64,000 nucleotides of DNA, from the IMG/VR virus record IMGVR_UViG_3300025137_000025, positions 14,587-78,586 of that record. One strand, given 5' to 3'. The notes beneath the pieces were generated by a model. That model was not told where the DNA came from. It did no database searches and saw nothing but the letters and a program-made list of their open reading frames with translations. Source of the stretch: a virus. Position numbers and translations under genes: made by a program. This document shows, in pieces, positions 1-64,000 of the stretch (the first letter of the stretch is position 1; the number at the start of each line of letters is the position of its first letter).

Positions 1-379
1 CATTAAGCTTAGCACTAGTAATAGTAGCTTTATGCCCCGCCCATGCTTGATAGACATCAACGCTAAGACGCTTGATAGCACTTGTAGCAATCAAAGGTGT
101 TGCAATAGCGTTACCTGTGCCTCCTTGTACAATTTGCAATTCTTTTCGTAACCATGCTGGGCTAGCGAAGGCCAATGCTGCGGTCGGCGATGGTGTGCTG
201 CCGTCGGCAGTGTCGGTGTCACTGTCAAGTGGTGAAAATGTCTTTTGGAATAAGGCAGTAACAGCAAATGCTCCGTCTACAAATAGTCCAACTGCTCCTG
301 CTCCTCCTGAATTGAAGTCGCCAGATGCTGTTAGTACTGCTCCGTTTTGTACGAAGACTTGTGATAAATTGGTTCCCAT
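1..379 (-). CDS. virion structural protein, partial (runs off window edge); probably crAss auxiliary capsid/gene-73-like
   Basis: Not in the ORF track. Translated by hand from ATG 379 (MGTNLSQVFVQNGAVLTASGDF...), open to the edge; TAAATTTG promoter box at 406-413; position downstream of MCP, gene 75, gene 74. Confidence 0.6.
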   Translation of the reverse strand, partial: MGTNLSQVFVQNGAVLTASGDFNSGGAGAVGLFVDGAFAVTALFQKTFSPLDSDTDTADGSTPSPTAALAFASPAWLRKELQIVQGGTGNAIATPLIATSAIKRLSVDVYQAWAGHKATITSAKLN

Positions 380-405
380 CTTAATTTTATTTAGGGATTA
401 AACGT

Positions 406-413
406 CAAATTTA
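406..413 (-). promoter_or_regulatory. Bacteroidota-type -7 promoter box
   Basis: TAAATTTG matches TAnnTTTG, 27 nt upstream of ATG 379. Confidence 0.55.
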
Positions 414-1541
414 TTCACTACCTAGGACTTCCCTAGATTGTGAGTTATACCTCGGGTCAGAAATGGCCTCTAGTATGCTTTGAACTGTCATCTCCACGAT
501 CTCTTCGTGAGTGTGGGGAGACAGCTCACAACCTATGTTTAGGATAGCATCCATACGCTTAGGTTGTCTTATATATTTAATATTGACAAATGTAGTGAAA
601 AAAGTATCGTCACTATGTACGTCAATAAAGTTTTCTTGAATAGTGTATTTAATCTTGTCGTAGCTAGTCGTATTAAACGGATCACTAAGTAACGCATAAA
701 GATCATCATGCTGCACATAGCTCATTTTTTCCTTTTGTCTTGTGCCTGCGTTCTTGTACGTTCGATACGTTACGGTTACAGTAGCAGGTTGAACAGACGC
801 TGCTTCTTCTGTCTGTGCTGCATTTAATGGATTAGTCCATATAGCCTTAATGGTTTCATCAGCAATTGCACCTGACAACAGGAGCACTAGAGTATTAGAA
901 TCACTCGTAGGGGTTAACTCTGAAGCAGCCCATTCTTCCATGTCGTATTCAGGATCTATTGTTGATGATTCTGCCCCAAAAGCAGGATCAGACATAGCGG
1001 GTGCGATATTTGCTATCAAACTTTGATCATAGTTCTGCTTATTAAGTAAGTATGGTAAGTCCATACCTGCAGCATTAGAAATCAAAGGAGTTCCACCAGC
1101 AGTAATACTTGTGAGTATCCATCCTGGATTAGTAGTAGGTGTTAGCGGTACGCTGACCGGCTTATATGAAAGCACTGCACTTTCAAATACAATCGGGATA
1201 TGACAATCGTAAAAGGTATCTCCTACAGCGTTTACTAAGAACATGTAGTCATTAGGTAAAGGCGCTCGGTCTACGTTAAATCCCGTTATAGTTGTGCCTC
1301 CGTAAAAGCATTTTACTCGAGAGTCTACTACTAGAGCTCTTAAGTCATCTATACGCTTTTGAGATTGCTCAAAGCCATCACGGTATTTATTACCCATAGG
1401 AGAGTAACGTTGCTTAATAAACGAATCCATCGCACTATTAAGCTCGTGATCAATCTCTTGGGGTAAGAGATTGTCAACCTGGAAAGATGCAATTTTTTGC
1501 ACCCCCAGGTTGACAGCAATATGCATCTCTTCTATAGTCAT
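411..1541 (-). CDS. crAss-like conserved structural protein (gene 74 / tail ring protein family)
   Basis: 376 aa; N-terminal 'EIDHELN...GFEQSQKRIDDLRALV' and C-terminal 'YIRQP...CELSPHTHEEIV' pattern typical of crAss ring/tail-tube proteins; synteny after MCP and gene 75. Confidence 0.7.
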   Translation of the reverse strand: MTIEEMHIAVNLGVQKIASFQVDNLLPQEIDHELNSAMDSFIKQRYSPMGNKYRDGFEQSQKRIDDLRALVVDSRVKCFYGGTTITGFNVDRAPLPNDYMFLVNAVGDTFYDCHIPIVFESAVLSYKPVSVPLTPTTNPGWILTSITAGGTPLISNAAGMDLPYLLNKQNYDQSLIANIAPAMSDPAFGAESSTIDPEYDMEEWAASELTPTSDSNTLVLLLSGAIADETIKAIWTNPLNAAQTEEAASVQPATVTVTYRTYKNAGTRQKEKMSYVQHDDLYALLSDPFNTTSYDKIKYTIQENFIDVHSDDTFFTTFVNIKYIRQPKRMDAILNIGCELSPHTHEEIVEMTVQSILEAISDPRYNSQSREVLGSE

Positions 1542-2344
1542 TTAATCTCTTTGAGTTGTGCCCTCATTGCATTAACCTGCCCTGAGTTCTTTTTATTATT
1601 AAAGTACACTATAGCGTCAGTGATATTCTCACCAATGGTTTCATCTGCATAGATGATTTGATTACCAATAGTTCGAAGCACACTTAGCTCAATCATCTCT
1701 TCGAGTTCTGCACGTACATCAAGATTCTTATCTGTACTCATTTTAAGAAACATTGCAGGTTTCTCACTTTTGATACTGTACAGTTGATTCTCTATCTCCA
1801 TGTCTGTGAGAGTCTCTGGTCTTGCTCCTTTAGACAATACTCGCAATAGTCTGCGCATCTTATCCGTATCAGCAGAAATCTTGATAAACTCCTTATCTGC
1901 CTCTTTCTTAAGCTTAACCTCAACATTTTGTTTCAGCAAGTCTTTTTGTGGATCATATATATAGAACCGCTTTTGTCCGTCAGATTTCATTATTTCTTCT
2001 GACTCTGCAACTTGTCTGTGTTTTAAACACCACTTGTAAATTAGGTAATCCATTACATTCTCTGGGTTACCGCTTTCATCTACTGCGATGTTTAACTCCT
2101 TTCCTTCGAAAGGAATCTTCACACTCATGCTAGACCAGAAATCTTTTTCTTCCTTTGGCCATTTTTCATGTCCTGGAGGAACGTCTAAGATTTGCGCTAG
2201 CAACTTATGTGATTCTTCACCTTCTACACCTCGTAAAGGCTGTCGCCCTACATAGATGCTTCCGATGCTAATTTTTGCTCCTGCTCTTACCTCTTTGGGT
2301 AAGAAATTAAGAGTCTCTTTTCTGCGTATGTATATTGTTCGCAT
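1538..2344 (-). CDS. crAss-like conserved protein (gene 75 homolog)
   Basis: 268 aa immediately downstream of MCP; 4-nt overlap with next gene; conserved crAss synteny. Confidence 0.65.
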   Translation of the reverse strand: MRTIYIRRKETLNFLPKEVRAGAKISIGSIYVGRQPLRGVEGEESHKLLAQILDVPPGHEKWPKEEKDFWSSMSVKIPFEGKELNIAVDESGNPENVMDYLIYKWCLKHRQVAESEEIMKSDGQKRFYIYDPQKDLLKQNVEVKLKKEADKEFIKISADTDKMRRLLRVLSKGARPETLTDMEIENQLYSIKSEKPAMFLKMSTDKNLDVRAELEEMIELSVLRTIGNQIIYADETIGENITDAIVYFNNKKNSGQVNAMRAQLKEIK

Positions 2345-2429
2345 GGTTTGATTGTTCTTTTAAGTTTAGAAAGAATAACTAAGCTGTTCTTTTATAAGAA
2401 GAATAACTTAATAGGGGTTTTTTGGTAAG

Positions 2430-2463
2430 CAGGGGGACCACTCGACAGCAGTCCCCCCTGTGC
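2430..2463 (-). terminator. stem-loop downstream of MCP (terminator or mRNA stabiliser)
   Basis: CAGGGGGAC...GTCCCCCTG inverted repeat about 15 nt after the MCP stop; no clear U-tract on the minus strand. Confidence 0.45.
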
Positions 2464-2477
2464 AAACCAAACACAAA

Positions 2478-3905
2478 TTACGATGCCACACACTGGAGAT
2501 CAAGCGAAGTATCGAATCTGCGGAGCAGGATACCAGCCGTCTTCAACATGTGTACAGATGCACCGTCTATGTCACTAGCGCGAGTGTCAGACTCAGCAAA
2601 TCCCTTAGGGACAACTGAACCAGCAACAGCCCAACGCAACATTTCACGACCTTTCTTATTAATCATCTGGAGGTTGTTTTCTCCGTCATAAGAAGACTGG
2701 TCGACAAACGTCATTCTGTACGATTCCAATGGCAATCCAGATTCTGGGTGCTTAGCAGAAGCTTGAGCAACAGGACCGTGATCCATCAATGGTACCTTAA
2801 CTACATTCACTCTATGACCATCAACGTGCTCATAAGAATTGAAGTAACCAGTGATACCTAAGCTACGTCCGCTACCTGTGATAAACTTAGGCTCCGTAGT
2901 TTGGAGATAAGAGTTATTACCATAGTAGGCTCTCATTGCTTTATCAAACTCACGTGCTCCACCAATACCGGTGTACAAAGTCACCTGCTTATCAGTAGCG
3001 TCAGTCATTCCGTAGAACAAGTCCCCAATCACGTTCTCAATCTTTTGTTGAGTAAGAGTAGAGTAAGTGTCCTTGTTGATGATTTGCTCAAACAAACCTG
3101 GACCTGCAATTACAGGTTGTCCGTTTTCGTCAATCATCTCATTTACACCATTGTCACCATATGTCTTCTGGCCATACCAGTAGTACATCTCACACTCTTC
3201 TTTAAACTTGAGCATGTGACGGTACTCTTCGTAGTCCATCCACAATTTAGTCTTAGAACCCTCACGAGTTGGAAGCTCAAATTGTGCAACATAATCTTTA
3301 GCATTACCAGACATGTGGTAAGACTTACGTACTGTTCCGATCTTAGAACGAACCAATCCGGGCGCTGCCCAGTTAGATGCATTTCCACGAGAGAAGTCTA
3401 CACCTACTGATGCAAACAACATACCGAAGAGAGCGCCATTAACAACGTCTGAAGCAGGCATGCTAGCTTGATCAGGAGATACAAGCTTCAATGTATACTC
3501 ATATCCACCAGATACAGGCTTAGGCTGCTCCATAATACGAGCAAGTACACCAGACTGTGAAACCAGGGTATATGGGAAAATAAACCACTTGTCAGGGAAT
3601 GTCAATTTGAACAATTGACCGCCTGCACCTTGAGCTGCAGACAAAGCTGTTGCGTTAGATACGGGGCGAACATTCACTTCGTGAGTTTTTACACGGTACT
3701 CATACTCAAAACGGTCGATAGATTTAGTATTACCTACGCCTTCCGTAAGGAAAGACAAAGGAAACTTCTTCTCTTCGCGTCCTGCGAGGTGAGTAATAAT
3801 AGGAGACAACTCTTCTGGTTTCTCCATAAGTGCATTAACCAACGAGTTAGTGTCGGTCATCTGCTGATCATTGTAGTACGTTTTTAGTACTTGCGTTAAA
3901 GCCAT
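2478..3905 (-). CDS. major capsid protein (crAss-like, HK97 fold)
   Basis: 475 aa; 'G.GLFEQI', 'VTLYTG.GG..EFD.A', 'G.F..Y.H.DGH.V.V...P..D' motifs of crAss-family MCP; position between gene 77 and gene 75. Confidence 0.88.
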   Translation of the reverse strand: MALTQVLKTYYNDQQMTDTNSLVNALMEKPEELSPIITHLAGREEKKFPLSFLTEGVGNTKSIDRFEYEYRVKTHEVNVRPVSNATALSAAQGAGGQLFKLTFPDKWFIFPYTLVSQSGVLARIMEQPKPVSGGYEYTLKLVSPDQASMPASDVVNGALFGMLFASVGVDFSRGNASNWAAPGLVRSKIGTVRKSYHMSGNAKDYVAQFELPTREGSKTKLWMDYEEYRHMLKFKEECEMYYWYGQKTYGDNGVNEMIDENGQPVIAGPGLFEQIINKDTYSTLTQQKIENVIGDLFYGMTDATDKQVTLYTGIGGAREFDKAMRAYYGNNSYLQTTEPKFITGSGRSLGITGYFNSYEHVDGHRVNVVKVPLMDHGPVAQASAKHPESGLPLESYRMTFVDQSSYDGENNLQMINKKGREMLRWAVAGSVVPKGFAESDTRASDIDGASVHMLKTAGILLRRFDTSLDLQCVAS

Positions 3906-3930
3906 AGTTTTCTAGTTTTTAAGTTAGTTT

Positions 3931-5034
3931 TTATTGTAGAATGCTTCCGAGATCTAAATTGTCAAAGTCGACGTTTGTAGATCTGCTTTGTTGTTTGCGA
4001 GCGCTCTTTACTTTCTCTTCATTTGAAACAATCCTGTTTCTTAAATTCTTAGCAGCTTGAGTTTTCGCTTTCTTTTCGATTACACCGTTAAGATCAAATC
4101 CGCTATATAGCATGTAATCTATAGCTAATTTGACATCTGTTGCTGCTTCTTGATAGTCAAGGTCCCTTTGTGTTTCCCCGTTATCTCCGACAGACTCAGA
4201 TATGTACTCAAAGAAGTTTGATTTCTCTCGGTCTGGGATGCGAACTCCGGCAAACTCATTCCCTGATTCGATAGTATCAGCTACCTCACCCCAGAACTCT
4301 TGTTGTTGTTCTTGTTGTTGATCATACTCTTCACGCTGTTGAGCCATCATTTGTTCTTGCTCCTCTTTTTGGTACGATGCAAGATGTCCTTTAGCTTTCT
4401 CAGCGTTATTGTACAACTTCCCAGAATCCTCATACGTATCAATAGTGTCTTGTATGAATTCTGTATCGTGGCCTTTAGTTTGAAGGAACTGAGCTAGTAT
4501 TGCACGTTGCATATTAACGTCTCCTTCTTCTACTTGGATAGAGTTATAATCTATCTGCTGGCCCTGTCTTTGAAAGAACTCACGGGATTCACCTCCCGCT
4601 AGTACATAGTCAAGATGTTGCTGCACTTCAGGGAACTGTTGGAATAGGCCTTCCAATTGTTCTTCTGCCGCATTTTGCGTAACGTCTTTTACGAAGCTTG
4701 TAAGACCCTCTACAGAATCTTCATAGTCTCCGTCTAATTCAAACCCTAAAGTTTTTGCAACTTCAAAGGCTACGCTTCCGCTTTCTGCTTCAACATCTTC
4801 GTCTGCTTCATCTTCAATATAGTTTTGATCTTCTTGCTCATGTTGATATTCATCATCATCAGCGTCTTCATCACCCCTATCATTAGGTTCTGCAGATATT
4901 TCATCTGTTACTTCCTCAACTTCTTGAGGAGATTCTGCTTGGACTTCTGTGTCGTCCTGCAGTACTTCGACTCCATCTCCTATGACATTGTCTAGGGTTA
5001 GAGAGTCTATGTTTAACTTGTCGTCTGGTTGCAT
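3931..5034 (-). CDS. acidic scaffold-like protein (crAss gene 77 homolog)
   Basis: 367 aa; very D/E-rich N-terminus, Q/E coiled coil; directly upstream of MCP. Confidence 0.65.
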   Translation of the reverse strand: MQPDDKLNIDSLTLDNVIGDGVEVLQDDTEVQAESPQEVEEVTDEISAEPNDRGDEDADDDEYQHEQEDQNYIEDEADEDVEAESGSVAFEVAKTLGFELDGDYEDSVEGLTSFVKDVTQNAAEEQLEGLFQQFPEVQQHLDYVLAGGESREFFQRQGQQIDYNSIQVEEGDVNMQRAILAQFLQTKGHDTEFIQDTIDTYEDSGKLYNNAEKAKGHLASYQKEEQEQMMAQQREEYDQQQEQQQEFWGEVADTIESGNEFAGVRIPDREKSNFFEYISESVGDNGETQRDLDYQEAATDVKLAIDYMLYSGFDLNGVIEKKAKTQAAKNLRNRIVSNEEKVKSARKQQSRSTNVDFDNLDLGSILQ

Positions 5035-5039
5035 GTTTA

Positions 5040-5047
5040 CAAATTTA
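5040..5047 (-). promoter_or_regulatory. Bacteroidota-type -7 promoter box (gene 77/MCP)
   Basis: TAAATTTG just upstream of ATG 5034. Confidence 0.6.
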
Positions 5048-5105
5048 ATTAGTTAGTTTGCTTGTTTCTTATAAAATTATTTTTTACAAAAAACCTTATA
5101 ATATA

Positions 5106-6665
5106 TCACTTACGCAGTTTAAAGTACTTTTGGGTTTGAGTGGTTTCCTCACAGTCTCCTCCAGGACAGTTATCTTTTGCGTATTTATTTATCCACGATT
5201 GCATTGTTTTGGCGTACTCATCAGGAGTTTTGTTTTTCTTTTCCTTTGGAACATTAGGACCGTACTTACTAGGGAATACATCTGCTAAATCTTTTTTATC
5301 TCTGACTACATATCCTAAGTACTCTCTAGTTCCCTGTCTCCCAAGCATATTAATTATACCTGCAAGCTGTTCTGCACTATATCCTTTTTTTGCAATTTGA
5401 TCAGGATAGTTTTTATACATATGCTCAAGGTTGTTCATCATTGATTTCTCATTATTCAAACCTTCGTAGAGTCTTTTATCAAAGATGCTATCTTGTGCAG
5501 CTATGTTTGTGCTAAACTCTTTTCGCGTTCCTGGGTAACTATTTTTTACCTCGCTAAATAGCTGCCCATACAATCCAGTTGCTGTAGAACCTGGATTCAT
5601 CATATTAACTCCAGCACTACTCTCCGTACCTGCTACTCCAGCTTTTAATAGCTCAGAATCTATCCCAAACGAGGGCGGAGTTCCTGCTTGCAGTTTACGA
5701 ACACCCCCTGCTTGCCTTCTTTCGTAAGCACTAGCTTTGAAGGCTTTAGCCCCAATTACCCCTTTCTCAAGAGTGTGTGCCTTGTGTGATATGTTGTGCC
5801 CAGCTTTAGCAATGCGAGCCGCACCTACTGCATTCCCTGCAAACGGTATTGCACTAGCGGCACTAAGACCTGCTAATGTAAACTGCTCTTTAGCTTTTGC
5901 TGTGTCTCCTACTGCAGTATTGTATAGGCCTCGCACCCCACTAATTCCAGCATTTGCTAAATCTGCTACTTCCCCAATTACAGGTAGTTGTCCTGCAATT
6001 GCGAGGTCCATGCCCAGAGCGTCTAAAGGCTTGTCTTTATGAAACTGGTAAGCATTGCTACCTGCAGCGCTTAACCTGTTTGACACATTTGTCTGGGCTT
6101 TATTTACACGAGTCTGTTCTCCCCTATTATTAAACTGACGCATTTGTGCGTCTGTGGACGACGTTAAGCGATCATTGTTTTGAGGACGAGACGCAACGGC
6201 TGCTGCTAACTCTGGGTTAAGGTTGTTATACTGTGCGTATTGTTGCATTCCAGGAATAACTCCCCCACTTTGCATATTAGCAGGAGTCTCAATGACTGTA
6301 CCACGTTGTGGTCCTGTTGGGAGATTTTGTACACCTGGGGGAACGTTATCGTATGACTTGACTAAGTGTCCCTGCTCATTAAACTTTTTGATGTCGATTG
6401 GGGCTTTCATGCCCATCGTATTGAATGGAGTGTTAGGAGGGACATTAGGGAATGTCATACTTTGATTAACGTTCCCCACCTGGTGTGCGGGTCTCAATCC
6501 TTGCTGTTGCTGTTGAGGTGTTTGCGCAACTTGCATTTGTTGTTGCTCAAACTCCCCAAGTAAGTCTATTCCTTGGTCGTGTGCCTTGAATACATCAAGT
6601 ATAGACCCAGGAAACTGAGACTGTCGGTGTCTTGTCAATAAACTCCGGCGAGTAGCGTTATCCAT
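5106..6665 (-). CDS. putative virion cargo protein: N-terminal domain, pre-toxin-TG-like segment and lytic transglycosylase-like C-terminus
   Basis: 'LPVIGEVADLANAGIS...AGLSAASAIPFAG' (PT-TG-like); 'VAGTESS...NPGSTATGLYGQ' (SLT-like Glu-Ser and GLxQ motifs); MQSGG and RQAGG linkers. Confidence 0.55.
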   Translation of the reverse strand: MDNATRRSLLTRHRQSQFPGSILDVFKAHDQGIDLLGEFEQQQMQVAQTPQQQQQGLRPAHQVGNVNQSMTFPNVPPNTPFNTMGMKAPIDIKKFNEQGHLVKSYDNVPPGVQNLPTGPQRGTVIETPANMQSGGVIPGMQQYAQYNNLNPELAAAVASRPQNNDRLTSSTDAQMRQFNNRGEQTRVNKAQTNVSNRLSAAGSNAYQFHKDKPLDALGMDLAIAGQLPVIGEVADLANAGISGVRGLYNTAVGDTAKAKEQFTLAGLSAASAIPFAGNAVGAARIAKAGHNISHKAHTLEKGVIGAKAFKASAYERRQAGGVRKLQAGTPPSFGIDSELLKAGVAGTESSAGVNMMNPGSTATGLYGQLFSEVKNSYPGTRKEFSTNIAAQDSIFDKRLYEGLNNEKSMMNNLEHMYKNYPDQIAKKGYSAEQLAGIINMLGRQGTREYLGYVVRDKKDLADVFPSKYGPNVPKEKKNKTPDEYAKTMQSWINKYAKDNCPGGDCEETTQTQKYFKLRK

Positions 6666-8887
6666 TACTCCCCATTAGGTTCGAGGTCACCTTCTTTAGA
6701 TAACGCTTCACGTTTAAGATCTACTTCTTTCTGCTTAATGTCGTAGTCCTGCATAATTTTCTGCAAGTCTATATCTAAGCGATTAGCTTGGTCTTTTGCT
6801 TCTGCGTTAATCAAAGCTATTTCTATATCTTTCTGCCTGTCACGATCTTTTTCTTGTCCCTCTTGCTGCATCTTTTGCTGGTCCATTTGCATCTGCTGTT
6901 GCATTTGCTGTTGTTGAGCCTGCTGTTGAGCTTGTTCAAGTTCTGCTTGTGCCGCTTCTGCTTTACGTAGCTTGTCTTTAATACCAGAGAAGTTCTCAGT
7001 ATCAAGTAACTCGAGTACTGCAGATGCAGGCATCCCGTTTTGAATCATTGCTTGTGATAGCTCACGTGCTTGTCTAATGTTTTCTTGGTCTCTTCCAGCG
7101 TCAGATACAAAGATTCCATACTCAGACTCCATGTGCCCAAGTGACTCAAGGTCTATAAACTGAGTAGTTGTATCGGGCATTACATACATACCTTTCTTCC
7201 CAGATACCCAAGCCTCCTTAGAGTAGTCTAGCATTCCTTGCAACTCTCGTTGTTCAAAGCGTGAGAACTTGCGGAATAGGTCTTCTGTGATATGACTTGA
7301 TTGTACAATAGCTTGCTGAGAAGATCCTTTACCTTCATTTGCACCTATTGTTCCTTGTCGTTGTCTGTTCACCCCTGATATCTTTTCCCACTCCTGCATA
7401 GTATTCTCTAAGAGAAGTATGTATTGTTCTATTGTCTTAATAGACATGTCTAATACAGACTGGTGCTGAGGTGAAAGCTGTATGCCTTCCTTGTTGTAGT
7501 CAACCCAGGCAATGCCTGTGCCTTCTACGTAGTACATAAACTTGTCCAGGTCCCATTTCTTTGGGATCATGTTGATATCAAACTGTGCTATGATGTCCTT
7601 AGACCGTGCAATAGCAAGTTCCATGCGGTACTTGAATATGTTGTAATTAATCTGAAAAGGTATACCTAAACTAACTAGAGATACGTTATTAGAGTTAATG
7701 TCTGAGTACTTAAACCCATTGATTGGGAGCTTGCAGAGTGATGGATTGTCTAGTGACGTACGCTGGTTAGCGATTGGGGTCATCTTTACATAAAATCTAC
7801 CATCAATCTTAGTGCCTTCCCATACCTCGTTTACCCATTCCCAATTGGTTTTAGCGCCTTGGGCCTTAAGTTCTGGTGGCATCTTGTACTCTTCATCTAT
7901 CTCAAACTCTTCCGCTACTCCTGTTTGTGGATCTATGTATTCCACAAAGCCAATACGCTTTCTGCTTTTCCAATATACAGTAACTACTTCAACAAGTCTA
8001 TTGCGGTATACGTTATCCCCATTACCTGCAGCTTCTGATCTGTACAATAAGTACGTATCTACTGATTGGTTCTTGGGATCTTCTAGTTCTAATACCTGCT
8101 GCTCTGTAAGAAAGTCCCCAAATTGATCTATAACCGTAGACGTGTGTGCGTATCGTCTAACTATTGACCAGTCCCCATCCTCTACAAACTCTACATCAGG
8201 ATCTTTATCGAAGTCAATATCAATAGGATTAACTACATCATAGAAAGGTTCTGAGCGTCTTACTCCTTTGTGGGAGTATGCTTCTCCTGCTATTAGGAAG
8301 TGGAAGAACTGCTTCTGGAACTTATCATACATTTCTTGTTCATACATGATGTAGTTTACAGCTGCTTGTCCTTTAATGGCACGGTCATCTACATATGTAC
8401 GCTCAAACTGTTCTGCTACCTGCTTTGGAAGAAGTGGTTTTTGTTCTTGTGCCTGCTGGCTCTGCAAATCTTTAGGTTCTGCTATTTCTTTCAAGAACAT
8501 AGCTTCTACTGTCTTACGTAACTGCTCCGTCTTAGCCTGCTGCTTGAGACTAACACTGTCTGCGTTCTTTACAGTAACGCTGTAATTTAGTGGCCTTTTT
8601 GACTTTTCCCCTAGCAACAAATCTATGATCGGTTTGATAATGGGGTAGTTCCTTAGCTTAGACGGAAAGTTTTCTCTGCTTTTGCCGTACGGCTTTATGA
8701 CATAGCGGTAGTCGGTTTCATCTACCTCTCCGTTATAATAATCATATAGGGCCTTAAGATTGCTGCGCCTCTCGCTTAGTCCGAACTTAGATAGGTTAAT
8801 GAAAGCATCAATGCATTCCTCTCTCCACTTCTTAGTTTTCTTCTTTAGCGGGAGTCTTTGCTGCGGTATTTTTGCTGCTCCGTACAT
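6665..8887 (-). CDS. portal protein
   Basis: 'YDYYNG', 'NYPIIKPIIDLLLGE', 'W.WVNEVWEG.KI' crAss portal motifs, Q-rich C-terminus; follows terminase. Start moved to ATG 8887 (ORF track 8962) because of the TACTTTTA box at 8893-8900. Confidence 0.9.
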   Translation of the reverse strand: MYGAAKIPQQRLPLKKKTKKWREECIDAFINLSKFGLSERRSNLKALYDYYNGEVDETDYRYVIKPYGKSRENFPSKLRNYPIIKPIIDLLLGEKSKRPLNYSVTVKNADSVSLKQQAKTEQLRKTVEAMFLKEIAEPKDLQSQQAQEQKPLLPKQVAEQFERTYVDDRAIKGQAAVNYIMYEQEMYDKFQKQFFHFLIAGEAYSHKGVRRSEPFYDVVNPIDIDFDKDPDVEFVEDGDWSIVRRYAHTSTVIDQFGDFLTEQQVLELEDPKNQSVDTYLLYRSEAAGNGDNVYRNRLVEVVTVYWKSRKRIGFVEYIDPQTGVAEEFEIDEEYKMPPELKAQGAKTNWEWVNEVWEGTKIDGRFYVKMTPIANQRTSLDNPSLCKLPINGFKYSDINSNNVSLVSLGIPFQINYNIFKYRMELAIARSKDIIAQFDINMIPKKWDLDKFMYYVEGTGIAWVDYNKEGIQLSPQHQSVLDMSIKTIEQYILLLENTMQEWEKISGVNRQRQGTIGANEGKGSSQQAIVQSSHITEDLFRKFSRFEQRELQGMLDYSKEAWVSGKKGMYVMPDTTTQFIDLESLGHMESEYGIFVSDAGRDQENIRQARELSQAMIQNGMPASAVLELLDTENFSGIKDKLRKAEAAQAELEQAQQQAQQQQMQQQMQMDQQKMQQEGQEKDRDRQKDIEIALINAEAKDQANRLDIDLQKIMQDYDIKQKEVDLKREALSKEGDLEPNGE

Positions 8888-8906
8888 TCCTGTAAAAGTA
8901 TAAAAT

Positions 8907-10871
8907 TTAGTTATAATTTCGATCGAACCATTCGTTTTGAGACATATCGTTAATGCTTTCAACGACCTCTTTATTATATAGCTCTCTAGTGTGATACATT
9001 CCTACCATAAAAGCCATGACTCGGTCAAAATTACCTTTGTGGTTAAATTTAATCAATTCTTGTAGTAATCCAACATCATAAACGTCATGTAAATTTAATC
9101 TTACATTGCCGTCTTCATCTTTGCTTCGTGGTGATATTAACCAGTCTCTTATATAAAGCTCCCCTTGTCGCTTACGTTGCTCTGTCATATGCATACCATA
9201 CTGACGTTTAACGTTCTTTGATCGTAGCTCTCGTTTGTCCAACATTTCAAACTCTTCTTGCAACTTATGCAATTTGCGATATCGTTTGGCATATGCAATA
9301 AGCTCACCTCTATCGTTCTCAAACCCAATCTTAGCATTGTAGTAGTCTGCTAGCATGAACAGGTTTCTATTGTACTCGTCTTGTGTTTGAGGTCTTCCTA
9401 CGTAGCTAGCCACAATTATATCGTCCGGCTTGGATAGATTGTTGGGACGTTTAATTACATAGGCTGCTCCCAAGGATTGGTTGGTTGTACTCTTACTCTG
9501 TGCATAAGGGTCATGGCAGATAACGTAAAGATTGTGAGGTGTGTTTCCTTCCTTGGTTTTGAATGGGTTTTGATACACCACTATTCCTCCTGTTAAATCA
9601 TCGTCTTTTCTGTGCGGGAACTTATTGATTGGTTTTACAGTAGGATCAGGTCTGAAAGACACTTGTTCTCCTTTATAGTACAATAACCCTGCAGTCCCTT
9701 CCTTTTCCAGGTTATGTGCTTTTACTCTATTGTACTGTTCTTTCAACGAGGTAACATCAAAGATGTTTATTGTAGTTTGAAGTGTAGCTTCTTGTGGTGT
9801 AAACGGGTGCTCAGCTATGTACTGGTCTAAAGCTTTTGCGTCGTTTGCTTTCTTCTTATTGGTGCGGGCCTCTTCTTCAAACTCTTTAGCGTCTGCTATC
9901 ATTGAGTTCCCATAGTCGTCCATAAAGCCGTCTAGGTTTTGGTATATAGGAACAAAGTACCCACACGATGTACCCATAGCTCCCGCGTCCCACTCATTCT
10001 CAAATGATAAGCAGTTGTATGCTTCTGGGTGGTAGAATAGTTCTTCTAATGAAGCAAATCCGTGTCCTTCTTCCCCGCCTGTGCCAAACGCTATCATAGT
10101 CCCAAGTGTTTTAGAACCTTGTTTCATTGTAGGCATAGCAATCTCCCATGCGGTTAGAAGTCCCGAGAACGATCCCGCTTCTTCAAAGAATATGAGCTCA
10201 CCCGCTTTACCCCGCACCTTATGAGGATTATCTTTAAGAGATACCCCAATTATCTGTGATTTCATGCCAAGAGCTACGTCTGTCCCGTTAACTCTCTTTT
10301 TATACCCAGATTGCTTGTGCATTTCTTTATCGGTCAGACGAGGCTGTGTCCATGCAGTGTTATCATCTATAAATGATATAAAATCCCAGGTCTTAGACAA
10401 GAGTCCGTCACCTGTTAGGTATTCTTTCTGTTCTGCAAATACAAAGTTCTTAGAGTTACGTAGAAAGAAGTAGTTACGTGCTAGCATACTCCCAGCTTTG
10501 TAGGAAAACCCCTTACGTCTGGCTTTAAGTACAGACATATGTTTGTTTTCTTTCCTACATGTGTCTACTGCATGGTAATATTTGTAGTCTCCGTCGTAGA
10601 ATGCTGGAAATGTACGTTCTCTGCGTGCTTGTACTGTCCCATCTGGGAGAACTTCGTCTACTGCGCGGTCAATTGGGCAGTAATTAAGGTAAAAGTAGTG
10701 GTAGCCTGTAATTCTGATGCCACTTACTTCAAATCCATACATGCATCTGTTTCGTTCTGTGTCCCAAAACTCATAATACTCTTTTGTTCCGTTTAATGCG
10801 TCTGTATAATAGCCCGATCTAATATACGTTCTAGCTGCAGGAGAGAAGTTGTGTGTGTTTTGGAATATCAC
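8907..10871 (-). CDS. terL: terminase large subunit
   Basis: Walker A-like 'KARRKGFS', 'RGK..ELIFFEEAG', 'FGTGG', nuclease 'HDPY' and 'NFDRVMA'; GTG start overlapping the upstream stop. Confidence 0.93.
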   Translation of the reverse strand: MIFQNTHNFSPAARTYIRSGYYTDALNGTKEYYEFWDTERNRCMYGFEVSGIRITGYHYFYLNYCPIDRAVDEVLPDGTVQARRERTFPAFYDGDYKYYHAVDTCRKENKHMSVLKARRKGFSYKAGSMLARNYFFLRNSKNFVFAEQKEYLTGDGLLSKTWDFISFIDDNTAWTQPRLTDKEMHKQSGYKKRVNGTDVALGMKSQIIGVSLKDNPHKVRGKAGELIFFEEAGSFSGLLTAWEIAMPTMKQGSKTLGTMIAFGTGGEEGHGFASLEELFYHPEAYNCLSFENEWDAGAMGTSCGYFVPIYQNLDGFMDDYGNSMIADAKEFEEEARTNKKKANDAKALDQYIAEHPFTPQEATLQTTINIFDVTSLKEQYNRVKAHNLEKEGTAGLLYYKGEQVSFRPDPTVKPINKFPHRKDDDLTGGIVVYQNPFKTKEGNTPHNLYVICHDPYAQSKSTTNQSLGAAYVIKRPNNLSKPDDIIVASYVGRPQTQDEYNRNLFMLADYYNAKIGFENDRGELIAYAKRYRKLHKLQEEFEMLDKRELRSKNVKRQYGMHMTEQRKRQGELYIRDWLISPRSKDEDGNVRLNLHDVYDVGLLQELIKFNHKGNFDRVMAFMVGMYHTRELYNKEVVESINDMSQNEWFDRNYN

Positions 10872-11365
10872 TGCGAATACTTGTTAGTTACTACCCCTCC
10901 TCTATTAGGATTGTCTTTCTGCTGTTGTTTTTTTACCAGGTCTTCTAACTCATCTAAACTTTGCACCACTTTTGCCATGTTAGACAGATTGGATATTAGG
11001 TCTTTGGCGTGAAATATAGGTTTGCCGTTGTCATCTGCTAGGGTCAAGTCCACATCTCTAAAATATGCCTCTAGTTTAGTTACCGATTCTCTTGCAGCTT
11101 TTAACAGCTTCACTGCGGAAGTTTCTGATAGCTCTTTGTACTTCTCTATTGCTGCTTTAATTTTTGGTGTAGACTTAACTTTTAGTAAGTCCATGATATG
11201 GTTCCACCTGTCTTCCTCCTCGTATACTCCGTACGGAGACCTGTGGTCCACAAAGAAATAAACAGCAGACAGCTCTTCAATCTTAAGTGATTTAAACTCA
11301 GATACAGTAAGTACGTACGGTGCTGGTATAACCGTATTTCCGTCAGCTGTTATTAGGTTCTTCAT
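10868..11365 (-). CDS. conserved protein upstream of TerL (candidate terminase small subunit)
   Basis: 165 aa, helical, ends 'RGG...'; translationally coupled to terL; call is positional. Confidence 0.5.
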   Translation of the reverse strand: MKNLITADGNTVIPAPYVLTVSEFKSLKIEELSAVYFFVDHRSPYGVYEEEDRWNHIMDLLKVKSTPKIKAAIEKYKELSETSAVKLLKAARESVTKLEAYFRDVDLTLADDNGKPIFHAKDLISNLSNMAKVVQSLDELEDLVKKQQQKDNPNRGGVVTNKYSQ

Positions 11366-11552
11366 TTAAATATTTTAATCTTCCTTTTCTAACATGAAAC
11401 TTCCCTAAGAAAGGGAGCCGGACTGCCTCAAAATTTCCTGCACGCATTACATCTGCTACGTATTTAAACTGATAGTACACAGCTTCTTCTACTTTGTGCA
11501 GAGGTAGATTGTGCTCACTGGCTAGCTTCTGAATTATTATTTTTTCCTTCAT
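11343..11552 (-). CDS. HU/IHF-like histone-like DNA-binding protein
   Basis: 'IIQKLA...VRLPFLGKFHVRK' matches the HU/IHF 'V.L..FG.F' signature. Confidence 0.65.
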   Translation of the reverse strand: MKEKIIIQKLASEHNLPLHKVEEAVYYQFKYVADVMRAGNFEAVRLPFLGKFHVRKGRLKYLNEEPNNS

Positions 11553-11778
11553 CCTCCCATCTATTATCCGGGCAGTTAGACGTTGCCCATTTTGCTTTTT
11601 CTTCTATTACGCATCCACATATCCCACACCTATATTCTTCTAGATGAGGACAACTTGCACACGTACATAGCCTAGCTTCATACTCAGCATCTGATACATG
11701 TGGAGCTCCTGCTCTAGCATATCGTATAATTTCATCTTTGAAGTTTAGCAGCATTTGCCTTATTGATAGCTTACTCAT
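11515..11778 (-). CDS. Cys-rich Zn-binding protein (DUF6171-like)
   Basis: 'RL.TC..C.....C.ICGC....KA......CP...W' pattern. Confidence 0.65.
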   Translation of the reverse strand: MSKLSIRQMLLNFKDEIIRYARAGAPHVSDAEYEARLCTCASCPHLEEYRCGICGCVIEEKAKWATSNCPDNRWEDEGKNNNSEASQ

Positions 11779-12091
11779 TTGTATAAAATATTTGCAGGTT
11801 AATGTTTTTCTGAGGTATTAGTATCTGAGACAGTTTGTAGCCATCTTTTGTTTTTCTAATAGCACCCTTGTCTTTTAACTTCTTTACGTAGTTATTTAGC
11901 GTATTGTAATCTTTAATAGCTAAACTGTCTGCTACAACTCTTTTGTTTTCTGTAGAGCACAGGTTTACTGTGTCTGACAGGTCTATAAACTTAGATAGCA
12001 CTAATAGCTCCTTGTCTGTAAGCTCTAGTATGCCGTTAAATACCTGTAGATACTTGAGTGTAGAATTTACTTCTATCTTAAGTGTTTTCAT
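11771..12091 (-). CDS. winged-helix DNA-binding protein
   Basis: 'LTDKELLVL...VADSL....TLNNYVKKLKDKGAI...Y.L' wHTH pattern. Confidence 0.55.
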   Translation of the reverse strand: MKTLKIEVNSTLKYLQVFNGILELTDKELLVLSKFIDLSDTVNLCSTENKRVVADSLAIKDYNTLNNYVKKLKDKGAIRKTKDGYKLSQILIPQKNINLQIFYTNE

Positions 12092-12323
12092 TGATTTGCA
12101 CTTTGGCTTTCCCGTCTACAATGCGTATTGTAGCCTGAGAAGACTGATTGTTAAACTCATCCACGTATATCTGGATATTTTCCCGTGTACACAGAAAGGA
12201 CAAAAAAACCTCGATCTCCTTAGCGGCTCGTTTTAGTTTTTTTTGCATATCCTGTGAGTCTTTGCTTGAGCTTCGTAGCTCATCAAAGTCTTTTAGCGGG
12301 AGAGTGACTGTCCCGTTCATCAA
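12078..12323 (-). CDS. hypothetical protein
   Basis: 81-aa ORF tightly packed in the operon. Confidence 0.6.
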   Translation of the reverse strand: MMNGTVTLPLKDFDELRSSSKDSQDMQKKLKRAAKEIEVFLSFLCTRENIQIYVDEFNNQSSQATIRIVDGKAKVQINENT

Positions 12324-12611
12324 TTACGCGTTCTTTGGGATAACGCCTACAATCTGAAATTCATTAACACATGCATACTCTTTCTTGTCGAGATTTATGA
12401 TAAGAGCTCCTGACTCTGGATGCACAAGAACTGTGTCTCCTTGTTTAACCATCACACAGTCTGGACCTGCTTCCAGGATCTCTACAATGTTAGTGCTTAT
12501 GTTTTTTTGCGCATCGCCTAACAAGTGAATACCGGAGTCGGTTGTTTCTTGTCTAGGACTTCTAAATACTACCCAGTCTCGAGTAGGATTAAAATTCAAT
12601 TTGGTTCCCAT
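12324..12611 (-). CDS. groES: GroES-like co-chaperonin
   Basis: 95 aa; 'F.PTRDWVV...TTDSGIHL...EILEAGPD...VKQGDTVL...E.QIVG' Cpn10 pattern. Confidence 0.8.
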   Translation of the reverse strand: MGTKLNFNPTRDWVVFRSPRQETTDSGIHLLGDAQKNISTNIVEILEAGPDCVMVKQGDTVLVHPESGALIINLDKKEYACVNEFQIVGVIPKNA

Positions 12612-12628
12612 AATAGTTTGCTTTGCAG

Positions 12629-12636
12629 CAAATATA
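12629..12636 (-). promoter_or_regulatory. Bacteroidota-type -7 promoter box (groES operon)
   Basis: TATATTTG upstream of ATG 12611. Confidence 0.6.
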
Positions 12637-12644
12637 AAGGAAAC

Positions 12645-13115
12645 TTATATAGTGTCAAAGTCTATATAAGAAATTTCTACTTTTTCCCCCTTTTCAAGCA
12701 CCTCTGCTACTTCTGCGTACACTCTTCTGTATGCTGTAGTAGAACTTCCTACAAACCCGTCGGATTTTATGTTTTCTGTTTGTGTGTTACCCAAGAGTAG
12801 ACACCCACTAGTATCATCATCATCATTACCGCAATGGATAAGAATATACTCAAACCCAGGTATATCACGAACCCACAACATCCCTTTATGAATATCAGCA
12901 AACCTTTCAGAGTATTTAGAATTAAAACCCCCAACAGTTCTAAGCGTAATTTCATATGTCCCAGCAGGGATACGCGTTTCGTGCATGACTTTCGTATCTC
13001 TGTATTCATCCTCTAATGTGTAGCATAAAAATTCTCTTTTTTTGTCTGTAACATTAAATAACAGACCAAGAGTACTGTCTTTCTGCGAGCTAAACCTTAC
13101 AACCTCTAGCTGCAT
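12645..13115 (-). CDS. DUF5675-family putative endolysin (L,D-peptidase-like)
   Basis: 'TLE...RIPAGTY...ILIHCGN...DTSGCLLLG' His/Cys motif; start may be 13148 or 13115. Confidence 0.7.
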   Translation of the reverse strand: MQLEVVRFSSQKDSTLGLLFNVTDKKREFLCYTLEDEYRDTKVMHETRIPAGTYEITLRTVGGFNSKYSERFADIHKGMLWVRDIPGFEYILIHCGNDDDDTSGCLLLGNTQTENIKSDGFVGSSTTAYRRVYAEVAEVLEKGEKVEISYIDFDTI

Positions 13116-13156
13116 AGTTTTACGGTTAATTGGGTACCTTAAATTCATAGTAGTCA

Positions 13157-13164
13157 CAAATATA
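13157..13164 (-). promoter_or_regulatory. Bacteroidota-type -7 promoter box (endolysin)
   Basis: TATATTTG in the short divergent gap. Confidence 0.55.
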
Positions 13165-13180
13165 GTTATATATTAGCTGT

Positions 13181-14419
13181 GTGAAAAAATTATTTCTTCT
13201 CGTATTGCTCGCCCAAGTCATACTTGTGGGATACGCTAATATAGCTATAAAAACCATTGTATTCCCTGGGTGCACTGACCCCTTTGCACTTAATTACAAT
13301 GAGGATGCTACTGAAGATGATGGCACCTGCGTCTATTCTATAGGCCCAGATCCAGTCATACTTAATATAACTGTTACGGATGAAAGCTGCCAAGAGTACG
13401 AGACAGGAGTCCTGTCTTCTTACGTATACGAGGCTACTATAGTAAACATAGGAAATGAAGCAGTTACAAACTTTTGCCTTAGCGACTTTTTAGGTACTAC
13501 GTTTAATTGTTTTAACGGGGTTTCTAATCTTGCTGTTTGGATTCAACCGGGGGATACTATAATTGTAACGGGCAACATTAATAGTATCGGCACATGGGCA
13601 GCAGGGCAAGGAAACTACATGAGCGTAACGAGTGTTCCTGGTGAGATTATTACAGGTAATAATAACTTTGTTTTTTACATGCCTGAGGGAGTGGATTGCA
13701 TAGAGCCTCCTGATCCCGAGTATTGCGATACTTTACTGGTTTACGTGACTGAGATAGATACGCTTATTGAGTATGTAGAACTTCCTGCTGATACAGTGAC
13801 TGTGCTGCAGTTAGACACGTTGTACATCCCTTGGGAGTATTACTTCTACGATACCGTCTATGTAGATGTCTTTGATACTATTTACATTAACATTTTAGAC
13901 ACAGTTATTGTTACAGAGATTGATATTGAGTACGTTTATGTAACAGACACATTAGAAGTCTTTACAACAGACACATTGTATATCACGCAAGTAGATACTC
14001 TAATGCAAGAAGTCGTTGTGTACGAATACATCTACAACACAGATACCATCTATGATGTAGTATATAATGAGATATTAGTAGACTGCAGTACTGGTCTCCC
14101 TTGTATGGGTGGGTTTGTTGGGGAAGACTGCCGATCCGTATTTGTCCCTAACGCGTTTTCTCCTAACAATGATGGTATTAATGACACCTTCTATGCAGTA
14201 TCTCAATCTTACACATGTTGGAGAGACTGGAATTTAGTTGTTTATAACCGTTGGGGAAATATAATATGGAGTACTACTGACCCCGAAGTGCAGTGGGAAG
14301 GAGAAACTGAAGCCGGTACTCATTATGCCGCAGATGGGATGTACGTATGGACTTTGATTGCAAGAGGGTATTCCGGAGATGTTTTAGACCTCAGTGGGAA
14401 CGTTACACTCTTTCGTTAA
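13181..14419 (+). CDS. secreted protein with type-B T9SS C-terminal domain (gliding-motility-associated/CHU_C-like), GCTD repeat, Ig/CARDB-like domain and DT-repeat stalk
   Basis: N-terminal signal peptide; C-terminal 'FVPNAFSPNNDGINDTF...VYNRWGN...W.G...G.YVW...G.VTLFR'; 11 D-T-[LIV] motifs in the stalk. Confidence 0.85.
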   Translation: MKKLFLLVLLAQVILVGYANIAIKTIVFPGCTDPFALNYNEDATEDDGTCVYSIGPDPVILNITVTDESCQEYETGVLSSYVYEATIVNIGNEAVTNFCLSDFLGTTFNCFNGVSNLAVWIQPGDTIIVTGNINSIGTWAAGQGNYMSVTSVPGEIITGNNNFVFYMPEGVDCIEPPDPEYCDTLLVYVTEIDTLIEYVELPADTVTVLQLDTLYIPWEYYFYDTVYVDVFDTIYINILDTVIVTEIDIEYVYVTDTLEVFTTDTLYITQVDTLMQEVVVYEYIYNTDTIYDVVYNEILVDCSTGLPCMGGFVGEDCRSVFVPNAFSPNNDGINDTFYAVSQSYTCWRDWNLVVYNRWGNIIWSTTDPEVQWEGETEAGTHYAADGMYVWTLIARGYSGDVLDLSGNVTLFR

Positions 14420-14787
14420 AAGTCGCTTAGTATAATTTCGTCGATTGCATCTTGCACATCTGTTTCTGTGGCTTCCATTGTCATCATAATGTTAGCCTGA
14501 AATCGTGTTATTTCTTCTCCCTCGTTAAATACTACGATAGTGGGAACAACTACAATTTTGTGTCTTTGCTGCATATCCGGAGAAGATGCAATATCTACTC
14601 TCCCAGTTTCACAATCATTTAATTGTTCTATCCAAGGAACAGCGTTCTGCTGATTGAAGTTGGCGTTGAATTCTACTACGCACACTCCAGACGTGCAGAT
14701 TTTAGCTTCTTCTACAGGCGGCGTACTTACGTAAACAGCTGTTGAAAATAAAAGCAGGGATAATATAACAGAGATTAAGGTTTTCAT
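14416..14787 (-). CDS. exported thioredoxin-fold protein lacking CxxC
   Basis: Signal/TM N-terminus; 'VVEFNANFNQQN' where Trx has 'VDF.A.WC..C'; 'I..VPTIVVFNEGEEI.R' cis-Pro region retained. Confidence 0.7.
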   Translation of the reverse strand: MKTLISVILSLLLFSTAVYVSTPPVEEAKICTSGVCVVEFNANFNQQNAVPWIEQLNDCETGRVDIASSPDMQQRHKIVVVPTIVVFNEGEEITRFQANIMMTMEATETDVQDAIDEIILSDF

Positions 14788-14794
14788 TTCTCAT

Positions 14795-15079
14795 TTATTT
14801 AAGTTGATCTATTTTCTCCTCAATCCGTTTGATGTCTTCTTTTATTTCTGTGACATCTTCTTGTGTAGTCATAATAGTTTGACGAACTAATTTGTCTTTC
14901 ATGTCAAACTCCATGCGTGTGATTTCAGGAGCTAGTGGCTCTGGGAGTTTTTTTGCTTCTTCTATATCTGCTTGCAGTACAAACCACATGCTTATGAGCG
15001 CCCCCAAACCCGTAACCGCTAACCCAATTGTTTTAAGATCTAAAGTAATCTTTGTGCTCTCATTAATATGCTGTGCCAT
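14795..15079 (-). CDS. single-TM coiled-coil membrane protein
   Basis: Start MAQHIN at 15079 (TAATG overlap with barrel stop); hydrophobic 'IGLAVTGLGALISMWFVL'; C-terminal heptads 'VTEIKEDIKRIEEKIDQL'. Confidence 0.7.
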   Translation of the reverse strand: MAQHINESTKITLDLKTIGLAVTGLGALISMWFVLQADIEEAKKLPEPLAPEITRMEFDMKDKLVRQTIMTTQEDVTEIKEDIKRIEEKIDQLK

Positions 15080-16122
15080 TATAGTAATATGTAGTTTAAA
15101 CCGATAGAGAAGTCGTGCCACTCTCTGTTCCAGTATCTATTGTACCTGCCCTCTGCAAATACTCCTAAGCTTTTGGTTACTTTAGAACCAAAGACTATTC
15201 CAGCACCAGTGTCTATCCACTGGCCCCCGTTTACAAAGTTATGGTACGAAAATTTGTTTCCGTTGTTTAAGTGATAGGGCATAATGTTGCCCCAAGAGTG
15301 TATCCAAAAATCTTTTGTGTAATGATAAAAATCAAACCCAATTACAGCGGAATGCATCCATATACTTTGAAGCTCCGCACGTCTGTCTGCTACGTAGGTA
15401 TCTAGCACTTCTGGTATTACTACTTGTTCCCAGATTGCAGGATCGTTTGCTACGAGGCCCCCGTTTTGATCAAAAAATTCTCCTGTATTAACATCTATAC
15501 TGTACCCTTCTTGTATTGCGAGGGCGGTATAATGTAGTTGGTTATTTGGGAGAACCCACTGCTGCAAAGGGTCGTACCCGTAAGGTTCTGATATTCTTTG
15601 TACGATGCCGAGGTTTAAGGAAAACTTCTTCCCAATCTTAAGTCGTGCTCGTTGTGACGACTCAAAGTATTTTACGTCAGCAAACCCATCTTGTAGATAC
15701 TCTGCTTTTACTAACCACCAATTGTCTACGTATCTAACAAAGTAGTCTTGGTCTAAAAAGTTCCGCCCCTGCTGCCTCCTCCAGTCCGCTTCCGCCAGGA
15801 ACTCGAACCCGTCATATTTTCCAACGGTAGCAGCGTCACCATAAGTTTTTTCTGTTCCGTTGTAAAATACGTTGGCTCTGTTTTCATACCCAAACCTAGC
15901 AATCTTTCTAACTCCCAGAGTAAATGAATAGTCAAACGGAGTTTTAATTACACTTGTTTGTAGCGCTCCTGTAGCAACAGAGTATACTTCTTGATCGGAA
16001 ACGGAGTTTCCGCCGTTTACTGCAGCGTAGAAAGTAGCACGTCTAAGAACCTTCTTGTAGAAGTCACTTTGTCCCCAGCTAATTGTGGGGGCCAATAATA
16101 ATAGTGCTATAATGTATCTCAT
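15079..16122 (-). CDS. outer-membrane beta-barrel protein
   Basis: Signal peptide 'MRYIIALLLLAPTISWG-Q'; alternating aromatic amphipathic strands; C-terminal beta-signal-like 'HDFSIGLNYILL'. Confidence 0.75.
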   Translation of the reverse strand: MRYIIALLLLAPTISWGQSDFYKKVLRRATFYAAVNGGNSVSDQEVYSVATGALQTSVIKTPFDYSFTLGVRKIARFGYENRANVFYNGTEKTYGDAATVGKYDGFEFLAEADWRRQQGRNFLDQDYFVRYVDNWWLVKAEYLQDGFADVKYFESSQRARLKIGKKFSLNLGIVQRISEPYGYDPLQQWVLPNNQLHYTALAIQEGYSIDVNTGEFFDQNGGLVANDPAIWEQVVIPEVLDTYVADRRAELQSIWMHSAVIGFDFYHYTKDFWIHSWGNIMPYHLNNGNKFSYHNFVNGGQWIDTGAGIVFGSKVTKSLGVFAEGRYNRYWNREWHDFSIGLNYILL

Positions 16123-18242
16123 TCTCGTACAATTGTTTGTTTAACAACTCGACCGTTGTATTCCACTACTACGATATACACTCCTGCGGTAGGGAGTTCT
16201 ATTTGTGAATTAATTGTTGTTATTAGTTCTTGCCCTATAGAGTTATAAATAGTGCTTACACTACTCGGGGGAGCTTGAATATTTATGGTTCTATTTGTTG
16301 GGTTTGGGTATATGCTTATTCTTTCAAAGAGCTCGGGGATGTTTGTTACCCCGTCTCCACAGTACTCATACATTTCTACACACACGTTGTCCCAATTAGT
16401 TTCACAGCAGTAGGGGTCAATACTAATAACCCATGAGTAGCACTGGTCGTTTCCCCAGTACGGATCGCCTGGCTCTCCTATACATCCTGCATCATATAAA
16501 CACTGCTCATTATCTGCAGTATTAGCATCTGCATTAAAGTTGTAAGCGTCTGTGTCCATGCACCCCTCTAGCACATCAATACAACCGCCCCCATCAGCGT
16601 TTGCTTCTTCGTCGTAGTTAATTGCATCTGGATTAGTACATCCGTAAATGAAGGCTACGCAACTTCCGTTGTCTGTGTTTGCTTCCGCGTTGTAGTTAAA
16701 CTGTGTGGGATCGGTACAACCAAAGACAATCTGTTCGCAGTCCCCACTATCAGTAGCAATAGGGTTGTAATTAAATGCTGTAGCATCCATGCATCCAACT
16801 ATTTCTAACTCATCGCAAACTCCATCGTTGTCCAAATCTGTAACACACTGATTATCACAGGTATAGAACTCTATGGGAAGTGTGCAGTCTGATTCTACAT
16901 TTGCATCAGGATTGTAGTCACATGCAATTGGGTTTGTGCACCCAACTACAGCGTCAATGCAGAAGTCTTGACAATAAGGAACACCTTCGTATTTAAATGG
17001 GAACTTATTTATTGGGTCAGTCCAAGGGTTACTTCCAGCTTCCATAAATATTCCAGTAGGACTGGTGAAGAAGAATCCGCATTGGGCGGCGGTAGTTTCA
17101 GCGTTACCTCCTGTAAAGAACATTACTTCTATAGGTTCTCCTGAGTACAGTGGGATAAGGAACTGCTCTTCTGTCCCATCATTAGGACCCATTTGGAATG
17201 GGCCAAATATCTCATCCCCTTGCACAACACCTAACCAGCTCCCAAACCATCCGTCACCTGCTCCGTCTGTTATTGTAAGGAGTGTCATACATAATGACTG
17301 TGTTTCTAGTGTGTTAGCGTCGGGGTTAAAATTAACTGCGGTAGAGTCTATGCAGCCCAGGATCACCTCGGTTAGGCAAGACTCGTCATCTATATCTGCA
17401 AGTGGGTTGTACTCAGTAAAGTTAGGGTCTGTGCATCCCTCTAGTACATCAGTTGTGCATGCATCTACAGCAATAGGCTCGCTGGAGATAGTGGAGTATT
17501 GCAAAGTATCTCCTATATAGTATAGCGTATCTCCACATAAAGTAGTTATTGAGATATTACCATCAACCCCACCATAGCAGCTCCCGCACATCCCATCACC
17601 AAAAGTGTCTAACACTTCTAAGACAAGAGTGTCCCCAACAGCAACGCACACATCATGTATTACTGGGATTCCTACAGAAGTATACCCACTGCCCGATAGT
17701 ATCTCTACTTCATTAGACTGCAGTCCCCAACTAATCTCGCCTGCGTATGTGTCTGGGGTTACTGTTACAATAATGGTGGTCTCTCCATTGTCACAAGGTT
17801 GGGGCGGATAAACACAAGGTTGAGAAGCATTAGCCCAAGGATTGTAGTCTACTGCTATTGGGTCAGTACATCCAAAGATGGGTGGGGGACAAGGAAGTAC
17901 CTCAAATGGGAGTATTAGTTCTGGGCTATTGAAGTCGTATACTGCTGTATCTAATTGGCAGGAATTACTAAGGGCAAACCACCCTTCCCCAAACCCACAG
18001 CAGATCCCGTCCCCAAAGCTGTCGTATATGATAAACTCGTAGTTACCTGGGGAGAGAAAGACAAGCTGCTCGTTGTATGAGTTACTTGCGTAAGTGCTTG
18101 ACTCTTCTATAACTTCCTCGTCCTGTACGATTACCCAGCTAGTCTCGAGTGCGTACTGGTCTGTTTGAAGTTCCACAATTACCCAGCTCTGTCCCAGCAC
18201 TATGCTTGGGAGGAGCAATAACAGTGCTAGCAGCGATCTCAT
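16119..18242 (-). CDS. secreted Cys/Asp-rich protein with 8 GC[TMI][DN] repeats and type-A T9SS C-terminal sorting domain
   Basis: Signal peptide ending in Gln; three 'D..GDG' beta-sandwich modules; 'GCTDP...YN..A..D..C' repeats; C-terminal 'ISIYPNPT...IYNSIGQ...GVYIV...TIVRE'. Confidence 0.88.
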   Translation of the reverse strand: MRSLLALLLLLPSIVLGQSWVIVELQTDQYALETSWVIVQDEEVIEESSTYASNSYNEQLVFLSPGNYEFIIYDSFGDGICCGFGEGWFALSNSCQLDTAVYDFNSPELILPFEVLPCPPPIFGCTDPIAVDYNPWANASQPCVYPPQPCDNGETTIIVTVTPDTYAGEISWGLQSNEVEILSGSGYTSVGIPVIHDVCVAVGDTLVLEVLDTFGDGMCGSCYGGVDGNISITTLCGDTLYYIGDTLQYSTISSEPIAVDACTTDVLEGCTDPNFTEYNPLADIDDESCLTEVILGCIDSTAVNFNPDANTLETQSLCMTLLTITDGAGDGWFGSWLGVVQGDEIFGPFQMGPNDGTEEQFLIPLYSGEPIEVMFFTGGNAETTAAQCGFFFTSPTGIFMEAGSNPWTDPINKFPFKYEGVPYCQDFCIDAVVGCTNPIACDYNPDANVESDCTLPIEFYTCDNQCVTDLDNDGVCDELEIVGCMDATAFNYNPIATDSGDCEQIVFGCTDPTQFNYNAEANTDNGSCVAFIYGCTNPDAINYDEEANADGGGCIDVLEGCMDTDAYNFNADANTADNEQCLYDAGCIGEPGDPYWGNDQCYSWVISIDPYCCETNWDNVCVEMYEYCGDGVTNIPELFERISIYPNPTNRTINIQAPPSSVSTIYNSIGQELITTINSQIELPTAGVYIVVVEYNGRVVKQTIVRE

Positions 18243-18670
18243 TTTTTTGTTTTTTCAATCGTCCTTCCTGCAAAGTATGCACCGAACGCGGTTAGCATTA
18301 GTATTTGCAATAAGTCGATGTAACTGTCCTTGACGTTGAATGGTAAGCTGTCCATGCTGTCGAACACCATAGTTAGGCAGAACATTACCATTAATGTGAT
18401 GAGGGTAACTGGTCGTATTAGTTTGGCGAGTTTAATATCGCTCCCCATATCAGCCTTCCACCGTTCCGTTACGTTCTCTTGGAATCGCACCTCTGCGTCT
18501 ATCTTTGCCTGCGCCTCGGCAGGGTCGATATCAGGCTCTTTATCTAGGAGGTTTTTTACAAGTCCCAGTGCTCCTTGGTCGGGTAATAGGTCACCCACGG
18601 TACCAAGAATGCTAGGAGCCTTTTCCTTTAACCAAGCACCTAACTTGGTGTCCTTAATCTTCTTGCTCAT
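18239..18670 (-). CDS. holin (3TM/GTA-type)
   Basis: 'VTERWKADM.SD..L.K.IRP' followed by two TM helices and 'AYFAGRTIEK'; start MSKK at 18670. Confidence 0.75.
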   Translation of the reverse strand: MSKKIKDTKLGAWLKEKAPSILGTVGDLLPDQGALGLVKNLLDKEPDIDPAEAQAKIDAEVRFQENVTERWKADMGSDIKLAKLIRPVTLITLMVMFCLTMVFDSMDSLPFNVKDSYIDLLQILMLTAFGAYFAGRTIEKTKK

Positions 18671-18744
18671 ACGACTAGTTAGTTTGTCGTAAAAGTAATC
18701 AATTAAAACCAAACATAATTATCCCCCTTAGGTTTTTATTAAAC

Positions 18745-18955
18745 GACACACTTCCACTCGGCGTATTGAGCCTGACGTCTGGGGGAGTTACTTATTACCG
18801 TGTTCCCAGACCCGAGTTTTATAGTGTCACAATTTGCACAGCTATTGGGGACAACTTCACCGCTATGTTTACCTGTTATCTCAAGGCTGCAGTTATTAAC
18901 CCAACTTCTGACCCCCTACTTCTATCCCTCAGGGGTGATCTAGATTATTCTAGGC
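18745..18955. ncRNA. candidate structured non-coding RNA
   Basis: Nested stems GACAC/GTGTC, ACTCGG/CCGAGT, GTCTGGG/CCCAGAC plus further hairpins in an intergenic region with no credible ORF. Confidence 0.4.
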
Positions 18956-18957
18956 TG

Positions 18958-19095
18958 TTAACTTCCGCAGTTCTCACATGCTTCTGGTGAATCCACGTTG
19001 CATGTAATCTCTCCGGTTTCTATTTTCTTTTCGAGTGCTTCCGTTTTACTCTTATCTAAGAAATCTACGTTGAAGTCGTCCTTTTCGTTTTCCAT
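18958..19095 (-). CDS. 45-aa acidic peptide ending C-x7-C-x2-C-G-S (RNR-alpha tail-like)
   Basis: Hand translation MENEKDDFNVDFLDKSKTEALEKKIETGEITCNVDSPEACENCGS; own TATCTTTA box at 19115-19122. Confidence 0.7.
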   Translation of the reverse strand: MENEKDDFNVDFLDKSKTEALEKKIETGEITCNVDSPEACENCGS

Positions 19096-19134
19096 TGCTA
19101 CTTAATTGGGACGGTAAAGATACGTCATAGTTCT

Positions 19135-19266
19135 TCACCTCCCTTGACCTCGGTACGCTTTTTTGTAATTCTTTGAGTCCTTATGGGCTGACGTCTTAGT
19201 CTTAGCATGAACTCCAGGCCTAGAGACTGTACTCTCTTCTTTTTGGTGTGATTGGATTTTTGCCAT
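19135..19266 (-). CDS. 43-aa basic peptide ending YKKAYRGQGR
   Basis: Hand translation MAKIQSHQKEESTVSRPGVHAKTKTSAHKDSKNYKKAYRGQGR; TAGCTTTG box 5 nt upstream. Confidence 0.75.
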   Translation of the reverse strand: MAKIQSHQKEESTVSRPGVHAKTKTSAHKDSKNYKKAYRGQGR

Positions 19267-19270
19267 GCCC

Positions 19271-19278
19271 CAAAGCTA
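19271..19278 (-). promoter_or_regulatory. Bacteroidota-type -7 promoter box at the head of the minus-strand block
   Basis: TAGCTTTG upstream of ATG 19266. Confidence 0.55.
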
Positions 19279-19396
19279 TACAAAATTCTGGGTAAAAAAA
19301 TTTTATCTGGGAGTTTTTTGAGTGCGTTAACCTACACAATCAATGACCCCCACTATGCATCGTCACCGGGGTATCCCCCCACAAAACTATATTACC

Positions 19397-19570
19397 ATGT
19401 TTAAATTAGCGAATTACCGACTTAGTAAGGAAGGCACATACTTGTGGCATCCAACTGTATTTGGTGTTGACTCGAATGACAGCGTCATCGAAGACTCACC
19501 GCAACCTATCGAAATTGCAGGCAACGAAGCTCTGCATAAGCGTTGGTTGGAACTAACGAAGGAAGCGTAA
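19397..19570 (+). CDS. small early hypothetical protein
   Basis: MFKLANY... 57 aa, followed by hairpins and a terminator. Confidence 0.55.
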   Translation: MFKLANYRLSKEGTYLWHPTVFGVDSNDSVIEDSPQPIEIAGNEALHKRWLELTKEA

Positions 19571-19608
19571 GCTTCTTTCTATTGTGTTGCTCAGTAACAA
19601 TTTACTGA

Positions 19609-19650
19609 AAGGGAGAGAGAACGCACACTAGTGTTCTCCTCCCTCTTTTT
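19609..19650 (+). terminator. intrinsic terminator
   Basis: AGGGAGAGAGAAC...GTTCTCCTCCCT stem followed by a T-run. Confidence 0.6.
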
Positions 19651-19699
19651 CCCCTTTAGTCAAACCTGTTACAATCCGTAACATATAATAGTATCACAC

Positions 19700-19870
19700 A
19701 TGTCTAACAAAGAAGAACGAAAACCAGAGTTTAGATACAGCGGACAATATGTTATGGAGTACACAGAGAACAACGTTGTAGGAGATATTGCATGGGACTG
19801 TGACTATGGATATTTGAAATGGAATGGAACTGAATGGAAACAGTATAATCCAAAGAAAACTGCTTATTGA
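19700..19870 (+). CDS. small early hypothetical protein (56 aa)
   Basis: Hand translation MSNKEERKPEFRYSGQY...LKWNGTEWKQYNPKKTAY. Confidence 0.55.
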   Translation: MSNKEERKPEFRYSGQYVMEYTENNVVGDIAWDCDYGYLKWNGTEWKQYNPKKTAY

Positions 19871-19910
19871 GGCTGTGTTATCATTTTTAAACCCCTTTAA
19901 ATTATTTACC

Positions 19911-20078
19911 ATGACTATACAAGAAGAACTACAGCAAGCTCGAACCAAAAACGTTAACAAAATGCTTGAAAAAATACACAAGGAGCTTAACGAATTGTCT
20001 CAAGAGTTGTCTGGGATGCCAATAGAAGAGTTCATGTTCACTTATGAACCTACCAATCCTTTTTTTAGAGCCCTATAA
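19911..20078 (+). CDS. small early hypothetical coiled-coil protein
   Basis: MTIQEELQQ..., A/T-rich leader. Confidence 0.55.
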   Translation: MTIQEELQQARTKNVNKMLEKIHKELNELSQELSGMPIEEFMFTYEPTNPFFRAL

Positions 20079-20095
20079 ACTAAAATATAATCAAC

Positions 20096-20290
20096 ATGAA
20101 AGAAAGATTATTCCTACGAGCAATGCTCATTATTCTTACTTGTGCACTCTTAGCATCGGTAACAAGTTGTTCAAGCGCAGGGCACACAACATCAACGTGT
20201 CCTGCGTACAGTTTCACTAATCAAAATTGTAATGCAAGTAAAGACATACAATATCAAGAAGACCATATGGACGATCGAGGACTTGAATGA
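20096..20290 (+). CDS. small lipoprotein
   Basis: Basic N-terminus, hydrophobic stretch, lipobox-like 'VTS-C', then 'CPAY'. Confidence 0.6.
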   Translation: MKERLFLRAMLIILTCALLASVTSCSSAGHTTSTCPAYSFTNQNCNASKDIQYQEDHMDDRGLE

Positions 20291-20507
20291 ATTTGCACAT
20301 TACGCAACATCTTCTAAAAAAGACTTAACCAATCACTTGAAGAAGAACAAGGAGAAATATGAAGACGGACAGTTCATTGTCTGTAGATATAACTCTATGA
20401 AAAGTTTAGTTCCGGACTCAGTTGAAACCATTAAAAGTTTTACATTACAGTATAATTTAGAAAAATGGCATCCGAAGAATCTAATTCCCAGTTTTATCAA
20501 GACGTAA
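20232..20507 (+). CDS. hypothetical protein
   Basis: 91-aa ORF in the early operon. Confidence 0.5.
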   Translation: MQVKTYNIKKTIWTIEDLNEFAHYATSSKKDLTNHLKKNKEKYEDGQFIVCRYNSMKSLVPDSVETIKSFTLQYNLEKWHPKNLIPSFIKT

Positions 20508-20659
20508 ACTTAGCCTCAATTGTAGCGACCTACGAGTACGCAACACAGTGTGGTTTAGATGATCTCCGTGAAGGAGCTGCTGATACGTTTTGTCGTTTGT
20601 ATGAAGTATTTGACACTGAAGAGTTACATGCTCTTGGTGTTACAAAAAGCAATGGTTAA
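20465..20659 (+). CDS. hypothetical protein
   Basis: 64-aa acidic ORF. Confidence 0.55.
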   Translation: MASEESNSQFYQDVNLASIVATYEYATQCGLDDLREGAADTFCRLYEVFDTEELHALGVTKSNG

Positions 20660-20713
20660 AGGGACGACCATCAATAGTCCCTACATTTAAATACATTTAC
20701 CTACATAACTATC

Positions 20714-21298
20714 ATGGTAAACGCAATTAACTCAGGTTCTCTGGAGACCTTAACTCCAGGACAAACGCTACTCCTCGCGGCGCGCAAAGTCGAGGGTAAC
20801 AAAACTCAGTTAGAGTTTGCTGAAATTCTTCAACAAGAAGACAGACCAGTCAATGCTCTTGCAATGTTCAATCAATCCGATCCACGATTTAGTGCAGGAG
20901 GGAAACCTCGACGTGCTTGGATGAGTGTTCAAGCAGAAGATGCAGAAGTACTGCTTGGTGTCGACTTGACTACAGATTTCAGTACCAACGAAATGGGTCA
21001 TGTTGTTAAGTCTCTTAACATCTTGAACCCAGAGGTAGACGGACAACGTCTGCGTCCTCAAATCGTTGAGACAACTGAGGCTACTCAGTGGCAGGCAGAA
21101 AACATCCACAAAGCTGCCAAGCGCAAAGGTAAAGACGGAGATTTCATCACCCACAAAGGGATGCATATCTTCACTCAGTCTACCGTTGTGATTGGGGAAC
21201 CAACTAATGTGTTCCTAGACGCGGATGTAGCTGTATCAAACGCAGGTATTCTTGCTAACGGAAGCGTTAGTGTGAATACAGGAGAGATATTCTCCTAA
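20714..21298 (+). CDS. hypothetical protein (possibly ssDNA-binding)
   Basis: 194 aa, beta-rich, ends 'NTGEIFS'; flanked by hairpins; function is a guess. Confidence 0.55.
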   Translation: MVNAINSGSLETLTPGQTLLLAARKVEGNKTQLEFAEILQQEDRPVNALAMFNQSDPRFSAGGKPRRAWMSVQAEDAEVLLGVDLTTDFSTNEMGHVVKSLNILNPEVDGQRLRPQIVETTEATQWQAENIHKAAKRKGKDGDFITHKGMHIFTQSTVVIGEPTNVFLDADVAVSNAGILANGSVSVNTGEIFS

Positions 21299-21363
21299 AC
21301 TGCACAAGCTCGTTACACCAACAGTGTAATGGGAGTTTCGCGTAATGCGAGACCTTAGGACGG

Positions 21364-21397
21364 GAGGGGGACTATAACAGTTCCCCTCTTTTCTTTT
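21364..21397 (+). terminator. intrinsic terminator
   Basis: GAGGGGGA...TTCCCCTC followed by TTTTCTTTT. Confidence 0.6.
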
Positions 21398-21461
21398 CCG
21401 CCAAGAGAGGTTTTGACAATTTCCTCCTCTTGACTTGTTTCATGGTATGAACAGGTGACAC

Positions 21462-21497
21462 GAATAGGCAGCTTGCGGAGGCTGTCTATTTATTTTT
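21462..21497 (+). terminator. intrinsic terminator-like hairpin
   Basis: AATAGGCAGCTT-GCGG-AGGCTGTCTATT followed by a T-run. Confidence 0.55.
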
Positions 21498-21509
21498 AAA
21501 CTTTAAATT

Positions 21510-21746
21510 ATGGGATGGATGAAACTAGTTGCAAACATGCAAGAAAATAACACATTGACGTTATTAAAAGCGGCTTTAGACAAAGCGATAGAGTACAATT
21601 TGAAGTACGTTCACTTTGACGGAGAGATTTTAACTACAGACAAAGCACGTGCTATCGTTACTTTGTTAGAAACTAAACAAAATGATCAAGTTCATAGGGA
21701 ATCAGACACAATTACCGAATTCTACCCCTACGTCTCAAAACAATGA
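21510..21746 (+). CDS. hypothetical protein
   Basis: 78 aa, MGWMK... start, overlaps polA. Confidence 0.55.
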   Translation: MGWMKLVANMQENNTLTLLKAALDKAIEYNLKYVHFDGEILTTDKARAIVTLLETKQNDQVHRESDTITEFYPYVSKQ

Positions 21747-23592
21747 GATTCAACAAGGGACTATTAAAGAATGTAAAGAGTATTGCGAGACCCGTAGCGT
21801 TTTGGGGGTAGACACTGAGACTGAGGGTTTTGACTTCACATGCAAGAAGATGATTATGTTTCAGATCGGGGATGAGCATCAACAATTTGTCGTCGATACA
21901 AGACATGTATCAATAGAACCATTAAGAGAAATATTAGAGTCTAATGAAATTCAAAAGATATTCCACAACGCAAAGTTCGACTACAAATTCATCAAGCAAT
22001 GGGCTGGGATTTCGGTACAAAACGTATACGACACCTATCTCACAGAGAGAGTATTACACTGCGGCAAACTCAATTTCGGTTACTCACTATCAAGATGCTG
22101 TGAGAGGTACATCGGTGTTACTTTGGACAAAGCGGAACGAAGCAAATTCGTTGGACTGCAAAGTCAGCCGTTCACGTACAATCAAATTACCTATGGTGCC
22201 AAAGACGTTGTTTATCTGGTTCAAATTCGGGAGAAACAAAACAAGTTACTGGATGAAAGTGATTTATTTCAAGTTGCTGATCTAGAGAACAAGGCAGTTA
22301 TTGTCTTTAGTGAGATCGAATATGAAGGTTTGATTGTTGATAAAGACAGGTGGGTAGACTTGGCTAATGACAATTTAGAGTTGGCTAGCAGTTTAGAGCT
22401 GCAATTAGATAGAGAAGTAATAGAACATCCTAAGCTCAGTCCTCATTATCATGTCCCAGTACAACAGGATATGTTCTTGCCAGCAGAAGAGCACAGGGTT
22501 ACAAACATTAAGTGGAGTTCACCTGCACAGATGTTAAAACTGTTTCAGTATCTAGTGCCTAAGCTTGAAGATGTCAACGGAAAGAACATATATAAGTACA
22601 GATACAAGCATCCTATAATCAAAAGCTATATACGTTATAAAGAACTAAGCAAGTTAGCTAACGCTTACGGGAATAACTTCTTTAAGTATGTAAACTGTGA
22701 TGGTAAGGTGCACACAAACTTCTCTCAGATACTGGATACTGGTCGAGTTAGCTCAAGTGAGCCTAACATGCAGCAGATACCAGCTGATAATAAGTATCGT
22801 AACTGTTTTATATGCCCTGAGGGTTGGCTATTTGTATCTAGTGACTATAGTTCACAGGAGTTAAATGTTATCGCATTCGGTAGCAAAGACCCTGTATTCT
22901 TAGAAGCACTAGAAAAAGGTCAAGACTTGCACTCTGTATGTGCAGATCTTGTCTTTGAGGATGCATGGACAGATGCAGCTGAAGATAATTGCGCTTACAT
23001 GCGTAATAAGTCTAAATGCAGCTGTCCTAAACACAAAGAGATGCGTACTAAAGTAAAAACTATCAACTTTGGTCTAGCCTATGGCATGGGACCACACAAG
23101 TTAAGTGACACACTTGGGATTTCTGTAAAAGAAGCTTCAGAGCTTATTGATAAATACTTTTCAGCATTCCCAAACATCAAGAAATTCCTTGAGATGCTAG
23201 GGAGATTTGGTAAAATGAATGGCTATATTCGTACGTTCAAACCATTTAAGCGCAAACGTTTCTTCGATTACTGGGACGGTCCCAACACTCCTATGAAAGA
23301 GCTAGGTATGATTGAGCGTGCTAGCAAAAACACACCTATACAAGGTGCGTCTGCTGACATGACCAAGCTAGCTCTTATTAAGATTCACAATTACATACAA
23401 GACAATGATTTGTCAGACAGAGTCAAGATTATTATGACTGTGCATGACCAGATCGACACTATATGTAAAGAGAATATGGCAGAGGAGTGGAAAGACCGTA
23501 TGACAAAGCTGATGGAAGATGCAGCACTGACTATTGTAACTAATGGTCTGTTAAAAGCAGACACAAACATTTCGAAAACATGGGAAAAATAA
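21682..23592 (+). CDS. polA: DNA polymerase family A with 3'-5' exonuclease
   Basis: ExoI 'DTET', 'HNAKFD', 'YGAKD'; 'TGRVSS..PNMQQIP'; motif A 'DYSSQE', motif B 'R..VKTINFGLAYG', motif C 'VHDQI'. Confidence 0.95.
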   Translation: MIKFIGNQTQLPNSTPTSQNNEIQQGTIKECKEYCETRSVLGVDTETEGFDFTCKKMIMFQIGDEHQQFVVDTRHVSIEPLREILESNEIQKIFHNAKFDYKFIKQWAGISVQNVYDTYLTERVLHCGKLNFGYSLSRCCERYIGVTLDKAERSKFVGLQSQPFTYNQITYGAKDVVYLVQIREKQNKLLDESDLFQVADLENKAVIVFSEIEYEGLIVDKDRWVDLANDNLELASSLELQLDREVIEHPKLSPHYHVPVQQDMFLPAEEHRVTNIKWSSPAQMLKLFQYLVPKLEDVNGKNIYKYRYKHPIIKSYIRYKELSKLANAYGNNFFKYVNCDGKVHTNFSQILDTGRVSSSEPNMQQIPADNKYRNCFICPEGWLFVSSDYSSQELNVIAFGSKDPVFLEALEKGQDLHSVCADLVFEDAWTDAAEDNCAYMRNKSKCSCPKHKEMRTKVKTINFGLAYGMGPHKLSDTLGISVKEASELIDKYFSAFPNIKKFLEMLGRFGKMNGYIRTFKPFKRKRFFDYWDGPNTPMKELGMIERASKNTPIQGASADMTKLALIKIHNYIQDNDLSDRVKIIMTVHDQIDTICKENMAEEWKDRMTKLMEDAALTIVTNGLLKADTNISKTWEK

Positions 23593-23900
23593 GATTAGTA
23601 AAAATACCTACTGTAGTTATAAAACGTATTAACGGTAGAGTAAACAGCGTTACGGGTAGACACCGAACTGGGAAAGTATACACTGACGTTGAGGTTAAAC
23701 AATACTTTAATATGTATATATCTGGCTATACTCTACAAGAGGTGGCTGAGCATTTTGAAGTATCACTTGGAAGAGTTGGGAACGCTTTATCAAAGCATGT
23801 AGGTATCATGCAGTATTGGCAAAAACTTTCAAAAGAAAACAGGTATCGCAGACATGGGGAATTAGAGCTTATGCACGTAAAAGAATTTATAGAGCAATGA
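23580..23900 (+). CDS. HTH DNA-binding protein
   Basis: 'GYTLQEVAEHFEVSLGRVGNAL' HTH. Confidence 0.65.
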   Translation: MGKIRLVKIPTVVIKRINGRVNSVTGRHRTGKVYTDVEVKQYFNMYISGYTLQEVAEHFEVSLGRVGNALSKHVGIMQYWQKLSKENRYRRHGELELMHVKEFIEQ

Positions 23901-24001
23901 GTGAAGAACTACTAAGCAATTGCTGCGGGGCTACGAAACATGGAGATTTGGATTTATGTTCTGAATGTCTAGAGCATGCAGATTTCACAGGTGAATATTA
24001 A
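23897..24001 (+). CDS. 34-aa Zn-finger-like peptide
   Basis: 'SNCCGA......CSECLEH'; ATGA overlap with the upstream gene. Confidence 0.6.
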   Translation: MSEELLSNCCGATKHGDLDLCSECLEHADFTGEY

Positions 24002-24006
24002 ATAAA

Positions 24007-24153
24007 ATGAGTAAAGTCAAAATTAGATCAACAACTAAGCCTCAGTCCTCTTTTGCATCTTACGAAGAATGGACAGCTTGGACAATACAACGGTACAAAA
24101 ATGAATGGAGTAAAAGAATGGAAAACTCGCACACAAAAACAGATAAGATTTAG
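24007..24153 (+). CDS. hypothetical protein (48 aa)
   Basis: Hand translation MSKVKIRSTTKPQSSFASYEEW... Confidence 0.45.
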   Translation: MSKVKIRSTTKPQSSFASYEEWTAWTIQRYKNEWSKRMENSHTKTDKI

Positions 24154-24213
24154 TGAGTGTATGTCTGCAGCAGGGTGGGTAGGAATAATTATAACCTTTA
24201 TATTACTTTGGAT

Positions 24214-24525
24214 ATGGAACTAGTAAACGAAGAATTTGAAGGAGACATAGGAGACTATGCTTTATCTATTGTTATGGAAGCTCGTGTAGTAGCTGTAGAC
24301 AATGGTATAGGGGATTACGAATTCTGGGGCACTAGAGGATATCACACAGATATTGTAAAGGAACTAGAATCTGCTCCCTATATAGAAGAAATGACACTGA
24401 TTGATGAAGACTCTAATCAAATAGAGATTGGGGAAGAAGAAAAAAACCTCATTGATAAGTGGATTACACAAAATAGTAGCATAATAGAAGAAACGCTTCT
24501 TGAAAAAGCTATTATTGATTGTTAA
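24214..24525 (+). CDS. acidic hypothetical protein
   Basis: MELVNEEF..., contains 'DNGIG.YEFWG'. Confidence 0.6.
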   Translation: MELVNEEFEGDIGDYALSIVMEARVVAVDNGIGDYEFWGTRGYHTDIVKELESAPYIEEMTLIDEDSNQIEIGEEEKNLIDKWITQNSSIIEETLLEKAIIDC

Positions 24526-24533
24526 GCTAACAT

Positions 24534-24607
24534 GCGCTTATAGCTCAGTCGGTTAGAGCATCCGACTCATAATCGGCAGGTCCTAGGTTCAAGTCCTAGT
24601 AGGCGCA
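24534..24607 (+). tRNA. tRNA with CAT anticodon (probably Ile2/lysidine type, possibly Met)
   Basis: Full cloverleaf: GCGCTTA/TAGGCGC acceptor, TAGCTCAG..GG..AGAGC D-arm, CTCATAA loop, GGTTCAAGTCC T-arm; no encoded CCA. Confidence 0.9.
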
Positions 24608-24669
24608 CTTATCTCGTCATTTATGACTGTCAAAGCGGCAACAGGTCACCGACACCTGTGGGGTATTAA

Positions 24670-24743
24670 GCTCTCTTAGCTCAGCTGGTTAGAGCATCTC
24701 ACTTTTAATGAGAGGGTCCTGGGTTCGAGTCCCAGAGGGGGTA
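24670..24743 (+). tRNA. tRNA-Lys(TTT)
   Basis: Cloverleaf with TCTCA-CTTTTAA-TGAGA anticodon arm and GGTTCGAGTCC T-arm. Confidence 0.9.
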
Positions 24744-24879
24744 CGACTATTATCTAACATCAATCACCTATACAAGATGTTAGAGTTTATGTAAGATAGG
24801 TTGCCCGACACCTTGTGGGTACAACGAATCAAGGTAGGGGAGATAAGTAGGTGCAAGATGCTTACTCTCCCCGATTTCT

Positions 24880-24953
<74 letters not shown>

Positions 24954-24981
24954 CAATCAAAATTTAAACACAAACAATTTA

Positions 24982-25503
24982 ATGGAGAACGAAGAAAATG
25001 TAACATCTCCTTGGGTGTACGCAGGGCTAAAACAGAGGTCACGTTTATTTTTGATAAACAGACACACAAGTAGCCATGCAGATCTTAATGGGATATTGGA
25101 GTGCTGTACTATAGTTTTTAGTGCATCACGAGATGACATATTGGGGAGCTGTCGTAAACATGAGTTTGCGCTTGCACGACACGCGTTTGTAAAGCTAGCT
25201 CGAGATAGGACACACGAGTCTTATGCAGTTATAGCTGAATACTTAGGTAAAAGAAACCACGCAACTGCGGTTAACAGTTTTAAACAGGCTAATGTTTTAA
25301 TTGAGACTTATCCGATGTTTAGGGATAAATATGAAATGACAGCTAAACTGCTTAAAAAAGCTGAAACTATTAAAGAGGCGCATAACCTTGAGAAACTTTC
25401 AGAGAGACTTGAGTTAATTAAAAAATTTAAAATTGACGATAATGTTATTGAATACAAAAACAATGAAGAAAACATTAAGCATAAAAGATCAGAAACAGCG
25501 TGA
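24982..25503 (+). CDS. DnaA domain IV (C-terminal HTH)-like protein
   Basis: 'ILGS.RK...ALARH....L.R.....SY..IA.YLG.RNHAT..NS' matches Bac_DnaA_C; no AAA+ domain. Confidence 0.75.
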   Translation: MENEENVTSPWVYAGLKQRSRLFLINRHTSSHADLNGILECCTIVFSASRDDILGSCRKHEFALARHAFVKLARDRTHESYAVIAEYLGKRNHATAVNSFKQANVLIETYPMFRDKYEMTAKLLKKAETIKEAHNLEKLSERLELIKKFKIDDNVIEYKNNEENIKHKRSETA

Positions 25504-26614
25504 AGCACTTAATGCATGGGCATCTGCTGGCTGCAATGGGTCTATTATTGCTGGTACTGGTTTTGGGAAGTCCCGCTGTGGTGTACTTGCTACTAAATGG
25601 GCGTTAAAAGACGGAGGTAAAGCTATTGTGCTTGTACCTACTACACAGTTGCAAGATCAATTTGCAGAAGAGTTTAATAAGTGGGATGCAGGAGATCTTG
25701 TAAATACAAAACAGGTAGAGTTTGTGTGCTATCAGTCTGCGTACAAATTAGAGAACATGCATTACGATATTGTAGTGTGCGATGAGGTGCACTTAGGCAT
25801 TAGCGAACAGTACCGTAAGTTCTTTGAGAACAACACTTATGACAAGCTTATCTGCATGACAGCTACTGTCCCTGAAGAAGATGAGTATCGTAAGTATCTT
25901 ATGACACTGGCTCCTATACGATTTCATATCTCACTAGATGAGTGTGTAAACTTAGGATTAGTTAGCCCTTATGAGATTGTGTGTCTTCCTTTGGAGCTAA
26001 GCGACGAAGACAGAGCAGAATACAAGAAGGCTAACAATTTGTTTGTGCAAATGAAGTACAAGCTAGGAGGGTTTGATGTATTTACACATGCTCAAGGAAT
26101 CTTAGCTGGGACTAGAGACGGAGACAAAGGTGCAGCAGCTCAGTATTTCAATGCAATACGCAGACGCAAAGCTGTTGTACAGCAAGCTAATGTCAAGATT
26201 GAGAAGGCTAAAGAACTAATAGCAGATCATCCTGATGAGAAGATTCTTGTATTCTCTGGAGTCAATAGTTTTACTGATAAAATGGCTGAAGCTCTAGGGG
26301 GACTGCCTTATCATTCAAAGCATACAAAGAAAGTACGAGAAGCTACACTTAGTCACTTCAGAGACGGTTCTAACAACGTCTTGTGCAGCACACAAGCACT
26401 TAACCAAGGCTTTGATGTTCCTGATGCTTCTGTGGGTGTTATTGCTGGTCTTACTAGCAAGGCTCTGCCCATGATACAACGTGTAGGTAGATTGCTGCGA
26501 TTAAGTACACCTGATAAGATTGGGAAGATCTATATCATGTACATCAAAGATTCGCAGGAAGAAAAATGGTTACGAAATTCAGTTAAATCTTTAAACAATA
26601 TAAAATGGCTTTAA
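25463..26614 (+). CDS. superfamily 2 (DExH) helicase
   Basis: GTGFGKS, DEVH, TAT, 'GFDVP', 'QRVGR'. Confidence 0.9.
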   Translation: MKKTLSIKDQKQREALNAWASAGCNGSIIAGTGFGKSRCGVLATKWALKDGGKAIVLVPTTQLQDQFAEEFNKWDAGDLVNTKQVEFVCYQSAYKLENMHYDIVVCDEVHLGISEQYRKFFENNTYDKLICMTATVPEEDEYRKYLMTLAPIRFHISLDECVNLGLVSPYEIVCLPLELSDEDRAEYKKANNLFVQMKYKLGGFDVFTHAQGILAGTRDGDKGAAAQYFNAIRRRKAVVQQANVKIEKAKELIADHPDEKILVFSGVNSFTDKMAEALGGLPYHSKHTKKVREATLSHFRDGSNNVLCSTQALNQGFDVPDASVGVIAGLTSKALPMIQRVGRLLRLSTPDKIGKIYIMYIKDSQEEKWLRNSVKSLNNIKWL

Positions 26615-26666
26615 AACATGTAAGTAAAACCGGTATAGACAGACACAACACATAATACTTTTCTTT

Positions 26667-27218
26667 ATGATCGTAGAGATTGGTATAAATAGTCTCAAAG
26701 ATTTTGGGATAACTGCTGATGAATATGTATATTTACAGCTGTTACAAAGTGGTTCCCACGATGTCATAGACGATCTAAAGTTAGTTGTTAGGTTAGAAGT
26801 ACTGCAAACCAAAGGCCTAGTTAAGCTGGGGGAGAGCACTGATCAACATGTCGTAAGAGATAAATTTAGCTCTGCTAATTCTACCCCTTTCGATCAAATG
26901 TGGTCAGAGCTTCTCTCCCACTTTCCTCTAAAGGTGTATGCAAATGGGGGTATGAGACCCCTTCGAGCCAAAGACCCTAACGCCTCAACAAATAATAAAG
27001 CCCGCAAGCAGTACAAAAAGTACATAGGCGATAGCGTGGCTAAACATAAGGAGGTAATACGGTGCTTAGGTGTAGAGCTAGACCAAAGAAAGAAAGCTAA
27101 CAATTTAGGTTATATGCAGATGCTCAGCACATGGGTTAATCAGTATTCATGGGAAAAGTATCAAGACCTTACAGAATCTTTAGACAACAATGAGCGGCGC
27201 ATCACAAGGGAACTCTAG
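26667..27218 (+). CDS. hypothetical replication protein (candidate initiator or helicase loader)
   Basis: 183 aa directly upstream of and overlapping DnaB; 'F..MW....P' and 'TWVNQ.SWE' resemble phage replication-protein C-termini. Confidence 0.5.
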   Translation: MIVEIGINSLKDFGITADEYVYLQLLQSGSHDVIDDLKLVVRLEVLQTKGLVKLGESTDQHVVRDKFSSANSTPFDQMWSELLSHFPLKVYANGGMRPLRAKDPNASTNNKARKQYKKYIGDSVAKHKEVIRCLGVELDQRKKANNLGYMQMLSTWVNQYSWEKYQDLTESLDNNERRITREL

Positions 27219-28131
27219 TCTCCCAAAACTTTTCCATATATCGAAGACAGTAGAGAAATCTATCAAAGATGTCCACGATGGTATGGCAGGCAAAAGACAA
27301 GTATACCCTACGTCTTGGCCCCGACTTAACAGAAATCTTATGGGTGGTTTACAACCAGGCAAGATGTATGTTATTGCAGGTCGTCCAGGTGTAGGTAAAT
27401 CAGCATTTTCTAATCAATTAATATTCGACATACTAGATGTAAACAAAAAAAAACAAAACGATCTCATAGTTATTTATTGGAGCTTTGAGATGCCTGGCGA
27501 ACAGCAAATTCTTCGTGCAGGTTCAAAAGACACAAAACTGCAAACGTTTGATCTTTTGTCGGTAGAGAAAACTCTATCTACAGAATCGTTTGAACGATAT
27601 AAGCAGGCCGTACAGAGATATAAGGAATATCCCATGTATTTCTGTAGTATCCCTCAAGACATGGCAATTATCAAAAAAGTCAACGAGGAGATGTTTTTAC
27701 GACATCCTTCTAAAACTGTCATCAATTTGATTGACCATTCACGATTAGTGCTAGGTCGAGAGGATACTGAATTACAGAAACTAAATACAGTTTCCAAGTC
27801 TTGCATGTGGATGCAGGCTAAAATGCAATCCATTACTATACTACTCTCACAACTGAATCGTAATATCGAGCAGGAGTACCGAGCCAAGCAGCAATATCAA
27901 CCATTGCTTACTGACCTCTTCGGAGGTGATTCTATTGGCCAGGACTCTCATGTAGTCATGATGCTACAGCGACCGTACGATTTGTATGGTATTACTGATT
28001 CGTATTGTGGACAAGACCCTGTAGGGTTACTTGCTTGTCACGTAGAGAAGAATCGTGATGGTTTGCTAGGTATGATTCCATTTCAAACAGATTTATCAAC
28101 TTTTACAATTAATGAGCGAAGTAAAGATTAG
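27190..28131 (+). CDS. dnaB: DnaB-like replicative helicase (C-terminal ATPase domain only)
   Basis: GRPGVGKS, 'SFEM', 'IDH', 'LSQLNR', 'IGQDS', 'KNRDG'. Confidence 0.9.
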   Translation: MSGASQGNSSLPKLFHISKTVEKSIKDVHDGMAGKRQVYPTSWPRLNRNLMGGLQPGKMYVIAGRPGVGKSAFSNQLIFDILDVNKKKQNDLIVIYWSFEMPGEQQILRAGSKDTKLQTFDLLSVEKTLSTESFERYKQAVQRYKEYPMYFCSIPQDMAIIKKVNEEMFLRHPSKTVINLIDHSRLVLGREDTELQKLNTVSKSCMWMQAKMQSITILLSQLNRNIEQEYRAKQQYQPLLTDLFGGDSIGQDSHVVMMLQRPYDLYGITDSYCGQDPVGLLACHVEKNRDGLLGMIPFQTDLSTFTINERSKD

Positions 28132-28825
28132 TCTTCCGACACAGAAAACAAAAGCTGTGCGGAAGTCTCCTAAAAACTTTGTCTTGTATGGTCAACCAAA
28201 GGTAGGTAAGACATCCGCTCTAGCACAGCTAGACAATTGTCTTATCATAGACTTGGAAGACGGTACAGACATGTTAGATGCTTTGAAGATCAAAGCAAAA
28301 GACCTCAAACATCTTGCTGAGATAGGTAAAGAGGTATTAAAACAAGGCAAACCTTACAAGTATATTGCTATTGATACTGTTACACAACTTGAAGTCTGGT
28401 GTGAACCAGAAGCCAAGAAGTTGTATCAGAACACCCCTATGGGTAAGAACTTTGACAAAGACAACAAAGGTTTGTCTGTGTTAACTCTACCCAACGGCGG
28501 CGGTTATATGTATCTACGCATAGCTTTCAAGAAGTGGCTTGAGCGTTTAAATACTCTTGCAGACCATGTAATACTGGTCGGTCACCTCAAAGAGGCAAAG
28601 ATTGAGAAGAAAGGTAAAGAGGTCGCCTATAAAGACCTTGACCTCACAGGAAAGATTCGCAACATTACCTGTGCTAATGCTGACGCCATTGGTTATGTAT
28701 TTCGAGAAGACGATACTACTATGATTAGTTTCGATTCACTCGGTGACATACAAGCTGGCTCTCGTTGCGATCACCTTAAAGGACAAACGTTCCCGTTAGA
28801 ATGGGACAAAATATTTATTGATTAA
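28112..28825 (+). CDS. Sak4-like AAA ATPase / recombinase
   Basis: 'YGQPKVGKT', 'IDLEDG', 'IAIDT', 'ILVGH', 'ADAIGY'. Confidence 0.8.
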   Translation: MSEVKISLPTQKTKAVRKSPKNFVLYGQPKVGKTSALAQLDNCLIIDLEDGTDMLDALKIKAKDLKHLAEIGKEVLKQGKPYKYIAIDTVTQLEVWCEPEAKKLYQNTPMGKNFDKDNKGLSVLTLPNGGGYMYLRIAFKKWLERLNTLADHVILVGHLKEAKIEKKGKEVAYKDLDLTGKIRNITCANADAIGYVFREDDTTMISFDSLGDIQAGSRCDHLKGQTFPLEWDKIFID

Positions 28826-28835
28826 TTACGCTACT

Positions 28836-29198
28836 ATGATTGAAGCAAACCAACAAACGGAGCCTACCGTAGAAAAGCAAGAAACCCCAAAAGGGCAAGA
28901 CCGTGTGATCAAAGTGTCACAGATTATTATCGATTTGGACAACGGACTAGGTCGTCCGCAAATCAAAGAGAAGTATAGTTTGACTGCTACTGAATTAAAA
29001 GCCTTGTTTCAAGTGCCTGTTCTTAAGAAGCGTCGTCCAAAACGTGCTTTAACTAAGATCTCCTTCACTCTTGTGGATGATGTAACTCCTGCAGAAGATG
29101 AGAATCAACTGCGTGTAGATGTTGAAGCACAACGAACTGAAGACAGTGTTTCTGAGAACGACTCAGAGACTTTTGACACCTTTGAAATCATTGACTAA
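28836..29198 (+). CDS. hypothetical protein
   Basis: About 120 aa with an acidic tail. Confidence 0.6.
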   Translation: MIEANQQTEPTVEKQETPKGQDRVIKVSQIIIDLDNGLGRPQIKEKYSLTATELKALFQVPVLKKRRPKRALTKISFTLVDDVTPAEDENQLRVDVEAQRTEDSVSENDSETFDTFEIID

Positions 29199-29956
29199 TG
29201 GCTATTACCGCAAATAATTCAAACGAAGAAGTAGCAGGAGGGAGTGGAATTCCTATGTTCGTAGGTATTGCACCTATGCAAGTAGTTGCCGTGAACCCTA
29301 CACTCAAAGAGCTTAATGACCTTGGAATTCCAGCAAAGGTTGAGCCTGAGTATATAGGTGTTAACATTAACTCTGATACTTTCAACAAAATAACCTTCTG
29401 GGTTAAGTGCATTGAGCCTGAGTTCTTGACTCGCTTTGATGTACTAGTGAAGCCTGAGCATCGTGTTGCTAAATCTGGGAAACCTCAGTGGTGTAACTCT
29501 GTCGGTCAGTTTGCTTTTGCAGACCAGAAAGCATCAGAGGCGTATGACTGGTTCAAAGACACAGGTGTGCGTGAAGCGTACATTGGTGAAGAAACTTTGA
29601 TGAGGTTTATTCAAGCTTATGCAAACGTAGCTAACGGAGATGAATGTGCATTTGAGACTATGGGTAAAATCATGGCAGGTGATGTAACTGAAGTTCGACA
29701 GCTTGTAAATGCACTTTCTGAGAATAGAGTTCGTCTCTTGCTTGGTGTCAAAGATGGTAAGTACCAGCAGGTATACACCAAGCACTTTGGTAGACTTAAG
29801 CCGTTCCGTAAGGATCTGTTTATCAAGCAGCTGAACGATGATTATGGTTCATTTAATGCAGAATACAACGCTAGCCTTGATTTAGAAAAGTATGTTCCTG
29901 GGTTGATTGCTCCTGATCCTGAGCCAGCAGTAGAGACAGCTGATAGCAATTGGTAA
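29198..29956 (+). CDS. putative single-stranded DNA-binding protein
   Basis: 252 aa with an acidic tail ending in W, between the Sak4-like ATPase and primase; positional inference. Confidence 0.5.
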   Translation: MAITANNSNEEVAGGSGIPMFVGIAPMQVVAVNPTLKELNDLGIPAKVEPEYIGVNINSDTFNKITFWVKCIEPEFLTRFDVLVKPEHRVAKSGKPQWCNSVGQFAFADQKASEAYDWFKDTGVREAYIGEETLMRFIQAYANVANGDECAFETMGKIMAGDVTEVRQLVNALSENRVRLLLGVKDGKYQQVYTKHFGRLKPFRKDLFIKQLNDDYGSFNAEYNASLDLEKYVPGLIAPDPEPAVETADSNW

Positions 29957-29975
29957 GAATAGATATCTAGATAAT

Positions 29976-30006
29976 GGAGGGGACTTCGGTCCCCTTCTTT
30001 ATTTTT
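29976..30006 (+). terminator. intrinsic terminator
   Basis: GAGGGGAC-TTCG-GTCCCCTT with a UUCG tetraloop and a T-run. Confidence 0.8.
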
Positions 30007-30013
30007 GCAGATT

Positions 30014-31042
30014 ATGATTAAACACAGAAAAAGTGACGATCATCTGCACACGGATGTAATTCTTGCTAAAGTATCAGAGTACGATATATTCAAACACTAT
30101 TGTTCTAGCTTTAAAAAGTTAGGTACTAAGTTTTGCAGTGACCTTAGGGAAGATAAAAGCCCTGGTGTCAGTATAGTTGAGTGGAAGAACACCTTATTGT
30201 ACAAGGATTTTGCTAATGAAGAACATACCTTTAATTGTTTTGGGTATGTTATGCATAAGTATAACCTTGACTTTGTAGGTGCTCTTCAACTTATTTCTCG
30301 AGACTTTGGTCTTGGGTTAGCTGCTACAGACGTAATGCCTACCGCTCGTAAGTATACCTACACAAAAACCCCACTTAAAAAGGCTGTAATCCGTATAAAA
30401 TCAAGAAGATGGCTTCCTGAAGATGCAGATTACTGGAAGAAGTTTTGTATTCCGAAGAGTTTATTGGTTAAATTTGACGTTCACCCAGTAAAATATTTTT
30501 GGATTAATGAAACACGTTTTCACCCGCCTAGTATCAGTTATGCTTTCCGTTTTAACGGAGGTTATAAGATTTATAGCCCGCATGAAAGTGACAATAAGTG
30601 GTATTCTAACGTGGGCCGAAACGTCATACAAGGATATAGTCAATTGGCTAAAACTGGGGAAATTGTATTTCTCACAAGTTCGCTCAAGGACGTCATGTGC
30701 TTGGAAGTCCTTGGCTACGCATCCATCGCGTTACAGTCCGAAATGCAATTGCCAGAAGAAACCCTCGTACAAACGCTCAAGGAAAGGTTCAAAAAAGTAA
30801 TCGTGTTTTACGATAACGATTTTGGATCAGAGCAAAATCCGGGGCAAACTATGGCTTCTAAGATTTGTTCTAAGTTTGATATACCTAATATATATGTTCC
30901 TGACATATATTGCAGCAAGGATATCTCTGATCTAATTAAAAATCGTGGTCTGGCTACAGCACAACAATTAATTAAAGATGAGATATGCAAAAGGACAAAC
31001 AAAAGCAAATTGACGATATCCTACATAGATGTTCCATTCTAA
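30014..31042 (+). CDS. DNA primase
   Basis: N-terminal 'S.LRED..P...YKDF'; TOPRIM 'TSSLKDVM...FYDND....KDISD'. Confidence 0.85.
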   Translation: MIKHRKSDDHLHTDVILAKVSEYDIFKHYCSSFKKLGTKFCSDLREDKSPGVSIVEWKNTLLYKDFANEEHTFNCFGYVMHKYNLDFVGALQLISRDFGLGLAATDVMPTARKYTYTKTPLKKAVIRIKSRRWLPEDADYWKKFCIPKSLLVKFDVHPVKYFWINETRFHPPSISYAFRFNGGYKIYSPHESDNKWYSNVGRNVIQGYSQLAKTGEIVFLTSSLKDVMCLEVLGYASIALQSEMQLPEETLVQTLKERFKKVIVFYDNDFGSEQNPGQTMASKICSKFDIPNIYVPDIYCSKDISDLIKNRGLATAQQLIKDEICKRTNKSKLTISYIDVPF

Positions 31043-31182
31043 TGAGTAATCTTGGAATGAAAACTAAGGATGATGTGGGAAGTAGGGATAAAGCAAAACA
31101 AATAGAACGAAAGTGGCTTCAAGAAATAAAAGACATAGATCTAGAACAGTACAAAATGTTGGTACCCGATCTACGAGAGTGA
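30985..31182 (+). CDS. hypothetical protein
   Basis: 65 aa bridging primase and endonuclease. Confidence 0.5.
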   Translation: MQKDKQKQIDDILHRCSILMSNLGMKTKDDVGSRDKAKQIERKWLQEIKDIDLEQYKMLVPDLRE

Positions 31183-31604
31183 GAAACGCACGCAGAAAAG
31201 AAGTCGATGGCATAAACTTTAGAAGTATGCTTGAGGTATTCTGTTACGAAAAGCTCAAAGAGAACGGTATTAGCTCGGAGTATGAAACTAAAAAGTTTGT
31301 TCTGTTTAAAGGCATGCACTACGGTAGTAGTAGATATGAAGACAACGGAAAAACTGGATACCAGGATAAGAAAGCTCATAAAGTTAGAGATATTACTTAC
31401 ACTCCTGACTTCCTTGACCCAAAAGGGAAATGGATTATAGAGTGCAAAGGATATGCTAACGAAAGGTTTCCTTTGAAATGGAAAATGTTTTTAAAGCTGC
31501 TAATGGAACAGGATGATCCTCCTGTATTATTCGTACCTCGAAATCAAAAGCAAATATTGCAGACGATGGAGATGATTTTAGAACTGACGGCCCCTACAAA
31601 ATAG
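31179..31604 (+). CDS. T7 endonuclease I-like PD-(D/E)xK nuclease (Holliday junction resolvase)
   Basis: 'FRSMLE...YTPDF...IIECKG'; GTG start overlapping the upstream TGA. Confidence 0.8.
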   Translation: MRNARRKEVDGINFRSMLEVFCYEKLKENGISSEYETKKFVLFKGMHYGSSRYEDNGKTGYQDKKAHKVRDITYTPDFLDPKGKWIIECKGYANERFPLKWKMFLKLLMEQDDPPVLFVPRNQKQILQTMEMILELTAPTK

Positions 31605-31616
31605 GGGTCGTTTTTA
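31586..31616 (+). terminator. intrinsic terminator
   Basis: GACGGCCCCTA...TAGGGGTCGTT followed by a T-run. Confidence 0.65.
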
Positions 31617-31627
31617 TTTACAACAAT

Positions 31628-31999
31628 ATGGAAGAATTTAAATTAAGGTCAGGGGTAGAACCCCCCGATCCTGGAGACTTAATTGGTGTAGCTTATGGTG
31701 GAGCTGGGATGATCACTCCTTCTGTATTTATAAGGGTTAAACAAGGCAATGGCCATTATATTGTTAACCATTTTATACTAGGGGGTTATTGGTCTCGCAG
31801 AAAGTTACCGCCTTCTCCTACACTAGAGTGGGTACACAAAAACTGTGACTATATCTACGGAAGTTGTATATCAGATAGGATTATTTATGCAGACCCTAGG
31901 TGTTTGTCTAAAGAACAGAAAGAAGAGTATCATGTAATTAAATCACTTGTAAAAAATGAGTATAAAAACTATTGGGCAACAGACTCAATCAAACACTAG
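31628..31999 (+). CDS. hypothetical protein
   Basis: 123-aa ORF with an A-rich leader. Confidence 0.55.
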   Translation: MEEFKLRSGVEPPDPGDLIGVAYGGAGMITPSVFIRVKQGNGHYIVNHFILGGYWSRRKLPPSPTLEWVHKNCDYIYGSCISDRIIYADPRCLSKEQKEEYHVIKSLVKNEYKNYWATDSIKH

Positions 32000-34715
32000 T
32001 GGACTAAAAAAGATTATCAATAAAGGCGCTCAACGTCTTGTAATTGATGTCTTACAGTCTACTCAGTATTCTACCCCAATCCCTTCAACAATACGTGAGC
32101 TGGTAACAAATGCCTGCGATTCACAACGCGAGAAGGAGATTGCGATAGAAATACTAACAGGTAAGGCAAAGATGGAGGATTACTTCATCACCAGACAGGG
32201 AGAAGAGTATACAGATTCAAATTTTGATTCGTCGTACTATTCTTTGGAGAATCTTAACACGGCTCAGAACAATGTAAAAGTTAAGTATCATGAAAATGAT
32301 GCAGGTACAGGGTTCTGTGACACAGTTGAGATCATTGACTATGGCGTAGGCATTGGTAATAGAAGACTTGAAGGTATGTTGGAGCTAGGTTATTCTACAA
32401 AGCGCAACACATCTGAGAACTTCGGTGCCTTTGGTTTAGGTAGCAAAATTGCATTGTCTACAGGTGTATCGCACTACACCATTGAGACTGTGCATAATAA
32501 CAAGAAGTTCAAGATGCACTGCTATCCGTACAAAACTGACTTTGTAATAACAAAGTGGGATTGTGATGGACACGTGGTTCTTAGCAATGGAGAACATGCT
32601 TATTATAAGAAAACTACTTCTACTAACTACACTAAAATCTCGTTTGGGAGTAAGAAACACAATCGCTCAGCTTACAGAAATGCAATCAAGGAGCAGCTTT
32701 CTTACATATCTAACGTGGATTACTATACTTTATGTCTCGACGGAGACGGTAAGAGTCGTGAGTACAAAGAGGATATAAACAAGGAAGTGCTTGTAAATAC
32801 ACCCTCTTGTATTGTAGCTGCTGGAAGTAGGTGGTATTCAAAGCCGCACATCGTTATTGTCAAGAATCCTGGTGATTCTGTAGGTATTAACTATGGCAGC
32901 ATTGATTTCCGTGAACTTGAGATGGAAGATCTCGCAGGAAACATAGGCATAAAGTGTCCTATGCGGCAATCGTATATAAATGATGATGGACAAGAAGTAG
33001 TATTACAAGAAGGTGTAGACGTTACTCCTTCTCGTGAGAAAGTTATATGGAATGAATCGACAAAGGAATATGTGCAGAAGATGTTGGAGCAAGCTGCGGA
33101 TGAAGCAGCGGAAGTCATACAAGAAGCACTAAAAGAAGATGATTTTATACAATGGATTAAGCTGTGTACTAACATACTATACAAGAACCCATCTGCAGAA
33201 GGGCTAGGTGACGACCTAGTTGGGCTTAATCAGATAGCTCGTATGGTTGATACCTCGAAGATTAGACCTATGTTTAAGTCTTCTGGAATTAGATTTACTA
33301 ATCCCAAGAAGATGTTTGCAGGGTACAGTGTTCGACAGATTCGACGTGTTAGTAATGGCATTGAACGGACTGAATTGAGCGACTGGACTTCGACAGATAT
33401 GTCTAGGGTCTATGTTGCAGATGAAGGCGGTGCAATCAAAATAAATGATTTGTATCTGACTCTTGGAGACTCTCGTAGTTTTATTCTTATTTCACCTAAA
33501 GGCACTGATTATCTTTCAGACGATATCGCACGCGAGACTCGTCCTGAGATAAAGCAAAAACTTCAGGCAGAGAAGAATAAGTACGAGAAGAACAAGCAGA
33601 TCATAACATCTCTTTTGAATACGCAAACCTCATCTGTGCATAGTTACTCTGATATAGAGGTGCCGGAAGATGTCTTAAGTACAATTCAAGCTATAGAAGC
33701 TAAGGATATCTCTCAAGAGCTTACACCTGCAGAACTTCGTAAACTCCAACAGAAGACTGTAGGCTATACTCTAAGAAGGCAGATGAATGATGAACAGTGG
33801 GTATGGGACAAGATAGAACCAACAATTGAAACAGTTGTAAATTCTAAAATTGAAACATATTATGGAACATCAGAAGACGGTCCTAAGATAAAGCTAGCTG
33901 CTGAGATGTTACGTAGACGAGTTTCTACCTGGGGAAGAGTCAGTGTTAGGCTTTCAAGTTCTCAGTGGGACACCAGTCCTATATTATTTAGAGAAGCTAT
34001 TCCTGCGGCTGTCAATAAGTACAATGCGACATTAAAAGAAGGCTTTTCTAGTGTGCTGGATAAATATGAGAGTGAAGCTCCGCAGCTTATTAGATTATCA
34101 GAGAGCAACTGTAAATACGCACGTAAGAATACAAACTGGAAGCACATTGATGACTTCTTCTTTACAATGACTGAAGAAGGAGCTATTACTGCAAGTAGAT
34201 ATCTTAAACCTGTCCTCACTTGTATATCTCTACGAGATAGAAAACAATCGTGGGAATGGTTAGGGAGTGCTACGGCTAAAAATTTGTTGCCTCCTGCGCA
34301 TAAACTTTATAAAACTGTATATAGGTATATGGATATTTGTTTCCCTATCAATCTATCTAACAGCGATTTAGGGGCAGATGATTTTATCAAATATCTTGTA
34401 AACTTTATAAAGTATCAAGACATTTGTGATACTGATGATCTATCTTTAAGGCAGGAAAAGTCCCGTGAATTCTTTGTTGTAGATGTCCCAAGCATCGATG
34501 CGTACGACAAAGAGATTGCAGAACTTGGAAATACTTTAGATGATTTGTCAGAGCATATCGGTAGCTGGATGCTTCACTCTCGTGAGACAGTCTACAATAA
34601 TGCACAGCATGAGTCTATATACAATGTAGTGTTCAACCACTACAATAAATTTGATATCGAAATCCCGGAAATCGAGGTACCGGGCTTGAGATTTAACCTT
34701 ACTCCTCGAAGTTAA
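31956..34715 (+). CDS. rIIA: RIIA-like protein (GHKL ATPase N-terminus)
   Basis: 'IRELVTNACDS', 'DYGVG', 'YSTK', 'GAFGLGSK', 'VTPSRE'. Confidence 0.85.
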   Translation: MSIKTIGQQTQSNTSGLKKIINKGAQRLVIDVLQSTQYSTPIPSTIRELVTNACDSQREKEIAIEILTGKAKMEDYFITRQGEEYTDSNFDSSYYSLENLNTAQNNVKVKYHENDAGTGFCDTVEIIDYGVGIGNRRLEGMLELGYSTKRNTSENFGAFGLGSKIALSTGVSHYTIETVHNNKKFKMHCYPYKTDFVITKWDCDGHVVLSNGEHAYYKKTTSTNYTKISFGSKKHNRSAYRNAIKEQLSYISNVDYYTLCLDGDGKSREYKEDINKEVLVNTPSCIVAAGSRWYSKPHIVIVKNPGDSVGINYGSIDFRELEMEDLAGNIGIKCPMRQSYINDDGQEVVLQEGVDVTPSREKVIWNESTKEYVQKMLEQAADEAAEVIQEALKEDDFIQWIKLCTNILYKNPSAEGLGDDLVGLNQIARMVDTSKIRPMFKSSGIRFTNPKKMFAGYSVRQIRRVSNGIERTELSDWTSTDMSRVYVADEGGAIKINDLYLTLGDSRSFILISPKGTDYLSDDIARETRPEIKQKLQAEKNKYEKNKQIITSLLNTQTSSVHSYSDIEVPEDVLSTIQAIEAKDISQELTPAELRKLQQKTVGYTLRRQMNDEQWVWDKIEPTIETVVNSKIETYYGTSEDGPKIKLAAEMLRRRVSTWGRVSVRLSSSQWDTSPILFREAIPAAVNKYNATLKEGFSSVLDKYESEAPQLIRLSESNCKYARKNTNWKHIDDFFFTMTEEGAITASRYLKPVLTCISLRDRKQSWEWLGSATAKNLLPPAHKLYKTVYRYMDICFPINLSNSDLGADDFIKYLVNFIKYQDICDTDDLSLRQEKSREFFVVDVPSIDAYDKEIAELGNTLDDLSEHIGSWMLHSRETVYNNAQHESIYNVVFNHYNKFDIEIPEIEVPGLRFNLTPRS

Positions 34716-34730
34716 TTCCAAACATTAACA

Positions 34731-35879
34731 ATGATAAATATAAACCTGATAGAAGAGAATATCTCTGTATCTATAGGCGAAGACTTTTATGTAATCCCGC
34801 ATAATGCTGCGTCTATGAAACGATTGAGTGACTTAGCAGCTCAAGCTAATTTTGCAAAGACATATGAAGATTATGAAATCTATGTCCGAGAAATTACTAC
34901 GCTAGTTGAAGAAAACGGTATAGATTCTTCTGCATTGATACAATCTAAATGTGACCACATTGTTCAAGATCCTCTGACTAAGGAGTTCTTCTTGACATAC
35001 GGTGACGATAAGATTTCAACCATGCCTATGCCGCAGTCTCTTGTTGATCGTATAATGGATTCGATTGATAAGAACATAGATTTCTTACCTGTTATAAAAC
35101 TATGGACGCGGTTTCTACGCAATCCGTTGTTGAAAGAGAAAGGAGCAGATTTTGCTGAGAGATTTGCTGACTTTGTAAACATGCGCTATGTGCATCCTGC
35201 GAGTAAAGAGGTTTATCTGGAAAAAGGTCTTGCCGAAGACGTAGCTATTGAACTTGCTACTGTATATCAGATAAAAATTACCAACGAAGGTCTCTTGAAT
35301 GGTTACAAAGTTAGCAGAGAGCTGCTTCATTCTTTTGACATTGAAACGGGAGAGAAAGTTGATCGCTACAAACGCACTTTTAATGTTGATACTGGAGAGA
35401 TAGAGTCAGAAGGACTCCCTCAGTACATCGAAGATCGTGTGTTTGAGCCTGCAGTCATGGGCAATGGGGGCGATGCATTCTACTGCGGTGACAATAAAGG
35501 TCATCACATTAAAGTAGGACAAACACATTCTCTTGAATCGTGGGATCAAGTGAATACTAATGACAATGCTACATGTGTCCCAGGATTACATATAGGTGGT
35601 CTTAGGTATATTGCTTGGTACGCAGGTGAGATACATAATGTGTTTGTTGACCCTATGCATATTGGAGCTATACCTGATTCAGAAGATGGTGCTATTCGTT
35701 GCCTCGAATATTTCGTACACTCTAGCTTAGCTGGTGTGAATGGAAGTATGTATCATTCTTCTACCTATGCAGCTATGACAGATGCTCAATGGGGAATTCT
35801 TCGCCTAGAGATTATGACAGATAATCTTGCAAAGATACAGGAGCTTCAAGCAGCAGATAAACTTTTAGATGTAATGTAA
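34731..35879 (+). CDS. rIIB: RIIB-like protein
   Basis: 'W.R...NP', 'IT.EG...GYK', 'C..GLH.G...Y', 'VDP...GAIP....G.IR'; follows rIIA. Confidence 0.8.
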   Translation: MININLIEENISVSIGEDFYVIPHNAASMKRLSDLAAQANFAKTYEDYEIYVREITTLVEENGIDSSALIQSKCDHIVQDPLTKEFFLTYGDDKISTMPMPQSLVDRIMDSIDKNIDFLPVIKLWTRFLRNPLLKEKGADFAERFADFVNMRYVHPASKEVYLEKGLAEDVAIELATVYQIKITNEGLLNGYKVSRELLHSFDIETGEKVDRYKRTFNVDTGEIESEGLPQYIEDRVFEPAVMGNGGDAFYCGDNKGHHIKVGQTHSLESWDQVNTNDNATCVPGLHIGGLRYIAWYAGEIHNVFVDPMHIGAIPDSEDGAIRCLEYFVHSSLAGVNGSMYHSSTYAAMTDAQWGILRLEIMTDNLAKIQELQAADKLLDVM

Positions 35880-35880
35880 C

Positions 35881-36654
35881 ATGAGTCAACAAATTGAACG
35901 ACTTCCTAAAGGAAAGGCCGTTTGTTTGATTGACGCAGACTCGTTGCTGTACTACGAGATGGGGAAAGAAACGTTGGAAGAGGCTATGGCTGGCCTCGAC
36001 CAACGTGTTCTTCACATCCTAGAACAGTGTAATACTACTAAGTATGCGGGTTTTCTGACTCAAGGCAAGTGCTTTAGGTATGAGGTAGATTTTGAATACA
36101 AAGCTAAACGTAAGAAATCCAATCGATCTGTGTTGTTTCCTTCTTTGAAGGAGTACGCACAGCAGAAATGGGGTTTCACTTATGTTACAGAGCTGGAAGC
36201 TGATGATTTAGTCAGTTATTATTCATACAATCACGAAGAGAATACAATTATCTGTTCCCCTGACAAAGATGTACTCAAACAATGTATTGGTATGCATTAT
36301 AATTATGGGAAAGCAGAGTTCACACACACATCTCCTGAAGAAGCTCTTAAGTTTCTATGGATACAAGCGTTGATGGGCGACAGCACAGATAATATAACAG
36401 GTATTCCAGGGGTAGGGATAAAGACTGCAGAGAATTGGTTAAAGGATAGGACGAAAGACTTTGAGTCTTTTGCTATACGTAAATACGTAGAGAAGTTCGG
36501 TATGATAAATGGTATCATGGAGTTCTTCAAAAACTTTAACCTTGTATACTTACTAAAAACAGATGAGGATATGGCCAGATATGGTCTTACTCTTTCTGCT
36601 TTGGAGTGTATTGACATTTCTCAGAATGAGCTAGAATTATGGGACGATGAATGA
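35881..36654 (+). CDS. 5'-3' exonuclease / flap endonuclease (T7 gp6-like)
   Basis: 'IDADS', 'YKAKR', 'EADD', 'SPDKD', 'GDSTDNI.G.PGVG.KTA'. Confidence 0.88.
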   Translation: MSQQIERLPKGKAVCLIDADSLLYYEMGKETLEEAMAGLDQRVLHILEQCNTTKYAGFLTQGKCFRYEVDFEYKAKRKKSNRSVLFPSLKEYAQQKWGFTYVTELEADDLVSYYSYNHEENTIICSPDKDVLKQCIGMHYNYGKAEFTHTSPEEALKFLWIQALMGDSTDNITGIPGVGIKTAENWLKDRTKDFESFAIRKYVEKFGMINGIMEFFKNFNLVYLLKTDEDMARYGLTLSALECIDISQNELELWDDE

Positions 36655-37405
36655 TGCAAAGGGTCTTAATTTAACGCCTGTTGATGGGCGTACTGTTCGT
36701 CTGAACCGACCTGCAGATTTTAGAGAAGTAACAAATGACACTGATATAGTTAAGCTATATCGAGAGTCTGACGATCTTTCGATCACAATTGGGACCTCTA
36801 TAATCTATAGAAAGACAAAGCACAAAGTAAATATTATTAATAGGGGCACACACGAAGGGAGACTTGTTTCCTACGATTTAAAGTGTGCGTTACTTACTAG
36901 TTCTAGTACGTTTGTGCTTCCTTTCTTGGGCGGTAACAGAAAGTATATGTTGTGGGATTCATTGTTTGTAAATGCTTTTATTTCTACACCTGAACACGAT
37001 GAGTGCATTGCACTTTTGTACAGATTTTCAGGAGAAGAGCTATTTACAAAGTTTGAGTCCGCAATGTGTGCTATGCCTACGTTTATCAAATTTGAAGATG
37101 TGGATAATCACCACGTGCTTTTCACTTTTGATGTTCCGAGTTCTGCTAAGAACTCATATGAACAATTTAGAAACGGACAATATTCAAAGATTGATGATAT
37201 ATGGAAATTATTAATACTAGACTATCACGGATTTGACAGCAAAGGACAGACCGCTCAGATATTGTACAAAAGCTCAGAGCTTAGGAAAGAACTAGAAAAA
37301 CGTCTAGATACGGACCTAGGAGACTCTGAGGTGCACAGTATTCCTGACATGACTTATGAGAGATTTAATAAAGAATACTATCAAGCACATGCATCCACTA
37401 TTTAA
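36647..37405 (+). CDS. conserved hypothetical protein
   Basis: 252 aa, coupled to the exonuclease. Confidence 0.6.
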   Translation: MNDAKGLNLTPVDGRTVRLNRPADFREVTNDTDIVKLYRESDDLSITIGTSIIYRKTKHKVNIINRGTHEGRLVSYDLKCALLTSSSTFVLPFLGGNRKYMLWDSLFVNAFISTPEHDECIALLYRFSGEELFTKFESAMCAMPTFIKFEDVDNHHVLFTFDVPSSAKNSYEQFRNGQYSKIDDIWKLLILDYHGFDSKGQTAQILYKSSELRKELEKRLDTDLGDSEVHSIPDMTYERFNKEYYQAHASTI

Positions 37406-38102
37406 AGATGTAGACTATGGATGGGGGGAGTTGGAGCCCCTCATCAATAGCTCTCAATTCGATTTTACGGTAGAGGAGATAAAGACAAAAGGCAAGAAGA
37501 TATATCCTAAACGAGAGGATTTATTTAAGGCTTTTAGACTTTGTCCCTTAGATAAGGTTAGAGTAGTGATACTCGGACAAGATCCATATCATAATGGTCA
37601 AGCAACTGGATTAGCTTTTGGGGTAGCACATAAACCTATCCCTCCTTCTTTGCGTATCATACACAAAGAGCTATGCGCACAGTTTGATCACAACCAACCA
37701 ATCGAGGAGTTCGATCATACTCTAGAGCATTGGGCAAAACAAGGAGTTCTACTTCTTAATACTTGCCTAACTGTAGAAGAGAAAACTCCTGGAGCCCACG
37801 CTGGTATGTGGGATTGGTTTGTGAGAGAAGTGCTGCAAATGGTACAAGCAAAACAGAGGCATACTATATTTGTACTCTGGGGTAAGCACGCTCAGAAGTT
37901 TACTAAATTCATCAATGTCGCTACAATTTCTTCTGCACATCCTGCAGCTGAAGTTTACACGGGCGGTAAAGGTGGGTTCCACGGCAATGGGCACTTTCTA
38001 GACTTAAACAGTCGAGTAGGTAACATTGACTGGTTTAAACTTCCAGAGCCTGTATCCGAAGATTCACAAATTAAAATGTATGAACAAGATGTATGGGAAT
38101 GA
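37389..38102 (+). CDS. ung: uracil-DNA glycosylase (family 1)
   Basis: 'GQDPYH', 'A.GLAF', 'PPSL', 'QGVLLLN', 'LWG', 'HP'. Confidence 0.93.
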   Translation: MHPLFKDVDYGWGELEPLINSSQFDFTVEEIKTKGKKIYPKREDLFKAFRLCPLDKVRVVILGQDPYHNGQATGLAFGVAHKPIPPSLRIIHKELCAQFDHNQPIEEFDHTLEHWAKQGVLLLNTCLTVEEKTPGAHAGMWDWFVREVLQMVQAKQRHTIFVLWGKHAQKFTKFINVATISSAHPAAEVYTGGKGGFHGNGHFLDLNSRVGNIDWFKLPEPVSEDSQIKMYEQDVWE

Positions 38103-38145
38103 CAAACTTAGGTTTTGGGAACAAGACTATAAAACAACAACTACT

Positions 38146-38427
38146 ATGGATATAATCAAATTAGATACCATTAAAGAGGCACATGATATCTTAGACAGCT
38201 TGAAGACTCTCCTTGCGGAGAAGAACCAGGCATACGGAGACAGTGCTCTTTCTGATATTAATTTGTTCTGTAATTTATCTTCACTCCAATTGTTGGAGGG
38301 ACAGATAGAACATAAGTTGCGTAGGCTTAAAAACCTAGGTGTTGACGGCGACACGGAAGATACACTCATGGATCTCATGGGGTATCTAACGTTGTTTATG
38401 GTAGCTGTTAACCGATCGAGAAAATAA
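38146..38427 (+). CDS. DUF1599 / nucleotide-modification-associated domain protein
   Basis: 'KN..YGDS...K..RL....EDT..DL.GY'. Confidence 0.65.
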   Translation: MDIIKLDTIKEAHDILDSLKTLLAEKNQAYGDSALSDINLFCNLSSLQLLEGQIEHKLRRLKNLGVDGDTEDTLMDLMGYLTLFMVAVNRSRK

Positions 38428-38433
38428 GGAAAT

Positions 38434-38463
38434 TGGGGTGGCGGCTTTCGCTGCCCCTTTTTT
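38434..38463. terminator. terminator between convergent replication and cargo blocks
   Basis: GGGGTGGCG...CGCTGCCCC followed by a T-run. Confidence 0.7.
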
Positions 38464-38469
38464 AGGGCC

Positions 38470-41400
38470 TTACTTTTTGCTAGTCAGTTCATAGTACTTA
38501 GAAGCCTGTTCTGGGTCTACTGATTTGTACAAACCAGCAGCAATTGGGAATACATCTAAGAGTTCTTTTGTCCACTTAAGATCTCCTTTTTGCATTTTTC
38601 CTGCTCGACGCTGATAATAAACATCTTCATCAGGTACAAGCCCGACAGAATTAAAAAGTAAATCTTTAGATGCCCGTAGCAGCTGAATATTATCTTCAAT
38701 TAATTGGCTAGCCGCTGTAGGATTCTCCATCAGTCTAAATAATTCAGATGGGTCTCTGAACGCATTAAGTTCTGTCTTTAATCTATGTGCTTGATAAATA
38801 GCAAAGTGCCCTGCAAAGTTATCGAACTCGTCGTCGTCATCCATTGCAGCTCCTAATGCGCTAGTCATAAGACCTAGCATTGACAAATAGACTTGTTCGT
38901 GATAAACTCTTTTTAAGTTTTGTCTTTGTAAATCCGACAGATCTTTTGAGAATGGGTTTAGATTGTTGAACGCTCGAGCAAATTCACGTCTCCGTACCAG
39001 TGCAAGCGAACTTCCTATCGCTCTTGCTACGGTTGTGTAGTATCCTTCTGTAATATCTGCTAGCTCCACATCAACATGGTATCCCCCAGTAGAATGCCCA
39101 AATCTTTTTCTATAGGCAGGCACTAAGAACTTTCTAAAAAGCATTAAAGGTCTAGTAACGTTTTGACGTTCTAATAGCACCTTATCAATAGGACCTTTAA
39201 GCTGGTTAGTTCTTTTGGTGATCCCATTAAGCTTACTTGCAAAAGCTGCTAGTTCTTTCTTACCAAAGTTTGCAACCTCTGAGTTTACTACAAGTCTGCC
39301 TTTGCTGTTTATCTCCATCACGTCCCAGAGGTTAGCCTCTTTGCCCTCCTTTGTTTTTATAACCTTACCGTTTTTATCCTTAAGGGTTCCTTCTAAGGAT
39401 ATAGCTAAGGCTACCATCTTTTCAGCTGTAGTTTGCCATTCCATTCCTCGTTGTGCTGCAAATGCTGTCCCAAAGTCTGTTGCTTTTTTGACTGCACTTC
39501 CAGTGGTTTTCTCAAATGCTTGTGAGTGTTCTTGCAAAGCATCAAACATCTCTAGCATCTTGTTAAGCTTAGTTTCTTTATTAAACTTAGGGCTTAGTCC
39601 TTCCGACGACATGCTTGCAAGCACTTTAAATCTTGCACGAGATAAGTCCGATCTGCTGTAGAATTGGTTTGCCCACCCTTCTTGAGCGTTCATAGTGCTA
39701 TCAATTATGAGCTGGTTAGTTGCTTGCAGCATGTTACCAGATAATCGTGCTAGTGCTGTCATTGTTGAAGCTTGTCCCACTAGTTTTGATACTGAGAGCT
39801 TACCTAAAACTGTTTTTTTAGCATTCCCTTTTATAGACTCTCCGTAGATCACGTTGTCGATGAAGCTTTCTAACGCTATATATGTGTTTGACTTTTTTCC
39901 CTCATCTTTTAACTCAAGGTTGTATCCTAGCTTTTGTGCTGTGCGATCGGTTAAATAGTTACCAGATTCCGTCATAGTTAACGTACCTCGAGAAGCTATA
40001 GCATCATGCATTACGTTTACCATGCCTAGCATTTTAGCCTTAGCCTCGTATCGGTTAGACATATCAGTAAACTTAACTATACTATCCACTATGTTCTTAG
40101 ACACCTTAGCTTCTTCTACTACGTTAGTAAAGTATCTAGGTATAAACTTCATCTTCTCACCACTAGCCTGTACCAGCTCTCCAAAGTCTGTATCAGTTTC
40201 TTGTAAGTAGAACGCATCATTTATTACGTCGGTTACCGCCTCTCCTGGGTTGCCCTCTAGTCCTATATCCAGTGCCGACTTTCTAACAGATGGAAGTATG
40301 TACGAGAAGTTGTCCCAGGAGTTTTGAGACATGCCTCCTTTCCCAAGTTTCTTCTGCTGTATTTTATATATGTTTAGCAACACATCATAAAACTCTTTTG
40401 CTTCCGCAGGCATAGAGGTATACTTTGTGTTATTGTAGCTCTGGTTAGGTACAGTTAAGTTCCCTACTATCTGCATCCCATTTTTTCCACGTCTGTATAC
40501 CTTTTTTATTTCTAGCTCTAGTGCATGGTACTGGTAGGTTAGCTCCTTCCCTGTTTCTTCTTTCCCGTCCTTAAACGCTTTGATTCGTGCATAGTCTAAA
40601 TTATCTCGCTCTGTAAGCATGCCGTCAATAATGTCTCGTGCTCCTTGTATCTCTTCAGTATTTTCTGCATACCATTTTGCTACAGCTGCATTATATTTTC
40701 TCCCATTGTCAGACCTAAAGAAATCATCCAAGTCAGCATTGTCCTTAGGATAGTTGTGTGCTTTCTTAGCAGCTTCAAATGCTTGAGTCTTTGCATTCTG
40801 AAATCGGTTCATGTTATATGGCTGCACAAAGGACAGAACTGGAATCATCTTGATCGTACCGTCTTCTTGCTTTCGTGCAATATTTACAGTCTCAAACAAG
40901 TTTTCATAAAACTTATCGGGCCTATCTTCCGATACACCTTTCCATGCTCTAAATTTTTTAAAGGCAGGTTCTAGCTGATACTTTACATCAATTGTTTTTT
41001 GATGAGCATCAAATAATTCTGACTTCACAGCATTTGCAAACAATTGAATGTTAAGTTCTGAGTTGTACACTAAAGGATCTGCGTACATAGAAAAAGATGA
41101 AGCATCTTGATGAGTTTCTCGTAACTCTCGTATGATAGCCTCTCTCCCAACTATCTGTTCTTTTAGTTGTATAATGTTTAGCTTCATTAATTTCTCTCTC
41201 CTCTCTTGTCCTGCCCCTATTTTAAGAGTATCACGCATAATTTTAATTGCACGTGGGTCTCTTCTCTTTAGTCCTTCATAGGGAATATTAAAGTCTTTCT
41301 TTGCCACTGCAGCTTCTAGCTTCTCTATACTGGCATTAAACTTTTGGTTAACCTCCATTGGAGCATACTCTAGCAGTAGATCCGCTTGAATAGGTATAGC

Positions 41401-42306
41401 TATTTCTAAGTACCTGTCATTCAGATCCTTCATATCAGATATAGACACTACAAGTTTGTCTAAGAGTTCATCTTTTGTCCCAGACTCATCTTGCATACGC
41501 ACCAGTTTACTCTGTAGTTGGTTAATGACCGATAAATCTCTGTTTTCTGTGTAGAAAGCATCTAGCGTTTGCTTTAAAGTAGAGATTTTAGATAAGATTG
41601 CTGCTCTATCTGAGTTAGGCATAGTTTTGTATGCAACAGAGTACTCGTCTTCCATCTTATCCATTGCTGTAGCAGCTCTTTTGCTTAGATTAAATACATA
41701 ATCTACGTAATCATAGAAGTTGTCTACTCTTTCTTTTCCAGTTGCTACTTTCCTGAGCTGTATTTTTAACAGTTCCAGCTCTCTTCTCCTATTTTTTACA
41801 GAATCTGTTTCCTCAAGTCTATTTAATCTATCTATTTGTAGCTGCAGGTTAGTAACGATTTTGTCTGTTAGATCGTCCACTTTTTCTTTCCTGTCAAATG
41901 CCTCACTGATTAAAGGGTCAACAGTTTCTTCTATTTCTTCTACTCTGTCTACTCCTTTTGTGGTAGTAGATGAATTTTGAAGATCACTTGTAGGATTCAG
42001 CAGCTCTAGGATATTATCGTTTACAGATATGCGTGTGTCTTTTCCGGCAGGAGTTTGCATTATTAAGTCTCCCACAACTCCAAAGAACTCGCGTGCTGTA
42101 TTATTTATGGTAGCTATGTCCTCTGCTACTCCATCTTGTTTTACAGCAAACAAAGCGTCTCCGTCTTCGAATACCATGTTACGAGAACGCAGCATGTTTT
42201 CAATTTTAAAACCTGCACGCGCACCGCTAGGATTATCTTCAACATAGTTAAATACCTCTGTCAGCAATGCATTTTCTACTCCCCCAACTCTATAGCTACA
42301 GCTCAT
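38470..42306 (-). CDS. large virion cargo/ejection protein
   Basis: 1278 aa, helical; C-terminal 'MLFRKF.....KRF...EGYY' typical of the crAss giant protein downstream of RNAP. Confidence 0.65.
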   Translation of the reverse strand: MSCSYRVGGVENALLTEVFNYVEDNPSGARAGFKIENMLRSRNMVFEDGDALFAVKQDGVAEDIATINNTAREFFGVVGDLIMQTPAGKDTRISVNDNILELLNPTSDLQNSSTTTKGVDRVEEIEETVDPLISEAFDRKEKVDDLTDKIVTNLQLQIDRLNRLEETDSVKNRRRELELLKIQLRKVATGKERVDNFYDYVDYVFNLSKRAATAMDKMEDEYSVAYKTMPNSDRAAILSKISTLKQTLDAFYTENRDLSVINQLQSKLVRMQDESGTKDELLDKLVVSISDMKDLNDRYLEIAIPIQADLLLEYAPMEVNQKFNASIEKLEAAVAKKDFNIPYEGLKRRDPRAIKIMRDTLKIGAGQERREKLMKLNIIQLKEQIVGREAIIRELRETHQDASSFSMYADPLVYNSELNIQLFANAVKSELFDAHQKTIDVKYQLEPAFKKFRAWKGVSEDRPDKFYENLFETVNIARKQEDGTIKMIPVLSFVQPYNMNRFQNAKTQAFEAAKKAHNYPKDNADLDDFFRSDNGRKYNAAVAKWYAENTEEIQGARDIIDGMLTERDNLDYARIKAFKDGKEETGKELTYQYHALELEIKKVYRRGKNGMQIVGNLTVPNQSYNNTKYTSMPAEAKEFYDVLLNIYKIQQKKLGKGGMSQNSWDNFSYILPSVRKSALDIGLEGNPGEAVTDVINDAFYLQETDTDFGELVQASGEKMKFIPRYFTNVVEEAKVSKNIVDSIVKFTDMSNRYEAKAKMLGMVNVMHDAIASRGTLTMTESGNYLTDRTAQKLGYNLELKDEGKKSNTYIALESFIDNVIYGESIKGNAKKTVLGKLSVSKLVGQASTMTALARLSGNMLQATNQLIIDSTMNAQEGWANQFYSRSDLSRARFKVLASMSSEGLSPKFNKETKLNKMLEMFDALQEHSQAFEKTTGSAVKKATDFGTAFAAQRGMEWQTTAEKMVALAISLEGTLKDKNGKVIKTKEGKEANLWDVMEINSKGRLVVNSEVANFGKKELAAFASKLNGITKRTNQLKGPIDKVLLERQNVTRPLMLFRKFLVPAYRKRFGHSTGGYHVDVELADITEGYYTTVARAIGSSLALVRRREFARAFNNLNPFSKDLSDLQRQNLKRVYHEQVYLSMLGLMTSALGAAMDDDDEFDNFAGHFAIYQAHRLKTELNAFRDPSELFRLMENPTAASQLIEDNIQLLRASKDLLFNSVGLVPDEDVYYQRRAGKMQKGDLKWTKELLDVFPIAAGLYKSVDPEQASKYYELTSKK

Positions 42307-45300
42307 TATTTACAGTTTTTATCTAGGTTAGTTTGAGTTCCTGTGTTTTTTGTCTCTCCTTTGGAAGACGTTACCCCTACCTGAGAACTGGTTATACCCT
42401 CACGTGCTGTCAAATCTACTGCTTTTATTTTACCCCCTGATGTTTTAACCTTAACACTTGTCTCTCCATTAACATTAGACCAGAAACTAGTTTTAACTAC
42501 TTTTCCTGTTGCATCTCGCAAGTTTAGCTCTAATAAGTTATTTGGAATTCCTAAACTATGTATCTTATAGTAGACTCCGTCCTTGTACTCATACACGGAT
42601 ATTTTATCTACTCCTAGCTTATAATTTCTTTTAGTAGCAAATCTTGGAAAGTCCTGCTTTACACTGGCTTTAGACCCTATTAACACTTTACCTGCATCTC
42701 TAAACCCGCTAGGTACTTTACCTATCAATGGTCTTCCTCCTATGCTGGAAGTACCATAGTTCTGGACAAAGTCAAACATAAAATCACTGAAGTATCTAGG
42801 ATCTTGTTTGGCTGTGTGGAACTCTTCTCGCATATACTCCATCAAGCTTTTGCCTGTGGCCTCATCTTTAATCTGCAAGAAGAAGTCAATTGGGACAGAG
42901 TTGTAATACGTACCGAATGAAGGAGCAAGTCCAGTGGTAACTACAGAGTTGATGACTAAGCGTTTAGCTACATTCTGTATCTTTTTATTTAACTCCTCGC
43001 TGTTTTCTTGTCCTTGCGTATACAGCTCTGGGTTGTACAGAAGTTTACCAAAGTCTTGTCTAACCTTTTCCCTTGCCTCTAGCGTCATCTTCTCGGTATT
43101 TTCCATTGATATACCCCATACCCTGTTGGTAGGTTTATCATTCCCAATACCAGGAATTGCTCTGCTTAGCATTTCATTTTCCTGCAACGTTGGAATCTCC
43201 TTTATAAGGTTCTGTATTTGCGTATTCAAGTTGTTGTTAGGGTTTAACAACATGCTTTTGATTACGTCTTTTCGCATGAACTGTGTCATAGGAGAGCCGT
43301 CCTTAGTAAGCAAGTGATAGAATAAAGCTCTGTCTGTAAATCTATGCTCTGCAGCTGTCAACTTAGTTTTACCTGTAGCTTCTTTAAGGTCTGACTTAAA
43401 TTGTTTTACAGATTCGGCTCCTCCTAAGAACAACTGTGACGATATCTGCATTGATTCATCAATCATATCGTAGAAGGCACGCATAGTTCTGTATGCATCT
43501 CCTTTGAGTATTTTTTCTACTTCACTGTATCCTACAATATTGTTGTCTCCCCCTCTTCTGTAGTTCTCAAGAGTATCTAGATAAGCCATTACCTCCCCAA
43601 GGTCTCCCATACTGTCTAGATTATCTACTGCAATTACTTCATAGTAGTCAGACAAGCTATTACCTGCAGAATATGCATTAGCAAAAGCTATGAAGGCTTT
43701 CTTGGCAGACTCGCTTGTGCTATCATTAGCAGCAGTGATTGCTTTTAGCTCTGCTGTATTTACAACAGGAGTCTCCAAGTTTGGATCATTCTTAGATATC
43801 TTACTGTACATCTGCTTAGAGATGCCTAACTCATTGAACACAGTTCCTACACCAGCTGAGCTGGTTCTACGTTTCTCAACAAATTGTCGTACAAGAGGTG
43901 TGGTAAGAAGTGCAACTACGTCAGCATCTTCAAATCCTATACTCTTTAAGTACACTGTTGCATTTAAAGTTTGTTCATTGTCATTCAACGCGGTGTGTAT
44001 CAACTTAGAAGCTGCGTCGAGGGCGGCTGAAAGTCTTTCTACAATTCCATCTAGCGTTCGTTCCTGCGTGAATGGGGATAGAATATTGATCTGATTCAAC
44101 AACACACCATTAAGCATAAAGTGCTTAGATGAGTTGACCATAGTTCCTGTACTAATGTACTCGGAATTAGGATCATTATACTCTGCTGCTTGTGCTGCGA
44201 TGTTCCAACCTGAAATAGCATTAGCGTATCCACCCACTAGAGTAGCTGCACTTTTGTAGTTAGATTCCATCCGTATCTCAGTCATAGGATCATCAAAGGC
44301 CATTTTTTGTTGACCTTCTTGGACCTCATCTGCCAGAGCATTGAGAGTATCTTGAGTAAGAGGTTTGAACAAATAGGGGGCGGTCTTGGCATTAAGTAGA
44401 ACTGCTTCTGATAAATTCAACAAGTCGTTCTTTCTCTTTGCTAGTTTAGATTTTGCATTTTTATCCTGGAAGAGTCCAAACAGTTTGTCAACGTCAAAGT
44501 CACTACCAGTCTGCACTGTTATGTTACCCGCGACTACAACTGTTTTGCTATACCCCTTTGGAAGTATACCTACTATCTTACTTGGGACATTTGAAGAGTA
44601 GTCCTGATTCGGAATACGATACATAATGCCTGTGTCTCCCACCTTTAGCCCTAATCTGTCTGCTACGTCTTGTGAGATAAGTACTTCTGAGTGTATTACT
44701 TCCCCAGTTATTTCATTAATATCTAAGTGTCTCAGTTCTCTTACTTCTCCCCCAATCTCCCACTTACCTGGACCCGCAACCTGTACTAGTTCTCTTCCTG
44801 GAAGCTTGATCTGATAGACATTAGACTTGAACAAAGAGTAGATTAAACTTTCGAACTCTCTTTGGTATACTGGGAAGTACAGAGGTACGTTGAAATCGTA
44901 GCGTCCTGTTTCTAAGTCTTCTACTAACCTAAGCTGCTTATCTAAGTTAGAGTCAACTTGATTGTTCTTAAGCTTGTTATCATATATAACCTCACGTATT
45001 CTTTGCAAAAAGTTAAGACGTAACTCATTGTTGCTTGGATCTTCCTTCAAGGCTGTCCACCCAAGTTCATCAAATAACTTTTTGCCCTGCATTTGTATGA
45101 TATCTTCATTGGCATTGTGATACTCGTTGAGTAATTGCTCACCTGTAAGAGTAGTGCCGTCTGCTAAGGTATAGGTAGCTGTTTTATCTACCATTGTAGG
45201 AATGCCTTTACGAATCTGGCGATTCATCTTAGCGGTCATGTCCTCTTTGTCATTGATAATTTGAGGCATGTAGAGCTTAGATCCGTCCATGTCTCTTGAC

Positions 45301-48300
45301 TCTAGGCCATCAAACATCTGCTCTCCTAACTCTTGATTAATCTCAAAGTTCTGTCCTTTAAATAATTTCTTTGCAGACTCCGTATTGATGATGTCAATAG
45401 GATCGTTAGGATTCATCATTCTATTGTACATAGCAGTTAACAACTCGTTACCCTGCACAAATTCTTTTGTGAGTACAACATAGGAGTTCTTCTGCATGTC
45501 TACAGTCATTACTCCCTTATCTATTAGTCTTTCTTCTGCGTAAAACTTGTAAGCAGGAGTATACTTTGCTTTCCATTCTCCGGTTCCTGCTATATATTCA
45601 TTGAACCACTGCTCATCCTTAGCTGTCCACCTGCCCAGACCCTGTTCAATATTACGGAACATGTGTGGAGATATAAATGCCTGCGCATCTGTGTGGTCAG
45701 CACCTCTGTTGGCAGTTTTGTACTGATCTGCTATATTTCTTGCTTTCTCTGCCGCCTCTTCTATACTGTAATTTAAGTTTTCAAAGTACTTAACATACAT
45801 CCTTTCTATGCGTCCAGCTATCTCATCATGGTAAGGATCAGAAATACGAATCTTCTGTATACTTGCCTCCTTAATAATTTTAGGTATGCCGTACGTAGGG
45901 TCATGTACAAATTCTCCTTCCATCATCAACTTATCTCCTGGAGTATTAAGCAAGCCCATTCTTTTATAGAATGCGGCGGTGTTTTTAAACTGCACTACTC
46001 CCCCACGAAACGCTTGAGCCATTTCTATTCTAGCTACAAGATCAGTAAGCACATATGCTTTTACTAATTCTGCAGCACCTCCGTACTTAGTTTGACTGGC
46101 GTCTATTCTAGAGCCCTTAGGTATTGACCAAGAGTTTTCTGCTTCATTAAGCTGCAGAATATTGTATTTAGCAAGCTCCTGCATAAACTGCTCATTGTAT
46201 TCCTTAAACGTAGTCTCAGAGTAATTCTTTACTTGATTGTTGATTTCATCAAATACATACCTATACACTGAACTCTTTGGATTTTTTAGAGCATTTTGTA
46301 TGACTTGAGATAGTTTCCCACCTTCCACTTCTGCATCTACTATACCTGATAAGTGAAACCCATTATTTTCATTTCGTGCTAGATCAGGATTAAGGCTTAG
46401 TCTTACTAAGTCTCGTATAACAATGTGAGTAAGCATAGCTCGCTCTCCTGATGCTGTCTTTGGAATACCTGCCTCTGTTATATTCTTTTTGATAGGGTTC
46501 CCAAAAGTAGGCACCTTCAAGAAATCCATTCTACCTCTGGTTTCCTGTACAGGGAGTGGTATGTAAGAATATCCTTGTCCGTCGTTTAGAAACATGTTGA
46601 TTCTAAGTATCATAGAATCTCTTTCAGACAACTTCACATACTCTACATTTTGATCGTCTTGGGTTTCATTCTGAACTACATCTAAGCTAAAGCTAGTAAC
46701 GTCAAACTCTTTTTGTTCTATCAAGTACAAGAATAACGCTCTACCTTTTTCCGTTTTTCCAATAGTCATTGCCAATGAAGGGTCTTTCATCATAAGCTGG
46801 TACAGCTCTGAGTCTTTTCCTTTCTGCATGTCCTGCAACGTATCACTAAATGTGGTTGGGAGGTTATAAGGATAGATAGTCTTTCCTTTTCCGTTAACGT
46901 ATGCGAGTGCTGTAGGGAGGGTAAACTCTGCGGCTATTTCTGCCAGAGCTTTAATGGTAGAACCTTCTGACTTAAAGAAGTTTACTGGAGTCTCTTTCAG
47001 TGTTGCCTTCTTTACTATGCCTCCTTCGGTTGTAAGATTAAGAGCTTTACTTATAACAGCGTTTATTAACTTGTTATATATGATTTGGGCTTCATCTTCC
47101 GGGTTACCCTCATGCTTCTTTAAGTAGCTTAGCAGTCTAGCTTCTGCTTGTGACTTATTCCTAGCCATCCCTAGTGACGAGAACCACATAAGGTCATTTA
47201 GCGCAACTGCTTTTGCTTCTGTGCTTGATGCTTTTTGGTATTGTCCTATAGCATTTTTAATATGCTGAAGTCTTGATTTGCCTTCAATAACATTATTGTT
47301 AAACTTCAGCTTGCCTTTTGACTCTATAAATACTGCTCCTGGTCGAGTTACAATTTCAGTGGATACTGACTCTGCTTTCCAACTAGTAGCCCATCCTATT
47401 GTAGCACTTTTTCTATCAGAGTTGATCGTCTTAACGTTCATCGCCTCTTCTATCATCTCTTCCTTTACTATTCGGTGTTCCGAGTAGGTCTTTTTAAAGA
47501 ACCTAGATAATGCTGCAGCATCTGCTGCCTGTATAGGACCTTTTAAAAAGTTTGCAATAGGTTGTAATACTTTAAAGTTAGGAGCAGCTTCTATGATGTT
47601 ACCTAAAATTTCTTCGTATGACTGTGATCCTACTGCAACTGCAAGTGCGGCTCTTATAGCTTCATCTACATTAACATATGTAATAAAGCCTATAGAGTTT
47701 TCTTTGGCATTTGTAATCTTAGAGAATAATCTTCTTACCTCTTCACTAACAGTCTTTGTAGGATCTTGCTCAAAGTGAGAGATGTCGAAAATCTTATCGT
47801 AATTAGTTTCTTCTTTACTTGCCAATCCTTCGTCTTCTATTAAGTCTTTTCTGACTTGTGATTTAGCAAGTCCTACGGTGTAGCCGTATTTTTTTAAGTC
47901 CATTGCGACAGCGTCTCTCCACCCAAATTTGTCTACGTTTCCTAATTCGTCTTCTACGTTAATCCAATTGTTCCACACATTGAAGTATACACTTGCAGCT
48001 TTTTTGAGCTCCGCTGTGCTTGAGTTTCGTATGAAAGACATAGGGACTGCTCCTTCAAGGACTGCATCTTTTACAGGAATACCTGCTATAAACTTATACT
48101 TTTTGGCTACTGCTCCACGCTCTTGTTTAGTTGTTGCTTTTGCAAATGCGTCAAGAGCTTCTTCGCTTACGTATGTCCCATCAGGATTAGTGATCGAATG
48201 CTTAAGAAAAAATTTAGCAATTCCTCCCTTGTTGTTCTCACCTGTTCCTAATAGTTCTGTAGCTAAAAGCTTTTTGTTTATACGGAAGTCTTCTAGCTCT

Positions 48301-51300
48301 CTGAACTGCTTTACAAAGACGGAGCTAACACTGTCTACTACATCTTGTTGGAACTCAAAGTCTTGGTTAAAGGCGTCTACAAGTCTGTACGCTTCCTTGC
48401 CCTCAAATCTTTCAGCACTACGCTCAAACTTCTTAGGCATCTTGTTCGACTCTATAAGAGAGTAAAACTGTTGTATCTCTACTGTGTTGGTAAATAGAGC
48501 TTTAATAAAGTTAAACAGGTCTTGAAAGAACTTTTTGATCTTACCTGGGAGAGTTTCTTCTGTACCCTGTGCTGTAAACACATAGTCTCTAAACTCCTCA
48601 GCCATCATTTCTTCTAGCTCAAGAGGTGTAGCATTTGGCAAGTTGTACTTTACTCGTGCTTCTTTGTACAGCGCTTCTCTTTGCTTATCGGTAAGCATTG
48701 TTCGGAAGCTGTAGTGAAATGCTTCGTGGTATTCAGTACCTACTTCGGCGTTGTTCCACAAGTATACCCCAGCGTTCTTCATGTAACCATGAGCAACTGA
48801 ACTGCCTACTCGTAGTGCAGTATCATAAAACTCTACAGGTATACCTCTCTTCTTTAGCCATGCTTCAGCCTCAGCTCTATCCATCTTAACTATAGGATTT
48901 TCTCCAGCTAATCTAAACGGGGCATCGTCATCACTTACGTTGTCACCTAACTTCGTATTTGTGTTACTTGCACGAGACCCTAGAGATTCCTCTACTTTGG
49001 GCCCTATACTTTCACTCCACGCAGCAGCATTTGATTTCTCTACAAAATAAACAGTGTCATCTGAGAAGTATTGAATTGCAGATACGTTTCCTAAAGCGTC
49101 ATAAGCAATCTGCACATTGTTTCCGTCTACACTAAGCGTATCTGTAAAGGCATACTTTGGAGTGAGGTCTGGTTCTTTTTCAGCTAGCCCAGGTTCTTTT
49201 TGTTGACTTTGTCCTTCTTGCTCATCTCTTCTAGCTTGCGCTTTTGCTGCAAATAACATTTCTGCAGCAGTTGGCTCTGCAGCAGGTTGGGCATTAGGTT
49301 GATGAGTAGTTATTTTTACAGATTCTGCAGTTAGCTTCTTCCCTCCCACTCTTGTCTCAGCTACATCAAAGCTTAATCCTATATCATGGTATATAGATCC
49401 GTCGACTGTAGCTATGTCTATATTTATGATTCCTGCAAACCCAGCTGCGTTGTCGTTTGGATTACGCTCATGCGTAGCACTAGCCAGTGCCTGGAATGCT
49501 GCAGGATCGGTGTTCATATCTGCTATGTCAACCTGTCGTCTCTTATTAGCAATAAGCTTAGAGAGCTCTGGAACAATGCTGTTTATAAATGCATCCGCTA
49601 CGTCATTTTGCTTAAGTACTTGGAACCCAATTCCTTTAGTACTAACTCTTCCTTCTTCATCCCTAGTAACTTCCTGCACTAGATTTCCAAGGACATTTTT
49701 GTTTTTTCTAATATCTGCAGCAGTTAAGGTCCCATTTACAAGACCTTCTAAAGTTTCACTATCAACAGATGCTACAAAAAATGCTCCTGGTACGTTAGTT
49801 TGTGATCCAGGTATTGGAATACCCATTCGTATTACACGCTTTTTTGTTCCAGGTATATACCTGTCCTCTACTTGTAAGAATAGGTTTCGTATAACATCAA
49901 ATTCTCCAGGCTCTAATGTGTTAAGTCCGACAAGATCGACAAGCTCGTTGTATGCAGCAGGATCGCTAGACTTTGCTAACAGTTCTAATGTTCTAGTTTG
50001 TTCCGCTTCGTTCAGCTTTGCAGTTGATACTACATGTGATCTCCACTCTCCATTGGAGTTTTTAGCAAAGACTACAACTTGTCCGTATGATAGGTTTAGT
50101 GCTTTTGTTCTCTGAACAGCAGTATCTAGGCTTGCTTGTTCTGCAGGTGATAACATCTGTGTGTTAGCAACTTTGATTCCTCTAGCGTTTGTACCGTCCT
50201 TATCATAGGTAACAACCCCAATAGGGACATTTCCAAAAGTCTCAAACACATTAAAAAAGAAAGGTACCTGCGATCCGTCCTCTGCCGCTGCAACAGCATT
50301 GTTTCTGTTATTAAGTTGCTTCTGTGCTACTTTAACAGTTACTGCTTGTTCTTCTTGCTTACCTGCTTTCCAGTTCTCATAAACAGCACGACGCATAGCA
50401 CTGTCATTAGCTGCAAGAACTCCTACAATACCTTTCCCAGGTACGCGTACATATATAGGAATATGTGTTGCCTGATTAGAGTACTGAGATTTGTTCCTGT
50501 TCTCTAACCACCAAGAATCTTCTACGACTTCAAGCTCCACAGTACTACCAGCTTTTACTTCTTCACTGTCAAGCAAGTCTTTGCGGTCTATGACGGGCTT
50601 CCCATCTACTGTTCTTTTCTCATCAAGGTTGTTAGAAAAAGGCTGTCCCGTAGAACTAACAAAAACTTTACCGTCATCTGTTAATTCAAACTGTCCTTGT
50701 CCATCAGACCTAGTAAACAATGCATCTTCTTTTGTAGCTGAAGGTTCGTTAGTATTTTCACTCCCAGGAGCAGCTGAGGTATCCGTTTTTGTTTTACCTG
50801 CTTGTGGCTCGTCATCTTTCGAGTTTTGACGTCTTTGACGATCTCGCTCTGCTTGTTTCTTTCGAGCAACTTCTACAGTGTTTACAAGAGGTTCTTCTTG
50901 AGCTCGTCCTTCTAGATAGGTTTTGCGTGCTTTTTCTAACAGCGGCGTAAGTCCAGTTAGCTTTGTAACTTCAGTTCTAGTCAATGCATTCCAACTAGCC
51001 TGTGCTTCTGCAACTGTTGCTTGACGGTTTCGTACTTCGTTGTTTGCTTTCTCAACAGCCTGGGGAGATACACCAGCTTCTTTAAATCCTTTTACCTTCT
51101 CTGCAAGTTCACTTGAGTCGACTGTACTAGTTATAGCTTCGTCTACTACTGCATCTATTTTTTGTTGCTTAGCTGTACGCTCGACTAACTTTGCTCTTGA
51201 TATAGCCAGGTCTCGAGTCTTTGGATTACGCAGTAGGTTTTTTAAACCTTGAGCACCATTATCTTTTTGTGTAAGGAGAAGTGTAAGCTCTCCGAGTTCT

Positions 51301-53528
51301 TGTTCTAAGGCATTGAACTGCTCAGGAGACATGGTCTTTGCTGCGTCTGCACGCAGAGTATTTATATTCTTAATGAGGTTGGTGGGGTTTGTGACAAATC
51401 CTTCTTCGGTTACTACCCCAAAAGCATTACGCGCATATCTTCTAAGCCTATTCTCAATATCAATTGTTCGTTTCTTTCCGTCTTTTTGTTCTACCTCTAC
51501 CGACAAGCTAGAGTCAGGGAACATAGCTTTAATCTTATCTACCTTTTCCTTTATAGCCCCATCAACCATACGCAGTGTAGCAGCTTCTCGCTTTAAGAAC
51601 TTTTTGTATGTATTCTCGTCTGTTTGTTCCTCGTCTTCTAGTTGTTTTGCCTCTTTTGACATAAACAACCTAGAGACTCCTCTCTTTGTAGGAGTAGCAA
51701 ACATCTCATCTATAAAGGCTGCAGACTTCTCTACCTCTTTTGCTGTTTCTAGTATGCCATCAATCTCTTTGTTTTGATCGATCTTACTGTTAGCATCATA
51801 CCCAAAGGTTTCTTTGAACTCTTTTTCGCTGAGGTCTTTAGCGTCCGTCATCATCTCTCTAAACATATCCAGGCTCCCAGCCTCGTAATGTTGTAGAATC
51901 TGAGCTGCTCTAAACTTCTTTTGATAGAAATCATATAGCGTAGAATCACCAGCAGCTTCAGCTTTCTCCATCTCCTTCAGATAGTAGGATTGTGCTCCCA
52001 CCTCTTCTGCTCTACCTGCTAAATTGTAAAAAGCAGGGCTATTAAATAGTTGCTCTTGTACGTCTCTGTTCTTACGCTTAGCTTGTGACTCTTTGAAACT
52101 AGTAGCACCTCCTCCAAGTATCCCTACAAGTGCCCCGATAATGAATTGCTCTCTTGATTCAGGGTTAGAAAACGTTTCAGACGCTCTCTTCCCTATCTGA
52201 GGAAGGGCTTCACCTAGAGCTTTTATTCTGCTAGTATCCATCATTCCCTCAACTAGCTCTCCTAGACCTGCGTCATTATAGCGGGCCATTTGATAGTCTG
52301 TAATACCTTCTTGTATAGCATATTGAGAAGCTTCTTCTGTTCCCTCAGATGCCATTGTAGCTAGAAAAGGAGCACTAAACCTAGCCCCCTGTGCTACTTG
52401 TCTAAATCCTCCTGGAAGATCTGCAAGTTTGTCAACGACTAAACCTTTACCGGTCGCTCTTTCAGCTGCTGTTGTTTTTCTTAGAAAAGATGAAGTTATG
52501 TTTCTAGATTTGAATGGCTTTAACAGCCCTCTAAATGCAACCGCGTTACTTGCAGTAAGTACAGCAACGTTCCCATAAAATGCAGAAGCTTCAGCTTCCT
52601 GAGCTTGCATCTTAAGTTGTTGCATTTCCTGAGAAGTCAGGTTAGGATCTTCTCCTCTAAACTCCTTATCCTTTTTTGCTTTTGCTACAAGCTTCTCATA
52701 AGTTATACGACCTGTCTCTCTGCCCTCTAATGCAGCTTCACCTAGTGATGAATAAAAAGCACCCTCCATATAAGCTCCAGCTCCTCCTACCTTTGATGCC
52801 CAGAATTTAGTATTTCTGTATGTATTCAAAGACTTGGCAACTCCTGCACCAGAAGCTAAAGACTTACCTGTTTTATATGCAGCTAATGATCGTGAAAGCT
52901 TTAATGCTTGTCCTGCTCTTCCTACTACACCAAGTCCCCCAGTTGCATACATACTAGCAGCAGTTCCTAAGAAAAATCCTACGCCGTCAAACACCTTATC
53001 GCTAAGAAAGTTTGCTGTCCATATACCATCAAGTGTTCCCTTGTTAGCTATCTCCTCTCTAGTGTAGTAGTGAGGCATGGACTTTCGAATAGACTCTCTC
53101 CACTCTTCTGTGTCTATTGCTCTAGCATGTTTTGCTGCATACGCAGCTAAGCTTTTTTCGCTGAAAGATTTACTTGTATCAGTAGCATAGTCTAAGAGAC
53201 CTGCCATTCCTGTAAAAGTGTTAACAAAAGATGCGCCTGCAGTTACACCAAGTTTTGTAAATCCTCTACCGTACTTTTCCCAATTACCTTGTCTCTGAGC
53301 TCTAAGTTCTTCGTAGTCTCTGGTTTGTGCAGAGACATCTAACCCGTAATCAGAATAGTTAGAAAAGTCTCCTGTACTGACTGCCCCAAATAAACCTTGA
53401 GTTTGAGAACCTCGTTCTCTAGGTCTGTATGTTCTTGTTCCCTCAGAAAGTAATGCCCCAAGAGGGTCTGTTGCTTTAGGCTTAGAAAGTAATCCAGTAA
53501 GAGGATCGAGTGGTTTAGTATCGCTCAT
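42306..53528 (-). CDS. giant virion RNA polymerase (crAss-type) with zincin protease-like domain
   Basis: 3740 aa; 'YRIPNQ' and catalytic 'GSDFDVDKL' (44487-44501); 'KRMG', 'TDAQAF'; 'HEAFH...EEMMAEEF' (HEAFH at 48714-48728). Confidence 0.9.
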   Translation of the reverse strand: MSDTKPLDPLTGLLSKPKATDPLGALLSEGTRTYRPRERGSQTQGLFGAVSTGDFSNYSDYGLDVSAQTRDYEELRAQRQGNWEKYGRGFTKLGVTAGASFVNTFTGMAGLLDYATDTSKSFSEKSLAAYAAKHARAIDTEEWRESIRKSMPHYYTREEIANKGTLDGIWTANFLSDKVFDGVGFFLGTAASMYATGGLGVVGRAGQALKLSRSLAAYKTGKSLASGAGVAKSLNTYRNTKFWASKVGGAGAYMEGAFYSSLGEAALEGRETGRITYEKLVAKAKKDKEFRGEDPNLTSQEMQQLKMQAQEAEASAFYGNVAVLTASNAVAFRGLLKPFKSRNITSSFLRKTTAAERATGKGLVVDKLADLPGGFRQVAQGARFSAPFLATMASEGTEEASQYAIQEGITDYQMARYNDAGLGELVEGMMDTSRIKALGEALPQIGKRASETFSNPESREQFIIGALVGILGGGATSFKESQAKRKNRDVQEQLFNSPAFYNLAGRAEEVGAQSYYLKEMEKAEAAGDSTLYDFYQKKFRAAQILQHYEAGSLDMFREMMTDAKDLSEKEFKETFGYDANSKIDQNKEIDGILETAKEVEKSAAFIDEMFATPTKRGVSRLFMSKEAKQLEDEEQTDENTYKKFLKREAATLRMVDGAIKEKVDKIKAMFPDSSLSVEVEQKDGKKRTIDIENRLRRYARNAFGVVTEEGFVTNPTNLIKNINTLRADAAKTMSPEQFNALEQELGELTLLLTQKDNGAQGLKNLLRNPKTRDLAISRAKLVERTAKQQKIDAVVDEAITSTVDSSELAEKVKGFKEAGVSPQAVEKANNEVRNRQATVAEAQASWNALTRTEVTKLTGLTPLLEKARKTYLEGRAQEEPLVNTVEVARKKQAERDRQRRQNSKDDEPQAGKTKTDTSAAPGSENTNEPSATKEDALFTRSDGQGQFELTDDGKVFVSSTGQPFSNNLDEKRTVDGKPVIDRKDLLDSEEVKAGSTVELEVVEDSWWLENRNKSQYSNQATHIPIYVRVPGKGIVGVLAANDSAMRRAVYENWKAGKQEEQAVTVKVAQKQLNNRNNAVAAAEDGSQVPFFFNVFETFGNVPIGVVTYDKDGTNARGIKVANTQMLSPAEQASLDTAVQRTKALNLSYGQVVVFAKNSNGEWRSHVVSTAKLNEAEQTRTLELLAKSSDPAAYNELVDLVGLNTLEPGEFDVIRNLFLQVEDRYIPGTKKRVIRMGIPIPGSQTNVPGAFFVASVDSETLEGLVNGTLTAADIRKNKNVLGNLVQEVTRDEEGRVSTKGIGFQVLKQNDVADAFINSIVPELSKLIANKRRQVDIADMNTDPAAFQALASATHERNPNDNAAGFAGIINIDIATVDGSIYHDIGLSFDVAETRVGGKKLTAESVKITTHQPNAQPAAEPTAAEMLFAAKAQARRDEQEGQSQQKEPGLAEKEPDLTPKYAFTDTLSVDGNNVQIAYDALGNVSAIQYFSDDTVYFVEKSNAAAWSESIGPKVEESLGSRASNTNTKLGDNVSDDDAPFRLAGENPIVKMDRAEAEAWLKKRGIPVEFYDTALRVGSSVAHGYMKNAGVYLWNNAEVGTEYHEAFHYSFRTMLTDKQREALYKEARVKYNLPNATPLELEEMMAEEFRDYVFTAQGTEETLPGKIKKFFQDLFNFIKALFTNTVEIQQFYSLIESNKMPKKFERSAERFEGKEAYRLVDAFNQDFEFQQDVVDSVSSVFVKQFRELEDFRINKKLLATELLGTGENNKGGIAKFFLKHSITNPDGTYVSEEALDAFAKATTKQERGAVAKKYKFIAGIPVKDAVLEGAVPMSFIRNSSTAELKKAASVYFNVWNNWINVEDELGNVDKFGWRDAVAMDLKKYGYTVGLAKSQVRKDLIEDEGLASKEETNYDKIFDISHFEQDPTKTVSEEVRRLFSKITNAKENSIGFITYVNVDEAIRAALAVAVGSQSYEEILGNIIEAAPNFKVLQPIANFLKGPIQAADAAALSRFFKKTYSEHRIVKEEMIEEAMNVKTINSDRKSATIGWATSWKAESVSTEIVTRPGAVFIESKGKLKFNNNVIEGKSRLQHIKNAIGQYQKASSTEAKAVALNDLMWFSSLGMARNKSQAEARLLSYLKKHEGNPEDEAQIIYNKLINAVISKALNLTTEGGIVKKATLKETPVNFFKSEGSTIKALAEIAAEFTLPTALAYVNGKGKTIYPYNLPTTFSDTLQDMQKGKDSELYQLMMKDPSLAMTIGKTEKGRALFLYLIEQKEFDVTSFSLDVVQNETQDDQNVEYVKLSERDSMILRINMFLNDGQGYSYIPLPVQETRGRMDFLKVPTFGNPIKKNITEAGIPKTASGERAMLTHIVIRDLVRLSLNPDLARNENNGFHLSGIVDAEVEGGKLSQVIQNALKNPKSSVYRYVFDEINNQVKNYSETTFKEYNEQFMQELAKYNILQLNEAENSWSIPKGSRIDASQTKYGGAAELVKAYVLTDLVARIEMAQAFRGGVVQFKNTAAFYKRMGLLNTPGDKLMMEGEFVHDPTYGIPKIIKEASIQKIRISDPYHDEIAGRIERMYVKYFENLNYSIEEAAEKARNIADQYKTANRGADHTDAQAFISPHMFRNIEQGLGRWTAKDEQWFNEYIAGTGEWKAKYTPAYKFYAEERLIDKGVMTVDMQKNSYVVLTKEFVQGNELLTAMYNRMMNPNDPIDIINTESAKKLFKGQNFEINQELGEQMFDGLESRDMDGSKLYMPQIINDKEDMTAKMNRQIRKGIPTMVDKTATYTLADGTTLTGEQLLNEYHNANEDIIQMQGKKLFDELGWTALKEDPSNNELRLNFLQRIREVIYDNKLKNNQVDSNLDKQLRLVEDLETGRYDFNVPLYFPVYQREFESLIYSLFKSNVYQIKLPGRELVQVAGPGKWEIGGEVRELRHLDINEITGEVIHSEVLISQDVADRLGLKVGDTGIMYRIPNQDYSSNVPSKIVGILPKGYSKTVVVAGNITVQTGSDFDVDKLFGLFQDKNAKSKLAKRKNDLLNLSEAVLLNAKTAPYLFKPLTQDTLNALADEVQEGQQKMAFDDPMTEIRMESNYKSAATLVGGYANAISGWNIAAQAAEYNDPNSEYISTGTMVNSSKHFMLNGVLLNQINILSPFTQERTLDGIVERLSAALDAASKLIHTALNDNEQTLNATVYLKSIGFEDADVVALLTTPLVRQFVEKRRTSSAGVGTVFNELGISKQMYSKISKNDPNLETPVVNTAELKAITAANDSTSESAKKAFIAFANAYSAGNSLSDYYEVIAVDNLDSMGDLGEVMAYLDTLENYRRGGDNNIVGYSEVEKILKGDAYRTMRAFYDMIDESMQISSQLFLGGAESVKQFKSDLKEATGKTKLTAAEHRFTDRALFYHLLTKDGSPMTQFMRKDVIKSMLLNPNNNLNTQIQNLIKEIPTLQENEMLSRAIPGIGNDKPTNRVWGISMENTEKMTLEAREKVRQDFGKLLYNPELYTQGQENSEELNKKIQNVAKRLVINSVVTTGLAPSFGTYYNSVPIDFFLQIKDEATGKSLMEYMREEFHTAKQDPRYFSDFMFDFVQNYGTSSIGGRPLIGKVPSGFRDAGKVLIGSKASVKQDFPRFATKRNYKLGVDKISVYEYKDGVYYKIHSLGIPNNLLELNLRDATGKVVKTSFWSNVNGETSVKVKTSGGKIKAVDLTAREGITSSQVGVTSSKGETKNTGTQTNLDKNCK

Positions 53529-53531
53529 ATT

Positions 53532-56162
53532 TTATCTATTATTCTGCGCCTTTAGTTCATTGTACTTTTCAATAAAGGTAGCCAAGGGATAGTTTCCCTC
53601 TAACGGTTCGCCATCTGCCCCAGAACCTTTAATGTGTACTTTGCCTATACCTGCTATAATACCTAGGTTATCGTCTCCCATTTCTCGAATAGTAGGGAAC
53701 ATTGTTATTTCCAAATCTGTTCCGTTGATATTCTTGTTGAAAGTGACACCGTCTTCAGGTGAAACTGCTCCTGGTATATTTATCATCAAAGATAAAGCAT
53801 CGTTTGTCAGCTGCATACCTGGATTATCAAATTCATTGTTGACTCTACTTTGCATAGTAGGGTCAAAGCTTGAGATAACATCATCGTATAACATTGTAAC
53901 AGAAGAGGCTCCTAGTGTAGCATCTCTGTCTGCTCCTGTAGCCTTCTTTAACTGTAACACAACACCAGCCTGCATTCCTGAAGCAGTTGGAACCTGTGTA
54001 AATCTTACGTCAGCTATTTGTGCAAGTCCTATATTTTCTCCTAAGAGATCCCCTACTGTGTTTATATTTCCTTCTGTTCCTGTGGGAACAATAACATTAG
54101 AATTAGCATAAGCAGAAAGATCCTTTCCTTTAAGTTCATTTACAACCAGCTTTGACCTAGTGCCTTTCTTATCATCTCCAAGAGCCACTGAAGTAACATC
54201 CATAGAGTAATTTATCTTGCTTTTTTCAGACAAAAATTCTACAGATTCGTTATGTGCTTCTGATACGCTACTTTCAATAATCTTATTTATAGCGTTGGAC
54301 ATTTCTGTTACTCTAGAGTCTTGATAGGATATAGGTTCAGTTTTCAGGCCAGGACTGTTTATTTGCTGCACAGTTCCACCCCCAGTTGTAACTGCACTTT
54401 TGTCAACCTCTACAGAAGAGGCTAAGGCAATCATTTCTTCTGCCTCTTCCCTATCTACTCCAAATAGCTGTTGTGTTATCTCTAAAGCGCTTTCATTTGC
54501 GTCAACTCCGGCGTTAGTAAGAAGTGCAGATGTAGAAGAGATTGCAGGTAATATATCTTTTAACATGACAATGTTAGCTATTTCCCTAGCTCCTTGCTGA
54601 GGCTCATCTTTTGTCACTGTTATAGTGTTACTATTTTCGTCGTAGACAAAATTGTTTTCAATTGGTTGCTCTTTAAAGTACTCACTGAGAGAGCCTGCGG
54701 GGCTTCCCATGTCGATTGCAACATCTGAGACAACATCTGAAACAAACGTTTCTGCAAATCCTCCATACGAGTTTTTAAGAAGTCTTTGTGACAACTCTGC
54801 TTCTTGTCTATATAACTGTATTTTAGAGTCAGCTGCATTAAGGGTACGCGCAATAGTAGCTCTGTCAGCTTCTGGGTTAGCGCGCATTATATCGTCCATC
54901 AAAGTTGGGATATCTTGAAGTCTGTCCTCTAACGATTGTCCGTTACTCTCTAATAATTCTGCGAGTTGTGGAAGCTGGTCTAGAACAGTCTCATAGGCCA
55001 AGTTTGTAGCTTCTCCTACGTTTTCAATATTAGCGTTAATAGAAGCAGCAGTTACTTTTCCGTCGTCTCCTATAATATTAGCTGCTTTTATTTGAAACTC
55101 CCCTCCAGGTGTAGTAACTCGGAATGTTCCTGCATCTAATCTATTCTCTTCTAGCTTTTTATTTAAAGCGTCAGCATACGTCATTTTGTAGCTTCCACCA
55201 TATGCACTAGGCTGTCTAGTAGCTAAAGCAGTTCCCAAGTAGTTAGAAGCATCTTTGTTATATGCTATTGCACGAGCTGCACGTCGTTTGTCTCCTAATG
55301 ATGCAGTAGTTCTTATTCGATCTACAGCGTCTGCTCCTGCAGTTTCTTCTTGCTCTTTTAGATCATATGAATGTTTAGCTAGTATACTATCAATAGTACC
55401 CTCATCCATGTCAAGCGTAGTAAAGTCTGCAGTTTGTTGCATGTATGCAGAGACATCAGGTCTATTAAGTATATTATTGGTAACTGCCATTACAGCTTCC
55501 TGCGGGATATACTCAACTGTTTGTCCTTCTTTTTCTACAGCGTAAACTAACCCATCTGGGCCTTGCTCATAACCCTTTACTGTATATCCTCCTTGTTTTA
55601 CTTCAGGTATATCATTAAGTGCGTCAAGTATCTCTTGCTGTACATCTACATATTGTGCAATAGAAGTACCACCATACATACTGGATTTGTTTACTCTCCC
55701 GTTCTCATCAAGCTCAATCCCCTTGTACGCAGCATAGTCACCATCTTGTTCAGTAAGTCTGCTTTTCTTAAGCCATCCTTGGTAATCAGACGAAGTTATT
55801 TTGCCCTCTTCCAACATCTTTTCCTTCGCTTCTTTATCTGTTTGATATCTTGTGTAGTTCTCTACAAGAGGAGATGCTGTTTCTCTGTAGCTTTTTGCAA
55901 GTCTACTTACAGGCATAAACATGTTCTCGTAGTCACCTTTTTCGGAGAGACCATCAAGTTCTGACCTAGTGGTATTGTACAAATCATTGTACATACGTTG
56001 GTCATTTTCAAATGAAGCGACAGTAAGATCGCTCATAGATTGCGAAATAGCATCTTGAGCTTGGAAATTATGGAGATATCTCTCCTTGAGCATCGCTGAT
56101 GTTTCTGTAGACATAGGGTCTACAAATTGGCTAAGCGGCTTGTACAAGTTTCTATATGCCAT
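53532..56162 (-). CDS. virion cargo protein
   Basis: 876 aa between cargo 1 and RNAP; crAss synteny. Confidence 0.6.
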   Translation of the reverse strand: MAYRNLYKPLSQFVDPMSTETSAMLKERYLHNFQAQDAISQSMSDLTVASFENDQRMYNDLYNTTRSELDGLSEKGDYENMFMPVSRLAKSYRETASPLVENYTRYQTDKEAKEKMLEEGKITSSDYQGWLKKSRLTEQDGDYAAYKGIELDENGRVNKSSMYGGTSIAQYVDVQQEILDALNDIPEVKQGGYTVKGYEQGPDGLVYAVEKEGQTVEYIPQEAVMAVTNNILNRPDVSAYMQQTADFTTLDMDEGTIDSILAKHSYDLKEQEETAGADAVDRIRTTASLGDKRRAARAIAYNKDASNYLGTALATRQPSAYGGSYKMTYADALNKKLEENRLDAGTFRVTTPGGEFQIKAANIIGDDGKVTAASINANIENVGEATNLAYETVLDQLPQLAELLESNGQSLEDRLQDIPTLMDDIMRANPEADRATIARTLNAADSKIQLYRQEAELSQRLLKNSYGGFAETFVSDVVSDVAIDMGSPAGSLSEYFKEQPIENNFVYDENSNTITVTKDEPQQGAREIANIVMLKDILPAISSTSALLTNAGVDANESALEITQQLFGVDREEAEEMIALASSVEVDKSAVTTGGGTVQQINSPGLKTEPISYQDSRVTEMSNAINKIIESSVSEAHNESVEFLSEKSKINYSMDVTSVALGDDKKGTRSKLVVNELKGKDLSAYANSNVIVPTGTEGNINTVGDLLGENIGLAQIADVRFTQVPTASGMQAGVVLQLKKATGADRDATLGASSVTMLYDDVISSFDPTMQSRVNNEFDNPGMQLTNDALSLMINIPGAVSPEDGVTFNKNINGTDLEITMFPTIREMGDDNLGIIAGIGKVHIKGSGADGEPLEGNYPLATFIEKYNELKAQNNR

Positions 56163-58906
56163 TACTTTCTTTTTCTTTTTATCTTCCCAATTTTACCCAA
56201 ATACCCACCACGCTTAGATTGTGTAGTTTGTTGTTGAGCTTGCGTCATAGCGTTTGTAACAGCTTCAACTCTTTCTCCATCTTGAGCGTTATAAGTAGGA
56301 GCTCCTTGGGACATTCGAGCAGCCTGTTCTCGCAGCTGAGTATCGTTCATCCCAAAGTAATCAGACTTCTTTCTTTTAGACTGTTTGCGCAACTCTTCTA
56401 AATACTTTTGTCTTGTGTACTCTCCCCCAATTTGAGAGGCTTCTGCAAAACGTTCTTCTGCTTTATATGCTCTTATGTCATTAGCATATTGTGCAGTGTT
56501 AGTACCTAGTTGGTTAAACGCTAGCATACGCTTTTCATACTCATTTTGATCCCGCTGATTTTGAGTAGCCGCATTAAACTGTCTTGCTCTAGTTACGTTC
56601 TGTGCATCAAATTGAGATGCTCTAAGATTACCCATCTCTTCTTGAGCTGCTAATTGCTTATTGTTTCTTGCTTCTGCATTAGCAATTTGCATGTTGCCTG
56701 CTCTTTGCTTTTCATTTGTAGCCATCATAGCTGCTATGGCTCCTGGCCCTGCAGCTTGACTTTGTATGAATTTATTTGCAGCATTGCTACTTGCTGAAGA
56801 AGCTGCTCGTTCAGAATTAAAGTTTACTCTAGGCAGTTTTATTCTTCCTGTAGTAGCTGCTGCTACTTTATTAGGTTGTGGGTATTTAGAATTAAGCTCT
56901 GCTAAAGGCCCCATCAATTGATAAGGTAACAGTACATCTTTTCTAAGCTTCATCCCAGTAGTAGGTATCTTTTCTGGTATATCTGACGGTATCTCTTTCT
57001 CACCACCGTCATCACCTCCTGTAATTTCTTCTTCGACTTCTTTGGAAGCTCCTTTCTTGTAAGGGATATAAGCACTTACAGTTTGTTCACCAACTTTACC
57101 ATCAACTCTAATTTCACTTGCTTCCGGTGCTTGTGCATTGTAAGCTTCTTGAAATTTCATTACAGATTCTGGATCTGTGGGATCAAAGTCTTCCCAATCA
57201 TACCAAGGATTGTTGGCTTTGAGGCCTTCTACTTCTGCTGAGGTAACTTTGTCTCCGTCATCTCTACGGTACAAACCTTCCTCAGTTTTATGTTGTTCTT
57301 CTGGAAAACGTCTAGCATATGCATTTTCTGCGTCTAGCTCAAAATCTCCCCCAGCAGCGTCTGCGGGTATTGCTCCATATGAATCGTTATCAAAGAAATC
57401 ATACTCAGTAGCTCCTCCCTCTTGCATAATCATCTTAGGATTCCTTTCCCCATTTTCATCTCTCCCCTCACGCTTAGCCACTTCTTCTTGCATCTTAGCA
57501 AGCTTCTGTATATCAGCTTGTGTTCCTCCACGCTCTAACATCTCTTTATGCCGTTGCGCAAATGTCTTTTTTCCTACTTTAAGAAAGTCTGAGAAAATGT
57601 AATCTCCAGGTCCACCATTTTTCATGTCTACCTTGTCCATAGTCTCTCCTCCTTCTACTTCAGTTTGGGCATCCAACATAATACCACCTTTAGAATGCTT
57701 AGGTCCCATAAACTCTACAGCTCCACCCGCAAGTGGTTTCATATAGCTGCCTCCAGCTTGTTTGCTGTTCTTTAAATTTTCTGCTGTAGGGGCTCCTTTA
57801 GCTCCAGGCTTACGCATGGACTCTCCAGAGCCTTCTGCTATACGTTTACGTTTGGCATGAATGTTTGCCCAAAGACCTCCTCCTTTCATTTGATAACCAG
57901 GAAGGTACGAGTTAGTTTGAGAGTTACCAATATTGTAACCCTGATCTTGACCTGTACTAACCATAGACTGCTCAAAAGCACGTTGTTCAGAAGCTCCTAT
58001 TTGTTCTTCCTGTTGCAGTCTTTTCTTTTCTTCTTCTCTCGCAGCTAACTTCTTTTTACGTTGATTTACAAGTGCCATGCCTCCCCCGACAAGTCCTGCC
58101 CCAATTAGACCTATAGGTCCCCCAAGAGCAGTGCCTGATGCAAGCATTGCAGCAAGACTTACCCCTGTGCCTGCTCCTGCAATAGCTCGACCTGCTCCTT
58201 CTCCAAAATTTGTTTTAGTATCGTCTTTATCATCAGATAGATGTTCAATGCCTTTTCCAGCTAAAGCTGCAGCCGCTGCAATAGGGCCAGCACCAATTGA
58301 CGCACCAGCTGTGCCTGCAGTAGTAGCTGCATTGCCTGCTGCTGATACTCCCTCTGCTCCAGCTTTTGCTCCTTTTCCATAATTCCCAAGGTTAGCTAAA
58401 AGCTGTCCTGTAGTATCTGAAGCTTTGGCAACTTGTTGTGCATTAGCTGTTCCTTTAGCAATTTTAGCCATACGGCCTGCTTGCACAGCATTTTTCAATC
58501 CCTCTCTCCCAAAATCATCAGCAATATCAGTAGCACCTGTTTTTACTCCTTGTTTAAATTGAGCGTCTTTAGCACGTTGACTCTCTTGAGCGGCGTCAAT
58601 TTGTTGTTGTTGACTTGCAGCAACTTCTTGCTGAAGTTGTGCTAATTGTTGTTTAGCTTGTTCTGCCCCCGCCATTCCAGACATGGAACTAGTATAACCA
58701 GATGTTGCTGCAGAAGTAGGCATTGCGTACGGGTTGCCCGCAGCTTGAAACTTTCTAACACCTTTCTTAGAATTTCTTTCGAATTTCCTTTGAGCTCTTT
58801 TAGTTACTCGCGCTTGCTTCCTAAGTACCTTTTTAATAGGGTCACCTAGTCCTCCTGATAAGTATTTAGAACTAGTGCTGTTTGTTTTTAATTTTTTATT
58901 AGCCAT
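56162..58906 (-). CDS. virion cargo protein 1-like (TM segments, xxGG motifs)
   Basis: 914 aa; G/A-rich hydrophobic hairpin; 'GPKHSKGGI...EVEGGE...IFSD' block; repeated M/K-x-x-GG; N/Q-rich C-terminal helix. Confidence 0.7.
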   Translation of the reverse strand: MANKKLKTNSTSSKYLSGGLGDPIKKVLRKQARVTKRAQRKFERNSKKGVRKFQAAGNPYAMPTSAATSGYTSSMSGMAGAEQAKQQLAQLQQEVAASQQQQIDAAQESQRAKDAQFKQGVKTGATDIADDFGREGLKNAVQAGRMAKIAKGTANAQQVAKASDTTGQLLANLGNYGKGAKAGAEGVSAAGNAATTAGTAGASIGAGPIAAAAALAGKGIEHLSDDKDDTKTNFGEGAGRAIAGAGTGVSLAAMLASGTALGGPIGLIGAGLVGGGMALVNQRKKKLAAREEEKKRLQQEEQIGASEQRAFEQSMVSTGQDQGYNIGNSQTNSYLPGYQMKGGGLWANIHAKRKRIAEGSGESMRKPGAKGAPTAENLKNSKQAGGSYMKPLAGGAVEFMGPKHSKGGIMLDAQTEVEGGETMDKVDMKNGGPGDYIFSDFLKVGKKTFAQRHKEMLERGGTQADIQKLAKMQEEVAKREGRDENGERNPKMIMQEGGATEYDFFDNDSYGAIPADAAGGDFELDAENAYARRFPEEQHKTEEGLYRRDDGDKVTSAEVEGLKANNPWYDWEDFDPTDPESVMKFQEAYNAQAPEASEIRVDGKVGEQTVSAYIPYKKGASKEVEEEITGGDDGGEKEIPSDIPEKIPTTGMKLRKDVLLPYQLMGPLAELNSKYPQPNKVAAATTGRIKLPRVNFNSERAASSASSNAANKFIQSQAAGPGAIAAMMATNEKQRAGNMQIANAEARNNKQLAAQEEMGNLRASQFDAQNVTRARQFNAATQNQRDQNEYEKRMLAFNQLGTNTAQYANDIRAYKAEERFAEASQIGGEYTRQKYLEELRKQSKRKKSDYFGMNDTQLREQAARMSQGAPTYNAQDGERVEAVTNAMTQAQQQTTQSKRGGYLGKIGKIKRKRK

Positions 58907-58908
58907 GA

Positions 58909-61900
58909 TTATCTGAAGGATTGTCGGAATTTAGTACCTGCGGAATACAAATATATTAAATTACGTTCTAAATTGTCACTTATAAGTCTAACTCCTAGGA
59001 AATGATCTACAAATTTCTTATGGTTGTACCACTGCTTAGTAGTATCTAGATAAGCAGCATTTATAACACCCTCTTCTATAAACATAGGCCTGTTTGTAAG
59101 AGACGTCGTAGATCCTACATTAAACACGTCATGTACATTTAACTGGTTATTTGCTATTACTGCTGCAGTGTTTGTAGTCTGTGCACTGAGGTCTCTAAAA
59201 TCATTAATGTACCAGAACCTGTCAACTAGTCTAGCGTTCGTTAGATAGTAGATGTCTCTAGCTCCTGATATTTGATTGCTATTGTATGTATAGAAAGAAG
59301 TAAATGCGGGAGACGTATGTTTGTCTGACATGTCAGGGTAAACTCCGTTTATTCCTACTACTTCTGCCCAGTACCTAATTGCTGTAAATATTTTAGGAAT
59401 TCCTACTTGGGAATTATCAATGTATTCTACCTCAAAGTTATATTGGGTATCATAAAATTTACCTGGATTGTTTAGATCTGAGTGTTCCCATACGTTTGTA
59501 GCGGATGTGTTAACAAGGCCGTAGTATTCTTTTTGCGTGTTAGCAAATAGATTTGGGAGATAACTGTGTCTGCTGCCCCATACTTTTAATTCTGGGTAAT
59601 ACGACATAGTCCATCCTGCTGGTCTAAAGTTTGAGGTATCAGAGAATGCAAAGATTTCCTTTCCATCGTTTACACTTGGGAAGTCCCCTGATATAGTTAT
59701 GCTTGTCTCAGTTACTGAATCAATTTGTACATTAGAGTAGCCCCCTGTTAAAATACCAAGAAGTGCTCCTGTAGGAAGGAGCTCTCTTTTAGATAAAATA
59801 ATTCTTTTGTACTTAGGATCATATACAGCGTTAAACCCAAATAGATGAGTAGGAGCGTCAAGGCTCCCTGCGTTTTCGAGATCGATATACGTTTGTATCT
59901 TATATGGTATGTTATCTAAGAACCATTTCTCCATTCCCAAGGAGCTCAGTTCTTGAATGCTTTCACCCATCAGATATACTTTCCGATCTTTACGATTAAC
60001 AAAGAATTGCCCAAACCTAGTAGTTAAAGAGGCAAACTGACAATCAGTACCTCCATATCCCTCTGTTGTTGGGATCATCTCGTCAGGACTTTGTTCAAAG
60101 ATGTCTCCACTGCCTACAAACGCTTGCGTGTTATCACTGAGGCCTAACTGTTGTCTACCTCTAGTAACAAATAAACTTCGTTCTGTGTGCAGATAGAGAA
60201 TACTTCCTAGAGTAAATAGCTTTGTAATCTCTCCTCTATTTCTAGGAATATCTTTATAATCTAAAGACAGGAAGAATCTATATTTATCCTGTATACTTCC
60301 GTCGTCCACCGTAGATCGTATAGTTCGAGTAGGGTACAGGGTAGGATTGAATAACTTCTTAGGTAAAGGAGAAGTTACTTTAATGTCTTGAACAGCAGAG
60401 TAGTTGTTCATATAGAGCAGATGTTCTGACTTTGTTTGATCATTGTCAGGCCCGCTAAACAAAACATCTGCACCCGTAGATGCATCAAAGAACATACTTT
60501 CTGGAACAGTTACTCCTTCAGAGGTATCTCCCTGGTGTCTAAATCCAAGCAAGTCATCTGATTCGCAATAAAAATTAAACACTGTTGCATACGGATCTAC
60601 TGGTCTGTACTTAGGTCCTTCATTAGTACCGTTAACAGAATTGAGTTCGAAGGGATTAGTTGCCCAGTTCTTAGAATCTGTAAGACCGCTAGATCCCTTG
60701 TAGAAATTAGCTCCGTAATCCTGAGATGTAGATCTAAAAGAATGTCTATTTACAAATGTGTCTCCTCCAAATACTGTATCTGTTTTGTACACATATGGAT
60801 TCTCATTATCTTGTCGTGCTCCTGCTGTGCGAGCTTCATCCAAGGCCTGATAGTAACCTGTCCAAACTAATCTTTGTTGATCAAAGGGTTTGTAAACATT
60901 AGTTTTGTAACTGCATAAGTTTACTAGATAAACAGTAGGCCAAGCTGCGTATGAGCCAGGATTCGATATGTGAGCGAGAGCATTTAGTTGTGCAAGCTCA
61001 AAATTTGATCCATTTCCATCCGGATCGGTAGCGGAACTCCACTTCGCTTGTGTCCACCACTGTGTTATTTGTCGGTAGCTATCACTGTCACTAAAGCCTG
61101 CTGGGATTTCGTAATTTCTGTGTTCGAGTAAAGCAGGAAGTCCTGATACAAGACCAAAGGCCATACATGATTCCCCCACAAAGTGCATAAGGTAATCTGC
61201 ATTTTTAAATGCCCCACTTTCAGAATTCTTAAGTAATGTGCTGCCCGTTATATATGTCTTACTGTTACTTTCTAACGCTAAAACTGTTTGATAATTATTA
61301 AGCCAGTACCCGTAATCTTCTCTATTACTAGTGTAAAACCAACTATTTACGTTTGAGTCAGCGAAGGAGCTATTCACATAATTAGGATTATGATATCGAG
61401 TGGCTACTAGTACTGATGTATAGTAATTTGCAACGCCCGGAAGGCTTGCGTTTGTCGTATCGTCTCCTGTTACTGTTACAGCTTGGCTGTCGTTGTACTC
61501 GTCATCTCCACCGTGCGTCCATTCATACCACTGTGTATTCCCTATTGTAACATTTATCCAGTCTGTATCTATCATGTAAGGCTTGTTGTCGCCTGCTTGT
61601 TTTTTGTTTCCTCCATGATACATGCGCATTGTGAGGATCTTCTGCACATCAATGTGAGACGCTCCAGTAAGCGTATGTTTGTTTTTAAGAAGGTTAAAAT
61701 CATGAAAAGTAAATACAGATAGCGCTTTTCTTGCTTTACCTACTAGACCAGGAATGTTTTCTATTGCAGGAAGATTTGGCCCATAGGGAAGCATACCTTT
61801 TAAAAACCAAGCATCTACGTAAGGACCGTGTGTGGCGTTTGTCATACGGTTTGTAACCGCTATTTGATCTTCATACCAAGAAGGAAGTACAGCACTTTGA

Positions 61901-63879
61901 CCTATAATAGTTTTTTCTTGTTGCTGTCTTTTTGCATAGTAGACTTTAAAGCCTTGTACTTGATCACGTATAAACTGCGGAATAGAAATATCTGTAAGAG
62001 TTACCCCAAGAATTTTTATTGTTTCTTGTAAAGTGAGTCCGTGGAAATCAGCATCTTCCCCAAAGAGATCGACACTCACTCCTCCATCATCAAGTGTATT
62101 TATAAATGAGTAAATCTCATTTTTATTTGGGGGCATTTTATGATGCCTGACTTTCTCGTTTTTTAAATCTCCTATTCCTATAGAGTCCCCATCTGCAGTT
62201 ACACTAAAAACATCAAAATCCGCAGAGTCAGGGTATTTCTCATCTTCATTTTCCCAATAGCTCATTTCCTGGCTATTCTCTGCATCAATGTATTGTGTAT
62301 CTGTTATTTGATACATACGCGTGTCAGGATACAGGTCTTTAATTTCGGATAACCGCAAATTAATTTCACTGTTCGCTACAGCGGTCAGTACTGTCTCTGT
62401 CAACGTACTTGTTTCGGTTACATTTACAGAACCAGATGAAGCTCTTGGAAGATCTTTTGGAGCTCTTCCTGGGATATGATAGGCGTACGTTTCTGAGCCA
62501 TCATTTAGAACAAACGAAATGTAAAAAGCGTATACTTCAGATCGTCGATAGCCTTTGTACTCGTGAGACACTTTTACATCTTTATATCCCTTACGAACAT
62601 TAGATGCAAAAAACCCATCTGCTAGATCGTCTTCTTGGATATCCTTATAGATATTAAAATCATTGTTAAATATACCTGCGACGTAGTCTGCGTACCCGTT
62701 GTTTAAAACAATAGAGTGTATTCGTTTAGGGTCGAATTTTGGGATAGGTCTTACAGTTGGTTTAATCTTTATGCTATTAGCATATCTCTGGTATCCTATA
62801 TCTCCTCTAGCTCTTAGATTGGATATGTACAACCTATTGTCTAGTTGCACAAATGACTTAGCAGTTTCATATCGTACCGAATCTATAACTATCTCGGAGA
62901 TAGCAGAAGCAGCTACTTGTTCTAATCCTGTATATGTGATGTCTAAACTTGTTGCACTTTCGCCTATTGTTGCTGGAATTTTGACAATTTCAAGTTCATA
63001 CGCAAACTCGCTTGATTCTTGGTTTGTCCCACCTCCAAAACGTTGTATTATAACGGGGCGTACGTGAGTGTAATTAGAGGGGAGAGGAATATCTATAGTC
63101 CATGTTATGGACTTGTTTGATTGACTTCCTTGTGGGTCTCCTGTGATAACCTCTGTTGGGATTGCATCCTCTTGAGCTGTTACAAGATGCACAGGATTAG
63201 AAGTAGCTAGATAGTTTGTTCGATTTAAATCTTCGTCTACATAAGCTAAGGCCAAATGATACGTCCCACTTACAACACCTCCTCCTTCTTCTATTTTAAT
63301 ATTTGTGAATTCAGGTATGAACCCCGCATTCATAAAAAGATCTAGTTTGTTTACTGTGTAATCTACATTGCCATAAAGCCTAGAAACACTAGCTGATGTT
63401 TCTTGTCTTGTGATATTAATAACTCTTGGGGGGTTATAATCACTTATGTATTCGATATTTGTAAACGGATCTGTTTCCTTTAAGATGTAGTTATCTGTAA
63501 AGTATACTAACACATTTCCATTAACATCAATTTTAGTTGTAGCCTCTATTGTGTTAGGAGCTTGGAAGTTAAGCTGTGCATCTCTATAGATGATAGTATT
63601 CTCCTTTAGGGATGTGTTTACTATTGAGATGGCAGAGGTAGAGCTGCCCTGAAATGTGTAATTAAAAAACAGAACAATTCTACCGTCAGTGAGAGGGCAC
63701 TGTCCGATAATATTATCAATGGCAAAGCTGCCGACATTTACAATAGGAGAGGTTCCTTGCTCGTTAACTACTGCACCTTTTAGATAATACAAATTTGCAT
63801 TCAGAGCATCTCTGTATGAACCTTCCGGCTGATCAACCCTTTCTGGGTCTTTTACCATTCCTCCTATAAACTTTTTCAT
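58909..63879 (-). CDS. tail muzzle / stabilization protein (P22 gp10-like)
   Basis: 1656 aa; N-terminal 'F.GGM.KD....P..SYRDA.N'; C-terminal 'LS..GM..WF...YD....R...WT.SY....W.S.HSY.P'. Confidence 0.8.
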   Translation of the reverse strand: MKKFIGGMVKDPERVDQPEGSYRDALNANLYYLKGAVVNEQGTSPIVNVGSFAIDNIIGQCPLTDGRIVLFFNYTFQGSSTSAISIVNTSLKENTIIYRDAQLNFQAPNTIEATTKIDVNGNVLVYFTDNYILKETDPFTNIEYISDYNPPRVINITRQETSASVSRLYGNVDYTVNKLDLFMNAGFIPEFTNIKIEEGGGVVSGTYHLALAYVDEDLNRTNYLATSNPVHLVTAQEDAIPTEVITGDPQGSQSNKSITWTIDIPLPSNYTHVRPVIIQRFGGGTNQESSEFAYELEIVKIPATIGESATSLDITYTGLEQVAASAISEIVIDSVRYETAKSFVQLDNRLYISNLRARGDIGYQRYANSIKIKPTVRPIPKFDPKRIHSIVLNNGYADYVAGIFNNDFNIYKDIQEDDLADGFFASNVRKGYKDVKVSHEYKGYRRSEVYAFYISFVLNDGSETYAYHIPGRAPKDLPRASSGSVNVTETSTLTETVLTAVANSEINLRLSEIKDLYPDTRMYQITDTQYIDAENSQEMSYWENEDEKYPDSADFDVFSVTADGDSIGIGDLKNEKVRHHKMPPNKNEIYSFINTLDDGGVSVDLFGEDADFHGLTLQETIKILGVTLTDISIPQFIRDQVQGFKVYYAKRQQQEKTIIGQSAVLPSWYEDQIAVTNRMTNATHGPYVDAWFLKGMLPYGPNLPAIENIPGLVGKARKALSVFTFHDFNLLKNKHTLTGASHIDVQKILTMRMYHGGNKKQAGDNKPYMIDTDWINVTIGNTQWYEWTHGGDDEYNDSQAVTVTGDDTTNASLPGVANYYTSVLVATRYHNPNYVNSSFADSNVNSWFYTSNREDYGYWLNNYQTVLALESNSKTYITGSTLLKNSESGAFKNADYLMHFVGESCMAFGLVSGLPALLEHRNYEIPAGFSDSDSYRQITQWWTQAKWSSATDPDGNGSNFELAQLNALAHISNPGSYAAWPTVYLVNLCSYKTNVYKPFDQQRLVWTGYYQALDEARTAGARQDNENPYVYKTDTVFGGDTFVNRHSFRSTSQDYGANFYKGSSGLTDSKNWATNPFELNSVNGTNEGPKYRPVDPYATVFNFYCESDDLLGFRHQGDTSEGVTVPESMFFDASTGADVLFSGPDNDQTKSEHLLYMNNYSAVQDIKVTSPLPKKLFNPTLYPTRTIRSTVDDGSIQDKYRFFLSLDYKDIPRNRGEITKLFTLGSILYLHTERSLFVTRGRQQLGLSDNTQAFVGSGDIFEQSPDEMIPTTEGYGGTDCQFASLTTRFGQFFVNRKDRKVYLMGESIQELSSLGMEKWFLDNIPYKIQTYIDLENAGSLDAPTHLFGFNAVYDPKYKRIILSKRELLPTGALLGILTGGYSNVQIDSVTETSITISGDFPSVNDGKEIFAFSDTSNFRPAGWTMSYYPELKVWGSRHSYLPNLFANTQKEYYGLVNTSATNVWEHSDLNNPGKFYDTQYNFEVEYIDNSQVGIPKIFTAIRYWAEVVGINGVYPDMSDKHTSPAFTSFYTYNSNQISGARDIYYLTNARLVDRFWYINDFRDLSAQTTNTAAVIANNQLNVHDVFNVGSTTSLTNRPMFIEEGVINAAYLDTTKQWYNHKKFVDHFLGVRLISDNLERNLIYLYSAGTKFRQSFR

Positions 63880-63902
63880 TCTGCTTCTAATTTAATCTAA
63901 AA

Positions 63903-64000
63903 TTATATGGTGTCCTCCACCCAGCCCTGTTCAAAATCTAAAATCAAAGCCCTAATCTCGGCGTGAGTGTACTCGGTTGAAGCTAAAACAAAATTAGGCT
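63903..64000 (-). CDS. hypothetical protein, 3' end only
   Basis: Open frame '...PNFVLASTEYTHAEIRALILDFEQGWVEDTI*' ending 24 nt before the muzzle ATG. Confidence 0.45.
   Translation of the reverse strand, partial: PNFVLASTEYTHAEIRALILDFEQGWVEDTI

What the first reader, a model, noticed from the sequence alone, without database searches (positions are those of the whole stretch)
13181..18670. Phage-encoded type IX secretion cargo cassette: a lytic crAss-like phage that may decorate the host surface
Seen: five genes that all encode envelope-targeted proteins. They are a signal-peptide protein with a type-A T9SS CTD (IYPNP...GVYIV), an OM beta-barrel, a TM/coiled-coil protein, an exported Trx-fold protein, and a second signal-peptide protein with a type-B CTD (VPNAFSPNNDGIND...NRWG). 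Both substrates share GCTD-type Cys/Asp repeats. Holin, substrate A, barrel and TM protein are joined by ATGA/ATGA/TAATG overlaps, so this is an integrated phage operon. Established: these CTDs route proteins through the Bacteroidota T9SS to the surface, and T9SS/gliding components include surface adhesins. Inference: the phage uses the host T9SS to display its own proteins, for superinfection exclusion (jamming or masking a receptor), altered adhesion/gliding of infected cells, or shielding from grazers. I know of no characterised phage system like this.
Basis: partly seen in the sequence, partly recalled or inferred. Interest (0 to 1): 0.92.

Follow-up and report, generated by a model that had tools for sequence, protein, structure and literature searches.

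The report
Phage lysis-linked envelope module, T9SS cargo
An uncultured marine crAss-like phage of Bacteroidota carries, between its holin and a probable cell-wall enzyme, two proteins tagged for the host's type IX secretion system plus a phage-only trio (outer-membrane barrel, inner-membrane helix protein, inactive periplasmic thioredoxin); the set recurs beside lysis genes in over 160 ocean phage contigs, so it may be an undescribed way of dealing with the host outer membrane at lysis.

Summary
All five genes are at the stated coordinates. Both secretion tags pass curated HMM cut-offs, and the type-A tag also matches solved T9SS cargo tags in a predicted structure. The ATGA/ATGA/TAATG overlaps are real. 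Contigs from independent seawater metagenomes bridge every gene junction, so the region is not a chimera.

The interpretation (surface display for exclusion, adhesion or shielding) is only partly supported. Export through the host T9SS is well supported. The context, however, points to lysis:
- The barrel, TM-helix protein and Trx-like protein form a phage-only trio.
- A signal-peptide, Cys-rich partner always accompanies the trio. It is T9A-like upstream in one subfamily and T9B-like downstream in a second.
- I found the set in 162 IMG/VR loci with several gene arrangements.
- A holin or endolysin lies within three genes of the trio in 62 of 100 fully flanked loci, and the endolysins come from five or six different families.
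- In this window the slot is holin - T9A - barrel - TMcc - Trx - (T9B) - DUF5675, a probable endolysin with a conserved His/Cys motif.

My best reading, at moderate confidence, is an envelope module of the lysis cassette that stands in for spanins, with T9SS delivering its surface component. The function is untested. Phage T9SS cargo has been reported before (PMC7468147, PMC6949934). This scan has already found the same module in at least 17 other genomes.

The parts
18239..18712 (-). Holin. Its stop codon overlaps the T9A start (ATGA).
   Evidence: phrog_3427 holin, E 7e-22. Hydrophobic segment at about residues 98-120. Overlap read.
16119..18242 (-). T9A. It has a signal peptide, three beta-sandwich domains, Cys-rich C.D..A.NYN repeats and a type-A T9SS C-terminal domain (residues about 640-707).
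   Evidence: TIGR04183 at 29.2 bits and 35.1 bits. AF2 model pLDDT 75. The CTD matches RgpB, RemA, NucA and FspA CTDs at Z 7.7-9.2. All 71 distinct homologues keep the signal peptide and CTD, while the body is only 35-68% identical.
15079..16122 (-). Phage-only 12-stranded outer-membrane beta-barrel with a signal peptide. It has a very conserved 31-residue segment (about 74-104) and a 75-residue insert (about 179-253).
   Evidence: AF2 model. Tsx Z 15.6 and other 12-stranded barrels. No Pfam, NCBIfam or PHROG family. More than 3,500 homologues, all unnamed. All nearest Atlas clusters are viral. Only mis-binned MAG contigs turned up among 185,579 species genomes.
14795..15079 (-). TMcc, 94 aa. 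It has an N-terminal transmembrane helix (about residues 17-35) and a 59-residue, highly conserved helical periplasmic tail. Its start overlaps the barrel stop (TAATG).
   Evidence: Sequence and alignment A2, 82% mean column identity. Hydropathy. Only weak PHROG hits. Overlap read.
14416..14787 (-). Exported thioredoxin-fold protein without the CXXC redox site (F-N-x-x-N instead). It has a single invariant Cys and an invariant C-terminal Phe.
   Evidence: Profile against the PDB hits thioredoxins at E 4e-7. Alignment A3. Weak PF00085 and TIGR01068 hits.
13181..14419 (+). T9B. It has a signal peptide, one Cys/Asp repeat, a D-T-x-Y beta-prone repeat region and a type-B T9SS CTD. It lies on the opposite strand, inside the late operon.
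   Evidence: PF13585 at 56.2 bits and TIGR04131 at 35.3 bits. It is homologous (E 8e-11) to the secreted partner of the barrel in the second subfamily. It is present in about 11 near relatives. Metagenome contigs break or vary at 13307-13677.
12645..13157 (-). DUF5675 protein, a probable endolysin with no signal peptide. It occupies the slot that Amidase_2 or other endolysins occupy in relatives.
   Evidence: PF18925 E 2e-26 and a weak Tlde1 hit. phrog_1501. Invariant IHCGN...SGCLLLG motif in 32 homologues. Positional equivalence with Amidase_2, PG_binding_1 plus Amidase_2, and Peptidase_M15_3.

Best explanation
The region from 12645 to 18712 is the phage's lysis cassette, and the five envelope proteins are a conserved, phage-only envelope module built into it.

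Proposed course of events, inferred unless marked as shown:
1. Late in infection the operon makes three proteins: an outer-membrane barrel, an inner-membrane-anchored helical protein that reaches into the periplasm, and a redox-dead periplasmic thioredoxin.
2. At the same time, Cys-rich lectin-like proteins (T9A, T9B) are exported by Sec and then passed to the cell surface by the host type IX secretion system through their C-terminal tags.
3. I propose that these parts assemble into an envelope-spanning set. Once the holin fires and the endolysin (DUF5675) cuts the wall, the set helps breach or detach the outer membrane. That is the job Rz/Rz1-type spanins do in other phages. No such spanins were found here.

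Shown here: the domains, the secretion tags, the gene coupling, the conservation of the module and its linkage to lysis genes.

Inferred: physical assembly of the parts, any role in outer-membrane disruption, and actual export by T9SS.
For: - The genes are translationally coupled to the holin and to each other, on the strand of the late structural genes.
- The order T9A-barrel-TMcc-Trx is almost invariant in 82 loci spanning several different genome contexts.
- A second barrel subfamily adds 80 more loci (of 96 relatives found) with the order barrel - T9B-like - TMcc - Trx - Peptidase_M15_3 endolysin - holin.
- A holin or endolysin lies within three genes of the trio in 62 of 100 loci that have at least three genes on both sides: 41 of 41 in subfamily 2 and 21 of 59 in subfamily 1.
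- The adjacent endolysins belong to different families: Amidase_2, PG_binding_1 plus Amidase_2, Peptidase_M15_3, DUF5675 and a YkuD-like cluster. Non-orthologous replacement around a fixed module is typical of lysis cassettes.
- TMcc has the i-spanin layout: an N-terminal TM helix and a helical periplasmic domain.
- The barrel is an outer-membrane protein.
- No Rz-family gene (PF03245) was found in the 95%-complete genome.
- 91 of 677 phages of Gram-negative hosts have no identifiable spanin, so other routes are expected (PMC6139136).
- The barrel family is found only in viral sequence.
Against: - No experiment exists for any member.
- In about 36 fully flanked loci, mostly the TerL-portal group of subfamily 1, no recognised lysis gene lies within four genes of the trio.
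- A spanin-like job does not obviously need a T9SS-exported, fast-evolving lectin-like protein. That variability fits an interaction with variable surface structures, as in exclusion or receptor masking.
- The TMcc periplasmic tail is only 59 residues, shorter than typical i-spanins.
- The outer-membrane partner is a barrel, not a lipoprotein.
- Linkage to lysis genes may partly reflect that crAss-like late operons mix structural and lysis genes (PMC10136315).
Confidence: 0.4

Rival explanations
1. Surface display. The phage uses the host T9SS to coat the infected cell with its own lectin-like proteins. These would mask or jam receptors, giving superinfection exclusion or protecting progeny from adsorbing to debris, or they would alter adhesion. 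The barrel, TMcc and Trx would act as helpers (anchor, folding).
For: - The type-A and type-B CTDs are genuine.
- The T9A body evolves fast (35-68% identity) while the barrel stays at 54-98%.
- Metagenome contigs break or vary inside T9A and T9B. Bellas et al. described the same pattern for variable phage T9SS cargo and suggested superinfection or competition roles (PMC7468147).
- The beta-sandwich domains weakly resemble Ca-dependent carbohydrate-binding modules (2xhh_A, Z 6.3).
- No enzyme domain was found in T9A or T9B.
Against: - Exclusion genes are usually expressed early or from their own units. Here T9A is coupled to the holin in the late operon.
- This reading does not explain why the trio is so strongly conserved, or why it sits between holins and endolysins of many families.
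- In subfamily 2 the secreted partner has no HMM-detectable CTD.
Confidence: 0.25
2. A self-contained T9SS cargo kit. The barrel would be a phage version of a PorP/SprF- or PorV-like outer-membrane carrier or anchor for the tagged proteins. The Trx-fold protein would be a periplasmic holdase for the 39-Cys cargo. TMcc would tether the kit. The payload function would be unknown.
For: - In host genomes, type-B CTD proteins are commonly paired with an adjacent PorP/SprF-family barrel (my own knowledge of F. johnsoniae SprB/SprF, not checked in a paper here).
- Every barrel found has a signal-peptide, Cys-rich partner next to it: T9A in 81 of 84 loci, and T9B-like in 76 of 77.
- The barrel is close in size to such outer-membrane carriers.
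Against: - PF11751 (PorP_SprF) does not hit the barrel or anything else in the genome. That control search rang nowhere, so this result is weak.
- The model is a 12-stranded barrel nearest to Tsx and autotransporter translocators. PorV (6h3i_F) reaches only Z 8.6.
- Type-A cargo is normally handled by the host PorV.
- This reading does not explain the linkage to lysis genes.
Confidence: 0.15
3. A lysis-timing device. The surface protein and envelope trio would sense an outside signal, such as superinfecting phage or host surface state, and pass it to the holin, like T4 lysis inhibition through RI.
For: - Coupling to the holin.
- An envelope-spanning set of parts.
- A variable surface component.
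- An rIIA-like gene elsewhere in the window.
Against: - None of the parts resembles RI/RIII or known antiholins.
- In many loci the holin is several genes away or not in the locus.
- This reading is purely speculative.
Confidence: 0.08
4. An assembly chimera or captured host DNA with no function in the phage.
For: CTD-tagged proteins are otherwise typical of Bacteroidota chromosomes.
Against: - The same gene order occurs in many viral contigs.
- The stretch occurs in 19 studies of marine metagenomes, and contigs of runs X2 and X4 bridge all gene junctions.
- GC content is uniform across the region.
- Start and stop codons overlap with phage genes.
- The barrel family is absent from cellular genomes.
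Confidence: 0.01

Closest known systems
Two-component spanins (lambda Rz/Rz1, T4 PseT.3/PseT.2; Kongari et al. 2018, PMC6139136)
   Same: They are encoded in the lysis cassette beside the holin and endolysin. One subunit is a type-II inner-membrane protein with a helical periplasmic domain, as TMcc is. The other subunit sits in the outer membrane. The genes are adjacent or overlapping.
   Different: Here the outer-membrane part is a 347-aa, 12-stranded beta-barrel, not a small lipoprotein. There are two extra conserved parts, a dead thioredoxin and a secreted Cys-rich protein. There is no sequence similarity to spanins. The TMcc tail is short. No function has been shown.
Phage-encoded T9SS type-A cargo of 'Cryophage' (Bellas et al. 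2020, PMC7468147), and T9SS sorting-domain proteins upstream of the head genes in gut crAss-like cluster 2 (de Jonge et al. 2019, PMC6949934)
   Same: These are phage genes carrying T9SS C-terminal sorting domains. They are variable between phage variants and presumed to hijack the host secretion system. In crAss-like phages they lie just upstream of the head module, as here.
   Different: Those cargos include enzymes (endoglucanase, GH39) or BACON repeats. No linked barrel/TM-helix/thioredoxin trio or lysis-cassette context was described for them. The cargo here is non-enzymatic and includes a type-B CTD protein.
Host T9SS cargo with cognate outer-membrane partners (type-B CTD with a PorP/SprF-like barrel; type-A CTD with PorV)
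   Same: A CTD-tagged, signal-peptide protein is encoded next to an outer-membrane barrel. The CTD fold matches solved cargo CTDs bound to SprA/PorV (8gl6, 8gl8, 8glj, 8glk).
   Different: The barrel gives no PorP_SprF HMM hit, and its model has 12 strands. It is nearest to Tsx and autotransporter barrels rather than to PorV. The family is phage-only.
Phage-encoded outer-membrane or envelope exclusion proteins (lambda Lom/Bor, T5 Llp)
   Same: The phage places its own proteins in the host envelope.
   Different: Those are single small proteins, mostly from prophages or early genes. They have no T9SS tags, no trio and no lysis-cassette placement. This comparison rests on my own knowledge and was not tested here.

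Membership tests
T9SS type-A CTD cargo (TIGR04183 / PF18962) | C-terminal sorting domain of about 70-80 aa recognised by the family HMM | tested here: met
   TIGR04183 scores 29.2 bits against a cut-off of 23, and 35.1 bits as the sole hit in the genome. Pfam PF18962 scores 21.4 bits, below its cut-off of 27.
T9SS type-A CTD cargo (TIGR04183 / PF18962) | Ig-like beta-sandwich CTD fold like solved cargo CTDs | tested here: met
   Residues 640-707 match RgpB CTD 5ag9_B (Z 9.2, rmsd 1.8 A, 65 aligned) and RemA, RemZ, NucA and FspA CTDs (Z 7.7-8.2). Foldseek 8glk_D gives TM 0.74.
T9SS type-A CTD cargo (TIGR04183 / PF18962) | N-terminal Sec signal peptide | tested here: inconclusive
   T9A has a hydrophobic N-terminus (MRSLLALLLLLPSIVLGQ), conserved in homologues. 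No SignalP run was possible.
T9SS type-A CTD cargo (TIGR04183 / PF18962) | Export depends on host T9SS (SprA/PorV/GldKLMN), with CTD removal by PorU | not testable with these tools
   This needs expression in wild-type and T9SS-mutant Flavobacteriia.
T9SS type-B CTD cargo (TIGR04131 / PF13585) | C-terminal type-B sorting domain recognised by the family HMM | tested here: met
   PF13585 scores 56.2 bits against 27. TIGR04131 scores 35.3 against 35, only just above. Homologues in L020 and L002 also hit.
T9SS type-B CTD cargo (TIGR04131 / PF13585) | Adjacent cognate PorP/SprF-family outer-membrane protein | tested here: not met
   There is no PF11751 hit on the barrel or anywhere in the genome. 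That control search rang in no control genome, so its sensitivity is unproven. The phage barrel could be a functional stand-in.
Two-component spanin | i-spanin: N-terminal TM domain with a periplasmic, largely helical or coiled-coil domain | tested here: met
   TMcc has a TM helix at about residues 17-35 and a 59-residue helical-type tail. The tail is shorter than Rz and comparable in total length to T4 PseT.3 (117 aa, PMC6139136).
Two-component spanin | o-spanin: small outer-membrane lipoprotein with a lipobox Cys | tested here: not met
   The outer-membrane component is a 347-aa beta-barrel with a non-lipoprotein signal sequence (...ISWG/QSD).
Two-component spanin | Genes lie in the lysis cassette with the holin and endolysin | tested here: met
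   In the window the order is holin-T9A-barrel-TMcc-Trx-(T9B)-DUF5675. In 62 of 100 loci a lysis gene lies within three genes.
Two-component spanin | Sequence membership of a known spanin family | tested here: not met
   PF03245 has no hit in the genome. PHROG hits for TMcc are weak and go to families of unknown function or 'lipoprotein'.
Two-component spanin | Required for outer-membrane disruption; the subunits bind each other | not testable with these tools
   This needs genetics and biochemistry.
Thioredoxin (PF00085) | Thioredoxin fold | tested here: met
   A profile of 29 homologues hits many solved thioredoxins, best E 4e-7. The cis-Pro motif VVVPT is conserved.
Thioredoxin (PF00085) | CXXC redox active site | tested here: not met
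   The active-site position reads F-N-x-x-N. Only Cys59 is invariant. Single-sequence HMM scores are below cut-off.
Crassvirales | crAss-type TerL, portal and major head protein | tested here: met
   phrog_6681 E 3e-131, phrog_6547 E 2e-120 and phrog_11589 E 3e-86. TerL is 42% identical to ICTV-classified Crassvirales.

The most novel reading that the evidence does not exclude
Marine Bacteroidota phages would use a previously unrecognised class of outer-membrane-breaching lysis machinery in place of spanins. It would be an envelope-spanning complex of a phage-made outer-membrane beta-barrel, an inner-membrane helical protein and a catalytically dead thioredoxin. Its surface-exposed component would be delivered by hijacking the host type IX secretion system.
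Probability: 0.3. Interest if true: 0.88.

Novelty: new variant of a known kind. Interest (0 to 1): 0.72.

Why it matters
Flavobacteriia and other Bacteroidota are major degraders of algal carbon in the ocean, and phage lysis controls how that carbon is released. How their phages get through the outer membrane is unknown.

The module here is phage-only and has no family annotation. The barrel alone has more than 3,500 homologues, and the module sits in the lysis cassette of many unrelated phage backbones. If it is the missing outer-membrane step, it would be a new lysis mechanism and the first functional use of a host T9SS by a virus. If it is instead a surface-display or exclusion system, it would still be the first conserved multi-protein envelope kit of that sort in lytic phages.

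Either way it gives clear, testable targets: the barrel, TMcc, the dead Trx and the CTD cargo. The barrel is also a useful marker gene for phages of T9SS-bearing hosts.

Tried and rejected
- Complex prediction on the barrel (18-347), TMcc periplasmic tail (36-94) and Trx (22-123), with TMcc as partner, gave no verdict (score 0.00, controls not run). This is neither support nor evidence against binding.
- tblastn of the barrel against 50,697 GenBank phage records found no match. T9A matched only one Cys repeat in a marine single-cell virus. There is no cultured or deposited relative in that set.
- phmmer of T9A and DUF5675 against PDB sequences found no hits.
- The genome-contig scan for cellular homologues of the barrel returned only five small or mis-binned MAG contigs. 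I rejected the idea of a host-derived barrel.
- Search for PorP/SprF membership of the barrel: no HMM hit. The control genomes did not ring, so the negative is weak. I could not build a PorP/SprF profile for hhalign because no Bacteroidota genome handle was available.
- Foldseek of the full T9A model listed ferlins and other multi-C2 proteins first. TM-scores were below 0.1 and merely reflect tandem beta-sandwiches, so I did not use this.
- The ESM Atlas gave only viral clusters, nothing informative on function.
- The sigma-70 promoter and terminator scan of 12000-19600 found no more sites than shuffles give. Bacteroidota promoters are not covered, so it says nothing on T9B's own promoter.
- No RNA holder was listed for the stretch, so there is no statement on expression.
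- The first search of earlier findings failed.
- The annotated neighbourhood of TerL in gut crAss phage cr125_1 showed no comparable annotated genes.

Full report
**What is there.** The window is part of a 78.6-kb IMG/VR virus record that CheckV rates 95% complete. It is crAss-like. The portal (phrog_6547), large terminase (phrog_6681) and major head protein (phrog_11589) match strongly. TerL is 42% identical to classified Crassvirales, whose recorded hosts are all Bacteroidota. No integrase was found.

The finding lies at the upstream end of the long minus-strand late block. Read along the minus strand, the genes are:
- holin (18712-18239; phrog_3427, E 7e-22)
- T9A (18242-16119, 707 aa)
- barrel (16122-15079, 347 aa)
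- TMcc (15079-14795, 94 aa)
- Trx-like protein (14787-14416, 123 aa)
- T9B on the opposite strand (13181-14419, 412 aa)
- a DUF5675 protein (13157-12645)

**The secretion tags are real.**
- T9A passes NCBIfam's type-A model, at 29.2 bits against a cut-off of 23. A six-frame search of the whole genome gives 35.1 bits as the only hit. It falls just below Pfam's cut-off.
- In an AlphaFold2 model (pLDDT 75), residues 640-707 superpose on solved type-A CTDs. These include RgpB (Z 9.2, rmsd 1.8 A over 65 residues) and the RemA, RemZ, NucA and FspA CTDs seen bound in the SprA translocon.
- T9B passes both type-B models: PF13585 at 56.2 bits and TIGR04131 at 35.3 bits.
- The rest of T9A is three beta-sandwich domains plus many small Cys-rich C.D..A.NYN repeats (39 Cys), with no enzyme domain.
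- T9B has one such repeat, a beta-prone D-T-x-Y repeat region and the CTD.

**The three other proteins.**
- The barrel model (pLDDT 70.5) has 12 long strands with both termini on one side. Its best structural neighbours are 12-stranded outer-membrane barrels: Tsx at Z 15.6, the EstA and NalP translocators, KdgM and NanC. PorV reaches only Z 8.6.
- The barrel has no Pfam, NCBIfam or PHROG family.
- TMcc has one N-terminal TM helix and a 59-residue, very conserved helical tail.
- The Trx-like protein is a true thioredoxin fold (profile E 4e-7). Its CXXC is replaced by F-N-x-x-N and only one Cys is invariant, so it is not a normal oxidoreductase.

**Not an artefact.** The same gene order is present in near-identical and diverged viral contigs. 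The stretch is held by runs from 19 studies of marine and seawater metagenomes. Contigs from independent runs X2 and X4 bridge every gene junction from DUF5675 to beyond the holin. Contigs tend to break or diverge inside T9B (13307-13677) and in the N-terminal part of T9A, which fits strain-level variability of the two cargo genes.

**Comparative context changes the reading.**
- The barrel has more than 3,500 homologues in metagenome protein catalogues, none named.
- An exhaustive profile search finds a compact family of 388 cluster representatives.
- All nearest Atlas clusters are viral.
- A scan of one genome for each of 185,579 species returned only five small or mis-binned MAG contigs. The barrel is therefore phage-only.
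- In 82 IMG/VR loci the order T9A-barrel-TMcc-Trx is nearly invariant across several different genome backbones.
- All 71 distinct T9A homologues keep the signal peptide and the type-A CTD, while the body diverges to 35-68% identity. The barrel, TMcc and Trx stay at 54-98%, 60-94% and 42-93%.
- A second barrel subfamily (seed P0134) brought in 80 more loci (of 96 relatives found) with the order barrel - secreted protein - TMcc - Trx.
- In that subfamily the secreted partner is homologous to this window's T9B. It shares the D-T-x-Y repeats and a DCxTGLPC junction (E 8e-11). It ends in a short conserved tail that no CTD model detects.

The T9SS tag itself is not demonstrably universal.

**Linkage to lysis genes.** What flanks the module is the most telling part.
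- In this window the module sits between the holin and DUF5675.
- In close crAss-like relatives an Amidase_2 endolysin (phrog_822, E 2.5e-51) replaces DUF5675 directly after Trx.
- In a group of 120-166-kb phages a PG_binding_1 plus Amidase_2 endolysin follows Trx.
- In subfamily 2 a Peptidase_M15_3 endolysin and then the holin follow Trx. In other subfamily-2 loci DUF5675, or a cluster with a YkuD-like SxGC motif, sits beside the module.
- Among 100 loci with at least three genes on each side, 62 have a recognised holin or endolysin within three genes of the trio. That is 41 of 41 in subfamily 2 and 21 of 59 in subfamily 1.
- DUF5675 has no signal peptide. It has an invariant IHCGN...SGCLLLG motif and a weak Tlde1-like hit, which suits a cysteine L,D-peptidase-type endolysin.
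- No Rz-type spanin gene was detected in the genome.

A fixed module surrounded by interchangeable endolysins and a holin is the signature by which lysis-cassette components, spanins included, were recognised in the past. In addition, 91 of 677 phages of Gram-negative hosts have no identifiable spanin (PMC6139136).

**Best explanation and its limits.** I read the region as the lysis cassette, with the five envelope proteins as a conserved phage envelope module. Most likely the module acts at the outer-membrane step of lysis. TMcc would be the inner-membrane part, the barrel the outer-membrane part, the dead thioredoxin a periplasmic adaptor or holdase, and T9A/T9B the surface components delivered by the host T9SS.

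Physical assembly and function are inferred. One complex prediction gave no verdict and counts for nothing.

Points against this reading:
- The roughly 36 loci, mainly the TerL-portal group, that have no recognised lysis gene nearby.
- The short TMcc tail.
- The barrel in place of a lipoprotein.

I therefore keep surface display or exclusion as a serious rival (0.25). A cargo-plus-anchor kit (0.15) and a lysis-timing sensor (0.08) are lesser rivals.

**Relation to what is known.** Phage-encoded T9SS cargo is not new as an observation. 'Cryophage' carries three variable type-A-tagged genes (PMC7468147). T9SS sorting-domain proteins lie upstream of the head genes in gut crAss-like cluster 2 (PMC6949934). 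My literature searches found no description of the barrel/TM-helix/dead-thioredoxin trio or of its lysis linkage.

The module is not a member of the spanin families. The o-spanin lipoprotein feature and sequence membership both fail. It is not a detectable PorP/SprF member either.

This scan has already met the same module in at least 17 other genomes, and earlier follow-up agents reached the same reading. I reached mine before that look-up. Those notes agree with it and pointed me to the spanin survey.

**Verdict.** This is a real, abundant, phage-only envelope module of unknown function, embedded in a lysis cassette and using host T9SS tags. It is worth experimental follow-up.

Noticed in passing
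window 24534-24954: A cluster of three tRNA genes (Met-CAT, Lys-TTT, Arg-TCT) sits on the plus strand inside the replication-type module.
   Followed up: no
window 38470-63879 (minus strand): A run of giant ORFs of 1278, 3740, 876, 914 and 1656 aa. The two that were scanned had no PHROG hit. They probably correspond to the crAss-type tail/cargo or virion RNA polymerase block. The 3740-aa ORF is unusually long.
   Followed up: no
window 31956-34715: A 919-aa protein with a short N-terminal match to rIIA 'lysis inhibitor' families (phrog_612, E 1e-15, residues 126-190 only).
   Followed up: no
window 12324-12611: A phage GroES-like co-chaperonin (phrog_3188, E 8e-9) lies directly downstream of DUF5675. 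A chaperonin is also annotated near TerL in gut crAss phage cr125_1.
   Followed up: no
window 13307-13677 and about 17600: Metagenome contigs from independent runs break or carry many substitutions inside T9B and the N-terminal part of T9A. One T9B variant contig has three times the depth of its flanks in run X2. The two cargo genes look like strain-variable islands.
   Followed up: partly
window 13157-13181: T9B is on the opposite strand inside the late operon. Only 23 bp separate its GTG start from the divergent DUF5675 start, and its 3' end overlaps the Trx 3' end by 4 nt. Its promoter must lie within or overlap the DUF5675 start region, and convergent transcription with the late operon is implied.
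   Followed up: partly
L092-L171 (e.g. L141:7554-8234, L113:9241-10158): In barrel subfamily 2 the secreted partner ends in a conserved tail of about 45 aa (...LYNLxGQxIxxPxGIYIxNGKIKY). It looks like the last strands of a type-A CTD, but no CTD HMM detects it. It may be a truncated or novel sorting signal.
   Followed up: partly
L086-L090: Barrel-bearing phage contigs are binned into MAGs labelled Nitrosopelagicus, Parvibaculum, Rickettsiales and Maricaulis. This is almost certainly mis-binning of phage contigs. One of them is a 120-kb contig.
   Followed up: no
L031-L080 (group with TerL-portal upstream): In this group small, very basic proteins, including DUF6321 (PF19846, E 1e-24), follow the Trx gene. 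The module sits among head genes, and no lysis gene was recognised in the 17-kb loci.
   Followed up: partly
window 1-64000: GC and AT skew flip sign at about 20 kb and about 38 kb, matching the strand switches between the late minus-strand blocks and the plus-strand replication block.
   Followed up: no
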